A stretch of 64,000 nucleotides of DNA from assembly GCA_020536535.1 (NCBI GenBank), contig JAHLWZ010000511.1, positions 4,735 through 68,734 on the forward strand, given 5' to 3'. The notes beneath the pieces were generated by a model. That model saw nothing but the letters and a program-made list of their open reading frames with translations. It searched no databases and was not told the origin of the DNA. The stretch's first letter is position 1, and the number at the start of each line of letters is the position of its first letter. Positions 1 through 64,000 of this stretch are shown in pieces. Source of the stretch: Pelomyxa schiedti. Its lineage: Eukaryota > Protista > Evosea. The position numbers and the translations under genes are program-made.

Positions 1-1290
1 TTTTTAAGGATACAGTCCTTCAGTTGCATGTTTGTTTTTTTTTTTTTTACTTTGGAATTTTTTTTACTTTGGCTTTTTTAAAACATAACTTGGCACAGAA
101 AACAGGAGTTAAGTTTATTTACGTTAAGGGGAACCATGACATGACCGTTACGGAAGTTCAGCTGCAAGAATTCTTTGGTGAAGTTCCCATTGTGGTAAAG
201 GAGGTGTGTTCTGTCATTGCACTGGCTACAGCCACCTTCCTCGTCTTTGCTCCTTCACTGTTCTAACTTCTGTCAAGGATTGCCACCTTCTGCACCTGCA
301 AAACAAAAAATACATTCGGTTTGAGCATGGGCACGCAAAGGACGCATTCAACGCCCCTGTGAAAGATAAACACCTCCGGTGCTTGGATATCCTCCCTATT
401 GGGTATCTTATCACTCGTCTGCATGCAACGAACTTTGAGCAGACCAGCTCTGTAAGGGACATCGTACAAGAAGAAATCTTGGTTTGATGGAGACAATTTC
501 CATTCGGAATTACCCACTTCATTTCCAGAGACTGGTGAAATCCGGGCTTCCAACCTCTTTAGGCGATATACTAAGAACCATCATCAAATGTACTGTTGAA
601 GCTGTGTCAGGAAAGAAAATTGCACAGTTGGCTGAAGAGCAAATCAAAACACCACAGGGGATCATGACCGTTGTGTGTAACACACTCCTTCTTTGTCATC
701 TATGTATCACCAATCTATCCTCCCCTGATAGGGTCGCGCACTGCCACTGCTGGAATACGCTATGGTGTCACAAGTTGAATCGGTACGAGCCTATGTAGTA
801 AATTAAGAAAACCAAGTAAAACAAAACAAACCATCAACGAAAAAGATGCTTGGGCCAGAATTGGAGCCTCGGTGTGCTGAAATAACGAAAAAAGCCAAGC
901 ACAAGTTTATGGAGTTTTTGCTCAGTGCGCACCCTCTTCTTCCACTGCTTGCAGCTTGTTTCTTTGATGAAAAGTATCCAATCCACTCCTCTTTTACAAC
1001 TCACAGTCAATACTTCTAGCTATGGACACAGCCTGTTGCAGAATGACGCAGAAATAGAAGCTATTGTCTTTGGTCAGTAGTGAACTGCATGCAATGCACA
1101 GTGATTTCACACACTTTTAGGGCACACCCATGAGTGCTACAGTGATAGCCTGAAGCATCAGCAGTATTTCAATGATGGTGCCTGCTGCAAAGGTGTTTCG
1201 GCAATCCAGCTAGACATCCGGGAATCCAAGGTTGATATTTTGTCTTGGAAACCTCCTCTCCCAGCTCAAACCTGTTTTTTTTTTTGAAGG
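1..1290 (+). CDS. Calcineurin-like metallophosphoesterase (LpxH-like motifs), 3' part of a multi-exon gene; 5' end outside the window, 3' end approximate
   Basis: Spliced motifs in order: YVKGNHD (~120-140), RFEHGH (~317-335), IEAIVFG|HTH (~1054-1130, split by a short intron), QYFNDG (~1160-1180). Confidence 0.75.
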
Positions 1291-1770
1291 TTCATGGATC
1301 ATTTCGGGAGGACTGAAATTTAGGGATTTGAAGTTCTTCAAAAAAATTAAGGCCCTGTTTTTGTCCTCCAAAAGTTCTTTTGTTTTTTTCTTGGCCATAA
1401 TATGCTGGACGTTTAGCGCAACTGACAGCATTCCCCAGCGTTACAGAGGGAGGAACTACTAGTAGACAAGAAGAAATTCAAAAAAGGAGGTGAGTGCTGA
1501 CTACCAGAAATGCATTGAAGCAGATGCTGGAATCCCAACACGCACTGCAAACCGGCTTGTTGGCATTTCTCCAAAGGGATTCACGTGAATCACGGAGTGT
1601 TCTTTCCTTGAATCAACCAAGTTGGGCAATAAATTCGAATTTAAGAGCTGTTTTTGGCTCTAATTCACAAAGTTACGTGGGTTACGAAGTTGCGTTCAGG
1701 AAGTTTAAAGGAAAAGAGTATAGTACACGCAGCTAGGCTGGCAATTCTGCGGAGCTTGTAGCCGTCAGAG

Positions 1771-2360
1771 ATGTGCGGTATAGCAACAAGGAAGGGAATA
1801 GCGTCGCCGCCAGAGCACGTGGCGTTGCGCGGCGAAAAGCTTCCTCGCGGGGATTCCAAACAACGTTCTGGGGGACGAAATAGGCAGGAGATGGATCATG
1901 GGCGTGAACAGGCGGGCCGTCGTCGGGAGTTTGTACCGGAACGGGTCCGGCCAGGCCCGCGGTGGGTACTGGTTTGTGAGTGTGTCCCACACACTCGGAG
2001 TGGTTAGAATATCCTCCGAGTTGGGTGTGAAGCCGTTCGGCGATGTGATCGTGGGATGGCTTGACAGGAACATGGTCGTTTCGGTGAAGCCCACTGGGAA
2101 GGAAAGATGTCCTGCCATCACGAGGTGGCCTTCGGGAAGTCTCAAGGCTTGCTTGAGGGAGCGTTACTCTTGGGGTTCTATAATTACAAAGTTTGTAAGA
2201 AGCCGCAGTTGGGCTGTTGTGTACACACCCGGGAGGAAAGCGATGGAAATGTGGCCCATTCCGCTGTCATATTACCCTCTGGTTCTTGTTCCCCTGGGTT
2301 CCCAGGAAGAAGAGCTGATGTGGATGGATATCATTGATGGGGAACGGGGAGTTGTGTCTG
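1771..2360 (+). pseudogene. Frameshifted paralog of the intronless gene at 38101-39276, truncated by the N gap
   Basis: Near-identical to 38101-38740 but lacks the 50 bp at 38156-38205 (junction 1825/1826, CGT microhomology), which shifts the frame. Confidence 0.85.
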
Positions 2361-2460
2361 NNNNNNNNNNNNNNNNNNNNNNNNNNNNNNNNNNNNNNNN
2401 NNNNNNNNNNNNNNNNNNNNNNNNNNNNNNNNNNNNNNNNNNNNNNNNNNNNNNNNNNNN

Positions 2461-3420
2461 AAAAAAATGGTTTTTTGGTTGTGCTGGTTCCCAGCTGAAT
2501 CACTCAGTTCGGAAACAGGACAGAAAGGAAGAAATGATTCAATTAAAAAAAATATTTTTTTTCTTGTGGTGTAAAAACAACACAAAAAACATCCCACGAG
2601 CCCAGGTGCCAACGTGCCCAGCTCCCACACAACGCCCATGCACCAACGCGCTCCAACACGGCTGCGCTCTAGAGCTACGTGATGCAATCACACCATCAAT
2701 TCTGGAAACCTGTGATGTACGCACAAAAAAAAATGAAGGGTACAACTACAAGCCAAACGATTGGGAAAACAAAAAACACAACGACAAAATGGGTGGCTGT
2801 TGGTAGTACCCACAAAAGTCCACGTGTGACCAGCCGACTTGAGTTTTTTTTTTTTTGGTTTTTTTTCAACACAAACACAAAACAAAGCTGTGAGTTCGAA
2901 GCCACCTTTCGGAGAAATGGGGCTAACCGTGGCTTCGAAGCCAAGCACTGTTCTGTTCCGAAGGCAGAAACACTACACAAAAAAAAAAAAAAAAACCAAG
3001 ACAAACGGTTTGGTTGCACAGACACACCAAGCAGTGTGCCTGTACTGATGCATCAGGTGTTTCAGGTTTCTCCTTTTCGTCGTTTTTTTCCCAAGTTGGC
3101 CACCTTCGGTACTCACCATTTAACAGAATTGATGGTGCGATTGGGATGCTCACTGGGAGTGCAGCGCGGGAGCGTGGGCGATTGTATGCTCGCTGGGCAT
3201 GTGGGAGCGTGGGAGCGTGGGAGCAGTGGCTGGGCGGGTTGTTTTTACGTCGCAAGAAAAAAAATATTTTTTTTAATTGAATCATTTCTTCCTTTCTGTC
3301 CTGTTTCCGAACTGAGTGATTCAGCTGGGAACCAGCACTGAATCATTTCTTCCTTTCTGTCCTGTTTCCGAACTGAGTGATTCAGCTGGGAACCAGCACA
3401 ACCAAAAAACCATTTTTTTT
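2461..3420. mobile_element. Non-coding foldback/MITE-like element with long inverted arms
   Basis: 2461-~2580 is the near-perfect reverse complement of ~3241-3420; degenerate inverted similarity continues inward (caatcacaccatcaatt ~2686 vs aattgatggtgcgattg ~3128). The right arm has a 61-bp tandem duplication (3278-3338/3339-3399). The left terminus is hidden by the gap. Confidence 0.65.
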
Positions 3421-4026
3421 TTTGTCAGCTGGCATTTCCAGAACGGAAACTTTTGTTTTATCGCCAGCTTTCGATTTCTCAAAAGCTGTTGCGTGAAGCC
3501 GATTTCTGCCAGATGGATGAGAAAACGCTGATTAATGATTTTTAGGGTAAGTCTAATGGGTAGCATCGATATTAAACTTATTTTTCGTGGGGTTGCTGGG
3601 GGTGCCTGGTTGGTGGTGGGGCTTGCTCCGCCTCCAACTTGGGTGCCCTCCTGATTGCCCAGGCACTGCACTGCCGCCTCGTGTGGTCAGCCCCACTCCC
3701 ACAAAAAAAATAAAAACATAAAAACATACTCGATAAGACACGAAAGGCCCTTTTACCGATTGTTGTTGCTGTTGTATCCCTGTTTTCGGCAGAGATATCT
3801 GAAAGGTTACCATCCAGTGGGTGAGTGTTTTTTAAAAGAAAAAACAGTCAGATAAAGGGAAAAAAAGCCCTTTTTTTACAATTGGTTGTTGGGGTTTACA
3901 ATGCATAGAAGTGATTCCATTCCTTCTTTGAGTCAGTGTTGCTTGGTTGTATGATGTATTTATGTCTGGGTTGGTTTTTTTTGTTACAGTCAGGCGCACT
4001 GTCACGGTGACACTGGCCGTTTGAAC

Positions 4027-7000
4027 TTATGGAGGGTTGAGGTGCAGGTCTCTCCACCCCTTTGTGTCAATCGGGAATTCAGTCCTGAGGTAAGTTGTGT
4101 GGTCCGGCAGTAGATACTGCTGCACTTTGACACACATTTCGCCGTAGTGCTTCTGCAGCAGCGCGTGGAACGATGCGTGCTTCTCGGAAATGATGGACTT
4201 GTTGAGCGCGAGTGCGAAGCCGCAGAAGTTGACAAACACGCACACGGCCCAGGAGAGTTCCTTTATGTGCTGAAGCGGCTGCTTTTGCCGCATTGTGGGA
4301 GACAGGAATGTTTCGCATATCTTGAGAGGTCCCTCGTTGACCACTGTGGGTGATATTAGTGGGAAAGTTTAGAACCAGGTTTTTTTGGATTCACATACTT
4401 GGAACAACACTGCCTTGGAGTACTTGTTGCAATGGATTTATCTTTGGGGGTGTATTTTCGAGTTGTTCTCGGATTTTGTCAATGCGCTCCGTTATAAGTT
4501 CAATTGCATTTTGAATTGGTTCCAGAATAATCTGGAAATGGTTAGTCTAGTGTTGCGGACTTTTTTTTGGACATAGGGCACGGCACCTCGGTTTTGTGTA
4601 TCACTTCGAGCCGGTTTTTGACAAACGGGAACGGAAGTTCTGTTTGGTATATTGTCTTCTTCTTTTTCTGGTCAATAAGATTGTCGGCAATCAATTTCTT
4701 TCCTTCACTGAATGCTTGGCTGGAAATAAAACGACCTTGAAAAAACACCACTTGTTAGGTGCTGGAGAATAGTGTGTTTGGACTTACATGTGTTGAAGTG
4801 CCGCTGGAAAGGTGAAACTCTAGCAGTTACCTCTGCAGCATCAAAGTACGGGTCCACAAAGGCCACTTGATAGTACATTTTGCGTTGGTCAAGAGCTTTT
4901 ACATCCACAGGCTTGTTGGGTAGTTGGACTACATCTTCCGCTCGGATGACAGGTGGTGGAGGCGGTGGGATAGGTGGAGGTGGAATGTCTGCATCAAGTG
5001 GTGGAGGAGCAATATCGGAATCCGGAGGTTGTAGGCCTGCGGATTCCACTGCGGAAATCGCCTCTGGTGAAGGTGTTGGTTCTGGTGCAGTGTGTTTGCA
5101 CAAGAACTGGGATACGTGCTGCTGCATGGTTGCCAAGTTGCAGTCGGGTGGCATTTTGTAAATAAACTCTTTGCCAGATAAGGCAGGGAAGGCGTCTCCA
5201 TAGAAGCCGATGCGGTAAAACCTCCCCAATATGCGAGGATCTTTCCCCTTTGATGAATGGTGAAAGGAGAGAAAACATTGGAGAGGAATACCTTTTCCTT
5301 TTCTATCATGATTTTGCATATGCGGGAGCATTCCTCCATGGCTTGGAGCATCAGGGGATAATTTTTCTCTCTCTTGTGCAGAGTGCTCAAAAGGTGATTT
5401 ATTTCAATGCATGTCTCAAATAAGTTCACCTTTTTGATGTTACTGCAAAGGATAAAGGGTTCACAAAGAAAATGTGTTCACCTTTTCCAAGTATCTTGCT
5501 GCCTTCTTGAGGGAATCAATCATTGACTTTTCACACCACAAGTTCGAGGTCAACTTCGCGTTTTTCTGTGGCATTTTCTATTATGAAGAAATTGCGGAGG
5601 GACAGAAGAACCTGGCATAGTCCCATTATCCCTTTCACCGGTCCATCCATTGCAGAAAGATTTGGGGTGAGGACTGAAAAGTGAGAGGCTGTGATCGAGT
5701 CCAAACTGTGGAGAATTGACTCGTCAGGCTGTGATCAACTACCAACGAAGTTCACTTACCGTTTTTCCAAAATGAGGTACTGGGAAATGAGATACGCAAT
5801 CATTATTTGGCATTGCGCAGCTTCCTCCCAATCGCGGTACTAAAAGCAAATGTTTATTGGGAGGACACAATCCAAGGTAACTGGCATACCACTCTGTGAT
5901 GCTTCTTTGAGATAAAGCTATCTAAGTATGTGATCAGTAAGTCTGGATTGTCATTGTAGCTCATCGCAGCCTGGAAAAATAAGTCCACCTGCGACTCCGG
6001 GTCCTTTGTACTGCGAACTTGGCCCCAATACCTAAAGAGCCTGTCAGAAGAAGAGACGTTACAGTTGGGGCTACCTAAATAGCGCTTTGAGTCTGAAGGT
6101 GACTTCTTTGGCATTTTCTTTGAATTCCCGAATTGTGGTTTCCGAGGGATTGTCTACGTATTCGGGAGCGCGGTTGTCAATGTCATTTTCAATATGCTCC
6201 AGCATCTGCAGCAGTAAAAACTGTTGGGAGTCCTGCTGCAATGCAAGGAGGCGAGCAGCAGCCACGATTGTTTGTATTTTCATTCGGTACATATCGCCAG
6301 TTTGTTTGAAGTTTTGCTGTATTTTTGTGAGAAGAGTTGAACTTGAAGCAATAATGTTACAATTAGCATCTTCCTAAAGAGTTCTCTTGCTGGGATAAGG
6401 AATTTGGAGTTGTGGGCACCATTCATAAAATTGAGCAATTCATTGCTAAGTAGTTCACAATATCTTTGTAGAAGGTGAAATTTTTGGTTGCTTACATGAA
6501 GAGGGTGTAGTACGAATTTCCTTGTGCAACAAAAATTTGATGGCCATGGTTTTCAACAATGAGATCCAGGACTCCAAACGTTTGTTTCATTACCAACATC
6601 TGAACGCATCATTAGCTAGACGCCTAAATAACTGACGTAGTACTTGGTCAGCAGGGGCACTCTCTAAAACACTTGTAAGCACACTCAGCAGTCGTTGGAA
6701 AACAGGGTTTTGACTGCTCTTGAGAAATTCATGTCTGTCTTTTGTGTACTCTTGGCATATCCTCACCGCCACTGCCAATACATCATTCAAAGCGGGTTGT
6801 TCCTTTGGTTGTTTAATTTCTATCACCCCAGTCTTAATTAAAAATCAGTACCAAATATTTTATGCAGCTCCATATCAACTCAAGAAATAGTGTGTTGCGT
6901 TTCTCTGTATCTCTGGACCACCAGGATTTCAACAAAGAGGGTTGCACGTTCTTGAGTACATAGACAACGCAAATGAGATACTCATGCTTGTGAACAGGTT

Positions 7001-10000
7001 CAAATTTGGAAATAAGTTCGTCATTTGAAAGTGCCTACATCAAATGAGAACTGTATTTGAAGAGAAAAAGAAAGGTACAGAAAGGATCAGAGGGAAGTAG
7101 ATCGTGGCTATCAGTTTTTGTTGCCCACTTGAGCTATACCGAGGATCAGTCAGATGTTTTTTAAAGAGTGCTTTCAAAGTTTTCAGAGCCTACAGATGCA
7201 TTTAAGAAAGTGTTCATAAACAAATGCAAAAATAAAATACTTGATCTCTTATTGAAGATGACTTGGAAAGGCAGGACTGAACTTCATTCAAAATCAAACC
7301 TGCAATGGGATGCCGGTTCCTAAGGAAATATGTGAGCCGAGAAAAATTAAGTTGTTGAGGCAGAACCAAAATACTGTCTCCAGACCCTCAGGCAAATTGA
7401 CAAAATCAGAGTCATACGAAACGGGCATATTTAGGGGCAAATAGTGCTCATAGTCAGCAACACCCCTCAAAATTGTCATCTTGAATAATTTTATAACAGA
7501 GGCGTCATTGTTTGACGGATCGATTCCCGCAACACATCGAATTAGCTATGAATGGTAAGGAATGGCGTTCAAAAAGTGGGTGCACGTACGGCATCGATCA
7601 GCAAACCTCTGTCAATGAGAGGGAACATCTTGTTGATGAACACAGGTATACTCTGGATGTTCTGAAGTACATTGGTACCAACAACAGAGCCTGTGGTGAA
7701 CTGAAGAAGAAAGTTCTGCACAACTTGGACAATCAGTTCACAGACATTTTTACTGAAATCACTTGGGAATCGCGCCGCGTGATTATCGGTGCCTGGATTG
7801 ATTTAGTCATCCTGTTAATCTAAAGTGCAATATACAAAGTTTGTTATTTGCAGATGCCCAGACCGCTGCACTTTTTGCAATCATTTCAAAAAGAAACCAC
7901 GTAAGATCGCTTGTATCACATTCAACAGGAGCTTCATCAGGAGCTTCAAAGCTTCCACTCCGACGTGAACGTTTCTCTTCGAGTTTTGGAGAAGATTTCA
8001 AAGCACCAAGCCAGCTTTGGGTAAGAGTCTCGTGATGGGGATGAATTATTGGTGGTCTCATCGGGTTGAAGACAAATTTAACATAATGATCGAGGAGCTC
8101 AGTTTCGGACTTGGGGTGAACTTGCTTGGTGATTCTGTATTGTTTTGGGTTGTTGAGATAGGCAGGATATGAAAATAGAAATACGCACTTGGGGAGAAAA
8201 ACCATAAGTGCTCTGAAGGCTACCTGTCTACTAGCTTCATTCCAGGTACTCATTATGTTGAGAATAGTCGACATTAAGAAAGGGAAAAGCATGATGCAGG
8301 CTTCTGGTGGCACCTATTTATCAGGTTACGAAAAAGAATTTCCATATCTCGAGGAGGTACGTTGGCAATGATTTTCGCATAGTCCTGTGATAAGAGAAGG
8401 TAAGGTGCCAGAGTTTTATGAGAATACACATACCAATTGTGTGGGAAGTGAAAAAATAAATGATATTGGAGGTTTTGAGCTCAAGGAGGCAGGCGAAGGA
8501 GAGCTGGGAGGAACCATTGTTGTGGGATTCATTATTGATGAAATAGTGGGGCTGCTCCCGGATGGAGATGAGCTCGGGGAAGTTGAGAGTGAATGGGATT
8601 GGTTTGTGGATGAAAGCTGTGGTCTTGCGGAAATCTTATCTTTTAACGGGGCAGAGTTGGGGTGCCACACTCCTCTTATGAGACGCGCAAGTTTTTCATT
8701 AGATGTATGAATACTACTGATAACTTCTGTATGCACAGAAAAGAAATTTTTCAACTTCGTATCTGAAGATATGTCTAAGGTATCTTCTGTCTGAGAGAAT
8801 GTGGTTAGTTTAAAGTTGAAAATCTAGCACATCACACCGTACTAACAAGTTCCACCAATGATTTGGCGATAGGAAGTTTGTGTCTTCCGTTTTTCAGAAT
8901 TGTATTCCTAGAAGGTGTTGATTTTTTTTACGGTAAAATGGCACGATTACTTCTCTTCTTTGAACAGTGGAAGTCGGGAATACCCAAGAATTGTCTTGTT
9001 TGCGTGCATTAATATCTTCAAATCAAGTAATAAATACCTTTATCTTGGGATTTGGAGTGACATTATAAAATGTGAAGAGCAGTGTGTGATGAGATAGATG
9101 AGCAGGTAAACTTATCTGCATGAGGGTGTCATGGTACGAGCTGAGGAAAAATTGGAGTGAACCTTAATTTCATCACTGAATTCAGGAACTTTTTCATTCG
9201 TGATTACAGATGAAAAAGCTGTTTGTCGCAGGTCAAGCTGGGAGGGCTTGGAGAAGTCGTAACAAGTTCCATACATGACCTGATTTTACAATTATACTCA
9301 GATGAAGACTGCCGGTGCAACCTTGAAAGGAACTATGTTTTTTTTCTCTAGTTCTCTTCCATCAACTAACTGGACTCCAATCTAGAAGACGATATGCTTT
9401 GAATGAAATCACATGATGATTTACCTGAGTGTTGTGATGCACAGAAGCTTTTAGGAGCACAGTCTCCGGATACACATATAGGTTATTAATATAATCAAAG
9501 TGTGGGGGTTCACTATGCTGTCCCTCTTTTTCTTTGTGTGTAAAATGTTGTAGTTTTTTCAGATGGGGCTATGGTAAATGTTAGATTCGAAAATGAAAAG
9601 GCAGTACTTTGTGTGAAGAAGGTGCACTCGGTACAGAAAACGAGGGGTCCAGTATGACAGCCGCAATAGTTTCTGTCGGAGGTGCTACATTCACCCAGAC
9701 CTCCATATCAGCAGAAATAGGACGAACCTGTGTATCAAGTCAATTCACGATTAAGATTGAGAGGAATGAAACCTTTTTCAGTGATTCCGGTTCCTCCAAC
9801 CAGCCACAGATGGATTCGAGAGAGTTACTCCCATGCAGTGGATAAAACTCATTTATGCTATTTCCACGATTAACAACTTCCAAGGGGCTGGGGATGCTAC
9901 AGTAATTTCCTGTTTGTTGCCTGCTTTATGAGCTTTTGATTTTGAGATGCTTCAACACTAATGATCTCAGCAGGGTATACAGCAAAGAAGCCCCACATAA

Positions 10001-13000
10001 GGGGCTGCAGAGGAAGCGGGGGAGTATGGTCAGCTGGAATGAGGATAGAGTATTCCTTTAACTCTTGTTGAGCTTGTCTCGCATATTGTGCCATCTACAC
10101 TACAGTTCAACGGTAACTCACAAAGGAAAGACTAACCAGTTTGGTCTTGGTGTATGCTTGGAGGTCCTTTTCAATATCACCATGGAACACTCGGAATATT
10201 TTAATTACAACATATAAGTTCTGGGAGGGATGCTCCAAAGTTACAAGTGCCTTGTGCTTTGTCAATTCACAACGAAATAGCAATTGGCAAACCTCTCGTA
10301 TCGAAGGGCTTTTGAAGTCATCAAATGCAACACTATAAGTTGAAAAAGGAGATGAAGGAGGTTCAGTGGGCACAGAAGAACTATGTGCAATTTTTGCCGC
10401 AGATGCTGGAGGTGGCGGTGGAGGTGGTGCTGGGGGAATGGTGGGGGTAAGATGAAAGTGAAAGTCCTCTGACACCTTCCTCAATTGCGTTTTCTCTTGA
10501 GATAAATCAACAACTGACATGGTTCCGCATAGTGGCTCCACAATCTCGCCTCCAACATGAAGATCACCAACATGGATGAGGAGAGTGACTCTAGGTGGAG
10601 GTGAGACAAACAAAAAGAAAAGGTATCCTCACCGTTTAGAGGACAATGTCAGCTCAGGCACAGCACATGGTGGAGCTTGTGGAATGAGTTCATGTATTTT
10701 AGCAGATGCAAAAAATAAGTGTGGGTCCTCTTTCAAAGGCTGGAAACTATTTTGAATAGCCTGGTGTTCCTTTCTTTAGTGTCTTTTGAATTGAAAATTG
10801 GGGGAGACACACTCCATAGTGACTGTATCTGTAATCTACAAAAACCCGATCGTTTGAATATTCGTCAATGAAAGCCCCTACAATTGGACTTGTGTCAGTG
10901 GTATCGCTCTGGAGGTATCAATTAGCCATAAAGAGAGTTAGAATGACGATATACTCTCAGTCTTGTGATCCTTGGGAATCGTATTACATTGATGTCATCT
11001 GAAGGAAAAACAAAACATGGATCCAGGGAACGCTTTTCGTGGAGGTAAATCATCTCATACTTGTCCCAGATTCCATATGACTGACTTTCCTCCGTCATCT
11101 GGAAACTGTCAGATTTGACAAACAGGAAGCGGACCAACCAGTTGGTCATGCCCTTTGGCGGCACTGCTCTCAACAGATACTTTTGGAGCTGAAGAGGTTT
11201 TCCTTTTTTTAACTGTTCCAAACTTGCCACTTGACCTCTTTTCTACTGAATTGTTAACATCTTCCAAAAGAATTTGGGAATTGAAGTACGTTTTTCAAGT
11301 TCTTTTGTAACGTCAGCAAGTGCATCTACCTCGCTTTGAGGGGGAAGAATTGGAGGTAGACCACTTAGATACTCTGGATCAAGTGAAGAGGACATGGAGG
11401 CAATGTCGACAAATTCTTCACATGCAACTCGGGAAGCCAGAGTTTGACATCCTTTATGCACATCTAGCTTACAATCTAACAAACTTGTTATAAAAAGGAT
11501 CCAACAGAAGTCCATACTTGTGCAACGAAGGCCTTGCTTTGTGAGACCCCACATTTCAGTGTTACATATACAACATTTTGAAAGCCATTGGTACGTATGG
11601 GGTACAAAATCGTGATGATCGTGGTGTTTTGCAGGGGTTGAGGGAGCAATAAAAGTGGTGGGGGTAATGCGACTGATTGCCATGGGTTCTTGAAGTTGCT
11701 TGTGCATGAGAAACTGCATGTTATCACCAACAAAAAGATTCTCAAGCCTGGTTGTCTTGGTAGAAGTTTGTGAAAGTGGAAGTGGAATATTTTTAGACCC
11801 TGAGTCTAATTGGGTTGGACTGTCAACAGGTGGTGGAATTATAATGGAATCGAGAGGTGGTGGAGGAGGAATATCCAGAAGCAGATCGTCGTCACAACTT
11901 GGAGGAGGTATCTCAGAAAGAGAGGGAGGAGTAAACAGACTCATTAATTTCGCGACACCTCCTTGTGTTGCAGGTGAGGATTTTGGGGGTGGCCCTATGG
12001 AGTCCATGAAAGGTGGTGGTGTGCATGACTTGATAGGAATCCTATCAGGCGTCTGCGGACCGAGAAGAGCTGACGAGGAGAAGAAACCTTTTGTTGACGA
12101 TAACCGCGCAATACCATCATTAGGCTGCCTAGCGGAGCAAATAGTAGGAGTAGAAGATCTGCTGCTGTCAGTGCCACTCTCACCGCCAGTGGAGTAGTCG
12201 GAAGAGGTTGGGGTTGTTATAGTGGGGCTTGGTGAAGAGATATTCTTTGGAATATTAATAACAAAGGGATTTGTCTCCAGTGGAGCAGGTGTTGAATTCG
12301 CGGAATTGCTGCAGGACCTTCGGCGACCTGAAGAGGCTCTCTTGAGGCCCCCATCAGGTCCCTCATTTGTCTCGGAGTGTTGCTTGTGGTGTGAAGAGTG
12401 TGTGTGAGGAGTAGTCATGTGCCCCCCCTTTGAATGGGGGTGACCCGGTGTAGTATGCTTGCTACTGCCGCTCTCTGCCTTGTCATCACCAGCAGATAGA
12501 AGCATAGCTCTCAGTGAAGGTGCAGAAGTTTCCATGGTAGCTATTGCAGTAGCCAAACTACCAAGAACCGCGGAATGTGAGTTGTGACTGCGGTGCTTCA
12601 TCCTCGCAGGAGCCCCAAAAGACCCAGGAGGAGTCCCTGTGCTTGTGGCACTATGAATACTACCATTAGTACTAGAGCTACCACCAGTAATACCACTGGA
12701 AGCACTGGCACTAGATATCTCCGAAATCGCAGTTGCACCGCCCCTTACGTCATCGCCTCCTCCCGTCATCCCACAATTACCATTCGCAGCCGTCGAGTCC
12801 GCAGAACCGTCGTCGCGCCCGTGGTGGGGGTCGTTAGCGTAAGGGTCGTCGTCGTCGGCGTCGCCCGCGCCGCCGCCGCCGCTGCTGCCGTGGGACTTTG
12901 GGGTGGGCGTGGGCGTCGCGTAGGGGTCGTCGTCGCTGGGGTGTGCGGCCGCCGCGGCCCCGCCGATGGCCCCGAGGCGGAACCCGGGCCGCGCCGCGGG

Positions 13001-13378
13001 GCTGGGCCTGGGCGCCGGCATGGACGGGTGCAGCGGCGGCGTCCGCGTGCCCCCCGTGGGCAGCCCCAGCACCACCCCCGAGGTGCTGAGCCCCCCGCCC
13101 GTCGCGGTGGTCGTTGTCGTGGTAGTGGTAGTGGTTGTTGTAGTTGTGGGGCCGCCGGGCAGCGAGGGGGAGGAGGAGGAGTGGAGGGAGGGCGAGCCCG
13201 GGGCGGAGACGCTGGAGTGGGGGTTGTGGCCGTGGACCAGCTGGGCGTGGGGGGTGCCGGGCTCGCTGTCGTAGTCGTCGTCGCGCCGCGGGGTGCTGGT
13301 GGCGCTCGAGGGCTGGCTGCTCGTGGTGTAGTCGTCGGTGTCTCGTCGGTGCTGGTGGAGGAGCGGCGTCGTAGTCAT
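4027..13378 (-). CDS. DOCK-family (zizimin/DOCK-C/D-like) Rho GEF with low-complexity N-terminus, C1 domain, DHR-1 and DHR-2; many short introns
   Basis: DHR-2 motifs LGRFYRIGFYG..GKEFIYK, YYQVAFVDPYF and VNEGPL; zizimin-type VEPLCGTMSVVDL..KVSEDFHF; C1 pattern HDF..CCIC..WGL.KQGLRC..C...HKGC (~11420-11610); ATG at 13378 (MTTTPLL). Confidence 0.9.
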
Positions 13379-13647
13379 TTTTGTGTGTCGCGTGAAACGA
13401 CGCCACAGATCGCGCGGGGAAACGAAGTTGCAAAGAAACGAAAAAATAAAACAATGAAAGCCGGGACGTTGCCGATGTTTGGTGCAACAAAGGGACCGAA
13501 TGTGGTTCCACGAATGGGAGATCAATCAAAAAGAAAGGGTGTTGTGTGTATGTAAAGTGTGTTGTACAAGGGAAGTAAAGGAACAAGGGAGAAAAAGGAG
13601 TTTCTTGTTGGTCCAAAAAAAACATGTTGGTGGGTGCCTCCTATTCT

Positions 13648-14069
13648 TTATCGGAGTCTGCGGGCCTCACGCTCTGACTCCAGGAGTACAAGAATATCTC
13701 CCTCTCTGACTGGGCCCTTTGTTGTGGTTAATGTGGGAAAAGTGTATAGTTAAAGGAAGATTAATTATTCCGGAGGAAGGTGAATAGAAGACCGGATAAA
13801 ATAAAGAGTATGTAATCGTAAATTGGTTATAGTGTTAAAAAGTAAAGTACATCCAAGGTTAATTAATATTTAAGCATAAAAACTGTTTATAAAGGAACGC
13901 CTACCTTGACATTTCTGACTAGCATACGGTCGGAATCGAGGAATTGAACTCTGACTTGGGTGACAGCACCTCGTGAGCCAGTGCGTGACAGAACCTTCTT
14001 AACGACTCCCAATTTAACTGGTGTTACGCCCTCCTGGGTGGGGGCTGAGACTGGTGCAGCTGTTGCCAT
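13648..14069 (-). CDS. RPS28: 40S ribosomal protein S28e (2 coding exons: 14069-13905 and 13716-13648)
   Basis: Exon 1 [25 protein letters not shown]; GT-AG intron 13904-13717; exon 2 [22 protein letters not shown]. Confidence 0.97.
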
Positions 14070-14528
14070 TGATTAACTGCCACAATTTAGTGCTCAATGC
14101 TCAACCAGCGGTGCCAGAAAAACAAAAAAACGAAGCAAACAAACAAAAAAAAAACCACCTCACACAAGCAAGTTGTTCGACACAACACCACGAAAAGAAA
14201 AAATAAACGCGTCTTTTAAACAGCAGTACTCGCATAACAACAGTGCGGACATACGTACAATAAACGAGGGTGTGGGAGCGACGACGCAAGGGCGCGTGGC
14301 GAGAGACGAGATCTCCTTAGTGTTGATTTAATTTTATGCTTCCTTCCAATCAAAAATGACGCAGGGTTGTTTCGACCGCAGTTGCTTCCAGGAAATTAGA
14401 AAGTCTAAGTCTAACCCAACGCCCAACCGGTTGACAAAGGACATTTGCCTGTGTTAGTTTCGATTGGCTAATCCTAATTAAACACTGATGGCCTTACCGT
14501 TTAACATTTGTTGTTCTATGCAATAACG

Positions 14529-15012
14529 ATGGAGTACATCCTTTACGTGCGCAACGGGTGTGTCGCCATTAGAATCCTTTATCTACCACCCGTATTGTGC
14601 TTGTTACTACTTTTTAGTTTGTGTTTTAACTTTGTCTATACTGTAACTAAGTTGCTGGCAGGTGCCCATACTGTGATAAGGTGTGTGAGTTTATTGATTG
14701 CATGCCACAGTGCACGCGTGTTGTTGTCAAGGATGTGTGTCGTGACCCTGCTGCTGAGCGTGACCTCCTCGAGCTCACTCATGGATCCAAGCAGGTTGTA
14801 GAACAACAATATTAACAATGGTTAACTAAAAAGTACCATAACCTAAGAAAGAGTACTATCAAGTAACTGGATGCCTGAAACTGGATTGTATTTTGCAGGT
14901 TCCTTGCCTGAAACTGGGTGACAACTTCCTGCACGAGTCTCTAGACATAATCGAGTTCCTCAAGAAGCAATTCTGCTGTGGAGGAGATGGTCCTGTTGTT
15001 GGTGTATCTTGA
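14529..15012 (+). CDS. Dithiol glutaredoxin (CPYC), ~91 aa, 3 exons (14529-14557, 14662-14794, 14899-15012)
   Basis: Manual splice gives MEYILYVRNGCPYCDKVCEFID..VVVKDVCRDPAAERDLLELTHGSKQVPCLKLGDNFLHESLDIIEFLKKQ; both introns GT-AG with compatible phases. Confidence 0.9.
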
Positions 15013-15168
15013 CATCAATCAACGCTACACAGAACCAGATCATTCGCTCCAAGTGAGAGTATGTTTATGATGAAAAAAAACAAAAGTTTTCGATGAACCT
15101 GCGTTTTTTCAAAGCCTCTTCAACAGTCAAGAAAAAACAAATCCCATACACAACCCCACAAGCCGCGG

Positions 15169-16740
15169 ATGAGTGACGAGGACTACGAAAGCGACGAGTG
15201 TTACGACCACAGCGACCGCGACGACTACAGCGACGACGACGACGGCGAGCCGCGTTCGCCGAGACCAAAAGTGAGCCGATCGGCCGCAGATTCGGCTCCG
15301 CCGCCGCCGCCCCCACCGCCGCCGCTTTACCGTCCCACAATCGTGCCCCTGCCGCAGGGAATGTCCTGCACCACGCGCGCGTGTCACCTGCGCGACCAGT
15401 TCCTGGCCCTGTTGATGTCCACGCACCCTCGCTGCGGCGGTTCCGAGACCTGCCTTCTCAGGCAGTTGTTGATGGCTGCGTCGCCGTGCCTCCCGTCCCA
15501 CAATTCTGCTTTGGCCTGCCGCACAAGCTGCACCACAACCAGCAACACCAGCCCCAGTCACAGTAGTGTTCTGTGGAGCGCCCTGAGGGTCCTCTGGGGC
15601 TGGCTCGTCGACTTCCCATCATTGTTCTTCTGCCTCAAGTTCGGGACCAGGACATTTCCTCCGCACAACACCTTGGTCACCTTTGCAGTTTCGCCCCTCG
15701 CCGGCTCGATCACCCGCGACGCCAGCTGCTGGGACGACGACAGGCCCAGCTCGACCCTGGTCTCGGTCAACACCCACACCGCCGTGTCCCTGTTCACATC
15801 GCCGAGGGGCTGGGGCAGCGACACCTCCAGCATCGCAACGGGCGACAGGCTGGGATTATGGGAGGAGCCCACCCCCGCCGTCCAGGTGGCGGCCACCGGC
15901 AAGTGGTTCGTGGCGGCCCACGGAAGGGTCTCGCACATGTCGATCACCCCCACTTATGGGCCCGGCGCCGGGGCCCGGTGCCTCGTCGACGTGCCCGAGG
16001 CCATGCCCAAGGCCTATCTCGGGTGCACCAACGTGTCACTGTTCTTCAATCACGCTGTGCCTGATGAGGCCGTTCTTATGTTGGTAGGCGATGGATCAAG
16101 GCGCAGGAACCGGCCGTATCTGGCTAGTATCAGGGTGATTGACGTGTCAAGGACCTGGGCAACAAGGAGGTTCTGCGAGGTCAGTTCGACCACTTCCAAG
16201 TTCGGTGCTGCTGCCTGCGAGATTCTATCCGGGGTGGTGCTAAGGAAGCTGAGCGGGGACCACGTTTTCGCCGCTATCGTTGATAGATACCAGGCTGGCA
16301 AGTCTGTTGTTGTGATTGAAGAAGGAACCGGCATACAGACCACCGTGGGTGCTGGAAACGAGGACGGTGGCCCCTCCATTGTGGACACCCTCTGTCAGCT
16401 CAGCGGTAGCCTGTTCTGTGTTGCGAAGCACAAACCCATCACAGCAACGCCTGGCTCTCCTGGTTCCCTTTTTCTCGTTCCCCTCATGGTAATGTATGCA
16501 GGGCCCACATGGTACGAGATATGGGACTGCAACAGCCTGGACTTGAGCAGGCCGCTGAGGACCGTGCAATGCACAGTGGGTTGGACCAGCATGTTTGCTG
16601 AGGGTGGATTGGTTTGCACTGTGACAGGGGGCGCATTTCTCTGCATGCAGGTCACTGACCCATTCTCGGGGATTGTTGTTTTCGAGTTCAAGTATCCTAC
16701 CAACCTCGTGGCACAGAGTGTATTTTCTCTTCTGGTTTGA
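15169..16740 (+). CDS. Intronless lineage-specific family protein (LRDQFLALL..HPRCG motif, beta-rich C-terminus), related to 38101-39276
   Basis: 523-aa uninterrupted ORF with an acidic/Pro-rich N-terminus; shares the RxQFxA..PRC motif and a VS.(T)L.G motif with the 38101 ORF. Confidence 0.75.
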   Translation: MSDEDYESDECYDHSDRDDYSDDDDGEPRSPRPKVSRSAADSAPPPPPPPPPLYRPTIVPLPQGMSCTTRACHLRDQFLALLMSTHPRCGGSETCLLRQLLMAASPCLPSHNSALACRTSCTTTSNTSPSHSSVLWSALRVLWGWLVDFPSLFFCLKFGTRTFPPHNTLVTFAVSPLAGSITRDASCWDDDRPSSTLVSVNTHTAVSLFTSPRGWGSDTSSIATGDRLGLWEEPTPAVQVAATGKWFVAAHGRVSHMSITPTYGPGAGARCLVDVPEAMPKAYLGCTNVSLFFNHAVPDEAVLMLVGDGSRRRNRPYLASIRVIDVSRTWATRRFCEVSSTTSKFGAAACEILSGVVLRKLSGDHVFAAIVDRYQAGKSVVVIEEGTGIQTTVGAGNEDGGPSIVDTLCQLSGSLFCVAKHKPITATPGSPGSLFLVPLMVMYAGPTWYEIWDCNSLDLSRPLRTVQCTVGWTSMFAEGGLVCTVTGGAFLCMQVTDPFSGIVVFEFKYPTNLVAQSVFSLLV

Positions 16741-17007
16741 GCTCCAAAAAAAACAAGAGTCCCTTTGCAACTGTTTTCAAGTTACAGTGGTTTGCGAAAG
16801 TCGTGAAAAAATTCCGAAACAATTTTTGCATCTGGAAAATTGTGTGTGGTGGAGGTGGTGTGTTGGTCACGTGGAAGTCGTAGGCAACTGGCCAAACAAG
16901 GAAAGCTTCGATGCCTTCCACTATTTTTTGCGTTCCCCCCTTTCCAACACACCACCCAAAAAAAAATACAACAAAAATCAAAAAAAACAAAAAAATCGTG
17001 AGAGGAG

Positions 17008-18346
17008 ATGAGCTGCTACCCCAGGGTAAATAGTGACTGTGCGATTGCAAACAGGGACTTGAATGGACTGGGCATCACACTACCACCACCACCTCCACTT
17101 CTTACACAGCAACAAGTATCACGGCCAGCACAACAGTGGCAAATGCCGGCACCACACTCACAACAGCTACAACCACAACCACAACAACTGTGCCACCAGA
17201 CCTGGGTCATTGCGTGCTATGGCTGTGGGCATCCTACAGAGTTGCGGGTAAAGAAAGAATCCTCCAGAGGAAAAGGAAAAGGAAAAGACCAGACTCAGGT
17301 GAGAATATGTTGAATGAATATTCTTTACTTGTTCTTGCTAACAATTGGCAGAACCGGCAAACTGGAAGCGTCTATGATAGGTTGATGTGCAAGTGTAGGT
17401 GCCGAGGACTCTTTCCAGATCCTTGTGGAGGTAAGTAGCACTGTATTCAATTATGTTGTTCGGCTGCTTACTTTCAGCTTGCGATGACTGCCGTCGATTA
17501 ATTAATGCTGGGGACTTGTGTGGCTGTGGGTGTGGTGGCTGCGATCCTGCTGATGATGGAACATGCCAAGGATGCTCACGACAACACTGCACAGTGTGCC
17601 AGTACGTAATAACTGTTGCTTATATTTTTGTCCTTCACATTGTACAGGTTCTGTTCATGTAAATGCGCAGCCTACCCTGAGGCTACTGAAAAAGAATGGC
17701 CTGCCTCAAAGGCAGCCGAATTAAATAGAAGTCTTCAGTTCAAGCTCTCAAAGCAAGGGGCCAAGCAGGATCTAGCCGGCCTCAGTGAAAACCCAGAACT
17801 ACATAATGCTTTGGCTGAGTGTGTGGCAAGCAACCCTTTGGCCATGTCTGCACTTACTGAGAGTGTACAGATGAATCTAAGTAAATCTTTTTAATAATTC
17901 CTTTTCACTCAACCACTACAGGAGGAAGATCAGGTCAATGTGGGCAATCAACTGCTGATTTTGTCAGTTCTCTTCCAAAACGAGTGCCACCAGCTGTACC
18001 TGTGACAGACAAAAACCCGGCTAAACGATTATGTACTGACCAAGCACCTCCGGACCCAATAAAAACAACCAAAGGTACCTTCTCATTTACTCTACCCACA
18101 CCTCACGCTATGGTAGTTCTAATCCAAAAACTGAGAAAAATTGCTGGTGCTGAAAATGCTGTGCTATTTCATGCCATGTTTTCTGTGGTTCATGATTACC
18201 AGAGGTTTATTGACCAGTACGACGATGCTGAAGTTGAAGAAGCACTCAAGCGGGACTACCCAAAGGCTGTAAAATTAATACAAGAACAACTGAGACAAGA
18301 ACTACTTCTCGATAGTGGCACAGCACCCTCACCACAAAGTTCCTAA
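17008..18346 (+). CDS. Transposon cargo/accessory protein, ~370-383 aa: Q/P-rich N-terminus, Cys-rich core, helical C-terminus
   Basis: Exons 17008-17298, 17352-17430, 17478-17601, 17648-17880 and 17922-18346 splice GT-AG into one open frame; CYGC..CKCRC..CDDC..CGCGCGGC..CQGC..HCTVC..CSCKC. Confidence 0.8.
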
Positions 18347-18381
18347 ACTAAAAAAAAAAAAATTTTTTTTTATTTTTTGTT

Positions 18382-19646
18382 TTATAATGGGTTTGTGTAT
18401 GGCGTGTATGGAAGACCAGGAACATAGTAGTGGCAAGCAGACGCAAATTTCTGTACCAGTGGCCCATCAATTGCAAAAGCAGCCTTGTAAATATGTTGTG
18501 CAAGATTCTGTTCCGTTATTTGACCAGGTGACTCGCGGAGGCGCCTCTTGACTTCGGCAAAGCAAAGCTCAATCCAGGCTAGATCAGGTGAGGCTACTGG
18601 CCTAAAAAGGGTTGAGGCCTAATAAAAAAGAAAAGACATACCGCGGTACCAGAAGGTGACCTTCCTGTGAAACTAACGCAAAGATGGAAGGGTTAAGGTG
18701 TGCCTTGTGATTATCCATCAATAAAATGCGTTTTTGGCCACGTATTTGCGGGAGTAATACTACAGCAAGCCAAACATAGAATAGTGATGTGTTGAGTGTT
18801 CCTGGAAACACGAAACAACCCAAAGACCCAACATTAACATCGGCACCCATTATTAAAGTGAGGTGTTTTGATTGTGGTGGCTAAGTTATTATTAGTGCAA
18901 GTTTAAGAGAATTGCAAAGAGGGATGGTGAAACATACATGATGGGTGCGAACAGGTTGACCAGGCAAGGAGTGCCCTCTGCGTCTTGCTGTATCCAACAG
19001 GGTGCACCCCATTTCATCTAGATCGAGCAATACCTCAACTGGTACACAAAAAATACTAGGGTAATATTAGAATACAGAGTTAGGAAATGGACACAAACCC
19101 ATGAGGACTCTCAGTAAGAGTATTGGTAAACCAGGCCCGTCGTTGTGCCTATCAGGGCATTAGTAGGACAAATGTATCCAGCAGCAACGAACCTCATTTC
19201 TCTCTCCAATAATTTTTCGGGTAGTAAAACGAAGGCGGAAGCCAAGTTTCTTTATTGCACGGCTGATTTGCCAAAGCCTACAAACCCCAATATTTAAGAG
19301 ATACTACTGAAGAAAGAGGGATATACTTGCAGAATTCGTGTGTTGCCGCCAGCACAACTGTCTGGAGCTCTTTTAATGTCGCTACTGGGTACAAGAGTAA
19401 GGTCCAGGCAATCATATAACACGCCAAAAAACTCACAGAAAAAGGCCTCCCAGTTCGTTTTCGTACTTCTAATTGAGGTCCTAGTACGTGGTTTTTGCAT
19501 GCACAGTGGTTGAATTGCTCCACACCTTGCTGCCGGTACCGGCGTACTGTGCTCTCACTCACTCCCTCAATGCGGGCTACAACACCAACTGATTCGTTCT
19601 GATGGCTCAATACCCGTCGGCGTTTGGCAAGGGGGTAGCAGCTCAT
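18382..19646 (-). CDS. Tc1/IS630-family DD34E transposase, ~345 aa, 5 short introns, frame intact
   Basis: N-terminal HTH (VARIEGVSESTVRRY, GRP; second HTH ATLKELQ..ISRAIKKLGF); catalytic LDE, MDNHKAH and SPDLAWIE with 34 residues between the second D and E. Confidence 0.93.
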
Positions 19647-20009
19647 CTCCTCTCACGATTTTTTTGTTTTTTTTGATTTTTGTTGTATTTTTTTTTGGGT
19701 GGTGTGTTGGAAAGGGGGGAACGCAAAAAATAGTGGAAGGCATCGAAGCTTTCCTTGTTTGGCCAGTTGCCTACGACTTCCACGTTACCAACACACCACC
19801 TCCACCACACACAATTTTCCAGATGCAAAAATTGTTTCGGAATTTTTTCACGACTTTCGCAAACCACTGTACAAGGGGATAGGGAATTTTTTTACAGATT
19901 TCACAAAAACTGTGATTGTCGGCTCCCTCTTTTTTCTACAAAATCGAATTGTTTTGTCATGTACCAGGCACAAAAAAATGGGTTTATGTTTGTGCCCAGT
20001 GCCCAGCAG

Positions 20010-21440
20010 ACCATAAACAGCCTATGACTATATTTACCACTGTGAACAGAAGTGCCACAACTGCACCAACAACTCTTTTGCTGTAGCCTATCACCCTCAA
20101 TGATATGAATATTCCAACAGCTGGTAAAAGGAAGGCAACAATCAGACTCAAAGGTCCACAGAACTTTCTTGGTGAGGCCAGGGAAACTACGGCAGCAACA
20201 AGCAACAGAAAAAACAGTGCCACCACAAGACCATCGACTAGAATGAACAGCCGCGACGAAGTTGTGGACCGCTGTACAATGATGTCAAAGAAACGGGGGA
20301 GCATTATGGGATGGGGGGAGGGCAGCACAAACCTGAGGCACAGATACATTGTAATCAGGTGAAAGTTGGAAGAGAACACGGCACACATTTCCAATATAAG
20401 CTGTGCTCAACACCATGAACACACCCTGGAGGAGGCGCCAGCATACCCACAACAAAAACAACCACTGAGCCGTGTGCCCATGTGGCGGCGCAATGACAAT
20501 CCAGAAGTAGCCGAGTGCCAAGTTAAAGCAGCTCCACATAGACAACGCAAGTGCACAGTCTGTTGTTTGTTGCTGATTCCTCCATGGGCAGTTCCAGTCC
20601 CAGAACAGTGCAATCACAAACGTGATGAGACCAAAACTGTAGGATTCTGGGTGAGCCACCAGAGCAACCTAAAGAAAAGGGAAGCTCCGTGATTCTCATA
20701 TAAAAGTGTCAGTCACAACACACCAACAGGATAACATTGACAATGAGCAACACAGCCCACAAGGCGAGTGAGACAAGCCTCTTTGGACGCGACTCACACA
20801 GTGTCAAAAGAGCAGTGGAGCCTCGGAACCCTCTGGTGTGTGGTGTCAGACAACAACAGGATTAAATGATGCAGTCAGTACTCACGTGTCAATGTATTGC
20901 TTGACAGAACACAACTTTGGGAGTGACGAGCTGCTCTCAGAGAGCAGGAAGCAACCCAGCGCGAATCCCTTGAGAGACATCAAAGTTCCGTTCTGTTCCT
21001 GTTGAACCATGCTGGATATGCTGTCGATTTGAGACGGTGATGCATTGTGGTGGTTTCTCCACTGTTGTTTGACATCATCCACGGACACCAACTGCTGCTC
21101 TCCCTCCCCTGCGCAAAGATACGCAACAAATGAGACATCTCACCAACAGAAATCGACACAACACACAGCTCCCCCAGTCAGAATAAAGAAGTAACAGTGG
21201 TGTGTACCTTCTTTGTGCCCAGGATGACTTTCAAAGAGTTCGCAGCACTCTGTCCACACCTCAGAGGGGACCAACGAGAACATGGGACGTCCGCCGGCGG
21301 CTTCGTTGTTCTGTTTCTGCTTTTCCTCGACAACAACAACCTCGTTGAGGTCAATGGTCACCTCTGGAACCCCAACAACGAGGTTGGTCATTGGGGAGAA
21401 AATTTGTGTTCTGTTCGAACAGATCAGCATTAGCAGAAAC
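20010..21440 (-). CDS. Putative multi-pass membrane protein, spliced or frameshifted (possibly a pseudogene); boundaries approximate
   Basis: Consecutive minus-strand ORFs (19984-20394, 20285-20659, 20882-21091, 21140-21442) with several hydrophobic helices in the 3' part. Confidence 0.35.
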
Positions 21441-21503
21441 ATGGCCCGAGGGTGCTGCCACCAGTGATGGTTGAATCAGGAGGTGGAGGTAGCGAAGTGG
21501 GAC

Positions 21504-23269
21504 TCAGTGGGTTTCATCAGGACCATTTTTTGAAAATCGTGCCCTTTTTGCTGCAGTTGCCTTAGCTTTCTCACACTTCTTCTCAGCTTTTGCTGTGGCC
21601 TTGGCTGCATTCTGAGCCAACAAGCCAAGATACTTCTGGTGATTCTTCAGGTCTTCGTCATTCATGTTGTTCAGTCTTGGGAGATTCAGTGTGCAGTATT
21701 AAGGGAAGAAAGGCAAACTTGATATTTTCATTTATCAGAAGTATCCTCACATCCACATCTGTGTCCAGTGTATCTAAAGCAAAACGGTATGGTATTAACA
21801 ATGATGTCCATAAAACTGTCATTCGGCCAAAGAATTGTTCAACAACAACACTGTGCTCATTGAGTGTTTGCAGAGAGATATTTGGTTTTTAAAAGTACCG
21901 CTTCTTTTTCAAGGCAGCTATGACAGGGTCAGCATGACTCTCTCGTGGGATAGCAATTTTATTTAGCCTGTATGTCAAAGTTAACTTTGACACGAACTTG
22001 GGAAAAGAAATACCCGCTGGGTTCAGGGCCAATATACCCGGAATCAAATAAAGCAGCCCAGGTTGGTGGGTTGGGATGTCTCTGTAGTTCCTCAGGGCTT
22101 TTCCGCAGCAGTGGCTTGTACAACTCCCAACAGGTCTGAAGATCGGCATAGTCATGCCTTGCCCCCTTGCACCACTTCCCAATGCCACGTGCATAGTAAG
22201 GATGAGTGGCCTGCACAGCAACATGCTTTTTAGCAGCATGGAACCCGTGATGTGCATCAAACATTTCAGCCTGTGTGGCCCATGAACCAGAGGGCTTGTT
22301 CACAATAATGGGTGTGTGGTCCCCAATAGCGGCTATGTAGGATGTTTGATCAGTGGGGTCAGGGTGATGTATAGGAGGGTTTTCAATCCACCTCCGCCAC
22401 AGAACCAACCTTACATCCTCTCTGACCCGCTCAATGGCCTTCAGGCAAGATTCCCAGAGAGCCGCTGGAGAGCTGCGGTTTTGTACACAGAGGAACCATT
22501 TGATAGACACATAAAATAGAGCAAAACAGCATCAGCCGTTGAAATCTGTGGCTTCTTACCACGGCGGCCATAGTCAATCCGGGGCACAACATCGTTCAGG
22601 AAGGAGTTGAACCAATACACATCAAAATGTACAATAGTGAAAAAGGCCTGCAGCTGCAATTAAAACGGGAATAAAGGCAAAGAGACACACGAAACTGCAG
22701 GAGAAGCACGAAAAGTTGGCCATAGTCCTTTTTCTGGCTCAAGAACTGTTGTATGGGCAAGTGGAGCAGCACTCAAGATGCGATTCACCTGCTGTTGATG
22801 CCTGAAGGACCATCTTAGTAATAGTCTATTGTAATTGGAAATGGAACTACCTCGTCATTAGCTCCTGCACATTTGCTGGGAGATTGGCATCTGCAGACCC
22901 CAGCCTTGCTCTGTCTTGTGAAATTGGTCTGGCAGATGTTGATGTGGATGCGGTGAGGGTGGGTGTTGAGTTTTGTTGTACATTCCTGCGTCTTCCAGAC
23001 TGTGGAACTATAGGCTGCTGCACCAATGGTATGACAGGGATCTGCTGTTGTTGCAGCTGCTGCAGCAGTGGTGGTGGTGCCTGTTGTGACCCCAGCAAAG
23101 CTGATCCTCGCTGCTGAGGTGGTGGTGGCTCAGTCCAATGTTGATCTGAAAAAGCTGAGGTACCAGACATGAGGTACAAATCCTGGGAGATTGCCAACTG
23201 CCTCTCATCGAAAGAATACTGAAGTGCATCACCACAAGCTAGGGGAAGCACGTTGGCAATGTCGTTCAT
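21504..23269 (-). CDS. DDE_Tnp_4 (PIF/Harbinger-ISL2EU/IS5-like) transposase, multi-exon
   Basis: Spliced motifs RRGKKPQISTADAVLL, AAIGDHT, GARHD, AALFDSGYIG and KKR|VVVEQFFGR, with a basic Ala/Lys-rich tail ending at TGA 21506-21504; no TIRs found. Confidence 0.8.
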
Positions 23270-23729
23270 CTTGGATTTGCGGCAATTTTGTTCACGTGTG
23301 TTGCATCCACAAGTCTTAAAACACCACAAAATGTGTTATGACCCAATTCACATCAGACAGTTCACGCGCTCTTCACCCCTTTTTTTGCTAACTCGCGAGG
23401 CCTTCATCTCTCCGTTGCAACGGTTTTTTTTCTTTTCTCACCCGATTACCATCAGATTCCTCGAACTCGATCCTTCTTTCGTTAACACGAAATCATCGAC
23501 GACAAGAACAAGGTGCCGAGCGCGATTTTTTTTATTTTTCTGTTTGTTTGGTGTGAAGTGATGAGTGACAGCCACAAAGTGATGAGAACCAGCCACAATT
23601 GCCAGCCACATTGCGTTTCTGTTTTTTTTTTTTTTTGTTGTTGTGCCTGTGGCAGAGATTAGTGTTAAAAAAAAAATATTACTGGTTTTTTCCCGCTTGT
23701 TTCTGTTGTGTTATAAAGACCGATTTCAA

Positions 23730-24340
23730 TATGACCCCCCAAAAACTCGAGTTTACCTTTTCACTGGTTTGTTTGTTTGTTTGTTTACTTAATTCCCCAA
23801 GCATAAAAACCAGGGACTATTATCTCAAGGAAACCGGCTCCTTGACTTTTGTTACTGATGATGGCTATGGATTCTGCTGCCTTACTTCAAAAGGTGAAAC
23901 CTCACTATGCTCACCTCCTGATCGCTTGTATTGTAAATTTAATGGATATAGCCGATGTTCTCTCGGATGGCAGGTGGCATCACCTTGCTGTTTCAAGGAC
24001 ATCAGCAGAGATGAACATTTACGTAGATGGCGCTAGTATTCCCGGAAAGATTAAATCGTATCTTCTTCTAGTTTCCTTTTCCGACCTTGAACAACACTTT
24101 TTTTTTTTGTAGCTCCAGGAGCAATCCCCTTAATGTGAACTCAGAGGCACCCCTTTTCATTTGCTATTCTGAGAAAAGAGGTGATTACTATGATGGACTT
24201 ATCACAGATGTACGAATCTGGGGATGTAGACGTGACCCTGCTTTGTTTGGAAAACCACCTGTTGCTTCAGAAATGACGTACTCGACTGGCTGGTGGTCAT
24301 TTTCAGGGGGATCAATGGTAGAACTCTTACATTTCTGATG
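23730..24340 (+). CDS. LamG/concanavalin A-like domain fragment (spliced; possibly a pseudogene)
   Basis: DGRWHHLAVSR..NIYVDG and DGLITDVRIW motifs typical of Laminin_G_3. Confidence 0.6.
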
Positions 24341-24600
24341 AAATGCAAACATGTTTTTTATACTACTACATCCATGGCGAGATTACTAACTTACAGTCAA
24401 AACACACTGACTCCAGTGGGGACTGTTGCATTGGTAGGAGTTTATCCCAGACCTACACGTTCTCACTTTGTTCACGTGAATAACTTACAGTCACGCCTGT
24501 AACCCTCACTCCACAAATCCAACTGAAACCTGTCTGTCCGCGGCACCCGAAAATTTCCTCCTCGACTTTATAAGCCATAATGAAAAATTCTTTCTTTTCT

Positions 24601-26067
24601 TTAGTATTTGCCTTCTCTGTTGCGCTTCTGGGTGTTGGTGGGAGCAGGGATCATGAGTCTCTTGCACCTTATGGTCCTGGTTATGGTGGTGGGGGTCCCA
24701 CTTCCAGCACTGTCAGCTGCAGCACTAGCAGTGGTAACAGTGGCAGAATTGGGCTCAGTGTTGATTGGGGTACCTGTGTCAACATGCCAGTGGGGAACCC
24801 CCTCTGTGCAACCATCACTGCTCAAACCACTTTCAGAGGCGGTGGCTGCTCGTATTTCCTTCCACTCCAGTTTTCCTTGCCGGTCTTTACTTGGTGTCTT
24901 TGTGATGTGCTGCTTTGATGCAAAGACAGCCTGAAAAAACTGACGTAGACCTGGCCTTTCAAGAACCACTGGGGGCAAATGCTTTTCCTTGACCTTGCCA
25001 TGCAGTTGTGAATACAAACTGCTGAGCGCCCCAGATTCTGCGTAGGTGCAATAGCAGATGTTGAGTTGGAGTGCACTTAACATTGCACCTTTCCACACAT
25101 TGCCTGGTCGTGGACACCCAAGTATATTGGGAAGACCTGTGCTACGGTACAGAGCGTAGCATCCCAAACATGGTCTTTTTGTGCCAGCAACAAGGCCATC
25201 AGGGGATGTCACACACTGCAAAATTTCAATAAACCTTTGCTCTGCATGGATGCCTGGGCGGCCATGAACACAATGCAAAGAGTCAGGATTCAATTGTTGC
25301 AGTGTATCCAAGATGCTAGGAACAACTGGCTGTGAGGGATCAATGGGATTGAATTTATTGTCACATGTTGCAGAGACCGTGAGAGATGGCCCATGTGGTG
25401 TGGCTTTAAAGACTTTGAATATGGCAGCTATGATTCCCATGTCTCTCTCTGATGCACCTTCCCAGTAGCCCTTCCCACTTGAACGTTCTTCGAAGAAGGC
25501 CATAGAACGGTAAAGCTTTTTAAACATGCGGATAAGATCTGATTTGAACCCCCCAATGCCGGGCAAGGTACTATTCCGAACATCCATGCCATCTTGCATT
25601 AGAGTGTAGCCACCACTCTTAATTCCACTGAAAATCGTGTTTGCACCCTTTGTATCATTTGCAGCCAGAAATACATGGTACCTGCTGCTATCAGGGGTTT
25701 CTCCTAACTTCAGAACCATCATCTGGAGTTCATCTTCTTCACAGCCCCACGCGATTTTTGCCCAATATAAAAGAAAAGTGCACATGTGTCGCATGAACTG
25801 GCAGGCTCTTCGGTTTGAATAAGAAGCAGGTGTGCGCTCCACCCTGTCTGATGCCACGTATCGCCCTGGTTGGTCCCTCCCCTTTTCAAAATTATCCACC
25901 ACACTCGCCTTCAGATCTTCCGTCAGGTCCTTTGACAGATACTCACAACTGCGGACACGTTCCTCCAGGGCCGCAATGAGCTTGACCACTGTGTCACTTA
26001 TCACCCTGTCGTCGACCGTATCGTCTACCGTTTCACCTACAGTTGTTTCTCCGTCGCTGTCGTCCAT
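24601..26067 (-). CDS. Zn-dependent deaminase-fold protein (toxin/nucleic-acid deaminase-like), intronless, 488 aa
   Basis: GIHAEQR (~25240) followed by AGTKRPCLGC (~25155-25190), the HxE...PCxxC signature. Confidence 0.75.
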   Translation of the reverse strand: MDDSDGETTVGETVDDTVDDRVISDTVVKLIAALEERVRSCEYLSKDLTEDLKASVVDNFEKGRDQPGRYVASDRVERTPASYSNRRACQFMRHMCTFLLYWAKIAWGCEEDELQMMVLKLGETPDSSRYHVFLAANDTKGANTIFSGIKSGGYTLMQDGMDVRNSTLPGIGGFKSDLIRMFKKLYRSMAFFEERSSGKGYWEGASERDMGIIAAIFKVFKATPHGPSLTVSATCDNKFNPIDPSQPVVPSILDTLQQLNPDSLHCVHGRPGIHAEQRFIEILQCVTSPDGLVAGTKRPCLGCYALYRSTGLPNILGCPRPGNVWKGAMLSALQLNICYCTYAESGALSSLYSQLHGKVKEKHLPPVVLERPGLRQFFQAVFASKQHITKTPSKDRQGKLEWKEIRAATASESGLSSDGCTEGVPHWHVDTGTPINTEPNSATVTTASAAADSAGSGTPTTITRTIRCKRLMIPAPTNTQKRNREGKY

Positions 26068-26216
26068 ATGGCCAATATCGTCCTCTGAGGTTTTTTATTT
26101 TTCCACGTGTTTTCCTGGAGTTTGAACCGAACTACTTTCCTGTGGTTTCGCTTCTATCAGTCCAATCAAATCAAGGGAAATCACAAAAATTTTTTTTTCC
26201 GTGTACGTCAACCCGC

Positions 26217-29200
26217 ATGGACGGAACTGGTAATACTGTAAGCAACAGCGGAGGTACCAGTGCGGCAGCTACCGTAACCGAGGTGGCCACCACTGGAAGG
26301 AAACCGATGCCGGGGGGAGTAAACTGTGGTCCTTTCTTCTTGCAGCTCGCTGCAAGGGTGGAAGAAGTCACCAACAGGGGAGGGGCAACCCCGCTGCAAC
26401 TGGCTGAGTTTATCCAGTTGGTGGTCCCCGGTAGGTTCAGCAGGCACGGCGGAATGCTGTTCCACATGTTTCACAAACTTTTGGAAATACTATGCACTTC
26501 CAGCACCAACAGCGGCACCGGCACCGACAGCACCAGCACGACGAGCAGCAGCGTCAACGCTGCTGTTATTGCTTTCCTGCCATCCAACATCACAGCAGAG
26601 ATCACTGGCCCTGAGCATGTTAGGTTCCTGTTTGACATAGCAGCTGTTCCTTGCACCAACCCCCGCTTTGCACTGCATGTTTTTGCTGACAGGAAGGGCT
26701 TGCAGGTTGCCCTGGGACCAGCAGACCCGGGCAAGTTCTGCCTGGACCTTGGGGATGTGGTGCGTTCAGTGGGGTCCTTAGTTGGTGGGCTGGGACAGGT
26801 GGTCACAGGTGCTGATGCAACTAACCCTGCTGATATACTGCCACAAGAAATCAAAGATTTGCTCTCTAACATCACAGTAACAGACTTCTACATTGGAACC
26901 ACTGAAAAAATGGTGCCTGTATTCAAGCTCACCCTTGAGTACAAGCGCCCACATGAGATCTGGTCACTCAAGCTGGAGAGTATTACTCTCAAATTGTGCA
27001 TTAGGTACTACAATGACACTATATGCTCTGGTGGAAAACTCAAGCTGCAAATGGAGGTTAACCCAAATGAGAAGCTCTTCCTCAGTGCAGCAATTCCAAG
27101 TCTCAGTGGGCCCTGGGTGTTCCGGGTGAGGTCCCACTGGGAATATCCAGTAAACTTTGGAAGTCTAGTTGCAGGTCTCATAACTGACAAAGATCTGCCT
27201 GGTTGGATAACAAAAAGGCTGCCAGAGATAAGTGACATCAAAGGAAAGCTGGTTGTTGGTGGGGGCACTCCCTTTAGCTTTTATTTTAGCATAACCAACA
27301 TGAGGACTCCCTGGCAACCAATAAAGCCTGATGAGATTGGTGGTTCTAGCGTTTTATTGCGCAATTTTGGACTCACTGTGGGGAGGCGTAACAGCAGGTT
27401 CCACCTTGCATTTGCAGCTTTTTTGGATATTGGAGACATCTCCATCCCCCTTATCTTCAGTTCCAGTGCATCTGGCCAGCTCCAGCTCTGCTTGGTTTCT
27501 GGTGACGAGCCCTTCAAGATAAATGATCTGGGGGACCTCACATTGCCTGGTGGGCAGAAGGTTGGAAGCCTGGCTGGCATAGAAGACATTTTAGACTGGT
27601 TTCAGGAGCTGGACATCAGTATTGACACCTTCCAGCTCAATGTGATCCCGTTTACTGTCAAGTCCTTTGAGTTCCAGGTCAGCAGTCATGGAACAAAGAC
27701 AATCTGGGACTACCTGACAATTTCAAACATGCTCTGGCAGCTTCAGGTCGACTCCCCCTTCGATGGCACAGCACGGAAAGTCAGATGGAATGCCAGCATT
27801 TCCTTGTCCATTCCTGGAGTCAAGTCCTTGGTGCTGGCGGGCTCTTGCACTGACAAGGGGTGTACAGTGCGAGGTTCAATTGAGGAACTGTCTATTGTGG
27901 ATCTCCTTGAAGGCTTTGGGCTGCCCTCACTTGACAATTTGGGGTTTGATGTTCGGGCAATCACAACTTTTAGGAAGATCTCTGCTCAGTTCTCCTTTGG
28001 AGGCCCTACAACACAAAGGGTTTTTTCTCTCAAAGGAGAACTTGGTGGCATTGTTTTCCAATTCAAAAGGGCATACTCTACTGCAGGAACCCACACCTCC
28101 ATATCATTCAATCGAATTGAGAGGCTTCTTCTGTTGGTTAACCTGTCACTGGAAGATTTAGAAGTTAACCTCAAGTACACATCAGGAAAGCACTCAGCAT
28201 GGAGCCTTCAAGGTTGCCTGCACATGGTGAGCCCTCACAGTGTGATATTGACAAACCTCGCGGAATACATGCATTTCACTGAAGATCCGAAAGTGGTCAT
28301 TGAGTACACCAATGGCAGTGTTTCCATCAGGCCAAAGGTGGTACCACCATCAATTAAGCTCCTTAAGGGTAGTGTTGTTATAAGGGATATCGACTTGCAG
28401 CTGAACCCAACAACCCCATCAGTTTCACTGTCATGCAAGCTTGACCTCAAAACCCTGCAGGACCTCATCAAGTGTGATCTCAGCTTTCATGGTTCTGCCA
28501 AGGTGTCTCTGAGACAACCCATCTTCAGGGGGGAATTTGGCCTGCAGAGCGACTGTGGTGTCAGGCTTCTGAAGGGACTGTGGTTCAAGGAGTTGTTTTT
28601 GTCAATCGAAGATGAAACTGTTGGCTTCAAAGGAGCAATGACTGTGGGAAAACCTCCAGAAGAGGCATCGGAGCTGGACAAGATTGAAGTGTCTGCCCTG
28701 ATTGGGCCTGAGCTGATAGACACTGTATTCAAGGGTATGTTCCCCCCTGGTGTACCCTTGACGATCCCTGACTGCTTGGACAAGTTCACTGAGGGGGAAT
28801 TCCAGATTCATGATCCACTGAAGGGGATCATGTCCCCATGCATACTGTCTGGATACTGTGAGCAAGACATACGTGAATTCTTTTTGTCTGCCAGTAAACT
28901 TGGAGTGGCGGTGCTGCCATCCAGCACTGACTGCCCACTTCCACCAATCATTGTGCAATTGTGGAATCAGGTGCGGCAGCCCAAGCAAGGCAGTGCAGAA
29001 TGTAGGCCTCTTGACAGGCCCTTGTTGGTGGAATTCAAGCCAAAGGAATTGAAGTTTGGTTTGTGCTGCAAGCTTGAGATCCCCCTGTTCCACTTCAAGG
29101 CAATTGTGGATGTCACTTTTGGATTGGAGTATGGCTTGAGTGCAAAGGGGTTCATGTGGCCCCTGCGTGTGCCTCACAGTAATATTGGTCCAATTCCAGC

Positions 29201-32200
29201 AGGTTCTTTGCTGGAGATCACAGATTACCATCAAATTATGGGACCTTATATTTCACTCCAGCTTCCCGGCTTGCTTACATTCTTCAAACCTGCAGCACTT
29301 GAGACCACAGGACTAGCATTCAGTGGTCGTGTTAGACTGTTCAATTGCCTGGAGTCAAGCATCTTTGGGAGGCTTGATAGAGATGGCCTTATCTTTGACT
29401 TCAGGCTGCAGCTGGACAACTGGGCACACACATACCATATACTGGATACCAGAATCTACATCCGAGTAGGCAGCAATGGATTCACATTCAAGACACACAT
29501 TGCCATCAATGTGGACACAGATAAAATGGACCTGGGTCCCCTCAATCACCTCAAGTATCTCATTCCCTCATTCTTTGCCAGTGCCAGTGTTGAATGCTCT
29601 TCAAGCTTCACTGAAGGTAATTCTGTTTTGAGGGTGAACGTGCAGCTCAACTTCCTATCATTCCATGTTGAGTTCAACCTGGACTGTGAGGCCCTCTCCT
29701 TTAGGGACATCCCAAAGGCCATTTTGTTAGAGCTTCCAAAGCAACTGTACCGCCAGGCAAAAAATATTCTGGCTGGCCTGGCAACACAACTGGGGGATGC
29801 TGTTGTGTCTTTTATTGATAGAGTGAAATCTCTTGTGGAGGAAGGTCCAAACCTGCTGCAGAGAGGAATCGCTAAAATCTTGGGGCTTGACAACAACAGC
29901 AAAAGGCTCAGGGAGATAGACTTACAGATCATCCAACAGATCCAATGCATAAGGGAAGCAGTGAAAACACAGCAGCGGGACCTTGCTGAGAGCCGCCTTG
30001 AGTTTGCAAATACAAGGTATATGGCTGAACAAAACCAGCAAGACATTGCAGAACTTAAAAGAGAAATGGAAGGAAAAGTAGATTCACTGAATCAGCGCAT
30101 TAACGAAACCAACAGTAAGCTCCAAGCAGAAATCACAAAAAACACCAAGGCACTCCAGGACCTCCAGTGTGAGATGCTTGAGCTGCACAAGCAGACAATG
30201 GGAGAAATGAAAAAGAAGTTCAGCCAACTGGTGCACCGCATTGAAGTTGTGGACTTCAACTCACTGTGCATGAACCTTGAGTACCAGCTGACAGGGATAC
30301 GAGGCCCATGCCTGCAGCTGCTAAACAACATTGATGACCCAGATTATTTTTCTCGGCAGAGGCCCTTCCTGGAAAACATGACAACACAAATAATGCAGCT
30401 GTCAGCATCCCTCCTGGGAGCATGCTTGGGTGGCAAGCAAAAGTCTCTCTTTGAACGGTATTATGACCTAATGCTGATGCAAAAAAGCACAGCAGCCATT
30501 GAATCAATAACTGAGAGGTACCAAGACATCATCCAGTACCTCGTGCAGCACATGAAGATGGCACAGCTTATGGAGTTTCTCAGCCGATTTCCTCGTGTGG
30601 AAGATGCTCTTCATCAGCTGCCCTCTGGCCACAAACTCAACTCCCACCTGGTATTGGTTGTTGCAGAGGCCCATGGGTTCAAATACATCAAGCATGGGGT
30701 GAACAGAGGGATTTTAAAACTGGAATCTGCTCCAATGGGAGTTACAGGGGTAGTCTCTGGGAGGTTGGATTTCATGGGTACCCCAGAAGACAGGAAAGAG
30801 CGGGATACCTTTGTGGGGGGGATGAAAACCACAGAGAACAACATAGAAGAAGAAACCCATGCACTGTGCTTGCGCCACAGCTCAGGGTCCTGCTTGGTGG
30901 GTGGCAGCACTCCTCCTGATCCAGGGGCCCTCTCTGCCAATTTGAAGGTTCAGCTGGAGGAACTCACGTACCAGTGGGACATGCAACTAAAGCCCCTGTC
31001 CGCGGAAATGGAGAATGTGATGTTGCATGGAAAGGGCACACTCACCTTTTCAAACAAGAATGAGTTCCGAGGTGTCTGGGACAGCAACCAGGTGCAAGGC
31101 GAAGGCGCCTACTTCTTTGCTGGCTCCTGTGACCCAGTCTGGCAGGGCTACTGGTCCCAGAAGTCTGCAAATAATGCCAAAGGGGAAGTGGAGATGGAAA
31201 TCAAGTTCAAGTTGCATCCGTTCTTTGGGAATGGTGTGTTCCGGGGCACCTGCTCCAACATGCTTCTCCCAAATGGAAAAGGAACAATTGAATTCGGCGG
31301 AAACAGCTACATGGGCATGCTGGAATCTGGACATTTGCATGGGGAGGGGCAGATGCACTGGGCAAATGGAACCACATACACAGGGAGCTGGGAGAACAAC
31401 CAGAGGAGGGGAAAAGGTAAAGCATGCTTTCCTGATGGTCGCTGCTATGATGGAGACTGGCTGGAGGATAAGCCTCATGGTTATGGAGCACTATACTGGC
31501 CAAGTGGTGACTTTTTCCAGGGTGAATTTCAGAATGGCTGCAGGAGTGGACAAGGCACGCTGTGCTTCCATGGTGACGGCCACTACCAGGGGGATTGGGT
31601 GGCAGACCAGATGCATGGACATGGTGAACGGGTCTGGGGTAATGGCATTGCATATGTGGGCAATTGGGACCACGGGCTTGCATCTTGCATAACAGATGAA
31701 AAGCTTCAAAGCCTTTTGTCTTGTTATGAGGATATGAAAACCACTGTTTTGGAGGGGAAGCTCAGCGAAAGTAACAAGAACCTCGCTAATGCGCTGGATA
31801 GCAAACAGTTCGACCTTGTGGAGGGATTCCTGGAAGCGGGTCCGACACAAAAGAAGAACATTGGCCAAGTGCAAGCCTGGGTGTCAAGGAAAATGGAAGA
31901 GCTTAAGCAAGCAGTGCAGTGGTGGCTACCACTTGAGCAGAATGCTGCCGCCAATGCAGCATCAATTGCTGATTTATTCAAGTCACTTCAGATGGTGTGT
32001 AACTTCCTGCAAGGAACCCCTGAGAGCCCAAGGGCGGCACCAGTAATTATAGCTAAGTTCAAAAGTGACCTTGGTAATTTACAGCGTATTGTGAATGACG
32101 TCATTGGTGCAACTATTAATCAAGTGCAAGGACTCAGCAAACAAGGTTTTTCATTTTTATTTGTCTCTTGGCTTAAATTTTTGTGATATTCAGGGCGTGT

Positions 32201-34341
32201 GGCAAAGGCAATTGAACATGTGAAAGTTCTGAAGCAGGTCCAACTCTCTCTGACAGTGGCGAACGTCTTGCAAGAGCCAGGGATAGCTGCTCTACGTACC
32301 CTTCTGGATGATTTTCTGGATGAAACGAAGTTGCTGGACGAAAAGATAAATGAGGCAACACAGAATGGCATCGACTGTGCCAAAATCAACCTGTTGTTTG
32401 GCACTGCGGGAGGTGAACAGGTGAAGCAAAGGGTGGCCGATGTGGTAAAAATGAAGTGCAGCGCAATTGAGGAGCGGCCAGGAGCGGAGTTCGAACTGGA
32501 GGATCTGGCAGGTTCACTGCTAACACTGAAGCCGGAGCTTTTGAGCTCCATCAATGCTGTTATTGGCAAAGCTAAAGACCGCATGAGGAAGAACAATGAA
32601 AACCGGGAGCGGGTTGTGCTTTCTCTGTTCAACGATAGATATGCAGAAGGGGTGCAAAGAGAACTCCTGAAGCTCAAAAAGGAATGGGACAAGAGTGTCT
32701 ATGATAAACTGATTCTTGATCTGACTGGATCCTTCAACCAACTGTGTGTGGACAGGGCAAGCGTGTCCCCAAGTTCGTTTGAGTTCCTCTGGAAGGCCTC
32801 CAGTCTGATACAAGACCTCCCTTCCTCTGAGTTCACAAAGCTCTGCCAAGAGTTTCTGAGTATTTCCCTTGATATGATAAAAAAGATCCAGAAGGAAACG
32901 GAACCCATAGTCACCGCCGAATTCAACAAAGTTGCTTGCTTGCCAGGGCCCAAACAATCACAGCTCACTGGATTGGGACTTGTGCTCTTCATATTGCCGT
33001 ATTGTACCAGACAGGATGGTATATTTTCAGGGGATCCCCTTCGAGAGAAAGCTTCCAGCATGGTTAGAGAGTGTACCGCCCTGATGGAAGCCATAAAGAA
33101 CCAGGCTGAGAAACTCCACAATGCTTTCCATTCTTCTCTAAGTTGCGGCAACTTCTTGGAGGTTACAACCGTCCTGCCTGATATAAAGAGGTTGGAGTTG
33201 GGTCACAAGTGTCTGCAACCACTGGTAGCCCAGCTCCAGTTGAATCACCCTGCTTTTCCCACGTTCCAGGAATCTTGCAATAAAGCCAAGGAACAACTCG
33301 CCAAGATGTCTGCTGAATGCGATTATAAACTGGATGTTCACACTCCTGCCAGCTTTGCAGAAGTTGAAGTGATCTGGAAATCTGAAGCTGCAGTGCATCA
33401 CCTGTTCAAGGAGGTACCTGAAACCACAGTCGAGTTTGAGATAAAGCAAAAGGTGACGAAGTTTTTCAATGAAAGGCACGCAACTGCTCTGAACCTATGG
33501 GATGCAGAGCCCAGGAATTATGCAGCAATAAACGAACTCCTGGTTCTCTTCATAAACGGCAGGTCTCTCTGTGGCACTTTGAACATTGGACCTCCCCAAC
33601 AATTCATGGAAAAAGTGCTGGAGGGAGTAAGGACCGCTGCACTGCCACCTGTGCCAGATCCAAGCGAAGTTGCGAACATGCTTCGTGACGTTTCGACCCA
33701 CAGCTGCTTCACGATAATGTGTGTGGACGAGTCTGGCTCAATGGACAGAGATCCCTGGATTTCCCTGAAGACCGCTGTCGAAGCCTTTTGCACCCGGCGC
33801 ATCTCACAATGCGCACAAGCTTGTCTCCCTTGTGAAGATAGGGTCTGGGTGATTGGGTACACAGATAGTGCCTTCCACCGAATACCAAGTTCACTCGAGG
33901 CAGAACCTGAACGTCTTGTTTCCGGACTTAGTTCCCGCCTCACTCACTTTGATGGTGGGATGGCGTCTTTCCAAGCTCCACTTACTGCTGTCAAGCAAGT
34001 ATTGGATGGTCCAGGCAATTGGAGGTTCATCAGGCCTCCTCTTTTTTCCCCCTCAACTCACTGTTGGAAATAGGCCTGTTGCGGATATGATGAAAGTGCT
34101 TCTGTTCACGACTTATAGCAAGTGTGACGACGGTGATGCCGAAATGCAAAAGCTGTACAACGCACACCCAGACTTGAAGGTGTTTGTTGTTGGATTTGGG
34201 GAGGGGTGTGATGCCGAAAGGCTCAAAAGTCTGGCTGCACAAGGTCATGGCTCCTACTTCGCCGGACTAGACTCGGCAGCACTTATGAGAGTGTTTGACA
34301 CTTTGGCTACTGCTATCTCTGCCCCGGTGATGTTTGCTTGA
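26217..34341 (+). CDS. Giant ~2675-aa protein: long beta-rich region, coiled coil, MORN repeats, helical region, C-terminal vWA domain
   Basis: Exons 26217-32145, 32194-34024 and 34074-34341 join in frame via 48- and 49-nt GT-AG introns; repeats of YxGxWxxxxxxGxG (~31020-31680); MIDAS motif VDESGSM (~33722); VFVVGFG..LKSLA..G.YF vWA tail. Confidence 0.88.
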
Positions 34342-34386
34342 AGTTACTTATTTGAACCCCTTAACTAATTTCAAATTTAGGGTTGT

Positions 34387-35763
34387 ATGTTCAAAATTGA
34401 GGGTAGTGACTGCTATGTAGGACAATCCTGTCCAATTCCTTTTCATCCATTCCGGCTGGATGTACAACCAAACGTAAGCGGAGGCATGACTTCACCACCA
34501 GAAAAGATGACACATGGCGAGACTTGCTTTGACGGAGCATCCCTCTTGCCAATAGGTTCTTATTTCATTTGTTAACTATCGTTGAGCTTAACACTTATTC
34601 TTATTGATTTTTGGGTGGAGAAACTGCTTGGCACCGGCTCAAATGCTGCTGTGTTCGAAGTGAAATTCCAAACCACAACATACAACTACAGCCTAACCCG
34701 TTCCCCATCATCATTGACTTCGTGTGCGAATGCCTGTGCTTCAGATTCTACAGCAGCAAAAACAAGAGACATGGTGATGAAGATCATTTTCAACTGGGAG
34801 AACGCACCCCAGCAGGCATTGTTGCAGAGCAAATACATGACTGAGTGTATTATCCTCTCATTGGTTCCGGATCACCCAAACGTGATCCACCCTCTTGGTG
34901 CTTTGGTCATCCCTTGGTATTTCCCCTCTTGCAAAATGGTACCTTTTTTCAACTCCGCCACAGCCTGCCAGCTGAGTTTGTGGAGAAAATACCAAGTGAC
35001 AAAATGTATTTCAGGGAGAAACTGGCCAACAACAAGTCATTGGCCATCGTGATGCCCCATTGTGGGATCACCTTGTCATCGTTCTTCTCGTCATCATCCT
35101 CCAGCAACAATTTGACGGTTGAAGGTGCATGGAATCTGTTTTTTCAAGGACTCCGTGCCATCTGTCACATCGAGTCACATTTCGTCGTTCACAGGTTTGT
35201 TCCCAATTCCCACTCGATGACCAACACTGTAACAAAAACACAGGGACATAAAGGGAGACAACATTCTCATTGATCCAGAGACTGGAAAGCTGACACTGAT
35301 CGACTTTGGTGAGTCTCAGCACTGCCCAAACATGGAGGTACATCTGTCGGCCATGTCACTACCATGGGGAAACACTGGCACGATGCCACCAGAGCTGAGC
35401 GTTTTTCTCAAGAGGATCACAAGGGGAACAAGTGGTGTGTTCTCATACTCAAAGTGTGACTCCTTTGCACTCGCCCTCACCTTCTGGAATGCCCTTCTGC
35501 CACAGGCCCACAGGTTCATTGGGAGTTCAATGAACCACGACATGAGCACGTTCAACACACAGTCACTTCTCAGCCACTTCCCAGTGCCTTTGTTTTCTTT
35601 GGCAAGGTCACACCCACAACAACAGGCGAGGGAATCACCACAACAACAAACACGACAACACCAACATGACAGCGTGCTCGAGTCAGTGATGATTGGGATG
35701 ATGAACCCTGACAAAGCAGCCAGGCTCGGTGCTGCTGATGCCATCCATGAACTCACTTCTTAG
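34387..35763 (+). CDS. Ser/Thr protein kinase, multi-exon; 5' boundary uncertain
   Basis: LGTGSNAAV, VMK, HPNVI, HR|DIKGDNIL, DFG, GNTGTMPPE and KCDSFAL subdomain motifs. Confidence 0.88.
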
Positions 35764-35982
35764 AAGATCGTCAATTCATGATTGCCACTCTTTTTGTTCC
35801 ACAACAGACATGCCAGTAAATTGGTCCCCTTTGTGAAATCGTCCAACTCCTTCACTCGTGAGTGAAAACGCTCCATATCCGCTGTTGTTGTTACAATGCT
35901 GTTACGTCCGAATCGATCACCACGCTTATTCTTTGAATTCGATGTGTACCAAGTCCCCAAGATAATTAAAAAGGAAACCGTC

Positions 35983-36760
35983 ATGGTGCGAGCTGTTGCA
36001 ATATACTCCAAAGACGTCTCCAAAACAGCTCCAATCGAACTCACACCAACATGGACATTCAATGAGCTTGCGAGGGCTATTTCCTCACAGCTGGGCTGGC
36101 AAGTGGGTTCGGTTTATTTTGGAAAACGCAAAAGGTTGTTTTCTACCACCACTGTTGAAAAGACTTTAGCAGAGTACCACCTTGCAAATGATGAAACAAT
36201 GCTGTGTGTTGTCCTCGAATGTGACGGAGGTCGAGCTCAGATTAGTTTTTCCTCAGTGCCTAAGATTCCCAGGTGTCGGTTTTGGCTTCTCCACAATGAA
36301 GACCATTAAGACCTGTTCATGGCAGCCTGCTCCCAAGTGGCGTAACCATATACCTGGTAATCTATTCCATTATCTTGATGTAAAGCTTATCAAGCCAAAG
36401 GTTTGAATCTGGAGGGAACATGTGCGTCACCCCTGTCTCAATGTGAGGCCTCAGGAAAGAGGGTCATTGTACCTTGTGGTCTGGGCACGTTTGACATTGG
36501 GGAATGCTCCTCTGAGGCAAAATGCCCTATCTGTCATCAGTCTCTTGTTGTTGAATCGGTGGATAACTGTGCTGTGAACAACTGGTGCGTGTCACGCAAA
36601 TACTTGAGAAAACTAACTTGTGATAAGTCATTGGCAATACATTGGATCTACCAAAGGCCGGCGACAGGAAGATAGTGGAACAGTAGGAAATGAATGTGGT
36701 TGGTTTCCAACTGACACTGTTCAGTGGAGCTACCTCAAGATCACAACAAGAAGCTGCTAG
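35983..36760 (+). CDS. Ubiquitin-like domain (ending LECDGG) fused to a Cys-rich Zn-binding domain; 4 exons
   Basis: Ubl pattern T..ELARAIS..KTLAEYHL....L.VVL..GG; introns 36230-36272, 36357-36400 and ~36585-36628; then APKWR..GLNLEGTC..C..GLGTFD..CPIC..NNCHW..WSYLKITT. Confidence 0.75.
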
Positions 36761-36863
36761 AGTCACAGTTAGCTGCACCAAGTCTAACCCCAATAACTCT
36801 CTGAAACGCTCCTGGAGCGAAGGTGTCTCAGACAATTTTATTTTTATTACAGTGACACCTGGG

Positions 36864-37935
36864 TTAATTTCTTGTCACAGTAATAGTGGCACAGCAGTAG
36901 GAGTACTTTTCCAGGGGGACCATCATGGGTGAACCACCTCTTTCAGATACTTTTACTCCTTTTGTTGTTGTAACAAGGAGACTCCAACTACTGTGAGCTG
37001 AAACAGCTGCGAAGGGGTTTGAACATGCGGTTCCACATGAGCAGTTAGTGAACTCATATAGAACCTGCTGAACCCGGAAAGTTCCATAGCCATGAGTGGC
37101 AAAAATTGGCTTGCCACACCCACAGCAAATTCCTAAAGTGGTGAGGCCAACTGCATTGGTACAAAGGCCAAGCCTGGAGAGTACCCCAGAAAATTCAACA
37201 GAGTATGGCAGAGTGTCCACAATCTGCACGCACTGGGCAGTGGTTGTAGAGTTGAACGTTTTGGCAACTGAGCAATTCACAAGATGAAACATATGGGAAA
37301 GGGACTGTTCCTTGCCAAGTTGTTGAACGAAGGCTTGGAGAAATGGGCTGCCCTCTGTGGTTCTCCAAGCATAGTGTGTTGGTGTTGTTGCGTAGGCAAT
37401 AAAAAAGCAATGATCCACTGTGAAGTTCGTTCTCCCATCTGCCACCGCGAGGTTCGTTCTCCCATCTGCCAAAGGTGTATTTCCATTGCCCCTGCAAGCT
37501 TGAACGAGAATTATTCTAGGCTTACGGTCCAATGAACGGCAATTAGAAGTTCGGAACTGATCAGAGACCCACTCCAACGGTACGGAAGAATCGTCACTAC
37601 CATAAATCTGTGGTGACACGAAAGCAATTAAATCGAATGATTTTTTTGAGATAGAAAGTGACACAACAAACCACGTTGTTGCCGCCATGGCTTGAGAGAA
37701 TCAGAACGAGACAGCCCACCTGCGAGTAATCCTCTTTACTTGCAGCAGCGATCGCGCGCCGTATCGCTTCCCCCGTCAAGGCGCCAGCCGACGTGGACAC
37801 GCTGAAGTTACGGTTCTCCAGTGCCGGGCGCAAGGCGTCTACGTCCCGCATGGCACCATCTCGCGTGTGCGTGTTACACACGATGTGGGCGCGTCCGTTC
37901 CATATGTCGTATGTTGTTTCACCTTCGCCTGTCAT
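36864..37935 (-). CDS. Caspase (peptidase C14A-like, QACRG) with a C-terminal Cys-rich Zn domain, ~335 aa, 2 exons
   Basis: Exons 37935-37672 and 37607-36864; Y..NGRAHIVCN..RDGAMRD, ILSSHG, KPRIILVQACRG, FFIAYATTP..AWR..GSPFLQ. Confidence 0.92.
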
Positions 37936-38100
37936 TATTCCTTCAAAGTTCCGGGTTGTTTATTTCACTTGGTGCTTGTTTGACGAGGATTGGCTCAAGA
38001 CGAAAGGCTTTTTTTGGGAAGCACTGACAGGCTGAATGGCATTGATGTAGATCTTTACGATGCATTTAAAAATTGATCATCACTTGTAGCCGTATCAGAG

Positions 38101-39276
38101 ATGTGCGACGACGCAACAAGGAAGGGAATAGCGTCGCCACCAGAGCACGTGGCGTGGGCACGCCACCAATTCGTTGCATTTTGCGTGGTGAGCGCCGCGC
38201 CTCGTTGCGCGGCGAAAAGCTTCCTCGCGGGGATTCCAAACAACGTTCTGGTGGACGAAATAGGCAGGAGGTGGATCATGGGCGTGAGCAGGCGGGCCGT
38301 CGTCGGGAGTTTGTACCGGAACGGGACAGGCCAGGCCCGCGGTGGGTACTGGTTCGTGAGTGTGTCCCACACACTCGGAGTGGTTAGAATATCCTCCGAG
38401 TTGGGAGTGAAGCCGTTCGGCGATGTGATCATGGGATGGCTCGACAGGAACATGGTCGTTTCAGTGAAGCCCACTGGGAAGGAAAGGTGTCCTGCCATCA
38501 CGAGGTGGCCTTCGGGAAGTCTCAAGGCTTGCTTGAGGGAGCGTTACTCTTGGGGTTCTATAATTACAAAGTTTGTAAGAAGCCGCAGTTGGGCTGTGGT
38601 GTACACACCCGGGAGGAAGGCGATGGAAATGTGGCCCATTCCGCTGTCATATTACCCTCTGGTTCTTGTTCCCCTGGGTTCCCAGGAAGAAGAGCTGATG
38701 TGGATGGATATCATTGATGGGGAACGGGGAGTTGTGTCTGTGAAGAAGGGTGAGCTTTACTTCCTTCGGTTCATTGACTTGGAAAAGACATACAAGCTCA
38801 GGGTTTTTTCCATTACACGGGAGTTCCAGCTGGACACCATATGTTGCGATGTCTACTTTTCCACCAAGCATGGAATCATTCTGTCACTTCAGTATCCTCC
38901 ACCACACAAATCCCGGCAGCCTTCGTGGGCAGAGAGAGAATTCCAGATGGTTATCTTACATCCGAACCAAGTGGTAAGCAGAAGCTACTTCATGGCAAGC
39001 AAAGTGGATTCGTGGCACTTTGTTCCAGCAGAAGCATGTCCCAGCCGTGGTGAAACCCATGTATATTCAACAAATGACTTGGATCATGTATCACAGGTGT
39101 TCGTGCATGACCCAGATTCTGTGACCAGAGTCTCTGATGGCCTGATAGCAATCCAGTGCCAAAAACACATTGACCTGCTTGATGCCCTGACTGGCCGTTG
39201 GTTGTGGCGCCAGGCTGCCCCTCTTGATACTCAGGACATTCTCTATATGAATAACCTCAGGCTCTCCTCGTTCTAG
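38101..39276 (+). CDS. Intronless lineage-specific family protein (ARHQFVAF..PRCA motif), 391 aa
   Basis: Uninterrupted ORF; partial copies at 1771-2360 and 45637-45938. Confidence 0.75.
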   Translation: MCDDATRKGIASPPEHVAWARHQFVAFCVVSAAPRCAAKSFLAGIPNNVLVDEIGRRWIMGVSRRAVVGSLYRNGTGQARGGYWFVSVSHTLGVVRISSELGVKPFGDVIMGWLDRNMVVSVKPTGKERCPAITRWPSGSLKACLRERYSWGSIITKFVRSRSWAVVYTPGRKAMEMWPIPLSYYPLVLVPLGSQEEELMWMDIIDGERGVVSVKKGELYFLRFIDLEKTYKLRVFSITREFQLDTICCDVYFSTKHGIILSLQYPPPHKSRQPSWAEREFQMVILHPNQVVSRSYFMASKVDSWHFVPAEACPSRGETHVYSTNDLDHVSQVFVHDPDSVTRVSDGLIAIQCQKHIDLLDALTGRWLWRQAAPLDTQDILYMNNLRLSSF

Positions 39277-42200
39277 TCATTTCAAAAAAAAAAAAAACTG
39301 TTTGCAGCAGTGTGCATCTTCATTCCATAATTTGCTATCCCCAGAGAGTTTTTTATGTGCTGAATCTTGAAGAAATCATGATAGTGTCTCATAGTGTATC
39401 TGATTGTGGTTCAGAGGACAAAAGAGTGGGTGACACATTTTCGGCAATGAAGCACCACTGTTTTCAAGATGTAGTTCTCGGCCAAATAGACAAGTAGGAA
39501 GCAAGCTGAATGATAGCCATAACTATACCGAGGACTTATTGGCTAGTTGTTCTACTATATAAATATGATTGGGGATTTTAGTGAGATGCTCTTCAGAGAC
39601 TGAAGGACTCCAGAGTCCAGCAAATTAGAACCTCTTTTTTCTGGTATTTCCACTATGCAAGGTGGATCCCGGATTTGCGCTCCTGTCAGCACTGGCCTCT
39701 TGCCAAACTTGTACTAGTTCGGGTGGAGTGGAGATAAGAACTCTGGATCCCTGGCAGCAAAGTTCACCAGAACCAAATAGATGCCATTACTGTAATGTAT
39801 GGAGGAGCAGTAGAGTCTCACGGTCGGAAATGTGTTGCTTGTATTTCCTGTCACACGTACAATGTGCAACCAAGCTACGCTTGATTCGTGAACACTCCTC
39901 AAATTCTTGAGTTGGGTGGAGTGTGGTTGACTCTTAGGATTTGAACCAGTATTCAAACGGCTGATGTTGATTTTCCTGTCCGGATGGCTGGTCCATTTAA
40001 GAGATAAAAGGGTGGTCCACTTTAAATTATGGGTGCCAATGAAACGCTGAAGGAAAGGGGGGGGTGAAGAAAAACAGAACAGAACAGGAAGCACAATGGG
40101 TTCTTTTGGTGGCCCAGTTAGATCAAACCGGAATTGTTCCCTGCCTCCATTAAAAGAATAATGAGTAATAAGCCTTCCAAGAAGTGGGAACCACAGGGAA
40201 CACCCCACGATAAAAGCCATGCTGGGTATAGACATCACATTACTGTTGAAAGCAATTCCACAGGTACGCCGACTCACATTGAATGGAACCAATAGCGAAT
40301 GTTGTCACTCTTCTCTTCCTCCTCTCCACTCTGGGGGCTAAAGGTTGTTCACTCGGCACTTTACGAGGAGTTGACGTACTCAACGCTCACAGCGATCTGG
40401 TGCCTGGGGTGCCCAATTAATGGTAATGGCGCTCAAAGAAGTTGTAAAACGTGTTTGGTTATCACCAAAAGACTCTTGTTGTCCACCTTCACAATATTTC
40501 CTATCTTGGAGTGCAGAACTTTCCAGATTGATGGGCTCTCATATTACTTTCGGCTGAAGTTGCAGCGTTGCGCCATCTATTTTGCCTGCGGCATTTCCCA
40601 AACACTACAATCAGCTTAGCTGTAGCACTCCTGCATAGTAACAAAAAAAGAGGAACGTGTAAAGCTGGGAGTTCTGGTAAAGCTGTTCACGTTGCTCAAT
40701 TGGACAATCTTTTCTGATACACGGGCAACCTTCCTCCACTCATCCAGGGAAACCTGAATGAACTGTCAAAGCTGAAGACAAACTTGGGCTGCCGTTCATG
40801 TAGATGTTTCATTCTGGATCCCTGGCGGCAAGTTTTGATGTTCCTCAGCATGACAAGGTGCATGTTCCTCAGGAAGTGTAATGCACACTGCCCCATTTAA
40901 TAGATAAAAGTGGTCCACATTGAATTATGGGTGTGACGGAAGGCGACACGTAGTTTTTTTGGGTCTTTGAATTGAATGAATGGCTTCAGAGCTAGGATGG
41001 TAATTATCAGCCCTGAAGTGCGGTACCGACAAGAATACATCGCCTCCTATCACACAGGCGACAAGAATCTAGCTTCAGAAAGTTAGCTTCGCAAGTTCTG
41101 CAGTATTCCCTTGTAGAGTTTGAAGTATATGTATCTCTTCTCTTTCTTTTGCACCTCAATCAACGCACCACATATTTTGCTAATAGCTTTCCGGGAGGCA
41201 TATATTTCGACAAGGGACTCCGGGTGCCACATGGTCATTTTGTCTTCTTCAAGCATGGGAGAGACAGAGACCGAGAGTGCATTGTACAGGATCTTCTTTG
41301 GGCAACAAGTATCCAGACTCGTCCAGCTATCTTGACAAGATCCAGAACAAAGGCATGAGCTGAAAAGTATGAACTGTGTCCTAGAGAAGCCTTTACAGAA
41401 GGAACAGTCATTCCAGCACTCCAAAGTAGCAATAGGTCTCCAAAACAAGAAATATATGCACTGATACCAGACCAGCCAGAGAGAGCTAGATTTGAAACAG
41501 GGAAACCAGAAAGTCCCACAGAGGAGAGTAGATCTGGCCATATTGACAAGGCGGCCTTGTTGTTATAACATGGTGGAATCGTGATTATGGCTGTGGAAAG
41601 TGACATTGTGGAATTGTGTTATCAGCTGGCACTCAAGTGGATACTTTTGGCACTAAGCTGAGCATTTCCAGCACTAGCAGCACCCACCTGGAATTCTAGT
41701 TGGCATGGGGGTGTTCTTAAACATGAACTGGGCTTTATAGTCCTGAGAGGAGGTTGGCACATTGTTTGCCACATTGAAGAGTGGATGGGAATCATAAATT
41801 GCGGGTATGCCATGAGAAAGACTCCCAAATACTTGTGGCCATGAGGAAGATGTTTTGGAGGATTTAGTTCCTACTGGAATCAGTGGGGTCCCTCGAAGAA
41901 TGCTTCCGTGCATCTTACCCCTATGGCTTCCTCACCTGGCACTGTCCAAGTTCGATGATTCCGTCCACCTCGTGATCATGTTCTCTCCAACAAAACAGTC
42001 CCTAGAGACTCGACGCGGTGTTGGAACACCGGCACAACAAAACGCACCAGCAAAATTACCCAGTCCACTCCCACTGCAGTTTTAAGAGCTGCATGAGGAG
42101 CACACATGTGCCCTGCTTTGCTTCTTCTTCTCTGGCTCTTGGTTTCCAGGTTCTGTCTCCAAATGCTGTGCAGCTTGTTTACTTGGATGTGCCAGTCAGA

Positions 42201-42497
42201 ATCTATGCTGGCTTCTGGTCTGAAAGCTGCGCCAGTGTGGGACGTCCATCTGAAGTGTTGTTAGTTCTTCCATTAACCAGGAACACCTCACCACAGCATG
42301 TAGCATTCCACAATTGGTGAGCAGGGCATTGTGTAATGGAAAGTTTTCTCATAAAAACGGCAGACTGCCAGACCCAGAAGTTCTCTCGGAGCTTTCTCTG
42401 GTTTAAGGTTGTCCTTCTGTTGTTTATGATTATACAACCAAAGAGAGTCTCAGACTGCATTACATGTGTTCTGAGATTTGAGGAAGAGGAGCAAGAT

Positions 42498-42689
42498 TGG
42501 GACTCACACTTTTGGGCATCAACGGGGCAGAAAACGTCCTGGTTCTCTGTACCCTGTGAAGGGAAAATTCTGAAATGTCTGGACCACATCTGGACCAGAC
42601 ACATTCTACCGCTTTGTGGTCTTTCCAGCCTCTGAGGAGCATCACATGGCAAGATCTGAAGACCCAAAAAATTAAAAGTGTGAGTCCCA
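42498..42689. mobile_element. 192-bp MITE with 16-bp TIRs (TGGGACTCACACTTTT) and AAGAT target duplication
   Basis: TIRs at 42498-42513 and 42674-42689; AAGAT at 42493-42497 and 42690-42694; empty site with a single AAGAT at 49635-49639; second copy at ~53899-54088. Confidence 0.9.
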
Positions 42690-42839
42690 AAGATGTTTAC
42701 ACAGCTGTCTCATTTCTAAATATATTTGAGAAGGTAAAATATTCAGGTGACAAGCTGTACTTAGTGGTACTTGCATAGTAAATTAAGACGGCTGATTGCG
42801 TATTTCAGTAATGTGAAAAAATGAGTACTTAAGGCGATG

Positions 42840-42842
<3 letters not shown>

Positions 42843-42870
<28 letters not shown>
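42843..42870. repeat. (AT)n microsatellite
   Basis: About 14 AT units. Confidence 0.9.
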
Positions 42871-42873
<3 letters not shown>

Positions 42874-45800
42874 ATATGTGCACCCTCACCTGACACAGTG
42901 CGCCAGTAACCGCACCAGAGTCTGAAGAAGAGTCAGCCAAAGTGGAAAAAAAGAAAAGAAAAAAATAAGCCATGGGTTGGTTGCAGTGGTTTCTTCTTCT
43001 TCATCATCATCTTTCAATATCCTTCTGATCATCCAAAAAAAAGTGGGCCCAATCTTTTTTCATTCGTTCATTCGTTCATTCAGTTCATTCAGTCCATACA
43101 TCCAGATGCAAACCAAGCAAAGATGCAATGCAACGCAACGCAACGCAACGCAATTGGGCGCCATGATCATCAGTCATCATCAATGAATGCTGTCTTCTCT
43201 TCCAAAATCCAAAAAAAAAGAAATCAAAAGGAAAGCTTGCTTTTCAGCCATGGGAGATATCTATCTGTTTCAGTTATCTTCTGTTCTGTTCCACAGTCTT
43301 CTTCTTCTTCTTCCTCTTCATCATCGTCGTCATCAGGATCGTCAACAGCTCAATTCTCCTCTTTCAATGATGCATGGTTCCCCACAGTCTTCTTCTTCTT
43401 CTTTTTCGTCATTGCCATCGCCGTCAGGCTCGTCACGTCATCAAATCATCGCGCGAGTCATCAGTCAGAGGGGAAGAAAAAAAAAAAAAAACGTCAAGCC
43501 AAAAGGAAAGATGTCAGTCGATTCAGAGATTCGATGCTTCTTCTTCTTCTTCCATCTCTGTTCTCTGTTCTCTGTTCTCCGTCTCAAAGTCTTTGTCTTC
43601 TCAGCTCAGCTCAGCTGGCACACTGTCCCCTGCCTGAGAATTTCTGGGCTGGGCAAGGCTCCAAAAAACCCAAAGCAAAAACCAAACGCCAGAGAGAGAG
43701 AGGAGCCAAGCAAGCAAGCACCAAAGAGAGAAAAACGCCAAAATGGATGTGGCTCCGACTCCCCTATGGTGTACCTGTACGAGGTGTGCCGATAATTGAA
43801 GACGATCGTTGTTCGCTGTGGACCTATCAGTAGGATCTCAAAACGACGTGGGTTCTCGTGGCACAGAAGGCCCGTCCCGTTTGCGTGTGTCTGCGGTTCC
43901 GCCTGTTTTCCTGTTTGATTGTTCTCGCCTTCACCGAACCAATTCCTCTTTGTGTCTCTCGAGACACTCCCGTAGCTTGCACAAAGAAACAGTTGCGAAA
44001 ACAGCAACTTTGTGGTGGATTGAGTGAAGGGCTGGGTTCGATGCAAGGGCATCGGCAAATAGCCTCTTTACTGGATACCTTTCTTTTCGCTGGTCGTGTG
44101 TCTGTTTCCACTTCTGCCTCTGGCATCCTCGTTGTTGCCAACGGGTGATCACCTGAGGCGCTGGGCAATAACTCGTTGGTGAAATGGACTGCTGTTTCTC
44201 TCAGGTGCAATAAAAAGTGGATGACAACAATTCCCAAATGAAACAATGCAAGAGCCCGCGAAAGAGCTGGAAATTCCTTCCAATAGAACGTTCCACAAGC
44301 AGGCTATGACAATGCCAATGGAGTTTAACTGTAAACAACTTGCTGAAACCTCACGGAAGCTTCAGTGAAAACGAATATCCCTTTTGAGGGGTGTTGACTT
44401 GACTAAGCTACTTGGCACCCCAGCTGCAGGTGTTCCATCTCACTGAGTTTTCATCCAGTCTGCATTTACTCAGGTTTGCTCTGCCTAGGTCCTATGTTTA
44501 TTGGGATAAATGCACAAGTACTTATGTTTCCTCCGCCTCAGGATGTTCTGTGCTGTTGGGTACCACTCTCCGTGCGGTATTATTCTCGTATCGACCCAGA
44601 GCTGAGGTTTTTTCACCAATAGGAGGGAACACGAAATTGATATTGTGTCAAAAACGACACCATCAAGGGACCCAAGCTCTAACGACATTGGAAGCGTTCT
44701 CTCCATCCTGACTTAAAAAAAACCATTGATTAAGACTGAATTCAAAGCTTGGCTCCGGTTCCTGGTATTTACATCTTGCACTGTCCCCCACCCTCCTTTT
44801 TTTTCAGTTTTAGAACTATTTCCCCATTTTTTTTCTAAAACCAGGAAGGAAACCCAAGCATTAAAGTGCACATGGTACGAACATTCCAAAGCACGTGCAC
44901 ATGCACTTGAAGTATAATTTGTACACAGAGGCTAAACGGCTTCAGTAGACAAAATACTTTTTTTTTTATGTGACAGTTGTAATAAACAACACAAGAATCC
45001 ATATTGATGATTTTGCTCAACTGGATCCTGTTTTTCTTTGTTTCATAATTTGGTGTATCAAGGAGGAGTACCTTTTGATTTGGGAGTGGGAGAAACTGCA
45101 AATGGGAATGGTTAGGAGGTAAGTGAGAACTTTTTCTAGAGGTACCTTTTTGGGTGACAAGTTTCTTCAGCAGCCGTGTTGTAAAGGAAGCCTGAGCAAT
45201 ATTGGCAACAGAATATCCCAATGTGGCCACCGCCTCCACTCCTTCAGTTCGTTCTTTGTCGGCGGCACTTTGGTTTTGATTCGGAGTTGCAATTTTGAAT
45301 TTTGTATTTTGTGTGTGAAAAACGCACCTATTGTTATTATCTGCATGCAGTGTCTCTTCAGTGGCAGCAAGGATGTTTTTGCTGGCATTGGTTATAGACC
45401 CCCATACATTTTCTTTTTTTTTTTTGCATTAGTGGGTGGAGTGAGATGAATGAATTTAACACGCACGGGCACCCTGGACCGATGCAGAAGCAACTTCCTT
45501 TGCGCCAGAGAGGGCATTGGGTTCTGGCAAAGGCATNNNNNNNNNNNNNNNNNNNNNNNNNNNNNNNNNNNNNNNNNNNNNNNNNNNNNNNNNNNNNNNN
45601 NNNNNNNNNNNNNNNNNNNNNNNNNNNNNNNNNNNNTAAGCAGAAGCTACTTCATGGCAAGCAAAGTGGATTCGTGGCACTTTGTTCCAGCAGAAGCATG
45701 TCCCAGCCGTGGTGAAACCCATGTATATTCAACAAATGACTTGGATCATGTATCACAAGTGTTCGTGCATGACCCAGATTCTGTGACCAGAGTCTCTGAT

Positions 45801-48800
45801 GGCCTGATAGCAATCCAGTGCCAAAAACACATTGACCTGCTTGATGCCCTGACTGGCCGTTGGCTGTGGCGCCAGGCTGCCCCTCTTGATACTCAGGACA
45901 TTCTCTATATGAATAACCTCAGGCTCTCCTCGTTCTAGTCATGAATTCCAAAAAAAAAAAACGGTTTGCAGATGCTGAACCGACATTCAAATAATTTGTT
46001 CTTGCAGTGCACATCTTCAGTCCAGAATTTGCTATCCCCAGAGAGTTTTATGTGCTGAATCTTGAAGAAGTCATTACAGTGTATCTGATTGTGGTTCAGA
46101 GGACAAAAGAGTGGGTGACACATTTTCAGCAGGGAAGCACTGCCACTGTTTTCAAGATGTATGTAGTTCTTGGCCAAATAGACAAACAGGAAGCAAGCTG
46201 AATGATAGCCATAACTATGCCGAAGACTAGTTGGCTAGTTGTTCTACCATATGAATATGATTGGGGACTTTAGGTGAGATGCTCTTCACAGACTGAAGGA
46301 CTTTCGGAGTCCAGAAGAAATATTGCCAGTTAGTACCCTTTTTTTTCTGGCATTTCCACCATGTAAGGTGGATCCCAGATTTGCGCTCCTGTCAGCACTG
46401 GCCTCTTGCCAAACTTGTACTGGTTTGGGTGGAGTTGAGATAATAACCCTGGATCCCTGGCAGCAAAGTTCACCAGAACCAAACAAATGCCATTACTGTA
46501 ATGTATGGAGGAGCAGTAGAGTAGGAAATGTGTGTTGCTTGTATTTCCTGTCACACGTACAATGTGCAACCAAGCTACGCTTGATTCGTGAACACTCCTC
46601 AAATTCTTGAGTTGGGTGGGGTGTGGTTGACTAGTTAGCACTTGAACCGGAATTCAAATGGTGATGTTGATTTTCCTGTCTGGGGTCCCCAGTGTATGCC
46701 TATGTTTTCGGCTGAGGATTCACGAAAGGAGCCTGATGTCCATCCCGGGGTTGTATGACCACAGTCCTGCCATCCAGTAGAGTGGCAAGTTGTATGCCCT
46801 TCAGGTGCCCTGGTCAATTTAAGAGATAAAAGGGTGGTCCACTTTAAATTATGGGTGCCAATGAAACGCTGCAGGAAAGGGGAGTGAAGAAAAACGGAAC
46901 AGACCAGGAAGCACAATGGGTTCTTTTGGTGACCCAGTCAGACCAAACCGGAATGGAATCTCCTGCACTGGGAAGTGAGTCCAAGAGATTCACAGGAGTG
47001 TGTGGCGAGTTGTTCCCTGCCTCCATTAAAAGAATAAAGCTCCATTTTAGATTGTGAGGTCAGAACAAGCCTTCCAAGAGTGGGAACCACAGGGAACACC
47101 CCACGATAAAAAAGCCATGCTTGGGTATAGACATCACATTACTGCTTTCTCAGTGTCTTTTGAAAGTTGACAGAAAGCAATTCCACAGGTACGCCCACTC
47201 ACATTGAATGGAACCAATGGCGAATATTGTCACCATGCTCTAGCCCCCAGAGCGGAGAGGAGGAAAATCTTGTCTCTCGTCACTTTACGAGGAGTTGACT
47301 GCAAGTATCGAACATATTCAACGCTCACAGCGATCTGGTGCCTGGGGTGCCCAATGAATGGTAATGGCGCTCAAAGAAGTTGTAAAACGTGTTTGGTTAT
47401 CACCAAAAGACTCTTGTTGTCCACCTTCACAATAGTTCGTATCTTGGAGTGCAGAACTCTCCAGTTTGGGCTCTCATATTACTTTCGGCTGAAGTTGCAG
47501 CGTTGTGCCATCTATTTTGCCTGCGGCATTTCCCAAACACTACAATGCAGCTTAGCTGTAGCACTCCTGCACAGTAACAAAAAAAGAGGAACGTGTAAAG
47601 CTGGGAGTTCTTGTAAATCCGTTCACGTTGCTCAATGGGACGATATTTTCTGATCCACGGGTAACCTTCCTTCACTCTACCTGAATGAATTGTCAAAGTT
47701 GAAGCCAAACTCGGGCCGTTCATGTAATATGTTTCATTTCTCGGGACTGCAAGATGCATGTCTCAGGTTTAGGCTGATGATGGGAATTTCATTACAGAAC
47801 TGGCCCTTTTTCGGTTTGAGTTGGGGTAAGAACTGTGGATCCCTGGCGGCAAGTTTTGATGTTCATTAGCACCCAGTTAGGATGGACAAGGTGCATGTCC
47901 CTCAGGAAGCATAATGCACACTGCCCCATTTAATAGATAAAAGTGGTCCATGTTAAATCATGGGTGTGACGGAAGGTGACAGAAACAGGAGACACGTAGT
48001 TTTTTTGGGTCTTTGAATTGTGGCTTCAGTTCTAGGATAGTAATTATCAGCCCGGAAGTTATACCGATAAGAATACATCGCCTCGCCTCCTATCACACAA
48101 TGGTATCCAGGTCGACAAGAATCCAGTCACAAGGAGAGTTATAACATTGTGGAATCGCGATTATGGCTGTGGAAAGTGACATTGTGGAATTGTGTTATCA
48201 GCTGGCACTCAAGAAGGCAGCATAGATTCTGACTGGCACATCCAAAGTAAAGCTGCACAGCATTTGGAGACAGAACCTGGAAAGTCAGAGAAGAAGAAGA
48301 AGAAGAAGCAAAGCAGGGCACATGTGTATCCCTCACGCAGCCCTCAAAACGGCAGTGGGAGTGGACTGGGTAATTTTGCTGGTGTGTTTTGTTGTGCCGG
48401 TGTTTCAACACCGCGCTGTATCTCTGGGGACTGTTTTGTTGGAGAGAACATGATCACGGGGTGGATGGAATCATCGAACTGAAGTCATGGACAGTGCCAG
48501 GTGATGAGGAAGCCACAGGGGTCAGATTCACGGAGGCCTTCTTCGAGGAGAATATCGATGGAGGCCTGGGACCACACTGATTCCAGTTAAAACGCTGGGG
48601 AGCCTCGTATAGTGGCAGTGATGGCACAACCGCAGGGAGCACTAATACCATCATTTAGTTATGTATGGTATGGTTGATGCCTTTCCCACCACACAAAATT
48701 TCAGCTTAAGTGGGCGATACTTGAAGAACAAGGGAGAAACAAACCACCTTCATGGATGCATCCCCTTTGTTCCAGACTTACTGGAGTGATCCTCAATCTC

Positions 48801-50595
48801 ACCAAGGACTAAATCCTCCAAAACATCTTCCTCATGGCCACAAGTATTTGGGAGTCTTTCTCATGGCATACCCGCAATTTATGATGCCTGTGCCCTCTTC
48901 GATATGGCAAACAATGTGCCAACCTCCTCTCATGACTATAAGGCCCAGTTCAGGTTTAAGAACACCCACAAGCCAACTAGAAGTGTTCCTCACTCAATAC
49001 ACAATTCCTATTTTTTTTGTAAAGTGAAACTCCATGAACGCAATGGGGCCACTTCCCATAGAAAAACCGAATTAAATTACTAAAGTAATTTTAAATTGAA
49101 GTTAAAATACATAGCCTTGTATTTTTGACGTGGTCCCAGATCTCTGAATTTGGGTGTGCAGGATCCTTGTGCTGAATATCATGCTGCCCGCGCTAATCTC
49201 ATTGCAGAGAGCATGCTGCCAGTGCTGGAAATGCTCAGCTTAGTGCCAAAAGTATCCACTTGGCTTCTTCTCTGGCTCTTGGTTTCCAGGTTCTGTCTCC
49301 AAATGCTGTGCAGCTTTACTTTGGATGTGCCAGTCAGAATCTATGCTGCCTTCTGGTCTGAAAGCTGCGCCAGTGTGTGACATCCATCTGAAGTGTTGTT
49401 TGTTAGTTCTTCCATTGACCAGGAACACCTCACCACAGCATGTAGCATTCCACAATTGGTGAGCAGGGCATTGTGTAATGGAAAGTTTTCTCATAAAAAC
49501 GGCACACTGCCAGACCCAGAAGTTCTCTCAGAGCTTTCTCTGTTTTGAGGTTGTCCTTCTGCTGTTTATGATTACACAACCAAAGAGAGTCTCAGGCTGC
49601 ATTACGTGTGTTCCGAGATTTGAGGAAGAGGAGCAAGATGTTTACACAGCTGTCTCATTTCTAAAGATAGTTTATAAGGTAAAATATTGAGGTGGGTGAA
49701 AAGCTGTACTTGGTGGTACTTGCATATATGTGCACCCTCACCTGACACAGTGCACCAGTAACACACCAGAGTCTGAAGAAGAGTCAGCCAAAGTCCCACC
49801 ACACAACCTGGCCTTCTTTTTTTTTTTTTTTTTTTTGTTGTTGTTGTTGTTGTTGTTGTTAGGAGAGTGAGTGGAGATCATCATCATCATCATACTTTGC
49901 GTTGCTGGTGTCCAAAGCCATGGCAAAAGTGGGCGATGCACATATATATATGTGTAATATGTGCACCCTCACCTGACACAGTGCGCCAGTAACCGCACCA
50001 GAGTCTGAAGAAGAGTCAGCCAAAGTGGAAAAAAAGAAAAGAAAAAAATAAGCCATGGGTTGGTTGCAGTGGTTTCTTCTTCTTCTTCTTCTTCTTCATC
50101 ATCTTTCAATATCCTTCTGATCATCCAAAAAAAAAGTGGGCCCAATCTTTTTTCATTCGTTCATTCGTTCATTCAGTCCATACATCCAGATGCACATATA
50201 TATCTCTATGTGCAATAATATGTGCACCCTCACCTGACACAGAGAGTCTGAAGAAGAGTCAGCCAAAGTGGAAAAAAAGAAAAGAAAAAATAAGCCATGG
50301 GTTGGTTGCAGTGGTTTCTTCTTCTTCTTCTTCTTCTTCATCATCTTTCTCATCCAAAAAAAAAGTGGGCCCAATCTTTTTCCATTCGTTCATTTGTTCA
50401 TTCAGTCCATACATCCAGATGCAAACCAAGCAAAGATGCAATGCAATGCAACGCAACGCAATTGGGCGCCGTGATCATCAGTCATCATCAATGAATGCTG
50501 TCTTCTCTTCCAAAATCCAAAATCCAAAAAAAAAAAAAAATCAAAAGGAAAGCTTGCTTTTCAGCCATGGGAGATATCTATCTGTTTCAGTTATC

Positions 50596-50743
50596 TTCTG
50601 TTCTGTTCTGTTCTGTTCTGTTCTGTTCTGTTCTGTTCCGTTCCGTTCCGTTCCGTTCCGTTCCGTTCCGTTCCGTTCCGTTCCGTTCCGTTCCGTTCCG
50701 TTCCGTTCCGTTCCGTTCTGTTCCGTTCTGTTCCGTTCTGTTC
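50596..50743. repeat. Compound pentanucleotide microsatellite (TTCTG)n(TTCCG)n
   Basis: Visible directly; only 2-3 units at the equivalent site ~43279 in copy A. Confidence 0.95.
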
Positions 50744-51867
50744 CACAGTCTTCTTCTTCTTCCTCCTCCTCTTCATCATCGTCGTCGTCATCAGGATCAT
50801 CAACAGCTCAATCAACAAGTCTCTCCTCTTTCAATGATGCATGGTTCCCCACAGTCTTCTTCTTTCTTCTTCTTCTTCTTCTTCTTTTTCGTCATTGCCA
50901 TCGCCGTCAGGCTCGTCACGTCATCAAATCATCGCGCGAGTCAAGTCAGTCAGAGGGGAAGAAAAAAAAAAAAAAAAGAAAAAACGTCAAGCCAAAAGGA
51001 AAGATGTCAGTCGATTCAGAGATTCGATGCTTCTTCTGCGTCTTCTTCTTCTTCTCTTCTTCTTCTGTTTCTTCTTCTTCCATCTCTGTTCTCTATCTCA
51101 AAGTCTTTGTCTTCTCAGCTCAGCTCAGCTGGCACACTGTCCCCTGTCTGTGAATTTCTGGGCTGGGCAGGGCTCCAAAAAACCCAAAGCAAAAACCAAA
51201 CGCCAGAGAGAGAGAGAGAGGAGCCCAGCAAGCACCAAAGAGAGAAAAACGCCAAAAATGGGTGGGGTCCGACCCCCCTATGGTGCACTGTGGGCCGTGG
51301 GCCGTTCACATTGATGACGATGATAGTTTAACTGCGGAGCTCTCAGTAAGATCTCAAAACGACGTGGGTTCTCGTGGCACAAGAAGGACAGTGCGCGTTT
51401 GCGTGTCTCTGGCGGTTCCTACCTGTTTTCCTGTTTGATTGTTCTCGCCCTTCACCGAACCAATTCCTCTTTGGTTTTGTTACGCTTCGTGGTACGAGTC
51501 ACTCCCGTAGCTTTCACAGCGAACAGTTGCTCAAAACAGCAACTTTGTGGTGGATTGAGTGAAGGGCTGGGTTCGATGCAAGGGCATCGGCAAACAGCCT
51601 CTTTACTGGATACCTTGCTTTTCGATGGTCGTGTGTCTGTTTCCACTTCTGCCTCTGGCATCCATCTCGTTGTTGCCACGGGGGATCCCACGTACTCGTT
51701 TGGTGACACGGACCGCTGTTTCTCTCAGGTACAACAAAAAGTGGATGACAACAATTCCCAGATGAAACAAATGCAAGAGCACGCGAGGGAGCTGGAAATT
51801 CCTTCCAATAGAACGTTCCACAAGCAGGCTATGACAATGCCAATGGAGTTCGACTGCTAAACAACTT

Positions 51868-51956
51868 GGCTGAATAAAAAAAACACCAGACCGCCAATCC
51901 TGAGCGACGTAAAGGAAAATGACAGCGTTCCGGTCCGTTGATTATTTTATTCAGCC
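51868..51956. mobile_element. 89-bp MITE with 12-bp TIRs (GGCTGAATAAAA) and ACTT target duplication
   Basis: TIRs at 51868-51879 and 51945-51956; ACTT at 51864-51867 and 51957-51960; empty site acaACTTgctg at 44335-44345. Confidence 0.88.
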
Positions 51957-53616
51957 ACTTGCTGAAACCTCACGGAAGCTTCAGTGAGAACGAATATCCC
52001 TTTTGAGGGGTGTGGACTTGACTAAGCTACTTGGCACCCCAGCTGCCCAGGTGTTCAATCTCACTGAGTTTTCATCCAGTCCGCATTTACTCAGGTTTAC
52101 TCTGCCTCTGTTTATTGGGATAAATGCACAAAGTACTTGTGTTTCCTCCGCCTCAAGATGTTCTGTGTGCTGTAGGGTACCACTCTCCGTGCGATATTAT
52201 TCTCCTATCGATCCAGAGTCGATGTTTTCTCTCCCATAGGTGGGCACAGGAAGTTGATGTTGTGTCAAAAAGCGACACCGTCAAGGGACCCAAGCTCCAA
52301 CGACATCGGAAGCGTTCTCTCTCCGCTGTTATCCTTACTTAAAGAAACCATTGATGAAGACTGAATTCAAAACTTGGCTCTGGTTCCTGGTATTTGCATC
52401 TTGCACTGTCCCCCACCCTCCTTTTTTTTCAGTTTTAGAACTTTTTTCTAAAACCAGGAAACCCAAGCGTTAAAGTGCACATGGGACGAACATCCCAAAG
52501 CACATGCATGCACTTGAAGTATAATTTGGACACAGAGGCTAAACGGCTTCAGAACGACAATCTTCTCTTTTTTTGTTATGTGACATTTTGTAACAACAAA
52601 CACAAGAAGCCATATTCATGATTTGGCTCAGCTGGATCCTGTTTTTCTTTGTTTCATAAATTTGGTGTATCAAGGAGGAGTACCTTTTGGATCTGGGAGT
52701 GGGAGAAACTGCAAACGAGAATTGTTAGGAGATAAGTAAGAACTGTATCTACATGTACCTTTTTTGGGTGACAAGTTTCTTCAGCAGCCGTGTTGTAAAG
52801 GAAGCCTGAGCAATATTGGCAACAGAATATACCAATGTGGCCACCGCCTTCAGTTCGTTCTTTGTTGGTGGCACTTTGTTTTTGAATTTTGTATTTTGTG
52901 TGAAAAAAGCACCTATTATTATTTCCATTCCCCACTTTAGGCAAAATTGGACTGCACCCCTTCGCCAGTGTCCACTGTTGAGTCCGGAGTTATGAGCTGC
53001 TCACGCTCACTACAGTTTGTATTAAGCCATTAGCATCTGCTCTAAGGTGTGGATGCAATTGGCTTTGTAATTTGCAACAGAGCAATCCTACTTGACTCCA
53101 CATTCATTCAATAGGGCAGCGCTTGCTCTGACACAAGAGAATGTGTGCAAGAGATGCTAGTTTTGGAAAATCTTGGCTATGGGCACGAAATGTTGCATTT
53201 TCCACAATGGAAAATGGTTGCAGACCACCAACAGCAGATGAGTTGTGCAAGGCTTTGTTTGATTCAACTTAGCTTTGGCAGTGTGATGCTGATTGTTGTC
53301 TCACAAGGCTCTTTTTCAGGTGTAAAACACAGTGCTAATTCTGAGTGAACATCACAGAGATGATGCAGCATTGACGAAGCGGATTTCTTGTAGTCGAGAG
53401 GAGCAGATTCCTTCCTCCCGCCTCTCCAGCTGTGCCTTCTTTCGGGGATCGGTTTCCTCTTTCGACAAAGAGCCAATATCCTTATCCTGGTTCCTCCATC
53501 CCGACTCCCCATTCTATCGGGGAGTACTATCCTTGTCCTCCTTCTTCGTTGACGAGCGATGTCTGAATCCCCCTCCTCCTTCTATCGAGGATTGGTTTCT
53601 TCAATCTTACGATTAG

Positions 53617-53892
53617 GGGAAAATCGATTTTTCTCCTGAACAGCAGGGTTCTGGGCCCTCCAGTGGGGCCCCTTGGGCAATGCTCAACAACACCGAACAA
53701 CACAACCGCACACCCACGGGCAAGCAGGGCTTGCTGGGGAGATATCTCTTTGTGTTGGATAGCACAATTTTACCGGAAGGGGAAAATCGATTTTTCTGGT
53801 GAACAGCAGGGTTCTGGGCCCCCAGCAGTGCCCCTTGGGCAATGTTTGACAACACCCAACAACACAACGACACACACCCACGGGCAAGCAGG
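53617..53892 (+). repeat. Diverged tandem repeat, period ~163 bp
   Basis: gggaaaatcgatttttct...cagcagggttctgggccc...cacccacgggcaagcagg at ~53617 and ~53780. Confidence 0.75.
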
Positions 53893-53898
53893 CACTGT

Positions 53899-54088
53899 TG
53901 GGGACTCACACTTTTTGGCATCAATGGCAGAAAAGGTCCTGGTTCTCTGTACCCTGTGAAGGGAAAATTCTGAAATGTCTGGACCACATCTGGACCAGAC
54001 ACGTTCTACCGTTTCGTGGTCTTTCCAGCCTCTGAGGAGCATCACATGGCAAGATCCAAAGACCCAAAAAATGAAAAGTGTGAGTCCA
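53899..54088. mobile_element. Second copy of the 192-bp MITE family
   Basis: Matches 42498-42689, including gggactcacacttt...aaaagtgtgagtcc ends. Confidence 0.8.
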
Positions 54089-54905
54089 AATATTTATTTT
54101 AGGTGGTATGGTGAAAGTGTGCTGCAGATGTGGGGCTCGCCAACAAATCTGTTTTGTAGTGTAGTTCGAAAGGAACCGATCCTCTCGAGGAAGGATTCTG
54201 CAGTGCGTTGCTTATAAGCCCAGGTTCTTCTCGTGAATTCCAAGTATTCAGTGGACCCACAGCACAGCATCACGTGTCATTGAATTCCCAGAAGTTGTGG
54301 GTCGCTCACCGTGATTCCCTTTTTCAGGGAAATTCCCCTGTGCGTCCAGAGAGGGGTATGTACATGTACGTTCCCGGTGCAATGATGGTCGTGAGTGTCA
54401 AGAGGCGAGACGGCAGGGGATGGATGTGAGGCCAAAATAATGGTGTTGCGTTGCGTTGCGTATTCTTCTTCATAACCACCATAGATATCTTACAGCAGCC
54501 GGGTTAGACAACTGATTGTGCGTCACTCCTGATACTCCACATTGTTATTATAATAATTAATATTAAAATTAATATTAATATAATATCACACCCACACAAC
54601 ACACGAGGGTCTTATTAACCAGGAACCCAACCCAGTCAAAAGTCTTCTCTCTTCCTACCTGGAGAATTCGGCTGCTCCCCACAAGGTGGAACATGAGAAC
54701 AACAACACGATTCAGCCCACGACATCCCTCCCAATCTCAAACAAGATGGCCACATGTGACTGGCAGTGCCAGCACACGATCACCCACCAAAAATCAACCA
54801 ATCACGGCCATCAAGCCACACCCGTCAAAAATTGAGTTTTAGGTAAGGTGTATTAGCAGTTTGGGTTCTGTTGATTTTCAATCTCGCCTCAGGTCGTGTG
54901 GAGTT

Positions 54906-55868
54906 TCAGAACACGAAGTCACTCAAAACAGTAGACAAGTGTGGTACCTGGTGCATCCCCTGCATAGATGCCTGCATGTCGTTGCATACGCCAGGCCACA
55001 CTGTGCCCAGAAGTGAAGCACCAGGCTTGATGTATTTCAGGAGGTGTGCTGTTAACACAGAATTGGGGCGGATACTGTCACCTCCAAACGAACTGCGTCC
55101 AGGCTGGCAACCGTAAAGAATTGCCCACTCCGGTCGAAACTCCTGAGACCTGAGGTCTGCAACAAACTTGGCAACAGAAGCATCGTCTGCAGCGTGCGCA
55201 ATGTTCTCGGCTGGCGGTGTGGCTGTGGCTTGTTCCCCCACTGTTGTGGTCGTGATAATCGGTGCGCATATTCCCTTGGGAACGGCCTCCGAGCGAGTGG
55301 GAGAGAAACGGCACGCGTCAATCAGTGCCAGCACTCTCCCAGCAGCTTTTGGCTTTCCCACTTCACCAAGGAACTTGATAATAACATCTCCGACGCGCAC
55401 CTCATCTCGGTTGCGCATTTGAAGGTAGGTGTGTCCCCCTTCCTGACGACCGTGGCCAGAAAAATATAACACCTAAGAAAAGGTGAAACAATGATGGTTT
55501 GACGAGAGGGAACGTACAACGCTGGCATCCTTCCCAGTACTTGCAATAGCCGTATCGATGAGGTTATAGAAGGCGTTCGAGCTTACGATGTCATCTTCAC
55601 CGATAATGGTGAAACCGCAAAGTTGAAGTGCTTCTTTCATCGCAGCAGAGTCCTCCATTGAATAAAGCTTATTTGTTGGGTCCTCGTTACCAATAACAAC
55701 AGCAATTTTCGGAAAAGGCCCCACAGAGGGTGGAGTAGAAGAAGAAGAAGAAGAAGAAGGCTATGGGTTGTGAGCCAGGCTTCCAATAGAAAACAAGAGG
55801 AAGAATGAGAAAAAGACCTGTCCGTTAACCACTGCCCTCACTTCCACTGCGGAATTGGTGGTGTCCAT
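54906..55868 (-). CDS. Peptidase C14 caspase homolog of paracaspase/bacterial type (FSGHG, DACR), 3 exons
   Basis: Exons 55868-55818, 55760-55518 and 55472-54906 join in frame; KIAVVIGN..EDSAAMKEALQLCGF, VLYFSGHG, ALIDACR, YGCQPG, NSVLTAHLL, QVP. Confidence 0.88.
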
Positions 55869-57157
55869 TTTTCTACTACTTTTTGAAAATGTAAAAAAAG
55901 TTCGTTTATATAAAAAATACAAATTTACCAAAACGAAGAAACTCTTGGAAGGAGGACATACATTTCTTTCACATACATTTCTTTTTTTCGTGTAAATAAC
56001 TTTTTTAAATTTTATTTATTTCCTTATATTTATTGAGAAGGAAAAAAAAAAACACCAAAAAAGAGGAAAAACGTGTTTATAAAAAACACGTTTAGGAACA
56101 CTGTCAATGTTTTTTAACAAAAATTGGAAGAGTACCAGGCAGTTGGCAATCATAAATGACAGGAGTATGTCCATTTTTCTGTTTCACAAATGGTTCATTT
56201 TTTTTTTTTTTAACAGGTTGTATGCGATGGGTGTGGCACATGGTACACGCTGGCACAATGCCAAAAAATTTATGGAGCATCGCTAAGCTCGTTGGAAAGC
56301 CGCCCACGTTCACGCTGTACTTCACCAGATGCACTTTCCTACGCGCGCTACTTCAACGATAACTCTCTGCCTTGCAAGTGTGGAGCGGAAAGGAGCTGGA
56401 GAGTGTTCCCCAAGGAAACTGAAGGAAACTGAATTGCCATCATAACTTTTGGCCATCAAACTATTTGCATCTGAACATGATCCGCCTTTTTTGTTTGTCC
56501 TCCACAACAATCACACGACGGCCCGGTACTTGTGCTTGGTTGTTGTCTCGTGGATGAGGTAGTAGCTGGTTTTTGTGGCATGGTTGTTGTTGTTCCACAC
56601 GTCGTTGCTGTTGTTGGACTGTGATGAAAGGCCTGGTTTGTTCAGAACGTTGTACTTGTGCGTGGCGCCGCCCCAAGTTGTGTCTGCACAGGACACAATT
56701 GATGCGTATTCGTGAGAAGGCGGTAATGGGTTTTCGATTAAGAAGGCCGCTGTGGCGTTGTAGCGCTCGTTGGCTCTGGTGTCATCATAATCTCCCACGC
56801 CACAAGGCTGGGGCCTCCAGTGTAGAGTCGAGGTTAAAGACAGAGTGGTTGGTTGGTATAAAAGGGGTTGGGTCTGGTCTCGTCTCATCAGCAGATGGTT
56901 GATTTCTTTGTACCTCCTTCCTTAGCCCGATTTAGTTCCTTCCGCTACAGCCGCCATATTAATCGTTTATTTCTCCACAAATCTACATCCCACTGGCATG
57001 CAGTTAAAGGCAAGGGATGCTAGTAGCATTTTTCTGCGGTAGTGGTAAAGTCCAGAGCCTGGGTACCCACGGCTCCAAGCCGATCCCTTTCTGAAGACTG
57101 TTGTTCCACCACAGGGAAAGGTCTAGAAATGTTGGACTTTTATAGACCTCTTTTTGA

Positions 57158-58991
57158 TCAATAGAGAGTGAGAAAGAGGACGACAATGAAGCTCGCGAGG
57201 AGAGCCAGGCTCTCTGAGGGTATTGGAGCCAGATCCAGGCTCTCTTCTGGCAAGCTCTCTGATGGCAGGCTCTCTGATGGCATTGGAGCCAGATCCGCGG
57301 ATATGGTGCACTTATTGTTAACGATGGTCACATTGATGAGACCTCCATCAATGTCCGAGTGCGTAGCAATGGAGCAATTTGTTGATGGGGCCATGTCGAC
57401 TATGGGACAGTCCTGAAGCAGTGCAAATTTTGCCCACACCCCAACAGTAGTCAGAGCTACATCGCATGAATACTGGTTCCCAACCCTGGCAAGAAATTAA
57501 GGACATGCAGCATAAAAAAAAAAGTGGAAGTACTGACTTTTTGGCAGCAACAATGTTATGGCTATCAATTGATAGATTGGAAGAATTATAGAAATCAAAG
57601 AGGCATGTGGGCATCCAAGGGAAATTACAAGGAGCTGTTGCATTTAGCCTGGCAGCTTGATCACTCAGGCTTTGTATTTTCGGGTCGACGTTTGGGTAAA
57701 CGGTGAGCCTACAGCACTCTGTGCCACAGTTGCTTATCGAGGCAGCATAGAAACCCCTCTTTCCCATTGGCCGTGGGTAGTACACGTCAAATAAAAATTC
57801 CTGAGAATCTGTGGCAGTTACCTGGTTGAAAGTTGAGAAGAGAATAAAAAGGAGAAAAAGGAAAAAGGATGGAGATTGGTGCAGGCCGTACATTTAGAGT
57901 AACAGAAGCGTGGCACCCAGAAGTACAAGAGTTTGGCTTAATTATGCCACTTACAGGACATGTGGCCGTGTGTAACCACTGGTGTGCAATTGCGACTGTG
58001 GTTCCACCTGCCATCAATGGAGCGATTTTGCATTGGACACCCTGCAGGGCCACAGCGGTGACCGACGTTGCCACCAGCCCAAACTGGATTGGAATGCTGT
58101 TAAGCGGGAATACAACTGGCTGCACTGCCTGAAGGTGGGTTCCCCTTAAGCATCCGTCGTTATCGAGACCAGTGTGGGCTATGACACTCTCCAATGCGGC
58201 ACATATATCATTGGTTATCGTGAGAGGCTCCCCGTTTCGGTCATATGCTGGACTTAAACCACTGCTGAGGTCTTTGCATGATGCTCTCAGTGCATTTGCA
58301 TATCTTAGATATTTCCCCATGTATTAAAAAAAAAAAAAAAACCCGTTAAAAGGGGAAGCAGTAAGTGCGTACATTGAGAAAGTGGTGTCACCACCGTCAG
58401 TTTTATCTTTTGCATGGAAAAAGATATTAAAAGCGGCATCCAAGTGAGATTCAAGAGGGAGACCACGTTCTCCATCAGCGAGCATTGCGTAAGTGTGACT
58501 CACAACAGCAGATGCTATGGTTTGCAAATGCCCGAAAAATGTGTGATAAAAAAAAAAAAACCCCAGAAACATGCATGCGCACATGTATAGCGAGCTCCAA
58601 TGCCGTCTAGGGGAGGATAGGGAGGATCCATCTGGCACATCCCACAATCACAGAACATTGTTTCTGAGATTTGGTCATTTGGCTTGGTAACAAAGAACGG
58701 TAAAGCTGCTGGTTGTTGAACAAAGTACGTGCAGGAAGGCAACCAAGCGTCACGGAACAAATTAGGGCTTTGGTCACTTGGAGTAGGGTAACTGTCAGAC
58801 CAGTTGGCAATGAAGCTTCTCCCATATAGCCACCGCCCTGTGGGCATTGTCGTTTGGTTTAAACACGCAGTTCGTTTCTCAGCAGACACTTTGGCATCGG
58901 TTACGATATCAGCAGTAAGTGCAAATATATCTGACCATGCTTCATCAAGTGATCCTGGTTCGTAATCCATTGCCTTTCTTTGCTGTTGGTT

Positions 58992-59031
<40 letters not shown>

Positions 59032-59587
59032 NNNNNNNNNNNNNNNNNNNNNNNNNNNNNNNNNNNNNNNNNNNNNNNNNNNNNNNNNNNNNNNNNNNNN
59101 NNNNNNNNNNNNNNNNNNNNNNNNNNNNNNNGCTGGTTTTCAAATGCAAGAACGCGAAAAAGAAAAACAGAGAAGACACACAGTTCCAGCTTGGTCCACA
59201 GAAAAAAAAAAAGGAAACAAAGCATGCCTGAGTTAACAGGCACCGTATATAAGCACCACCACTGCCATTATACGAATCCATGCCACTGGTGAAGTTATAC
59301 AAAACGTAGTACCTGGCCGAATATAAGCCAGCCCTGGACAAGAAAAAAAAAAGAGGCCAAGGCAAGACATCACAGTAGACAAAACGTAAATCATACGCCG
59401 TTGCGGCGGCGAGCAAGAAGGTGTTGAGGTCTTGATCAGTGCAGTCGCCAGGCACACACGTCTCGTTCACCTCCTCCTCCCACAGTGCGGAGCCGTAGTC
59501 GTTGAACGCTTGTCTGTACAACCGACCCATTACAGAAGCACCGAATCCCGCAACCATAACCACATAGACTCCTACGGCGCGGCGCAT
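57158..59587 (-). CDS. Putative secreted/anchored Cys-containing surface glycoprotein, multi-exon, spanning a gap; may be two genes or disrupted
   Basis: Hydrophobic N-terminus MRRAVGVYVVMVAGFG; N-x-S/T sites; C-terminal PSES repeats plus hydrophobic tail LALLASFIVVLFLTLY*. Confidence 0.45.
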
Positions 59588-62030
59588 GACTCAACAATTC
59601 GATTTTGTGGAAAACGAGGAAGGGCCAAATTTTGAAAAACCGTGTACAAAAAACTGGAGCGGGCAGGAGTTTTTACACTTGGGAGGGGTCGTTTGTTTGC
59701 GGTTGGCGTTCGGGGAGGAAAAAGGAAAAAAAAACCAAAAAATCTATGGTTTGGGTCCACTATGCCGGTGTTACAAGTGCTATGCACTCCCACTTATTGC
59801 CAGTTTCCCTCTTGCACAATTTACAACATCCCTTCTTAACACCTTTTCACTCTTCATCTCATACTTCACAGTTTCGGCCTCTCAATCCCAGCAGCGTACC
59901 ACCGTTTTCTTTGGTTTTGTTTTTTATTCTTGTTCCCACATCAACACAGGTCCTTGAAGCTAATGATGCGGGGGCACCGGCGCTCAGGTAGGTTTCCATT
60001 TATCTTCTCTGTTTTTCTTTTTCGACTTCTCACATTTGATAACCAGGTGGTGTTTTAGATGTTAGTTGAGAGGCAGACAGGAGCAGGGAGACCTGAAGGC
60101 AGAAGTGGGCACGCACCCAGAAGAATGTGTGTGCAGCTCAGCTCCATTCCAGCGGTATTCCTCTTCTTCTTTGAGTTACCCAATACTCACCTCCAATCTC
60201 TAGATCCTTTCCCACACTCAACCTGTATGCAGTGGGAGTGCTGGCATCGGAGCCCTTTGACTTCCAGCAGCTTGGCCGCTGGTATGTTTCTTCTTTTCCT
60301 CGTTTCACCTTGTCCTACTTGTACCATGGTAAATCNNNNNNNNNNNNNNNNNNNNNNNNNNNNNNNNNNNNNNNNNNNNNNNNNNNNNNNNNNNNNNNNN
60401 NNNNNNNNNNNNNNNNNNNNNNNNNNNNNNNNNNNTGGGAGTGCTGGCATCGGAGCCCTTTGACTTCCAGCAGCTTGGCCGCTGGTATGTTTCTTCTTTT
60501 CCTCGTTTCACCTTGTCCTACTTGTACCATGGTAAATCCCCCTCTCCCTTTTCATCGTCACCCCACTCAAACATAATAGGTACCCCGGCCTGATGCCGCC
60601 CAGGAGAATGGTGTGGTGCAGCTGCACTGCTCCGCGCTCCTCAGGTTTTCACTTTCAGTGTCCCCCCAGTCTGGCCTCACCTCCACTCCCAGGTTTTTTT
60701 TTTCCCGCATTCAAACGTCATCGATGCATTTCCAGCACCTTCCTATGCCAGAGCCCACTTCTCCCCTGATGTGCCCTGGCCTGAAGTCAATTTTCGACTT
60801 CAGGCAAAAAAAAAAAGCGTCATAAGGTGCTAATCTCCACCTTCTCTAAATTGGTATCGTTTTTTTCCCACTTTAGAGCAGGATTGGAGTGTGAGATTTG
60901 GGAGGTGTGATGTGGGGAAGTAGAGTGAGAATGTGGGTGGGGGAGTGAGTGGAAGTCTGGCCTGGTGTGATGCTCATTCCAGCAGTGGAGGTAACTGTCA
61001 TTGCTGAGTTGGGCGATTATAAAAAGGGAGACAGTACTGTGGCGGAAGAAACTAAATTGGGCTAAGGAAGTACAACGACATCAACCATCTGCGATGTGAT
61101 GAGACCAGACCCAACCCCTTTAATACCAACCAACCAACGCTGCTTCATTTTATGAATCTTTAATACAAACAAAGATTAAGAATAGGCCTCAGCCTTGTGG
61201 CGTGGAGATTATGGCAATATCAGAGCCGACTAACGACTCAACGCCACAAGTACCTTGGTGACATCCTATTCTCAGCCGGAAATCCCACAACCAAATAAAG
61301 TATGTGAGACTGAAGAAAGAAAAAAGAAGCCACACATACCAGTGTGACAAGGTGCGGAAATGCAGAAAGGATGTGGAGTATGAGTTCAACATCACACCCC
61401 ACAGCATTGCAGAGTGGAGCCCACATGTTTCCAGGACCTGGCATGCCCTGTCTGGATCTAATAGCCCCGAGTGTGTGCTGACACAAAGGGACAGGAGCGT
61501 TGACCTCAGCTGTCATCTCTGCAGTCGGTAGGTCCATCACCTAGTACCCAAGGTGAAACTGGGAAAAAGAAGAAAAAAAAAGAACATACCAGTGGCCAAG
61601 CTGCTGGAAATGAATGTGGTCCTCTGGATTAGGTCATCTAAAGGAAAGATGAGTGGCATGGAGTAGAGAGTGATTGGATAACTGTGGGCTCGATTGTCAG
61701 CTCCGCTCCCTGTTCCTGTCTGTGTCTGCAATGTACCCAACACCAGCTGGTTTTCAAATGCAAGAACGCGAAAAAGAAAAACAGAGAAGACACACAGTTC
61801 CAGCTTGGTCCACAGAAAAAAAAAAAGGAAACAAAGCATGCCTGAGTTAACAGGCACCGTATATAAACACCACCACGTTGTACTTCCACAACACCCACAC
61901 ACATTGACACGATGCGTCACCAGCATGGTGCCACCAACACACCTGTTATTTTTGTTTGTGTTTCTGTTTTCTTTCCCCAAGTTCCAACCGCAAAATCACG
62001 AACCCTGCCAAGCGTAAAGAGCCCCCCAAA

Positions 62031-62260
62031 CAGTGCTCCCTCGGTTAACCGTACCAAGTTAAAACCCCAGTTAACAGTTAAATCAGGATCCCAACCCAGT
62101 TAAACAAATTAGCAAACATTTTCTGAGAAAAATCAATCACTTCGCTCTGTGTTTGTTAGTGCTGGTAGCATGTCAAAACGAGGACCTGCTGCAACGTCTG
62201 AAGTCAAGCAATATTTCCAACAGACCCCTGATGGTTGGAGTGCAATTATCGAGCTGACCC
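62031..62260 (+). mobile_element. Possible decayed hAT-like terminus and start of a BED-like ORF
   Basis: CAGTGCT start, clustered GTTAA motifs (62044-62103), then MSKRGPAATSEVKQYF from ATG 62170. Confidence 0.25.
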
Positions 62261-62759
62261 CTCTAACAAGTGGTAACCTCCTGCTGTTGGGGTGTGTTCC
62301 TGGAGGAAATTAAGGATGGTCATCAATACTCTTGATCTGTTAGATTTCTGATTTCACTGAACACAGGGTGGACAGTGTAAAGTACAGTGTCCAGAAGTGC
62401 GCCACTAGGAACCCAAGTGGCGCACTTTGTGTTTCAGTCAAAACCCTGTGGTTCAGGCTGTGTTTGGTGGATTCTAACTGCAGAGGAAGCCACTCAGAGT
62501 CTCAGTCACAACCCACAATTTGAGTTGGACTCTGGGCTCAAGTTTTACATTCTAGGGATAGAGCAAATACTGAATGTAAAGGTGACCCGTGGAAACAAAG
62601 GACCTGTGGGAGAACAAGAGTGGAAAAAAAAACCAAGTTATATATATATAAGCTGCAGACACAGGGCTTGCCGGATCTGAGTGACAACCGCAGCGATTTC
62701 ACGTTTGGTTGTTTCACAACAACCTGTTTCACTGTTGGGGTCTCTAAGTTTGTGAACGG

Positions 62760-64000
62760 CTGACAGTGAAGCTAGTAGAGGCTCGAAAGAACCATCCCAA
62801 CTCCAGGGCTGCGGCAACTCCAAATCTTGCTCATAGAGATAACACTGAGGAAAGGCCACCAACCTGGAGCCTTGAATTAGAGTTTCCCAATACACCAGTA
62901 ACCACCATCATAATGGAGTGGGTAAATGATGACAGTAACCAGAAGCTCACATTACCAAAGTTCAATCCTGATAAGATGGAGGTAAGGCAGTGGATCAGTA
63001 GAGTCAGACTTGCCATCCAAACATTCTCAGAGCGTCAGATAGTGCAATATATGCTGCACTGGAAGGAGAAGCTGCACAGCTTGTTATGTCATTAGCGGGG
63101 AGAGATTCTGTGACTTTCAGGGAGTACACAAATGCTGCTTGGGTGTGGTGGGAGCGTGAACCCACTAGACTAGTGGAGCCAGAGAGTCCTTCAGTGAATT
63201 TCATCAACCCAAATCTAAGGGGTTATCAGCGGGGATATTAGAGAAGCAGAGGTTGAACCCCTTACAAGTCTTCACGGGCAACACCTGTATACAGTGGGAG
63301 TAGATATGTAGAGCCAAGGGCACATACTGAGTACCAAACTAGCACCAGCTCAAGGGCAAATCAAGGAGGAAGTGGGTGGACTTGGCATAGCCCAGGTGGA
63401 AGAGGGTACCAGAGGTCAAGGTACATAAAAGGGAGTGCCCCACCACGAGGTCCTTACAGCAGAAAGGCATGTTTTAGATGCGGAAGTACGAGTCACTTAC
63501 AGAAGGAATGCCCGGAAAAAAGGGAGTATTCTGAGAAAGAGGAGAATAGAAGCTGACTCGCAGTGGGTTGTGATGACTGCACAACAAACATCAATCACGG
63601 AAAAGGGTCGAGGCCCAATAAGAAGCCTGCAATATATCAAAACGAAAAAACAAATAATGGCCACATACAAAAACATCCAAAAGCCTGTCCCATGGACAGA
63701 AGGGGATGATAATGCTCACACCCACATATGTAAAAGTTAAGGTCAAAGGACACCCATATGAAGTTTGCCTTGATAGTGGATCAGGTATGTCATTGGTTAG
63801 TAGAAACATATGTTTAGAGCTAGAAGCAAGATTTAGGTGGAAACTTCAGAAGAATGCGTTTAAACTTACTTATTTATTAGTTTCTAACCTAAATCAACTC
63901 TGGATCCTGGGCAATGACTTCCGCCATGAATACAAAGTAGGTATGCCCACAATTACAGAGATTGACCTCCCATGGGCAACAAAAGTCAAATGTCGATCGA
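62760..64000 (+). mobile_element. Decayed Ty3/gypsy-like LTR retrotransposon: gag and aspartic protease, frameshifted, running off the window
   Basis: LPKF...VRQW gag-like segment; CCHC knuckle CFRCGSTSHLQKEC (63470-63511); retropepsin CLDSGS (~63766-63783) and ILGNDF (~63904-63921). Confidence 0.85.

Follow-up and report, generated by a model that had tools for sequence, protein, structure and literature searches.

Tc1/mariner transposases are the textbook one-protein system and form the basis of common gene-delivery tools. Obligate helpers in this superfamily are known only from ciliates, where what they do is hard to separate from programmed DNA elimination. There may also be a two-ORF 'L31duo' group, for which a literature search gave no match. 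The Paramecium elements Tennessee and DDE1-3 belong to the IS630-Tc1-mariner superfamily, measure about 3 kb, have TA ends, and carry a DDE ORF together with ORF2, a conserved, intron-containing gene of unknown function that is common to all families (PMC5405496). The ciliate elements TBE and Tec encode a DD34E transposase and additional ORFs under purifying selection; the zinc-finger ORF of TBE is its fastest-evolving gene, and in Tec the TIRs are long and both strands carry ORFs (PMC4724952, PMC7325037).

Other superfamilies offer parallels of a different kind. MuDR carries the convergent genes mudrA and mudrB, whose promoters lie in TIRs of about 215 bp; it encodes a helper of which the function is unknown, and both transcripts are alternatively spliced (PMC3440606). 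The VANC protein of Arabidopsis VANDAL is a family-specific anti-silencing factor borne by a DNA transposon (PMC6719617). In the Drosophila P element, non-productive splicing of intron 3 yields a truncated product instead of transposase (PMC7776569). In Amoebozoa, a review reports only two elements comparable to those of ciliates (PMC7325037), passages on Entamoeba elements mention no second gene, and the genome paper of Pelomyxa schiedti does not mention transposons (PMC8887013). Literature searches returned no paper on the two-gene Pelomyxa clade described here.

The locus lies in a 64,000-nucleotide stretch of a P. schiedti contig (the window) and was compared with the whole assembly (52,367,397 bases in 5,337 contigs). 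An element of 3,085 bp occupies positions 16785-19869. Its two arms, 16783-17022 and 19632-19871, repeat each other in inverted orientation except for a single mismatch at 16868, and each has TA as its outermost two bases. Inside these dinucleotides lie two 238-bp TIRs, the left (16785-17022, plus strand) beginning CAGTG and the right at 19632-19869 (minus strand). Two genes converge on a short A-tract/T-tract spacer (18347-18381): a Cys-rich accessory gene, here called the partner (17008-18346, plus strand), and a DD34E transposase (18382-19646, minus strand). RNA contigs stop near this spacer, at about 18330-18340 and 18370-18395. The partner has its 5' end and its first five codons in the left TIR, and the transposase has its first five codons in the right TIR; the ATGs at 17008 and 19646 each lie 15 bases inside the inner TIR edge, and both genes begin with the identical MSCYP. 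An earlier annotation made from the letters of the window (the sequence-only reading) had described the TIRs, their TA flanks and these starts correctly.

By its triad, TA duplication and TIRs, the element is a member of the IS630-Tc1-mariner superfamily. A TA is present at every young end examined. It is not a MULE, as it matches no MULE domain and its duplication is TA rather than 8-11 bp. It departs from the Tc1 family in the strict sense, which has a single transposase gene, in carrying a conserved second gene. The transposase forms an open frame of 328 aa when its exons are joined, with the triad D150, D232 and E267 and 34 residues between the last two, in agreement with the DD34E assignment made from sequence. 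The same annotation counted five introns; there are six, the extra one being a 45-nt in-frame intron (19525-19481) that is removed in RNA. The exons, placed by model and RNA, are 19646-19526, 19480-19327, 19277-19193, 19148-19099, 19055-18938, 18880-18642 and 18601-18382, and RNA joints are seen for five of the six productive introns.

Spliced models were searched one exon at a time, and full-length searches used the deposited paralogue P0002, Pelo_9610. Pfam DDE_3 matches one transposase exon at 28.9 bits against a cut-off of 28.6. NF033545 matches a paralogue fragment at E=7e-9, yet under that model's cut-off, and several HTH models match the N-terminus at E values of 0.01-0.1, each below its cut-off. 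With the catalytic exon as query, relatives in the genome are found at 55-67% identity. Beyond P. schiedti proteins, the transposase searches returned only three short, distant metagenome loci and nothing in viral contigs; no partner gene was seen at the one metagenome locus examined. A distant, intron-containing relative of the transposase (36% identity) lies at L062:858-1370, on a metagenome contig that comes from another eukaryote and is too short to show ends or a partner.

Several copies in the genome bear on mobility. A full copy on contig C633 differs from the window copy at 2 of 3,089 bases, and near-identical element ends occur at other TA sites in C1607, C2554 and C270. Older, damaged copies are present on C714 and C601, and the genome search gives a low copy number for each family. 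An empty site with a single TA is found both in contig C3957 (150-171) and in DNA run X4, which proves the TA duplication and shows that the insertion is polymorphic. The sequence-only reading had taken the TA duplication and the single TIR mismatch as signs of recent activity; near-identical copies and the empty site bear out the recency, whereas the mismatch probably does not belong to a single insertion. The best explanation is an autonomous, recently active cut-and-paste transposon from a clade of Pelomyxa elements in which two genes have been present for a long time.

The empty site connects the left flank of the window with the right flank of the C633 copy (window 16784 and 19870; C633:5340), and the left TIR of the window is identical to the right TIR of C633. 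Given that junction and that identity, the C511 and C633 flanks were probably exchanged across the repeat, through misassembly or recombination. A search for the reciprocal empty site found none. The TA on the left (16783-16784) is the one that is single in the empty site, and the TA on the right (19870-19871) probably belongs to another insertion, the left end of which lies on C633. The element's own sequence is unaffected by this exchange. Gene order across 16785-19869 in the window may, in view of the apparent swap, be wrong.

Related and neighbouring repeats were also noted. A 755-bp non-coding element on C887 (L052:3222-3972) has 152-bp TIRs, TA flanks and ends resembling those of the window family; judged by those ends, it is likely a non-autonomous derivative of that family. 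More such ends occur in C3946 and run X4. On C572 (L042/L043), three stacked two-gene units, partly decayed, lie inside a 9.7-kb contig. A 25-nt motif with 268 genome matches, apparently an unannotated high-copy dispersed repeat, adjoins two element ends; it occurs at L047:3077-3140 and 6014-6077 (C714), at L038:3277-3301, and at about 51916 in the window. The C714 copy forms the centre of a palindrome of this repeat, with arms of about 64 bp. Elsewhere in the window, a stop-free plus-strand frame of 2,066 codons runs from 25986 onward and overlaps a 497-codon frame on the opposite strand, and two long open frames with the same beginning, at about 42910 and 49993, suggest a duplicated segment or another repeat.

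The partner encodes 369 aa in five-intron form, its frame being open when the modelled exons (17008-17298, 17352-17430, 17478-17601, 17648-17880, 17922-18074 and 18117-18346) are joined. Its multi-zinc-finger-like domain (17215-17700, plus strand) contains 14 Cys as well as G, P and W residues that are invariant in six families; the cysteine pattern by itself suggests that the protein binds zinc. An AlphaFold model of this domain is poor (pLDDT 56), and a structure search with it gave no match. A second, helical domain (18119-18328, plus strand) is weakly conserved; for a paralogue it is predicted to form a three-helix bundle (pLDDT 84), and a structure search retrieved generic bundles only.

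A convergent Cys-rich gene faces the transposase in the window family, C968, C753 (two copies), C449, C1578 and C572. These are the six families compared, with C4070, C3255, C1119, C1776 and C5157 left out, and together with the full C633 copy they bear out the expectation that other copies keep both genes. Intron 2 (17431-17477; 47 nt, phase 1) and intron 3 (phase 2) retain position and phase in all six. Sequence identity among the families is 21-44% in the Cys domain versus 55-67% in the DDE exon. A comparison of the window copy with the older C714 copy gives a dN/dS of 0.12 for the transposase and 0.30 for the partner (p=4e-5), and partner codons 246-369, downstream of intron 2, give 0.21 (p=7e-4); the C753 a and b copies hold too few changes for a selection test. 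These ratios indicate that the Cys-rich gene is under purifying selection and is no passenger, and the neutral decay that would have counted against the sequence-only reading is absent from them. Transposase and partner trees agree on a split between window plus C968 and the rest (supports 95/93 and 96/96), which is weak evidence because the partner tree has very long branches. With a more distant transposase, C1952, a partner was undetected within the 1.3 kb of a short contig.

A partner profile run against 1.84 billion representatives matched six proteins, all from P. schiedti and all at element loci. No homologue outside the species emerged from Pfam, NCBIfam, a PDB sequence search, two word-index searches or the profile scan, and the scan likewise found no host source gene. 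Ciliate proteins gave zero matches in that scan, where ciliate germline ORFs may be poorly represented. Sequence and structure searches yielded no reading of partner function. NOA36, considered as a relative (Atlas 0.81), was rejected because its score is at chance level, and Atlas matches at 0.93 for the helical domain are unnamed, unconfirmed basidiomycete proteins.

Does the TIR supply the start codon by design, as the sequence-only reading proposed? TIR length is 238 bp in the window family and ranges from about 29 to 196 bp among related ones. The 196-bp TIRs of C968 end a few to about 20 bases ahead of the starts, those of C753 end well ahead of them, and in C449 the TIR is only about 29 bp. 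An ATG within a near-perfect TIR is found in the window family only, with a relic in the C753 family, where the two gene starts are alike (both MPR; p=0.001 versus shuffles). The two starts are unrelated in C968, C449 and C1578. Because it is seen in the window family alone, apart from one relic, the TIR-supplied ATG is not a design of the clade: the comparison of families indicates that the arrangement is real and may recur, yet that the clade does not depend on it. The MSCYP of the window family resembles MSYP, the transposase start of the sister family C968, and this likeness is most simply read as replacement of the other end by a copy of the transposase end. Separately, in two distant families both genes have AATCGTG shortly before the ATG (window 16997-17001 and 19653-19657; L040 near 2830 and 6010), and this motif is a possible initiator-like element.

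Transcription was followed in three single-cell RNA libraries (X1, X2 and X3) from one sample, in the form of contigs that drop rare isoforms and carry neither level nor strand. All three contain spliced contigs of the two genes. In X2 a template-switch oligo abuts 17004, which places a partner 5' end inside the TIR, four bases before the ATG, in that one library. The sole transposase 5' end is internal, at 19464, and a TIR start of transposase RNA was not seen in the libraries. Of the proposed MuDR-like design, the two components are supported, as convergent, transcribed genes under selection, with a partner 5' end in the TIR; TIR promoters for both genes may be part of it.

As assembled, the RNAs of both genes are non-productive. 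One or two splice events put each of them out of frame, and neither full protein would be encoded, so the claim that both genes are intact holds for the open DNA frames and not for the RNA contigs seen. The symmetric co-expression of transposase and helper that the sequence-only reading proposed likewise goes further than these RNAs. In the partner, introns 1, 3, 4 and 5 are removed whereas intron 2 is retained in three of three runs, which creates a stop at 17436-17438 and a 125-aa product; the predicted spliced transcript of 17008-18346 is therefore confirmed in all but this intron. The retained intron also contains an ATG that opens a 254-aa frame over the remaining partner (17453-18346). 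In the transposase, an out-of-frame intron (18937-18802) appears as a joint in X1, X2 and X3. Use of the distal acceptor at 18802 removes 79 conserved coding bases (18802-18880, minus strand) and leaves a 189-aa product without D232 and E267. Six families conserve this stretch, and the bin depths of X1 and X2 are consistent with zero coverage there. A 52-nt coding segment (19385-19436, minus strand) is spliced out of frame in X1 and X3, giving a 55-aa product, and its counterpart in other families is open coding sequence. In the RNA contigs, a productive junction is seen neither at partner intron 2 nor at the 18881 acceptor. C714-type alleles in the X3 transposase contig show that a subfamily about 6% apart makes the same out-of-frame joints, and C714-type partner RNA is present although the sole assembled C714 copy is without most of the left TIR. 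Non-productive isoforms, one feature of P-element-type control, are present in the Pelomyxa element.

Our main reading, to which we assign a probability of roughly 0.6, makes the partner a zinc-finger helper specific to its family, one that improves the success of its element either as a cofactor acting at the ends or by counteracting silencing. A nuclear multi-zinc-finger partner would work for its own family by binding element ends or chromatin, and would raise transposition either as a transposase cofactor or as an antagonist of silencing, in a role like that of MURB, TnpA or VANC. The Cys domain diverges faster than the DDE exon, which is consistent with co-evolution with the TIRs of each family or with an arms race with the host. 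In vegetative cells, splicing would limit output in the manner of P-element intron 3, and a minor or stage-specific isoform would supply the full proteins. The window-family TIR would have lengthened when the transposase end was copied onto the opposite end, and the same promoter and start for both genes would be a by-product of that copying, not a requirement. A far-reaching version can be put forward only tentatively, and probably claims too much: an undescribed amoebozoan Tc1/IS630 clade would need a new class of multi-zinc-finger helper, a shared splicing block would switch both genes in a two-key, P-element-like fashion, and the window family would couple them further through a shared TIR promoter and start codon.

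A regulated splice pattern and simple inefficiency are almost equally likely. The out-of-frame RNAs could stem from inefficient, unregulated splicing, from nuclear intermediates or from an artefact of contig building, while productive mRNA is sufficient and constitutive, and this explanation has a substantial chance of being right, though somewhat under one in two. The contigs derive from a single sample and collapse minor paths, the pyrimidine tract of the distal acceptor is strong, the AG of this acceptor is missing in C968 and C449, and alternative splicing is reported for MuDR too (PMC3440606). Against it, three libraries and two subfamilies about 6% apart show the same two events, adjacent introns are spliced in those same contigs, and the bypassed sites look canonical: the donor reads GTAAGT, and a CTAAT branch-like motif precedes the unused acceptor. 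On another reading, the partner itself or the truncated products (the 125-aa partner; the 55- and 189-aa transposase pieces, which keep the N-terminal HTH) might be repressors that hold copy number down in the manner of the P-element 66-kDa and KP products. The RNA contigs show just those isoforms, each family has few copies, and the P element sets a precedent (PMC7776569). Repression is nonetheless unlikely, since selection reaches the 3' half of the partner, past the premature stop, and a pure repressor would be harder to keep across such divergent families.

Two other explanations concern the reason the second gene is kept at all. Purifying selection on all TBE ORFs has been read as a benefit to the host (PMC7325037), and a comparable, domestication-like role could be imagined for the partner, as both Pelomyxa genes are transcribed; low copy number, polymorphic insertions, several decayed copies and the failure to find a fixed stand-alone copy make this quite improbable. 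A Pack-type cargo, in which a recently captured host fragment drifts neutrally, might account for a low-complexity N-terminus, a break in the C714 copy and a protein without known domain. It is at odds with six divergent families that share introns and cysteines, with dN/dS well below 1 and with a host source gene that was not found; its probability is negligible, and we regard it as excluded.

The closest described systems include those of ciliates, which are of the same superfamily as the Pelomyxa element with its putative helper. The Pelomyxa element shares with Paramecium Tennessee and DDE1-3 a size of about 3 kb, TA ends and a second conserved, intron-bearing gene. The Paramecium triads are DD32E or DD33E rather than DD34E, and the ORF2 proteins of Tennessee and Anchois, judged by eye, have few cysteines, unlike the Pelomyxa partner. 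TBE and Tec resemble it in their DD34E transposase and selected accessory genes; they differ in having three ORFs, which in TBE include a 57-kD kinase/zinc-finger ORF and in Tec a tyrosine recombinase, and TBE also has telomeric ends. Domain searches found no kinase or recombinase domain in the Pelomyxa element proteins, and telomeric ends are likewise absent. None of these ciliate accessory proteins has detectable homology with the partner.

MuDR, as an analogy only, appears similar in its two convergent genes, its alternative splicing and its TIR promoter, a feature that in Pelomyxa is indicated for the partner (5' end at 17004, one library). It belongs to another superfamily, whereas the Pelomyxa element has a TA duplication, a DDE_3/IS630-type core and no similarity to mudrB. 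VANC, as a family-specific accessory protein of a DNA transposon, may serve as a model for the role of the partner; VANDAL is of the Mutator superfamily, and no sequence similarity between VANC and the partner was found. The P element shares non-productive splicing and differs in superfamily and in having a single gene, as against two genes affected here. Because two-gene Tc1/IS630 elements are already known in ciliates, the Pelomyxa element is a variant of the multi-gene ITm elements with a novel helper and does not constitute a new category. The suggestion of an undescribed system is accordingly too broad for the architecture, given TBE, Tec and the Paramecium elements. What appears new, from sequence comparison, is an accessory protein without relatives outside P. 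schiedti, and the amoebozoan host lineage.

Taken together, these observations describe a compact, young, transcribed element with two genes, which brings with it a cysteine-rich domain that has no known relative. It may also be a case of splicing control over both genes of one transposon. The six natural sets of transposase, putative helper and TIR found in this amoeba make the role of the accessory gene testable.
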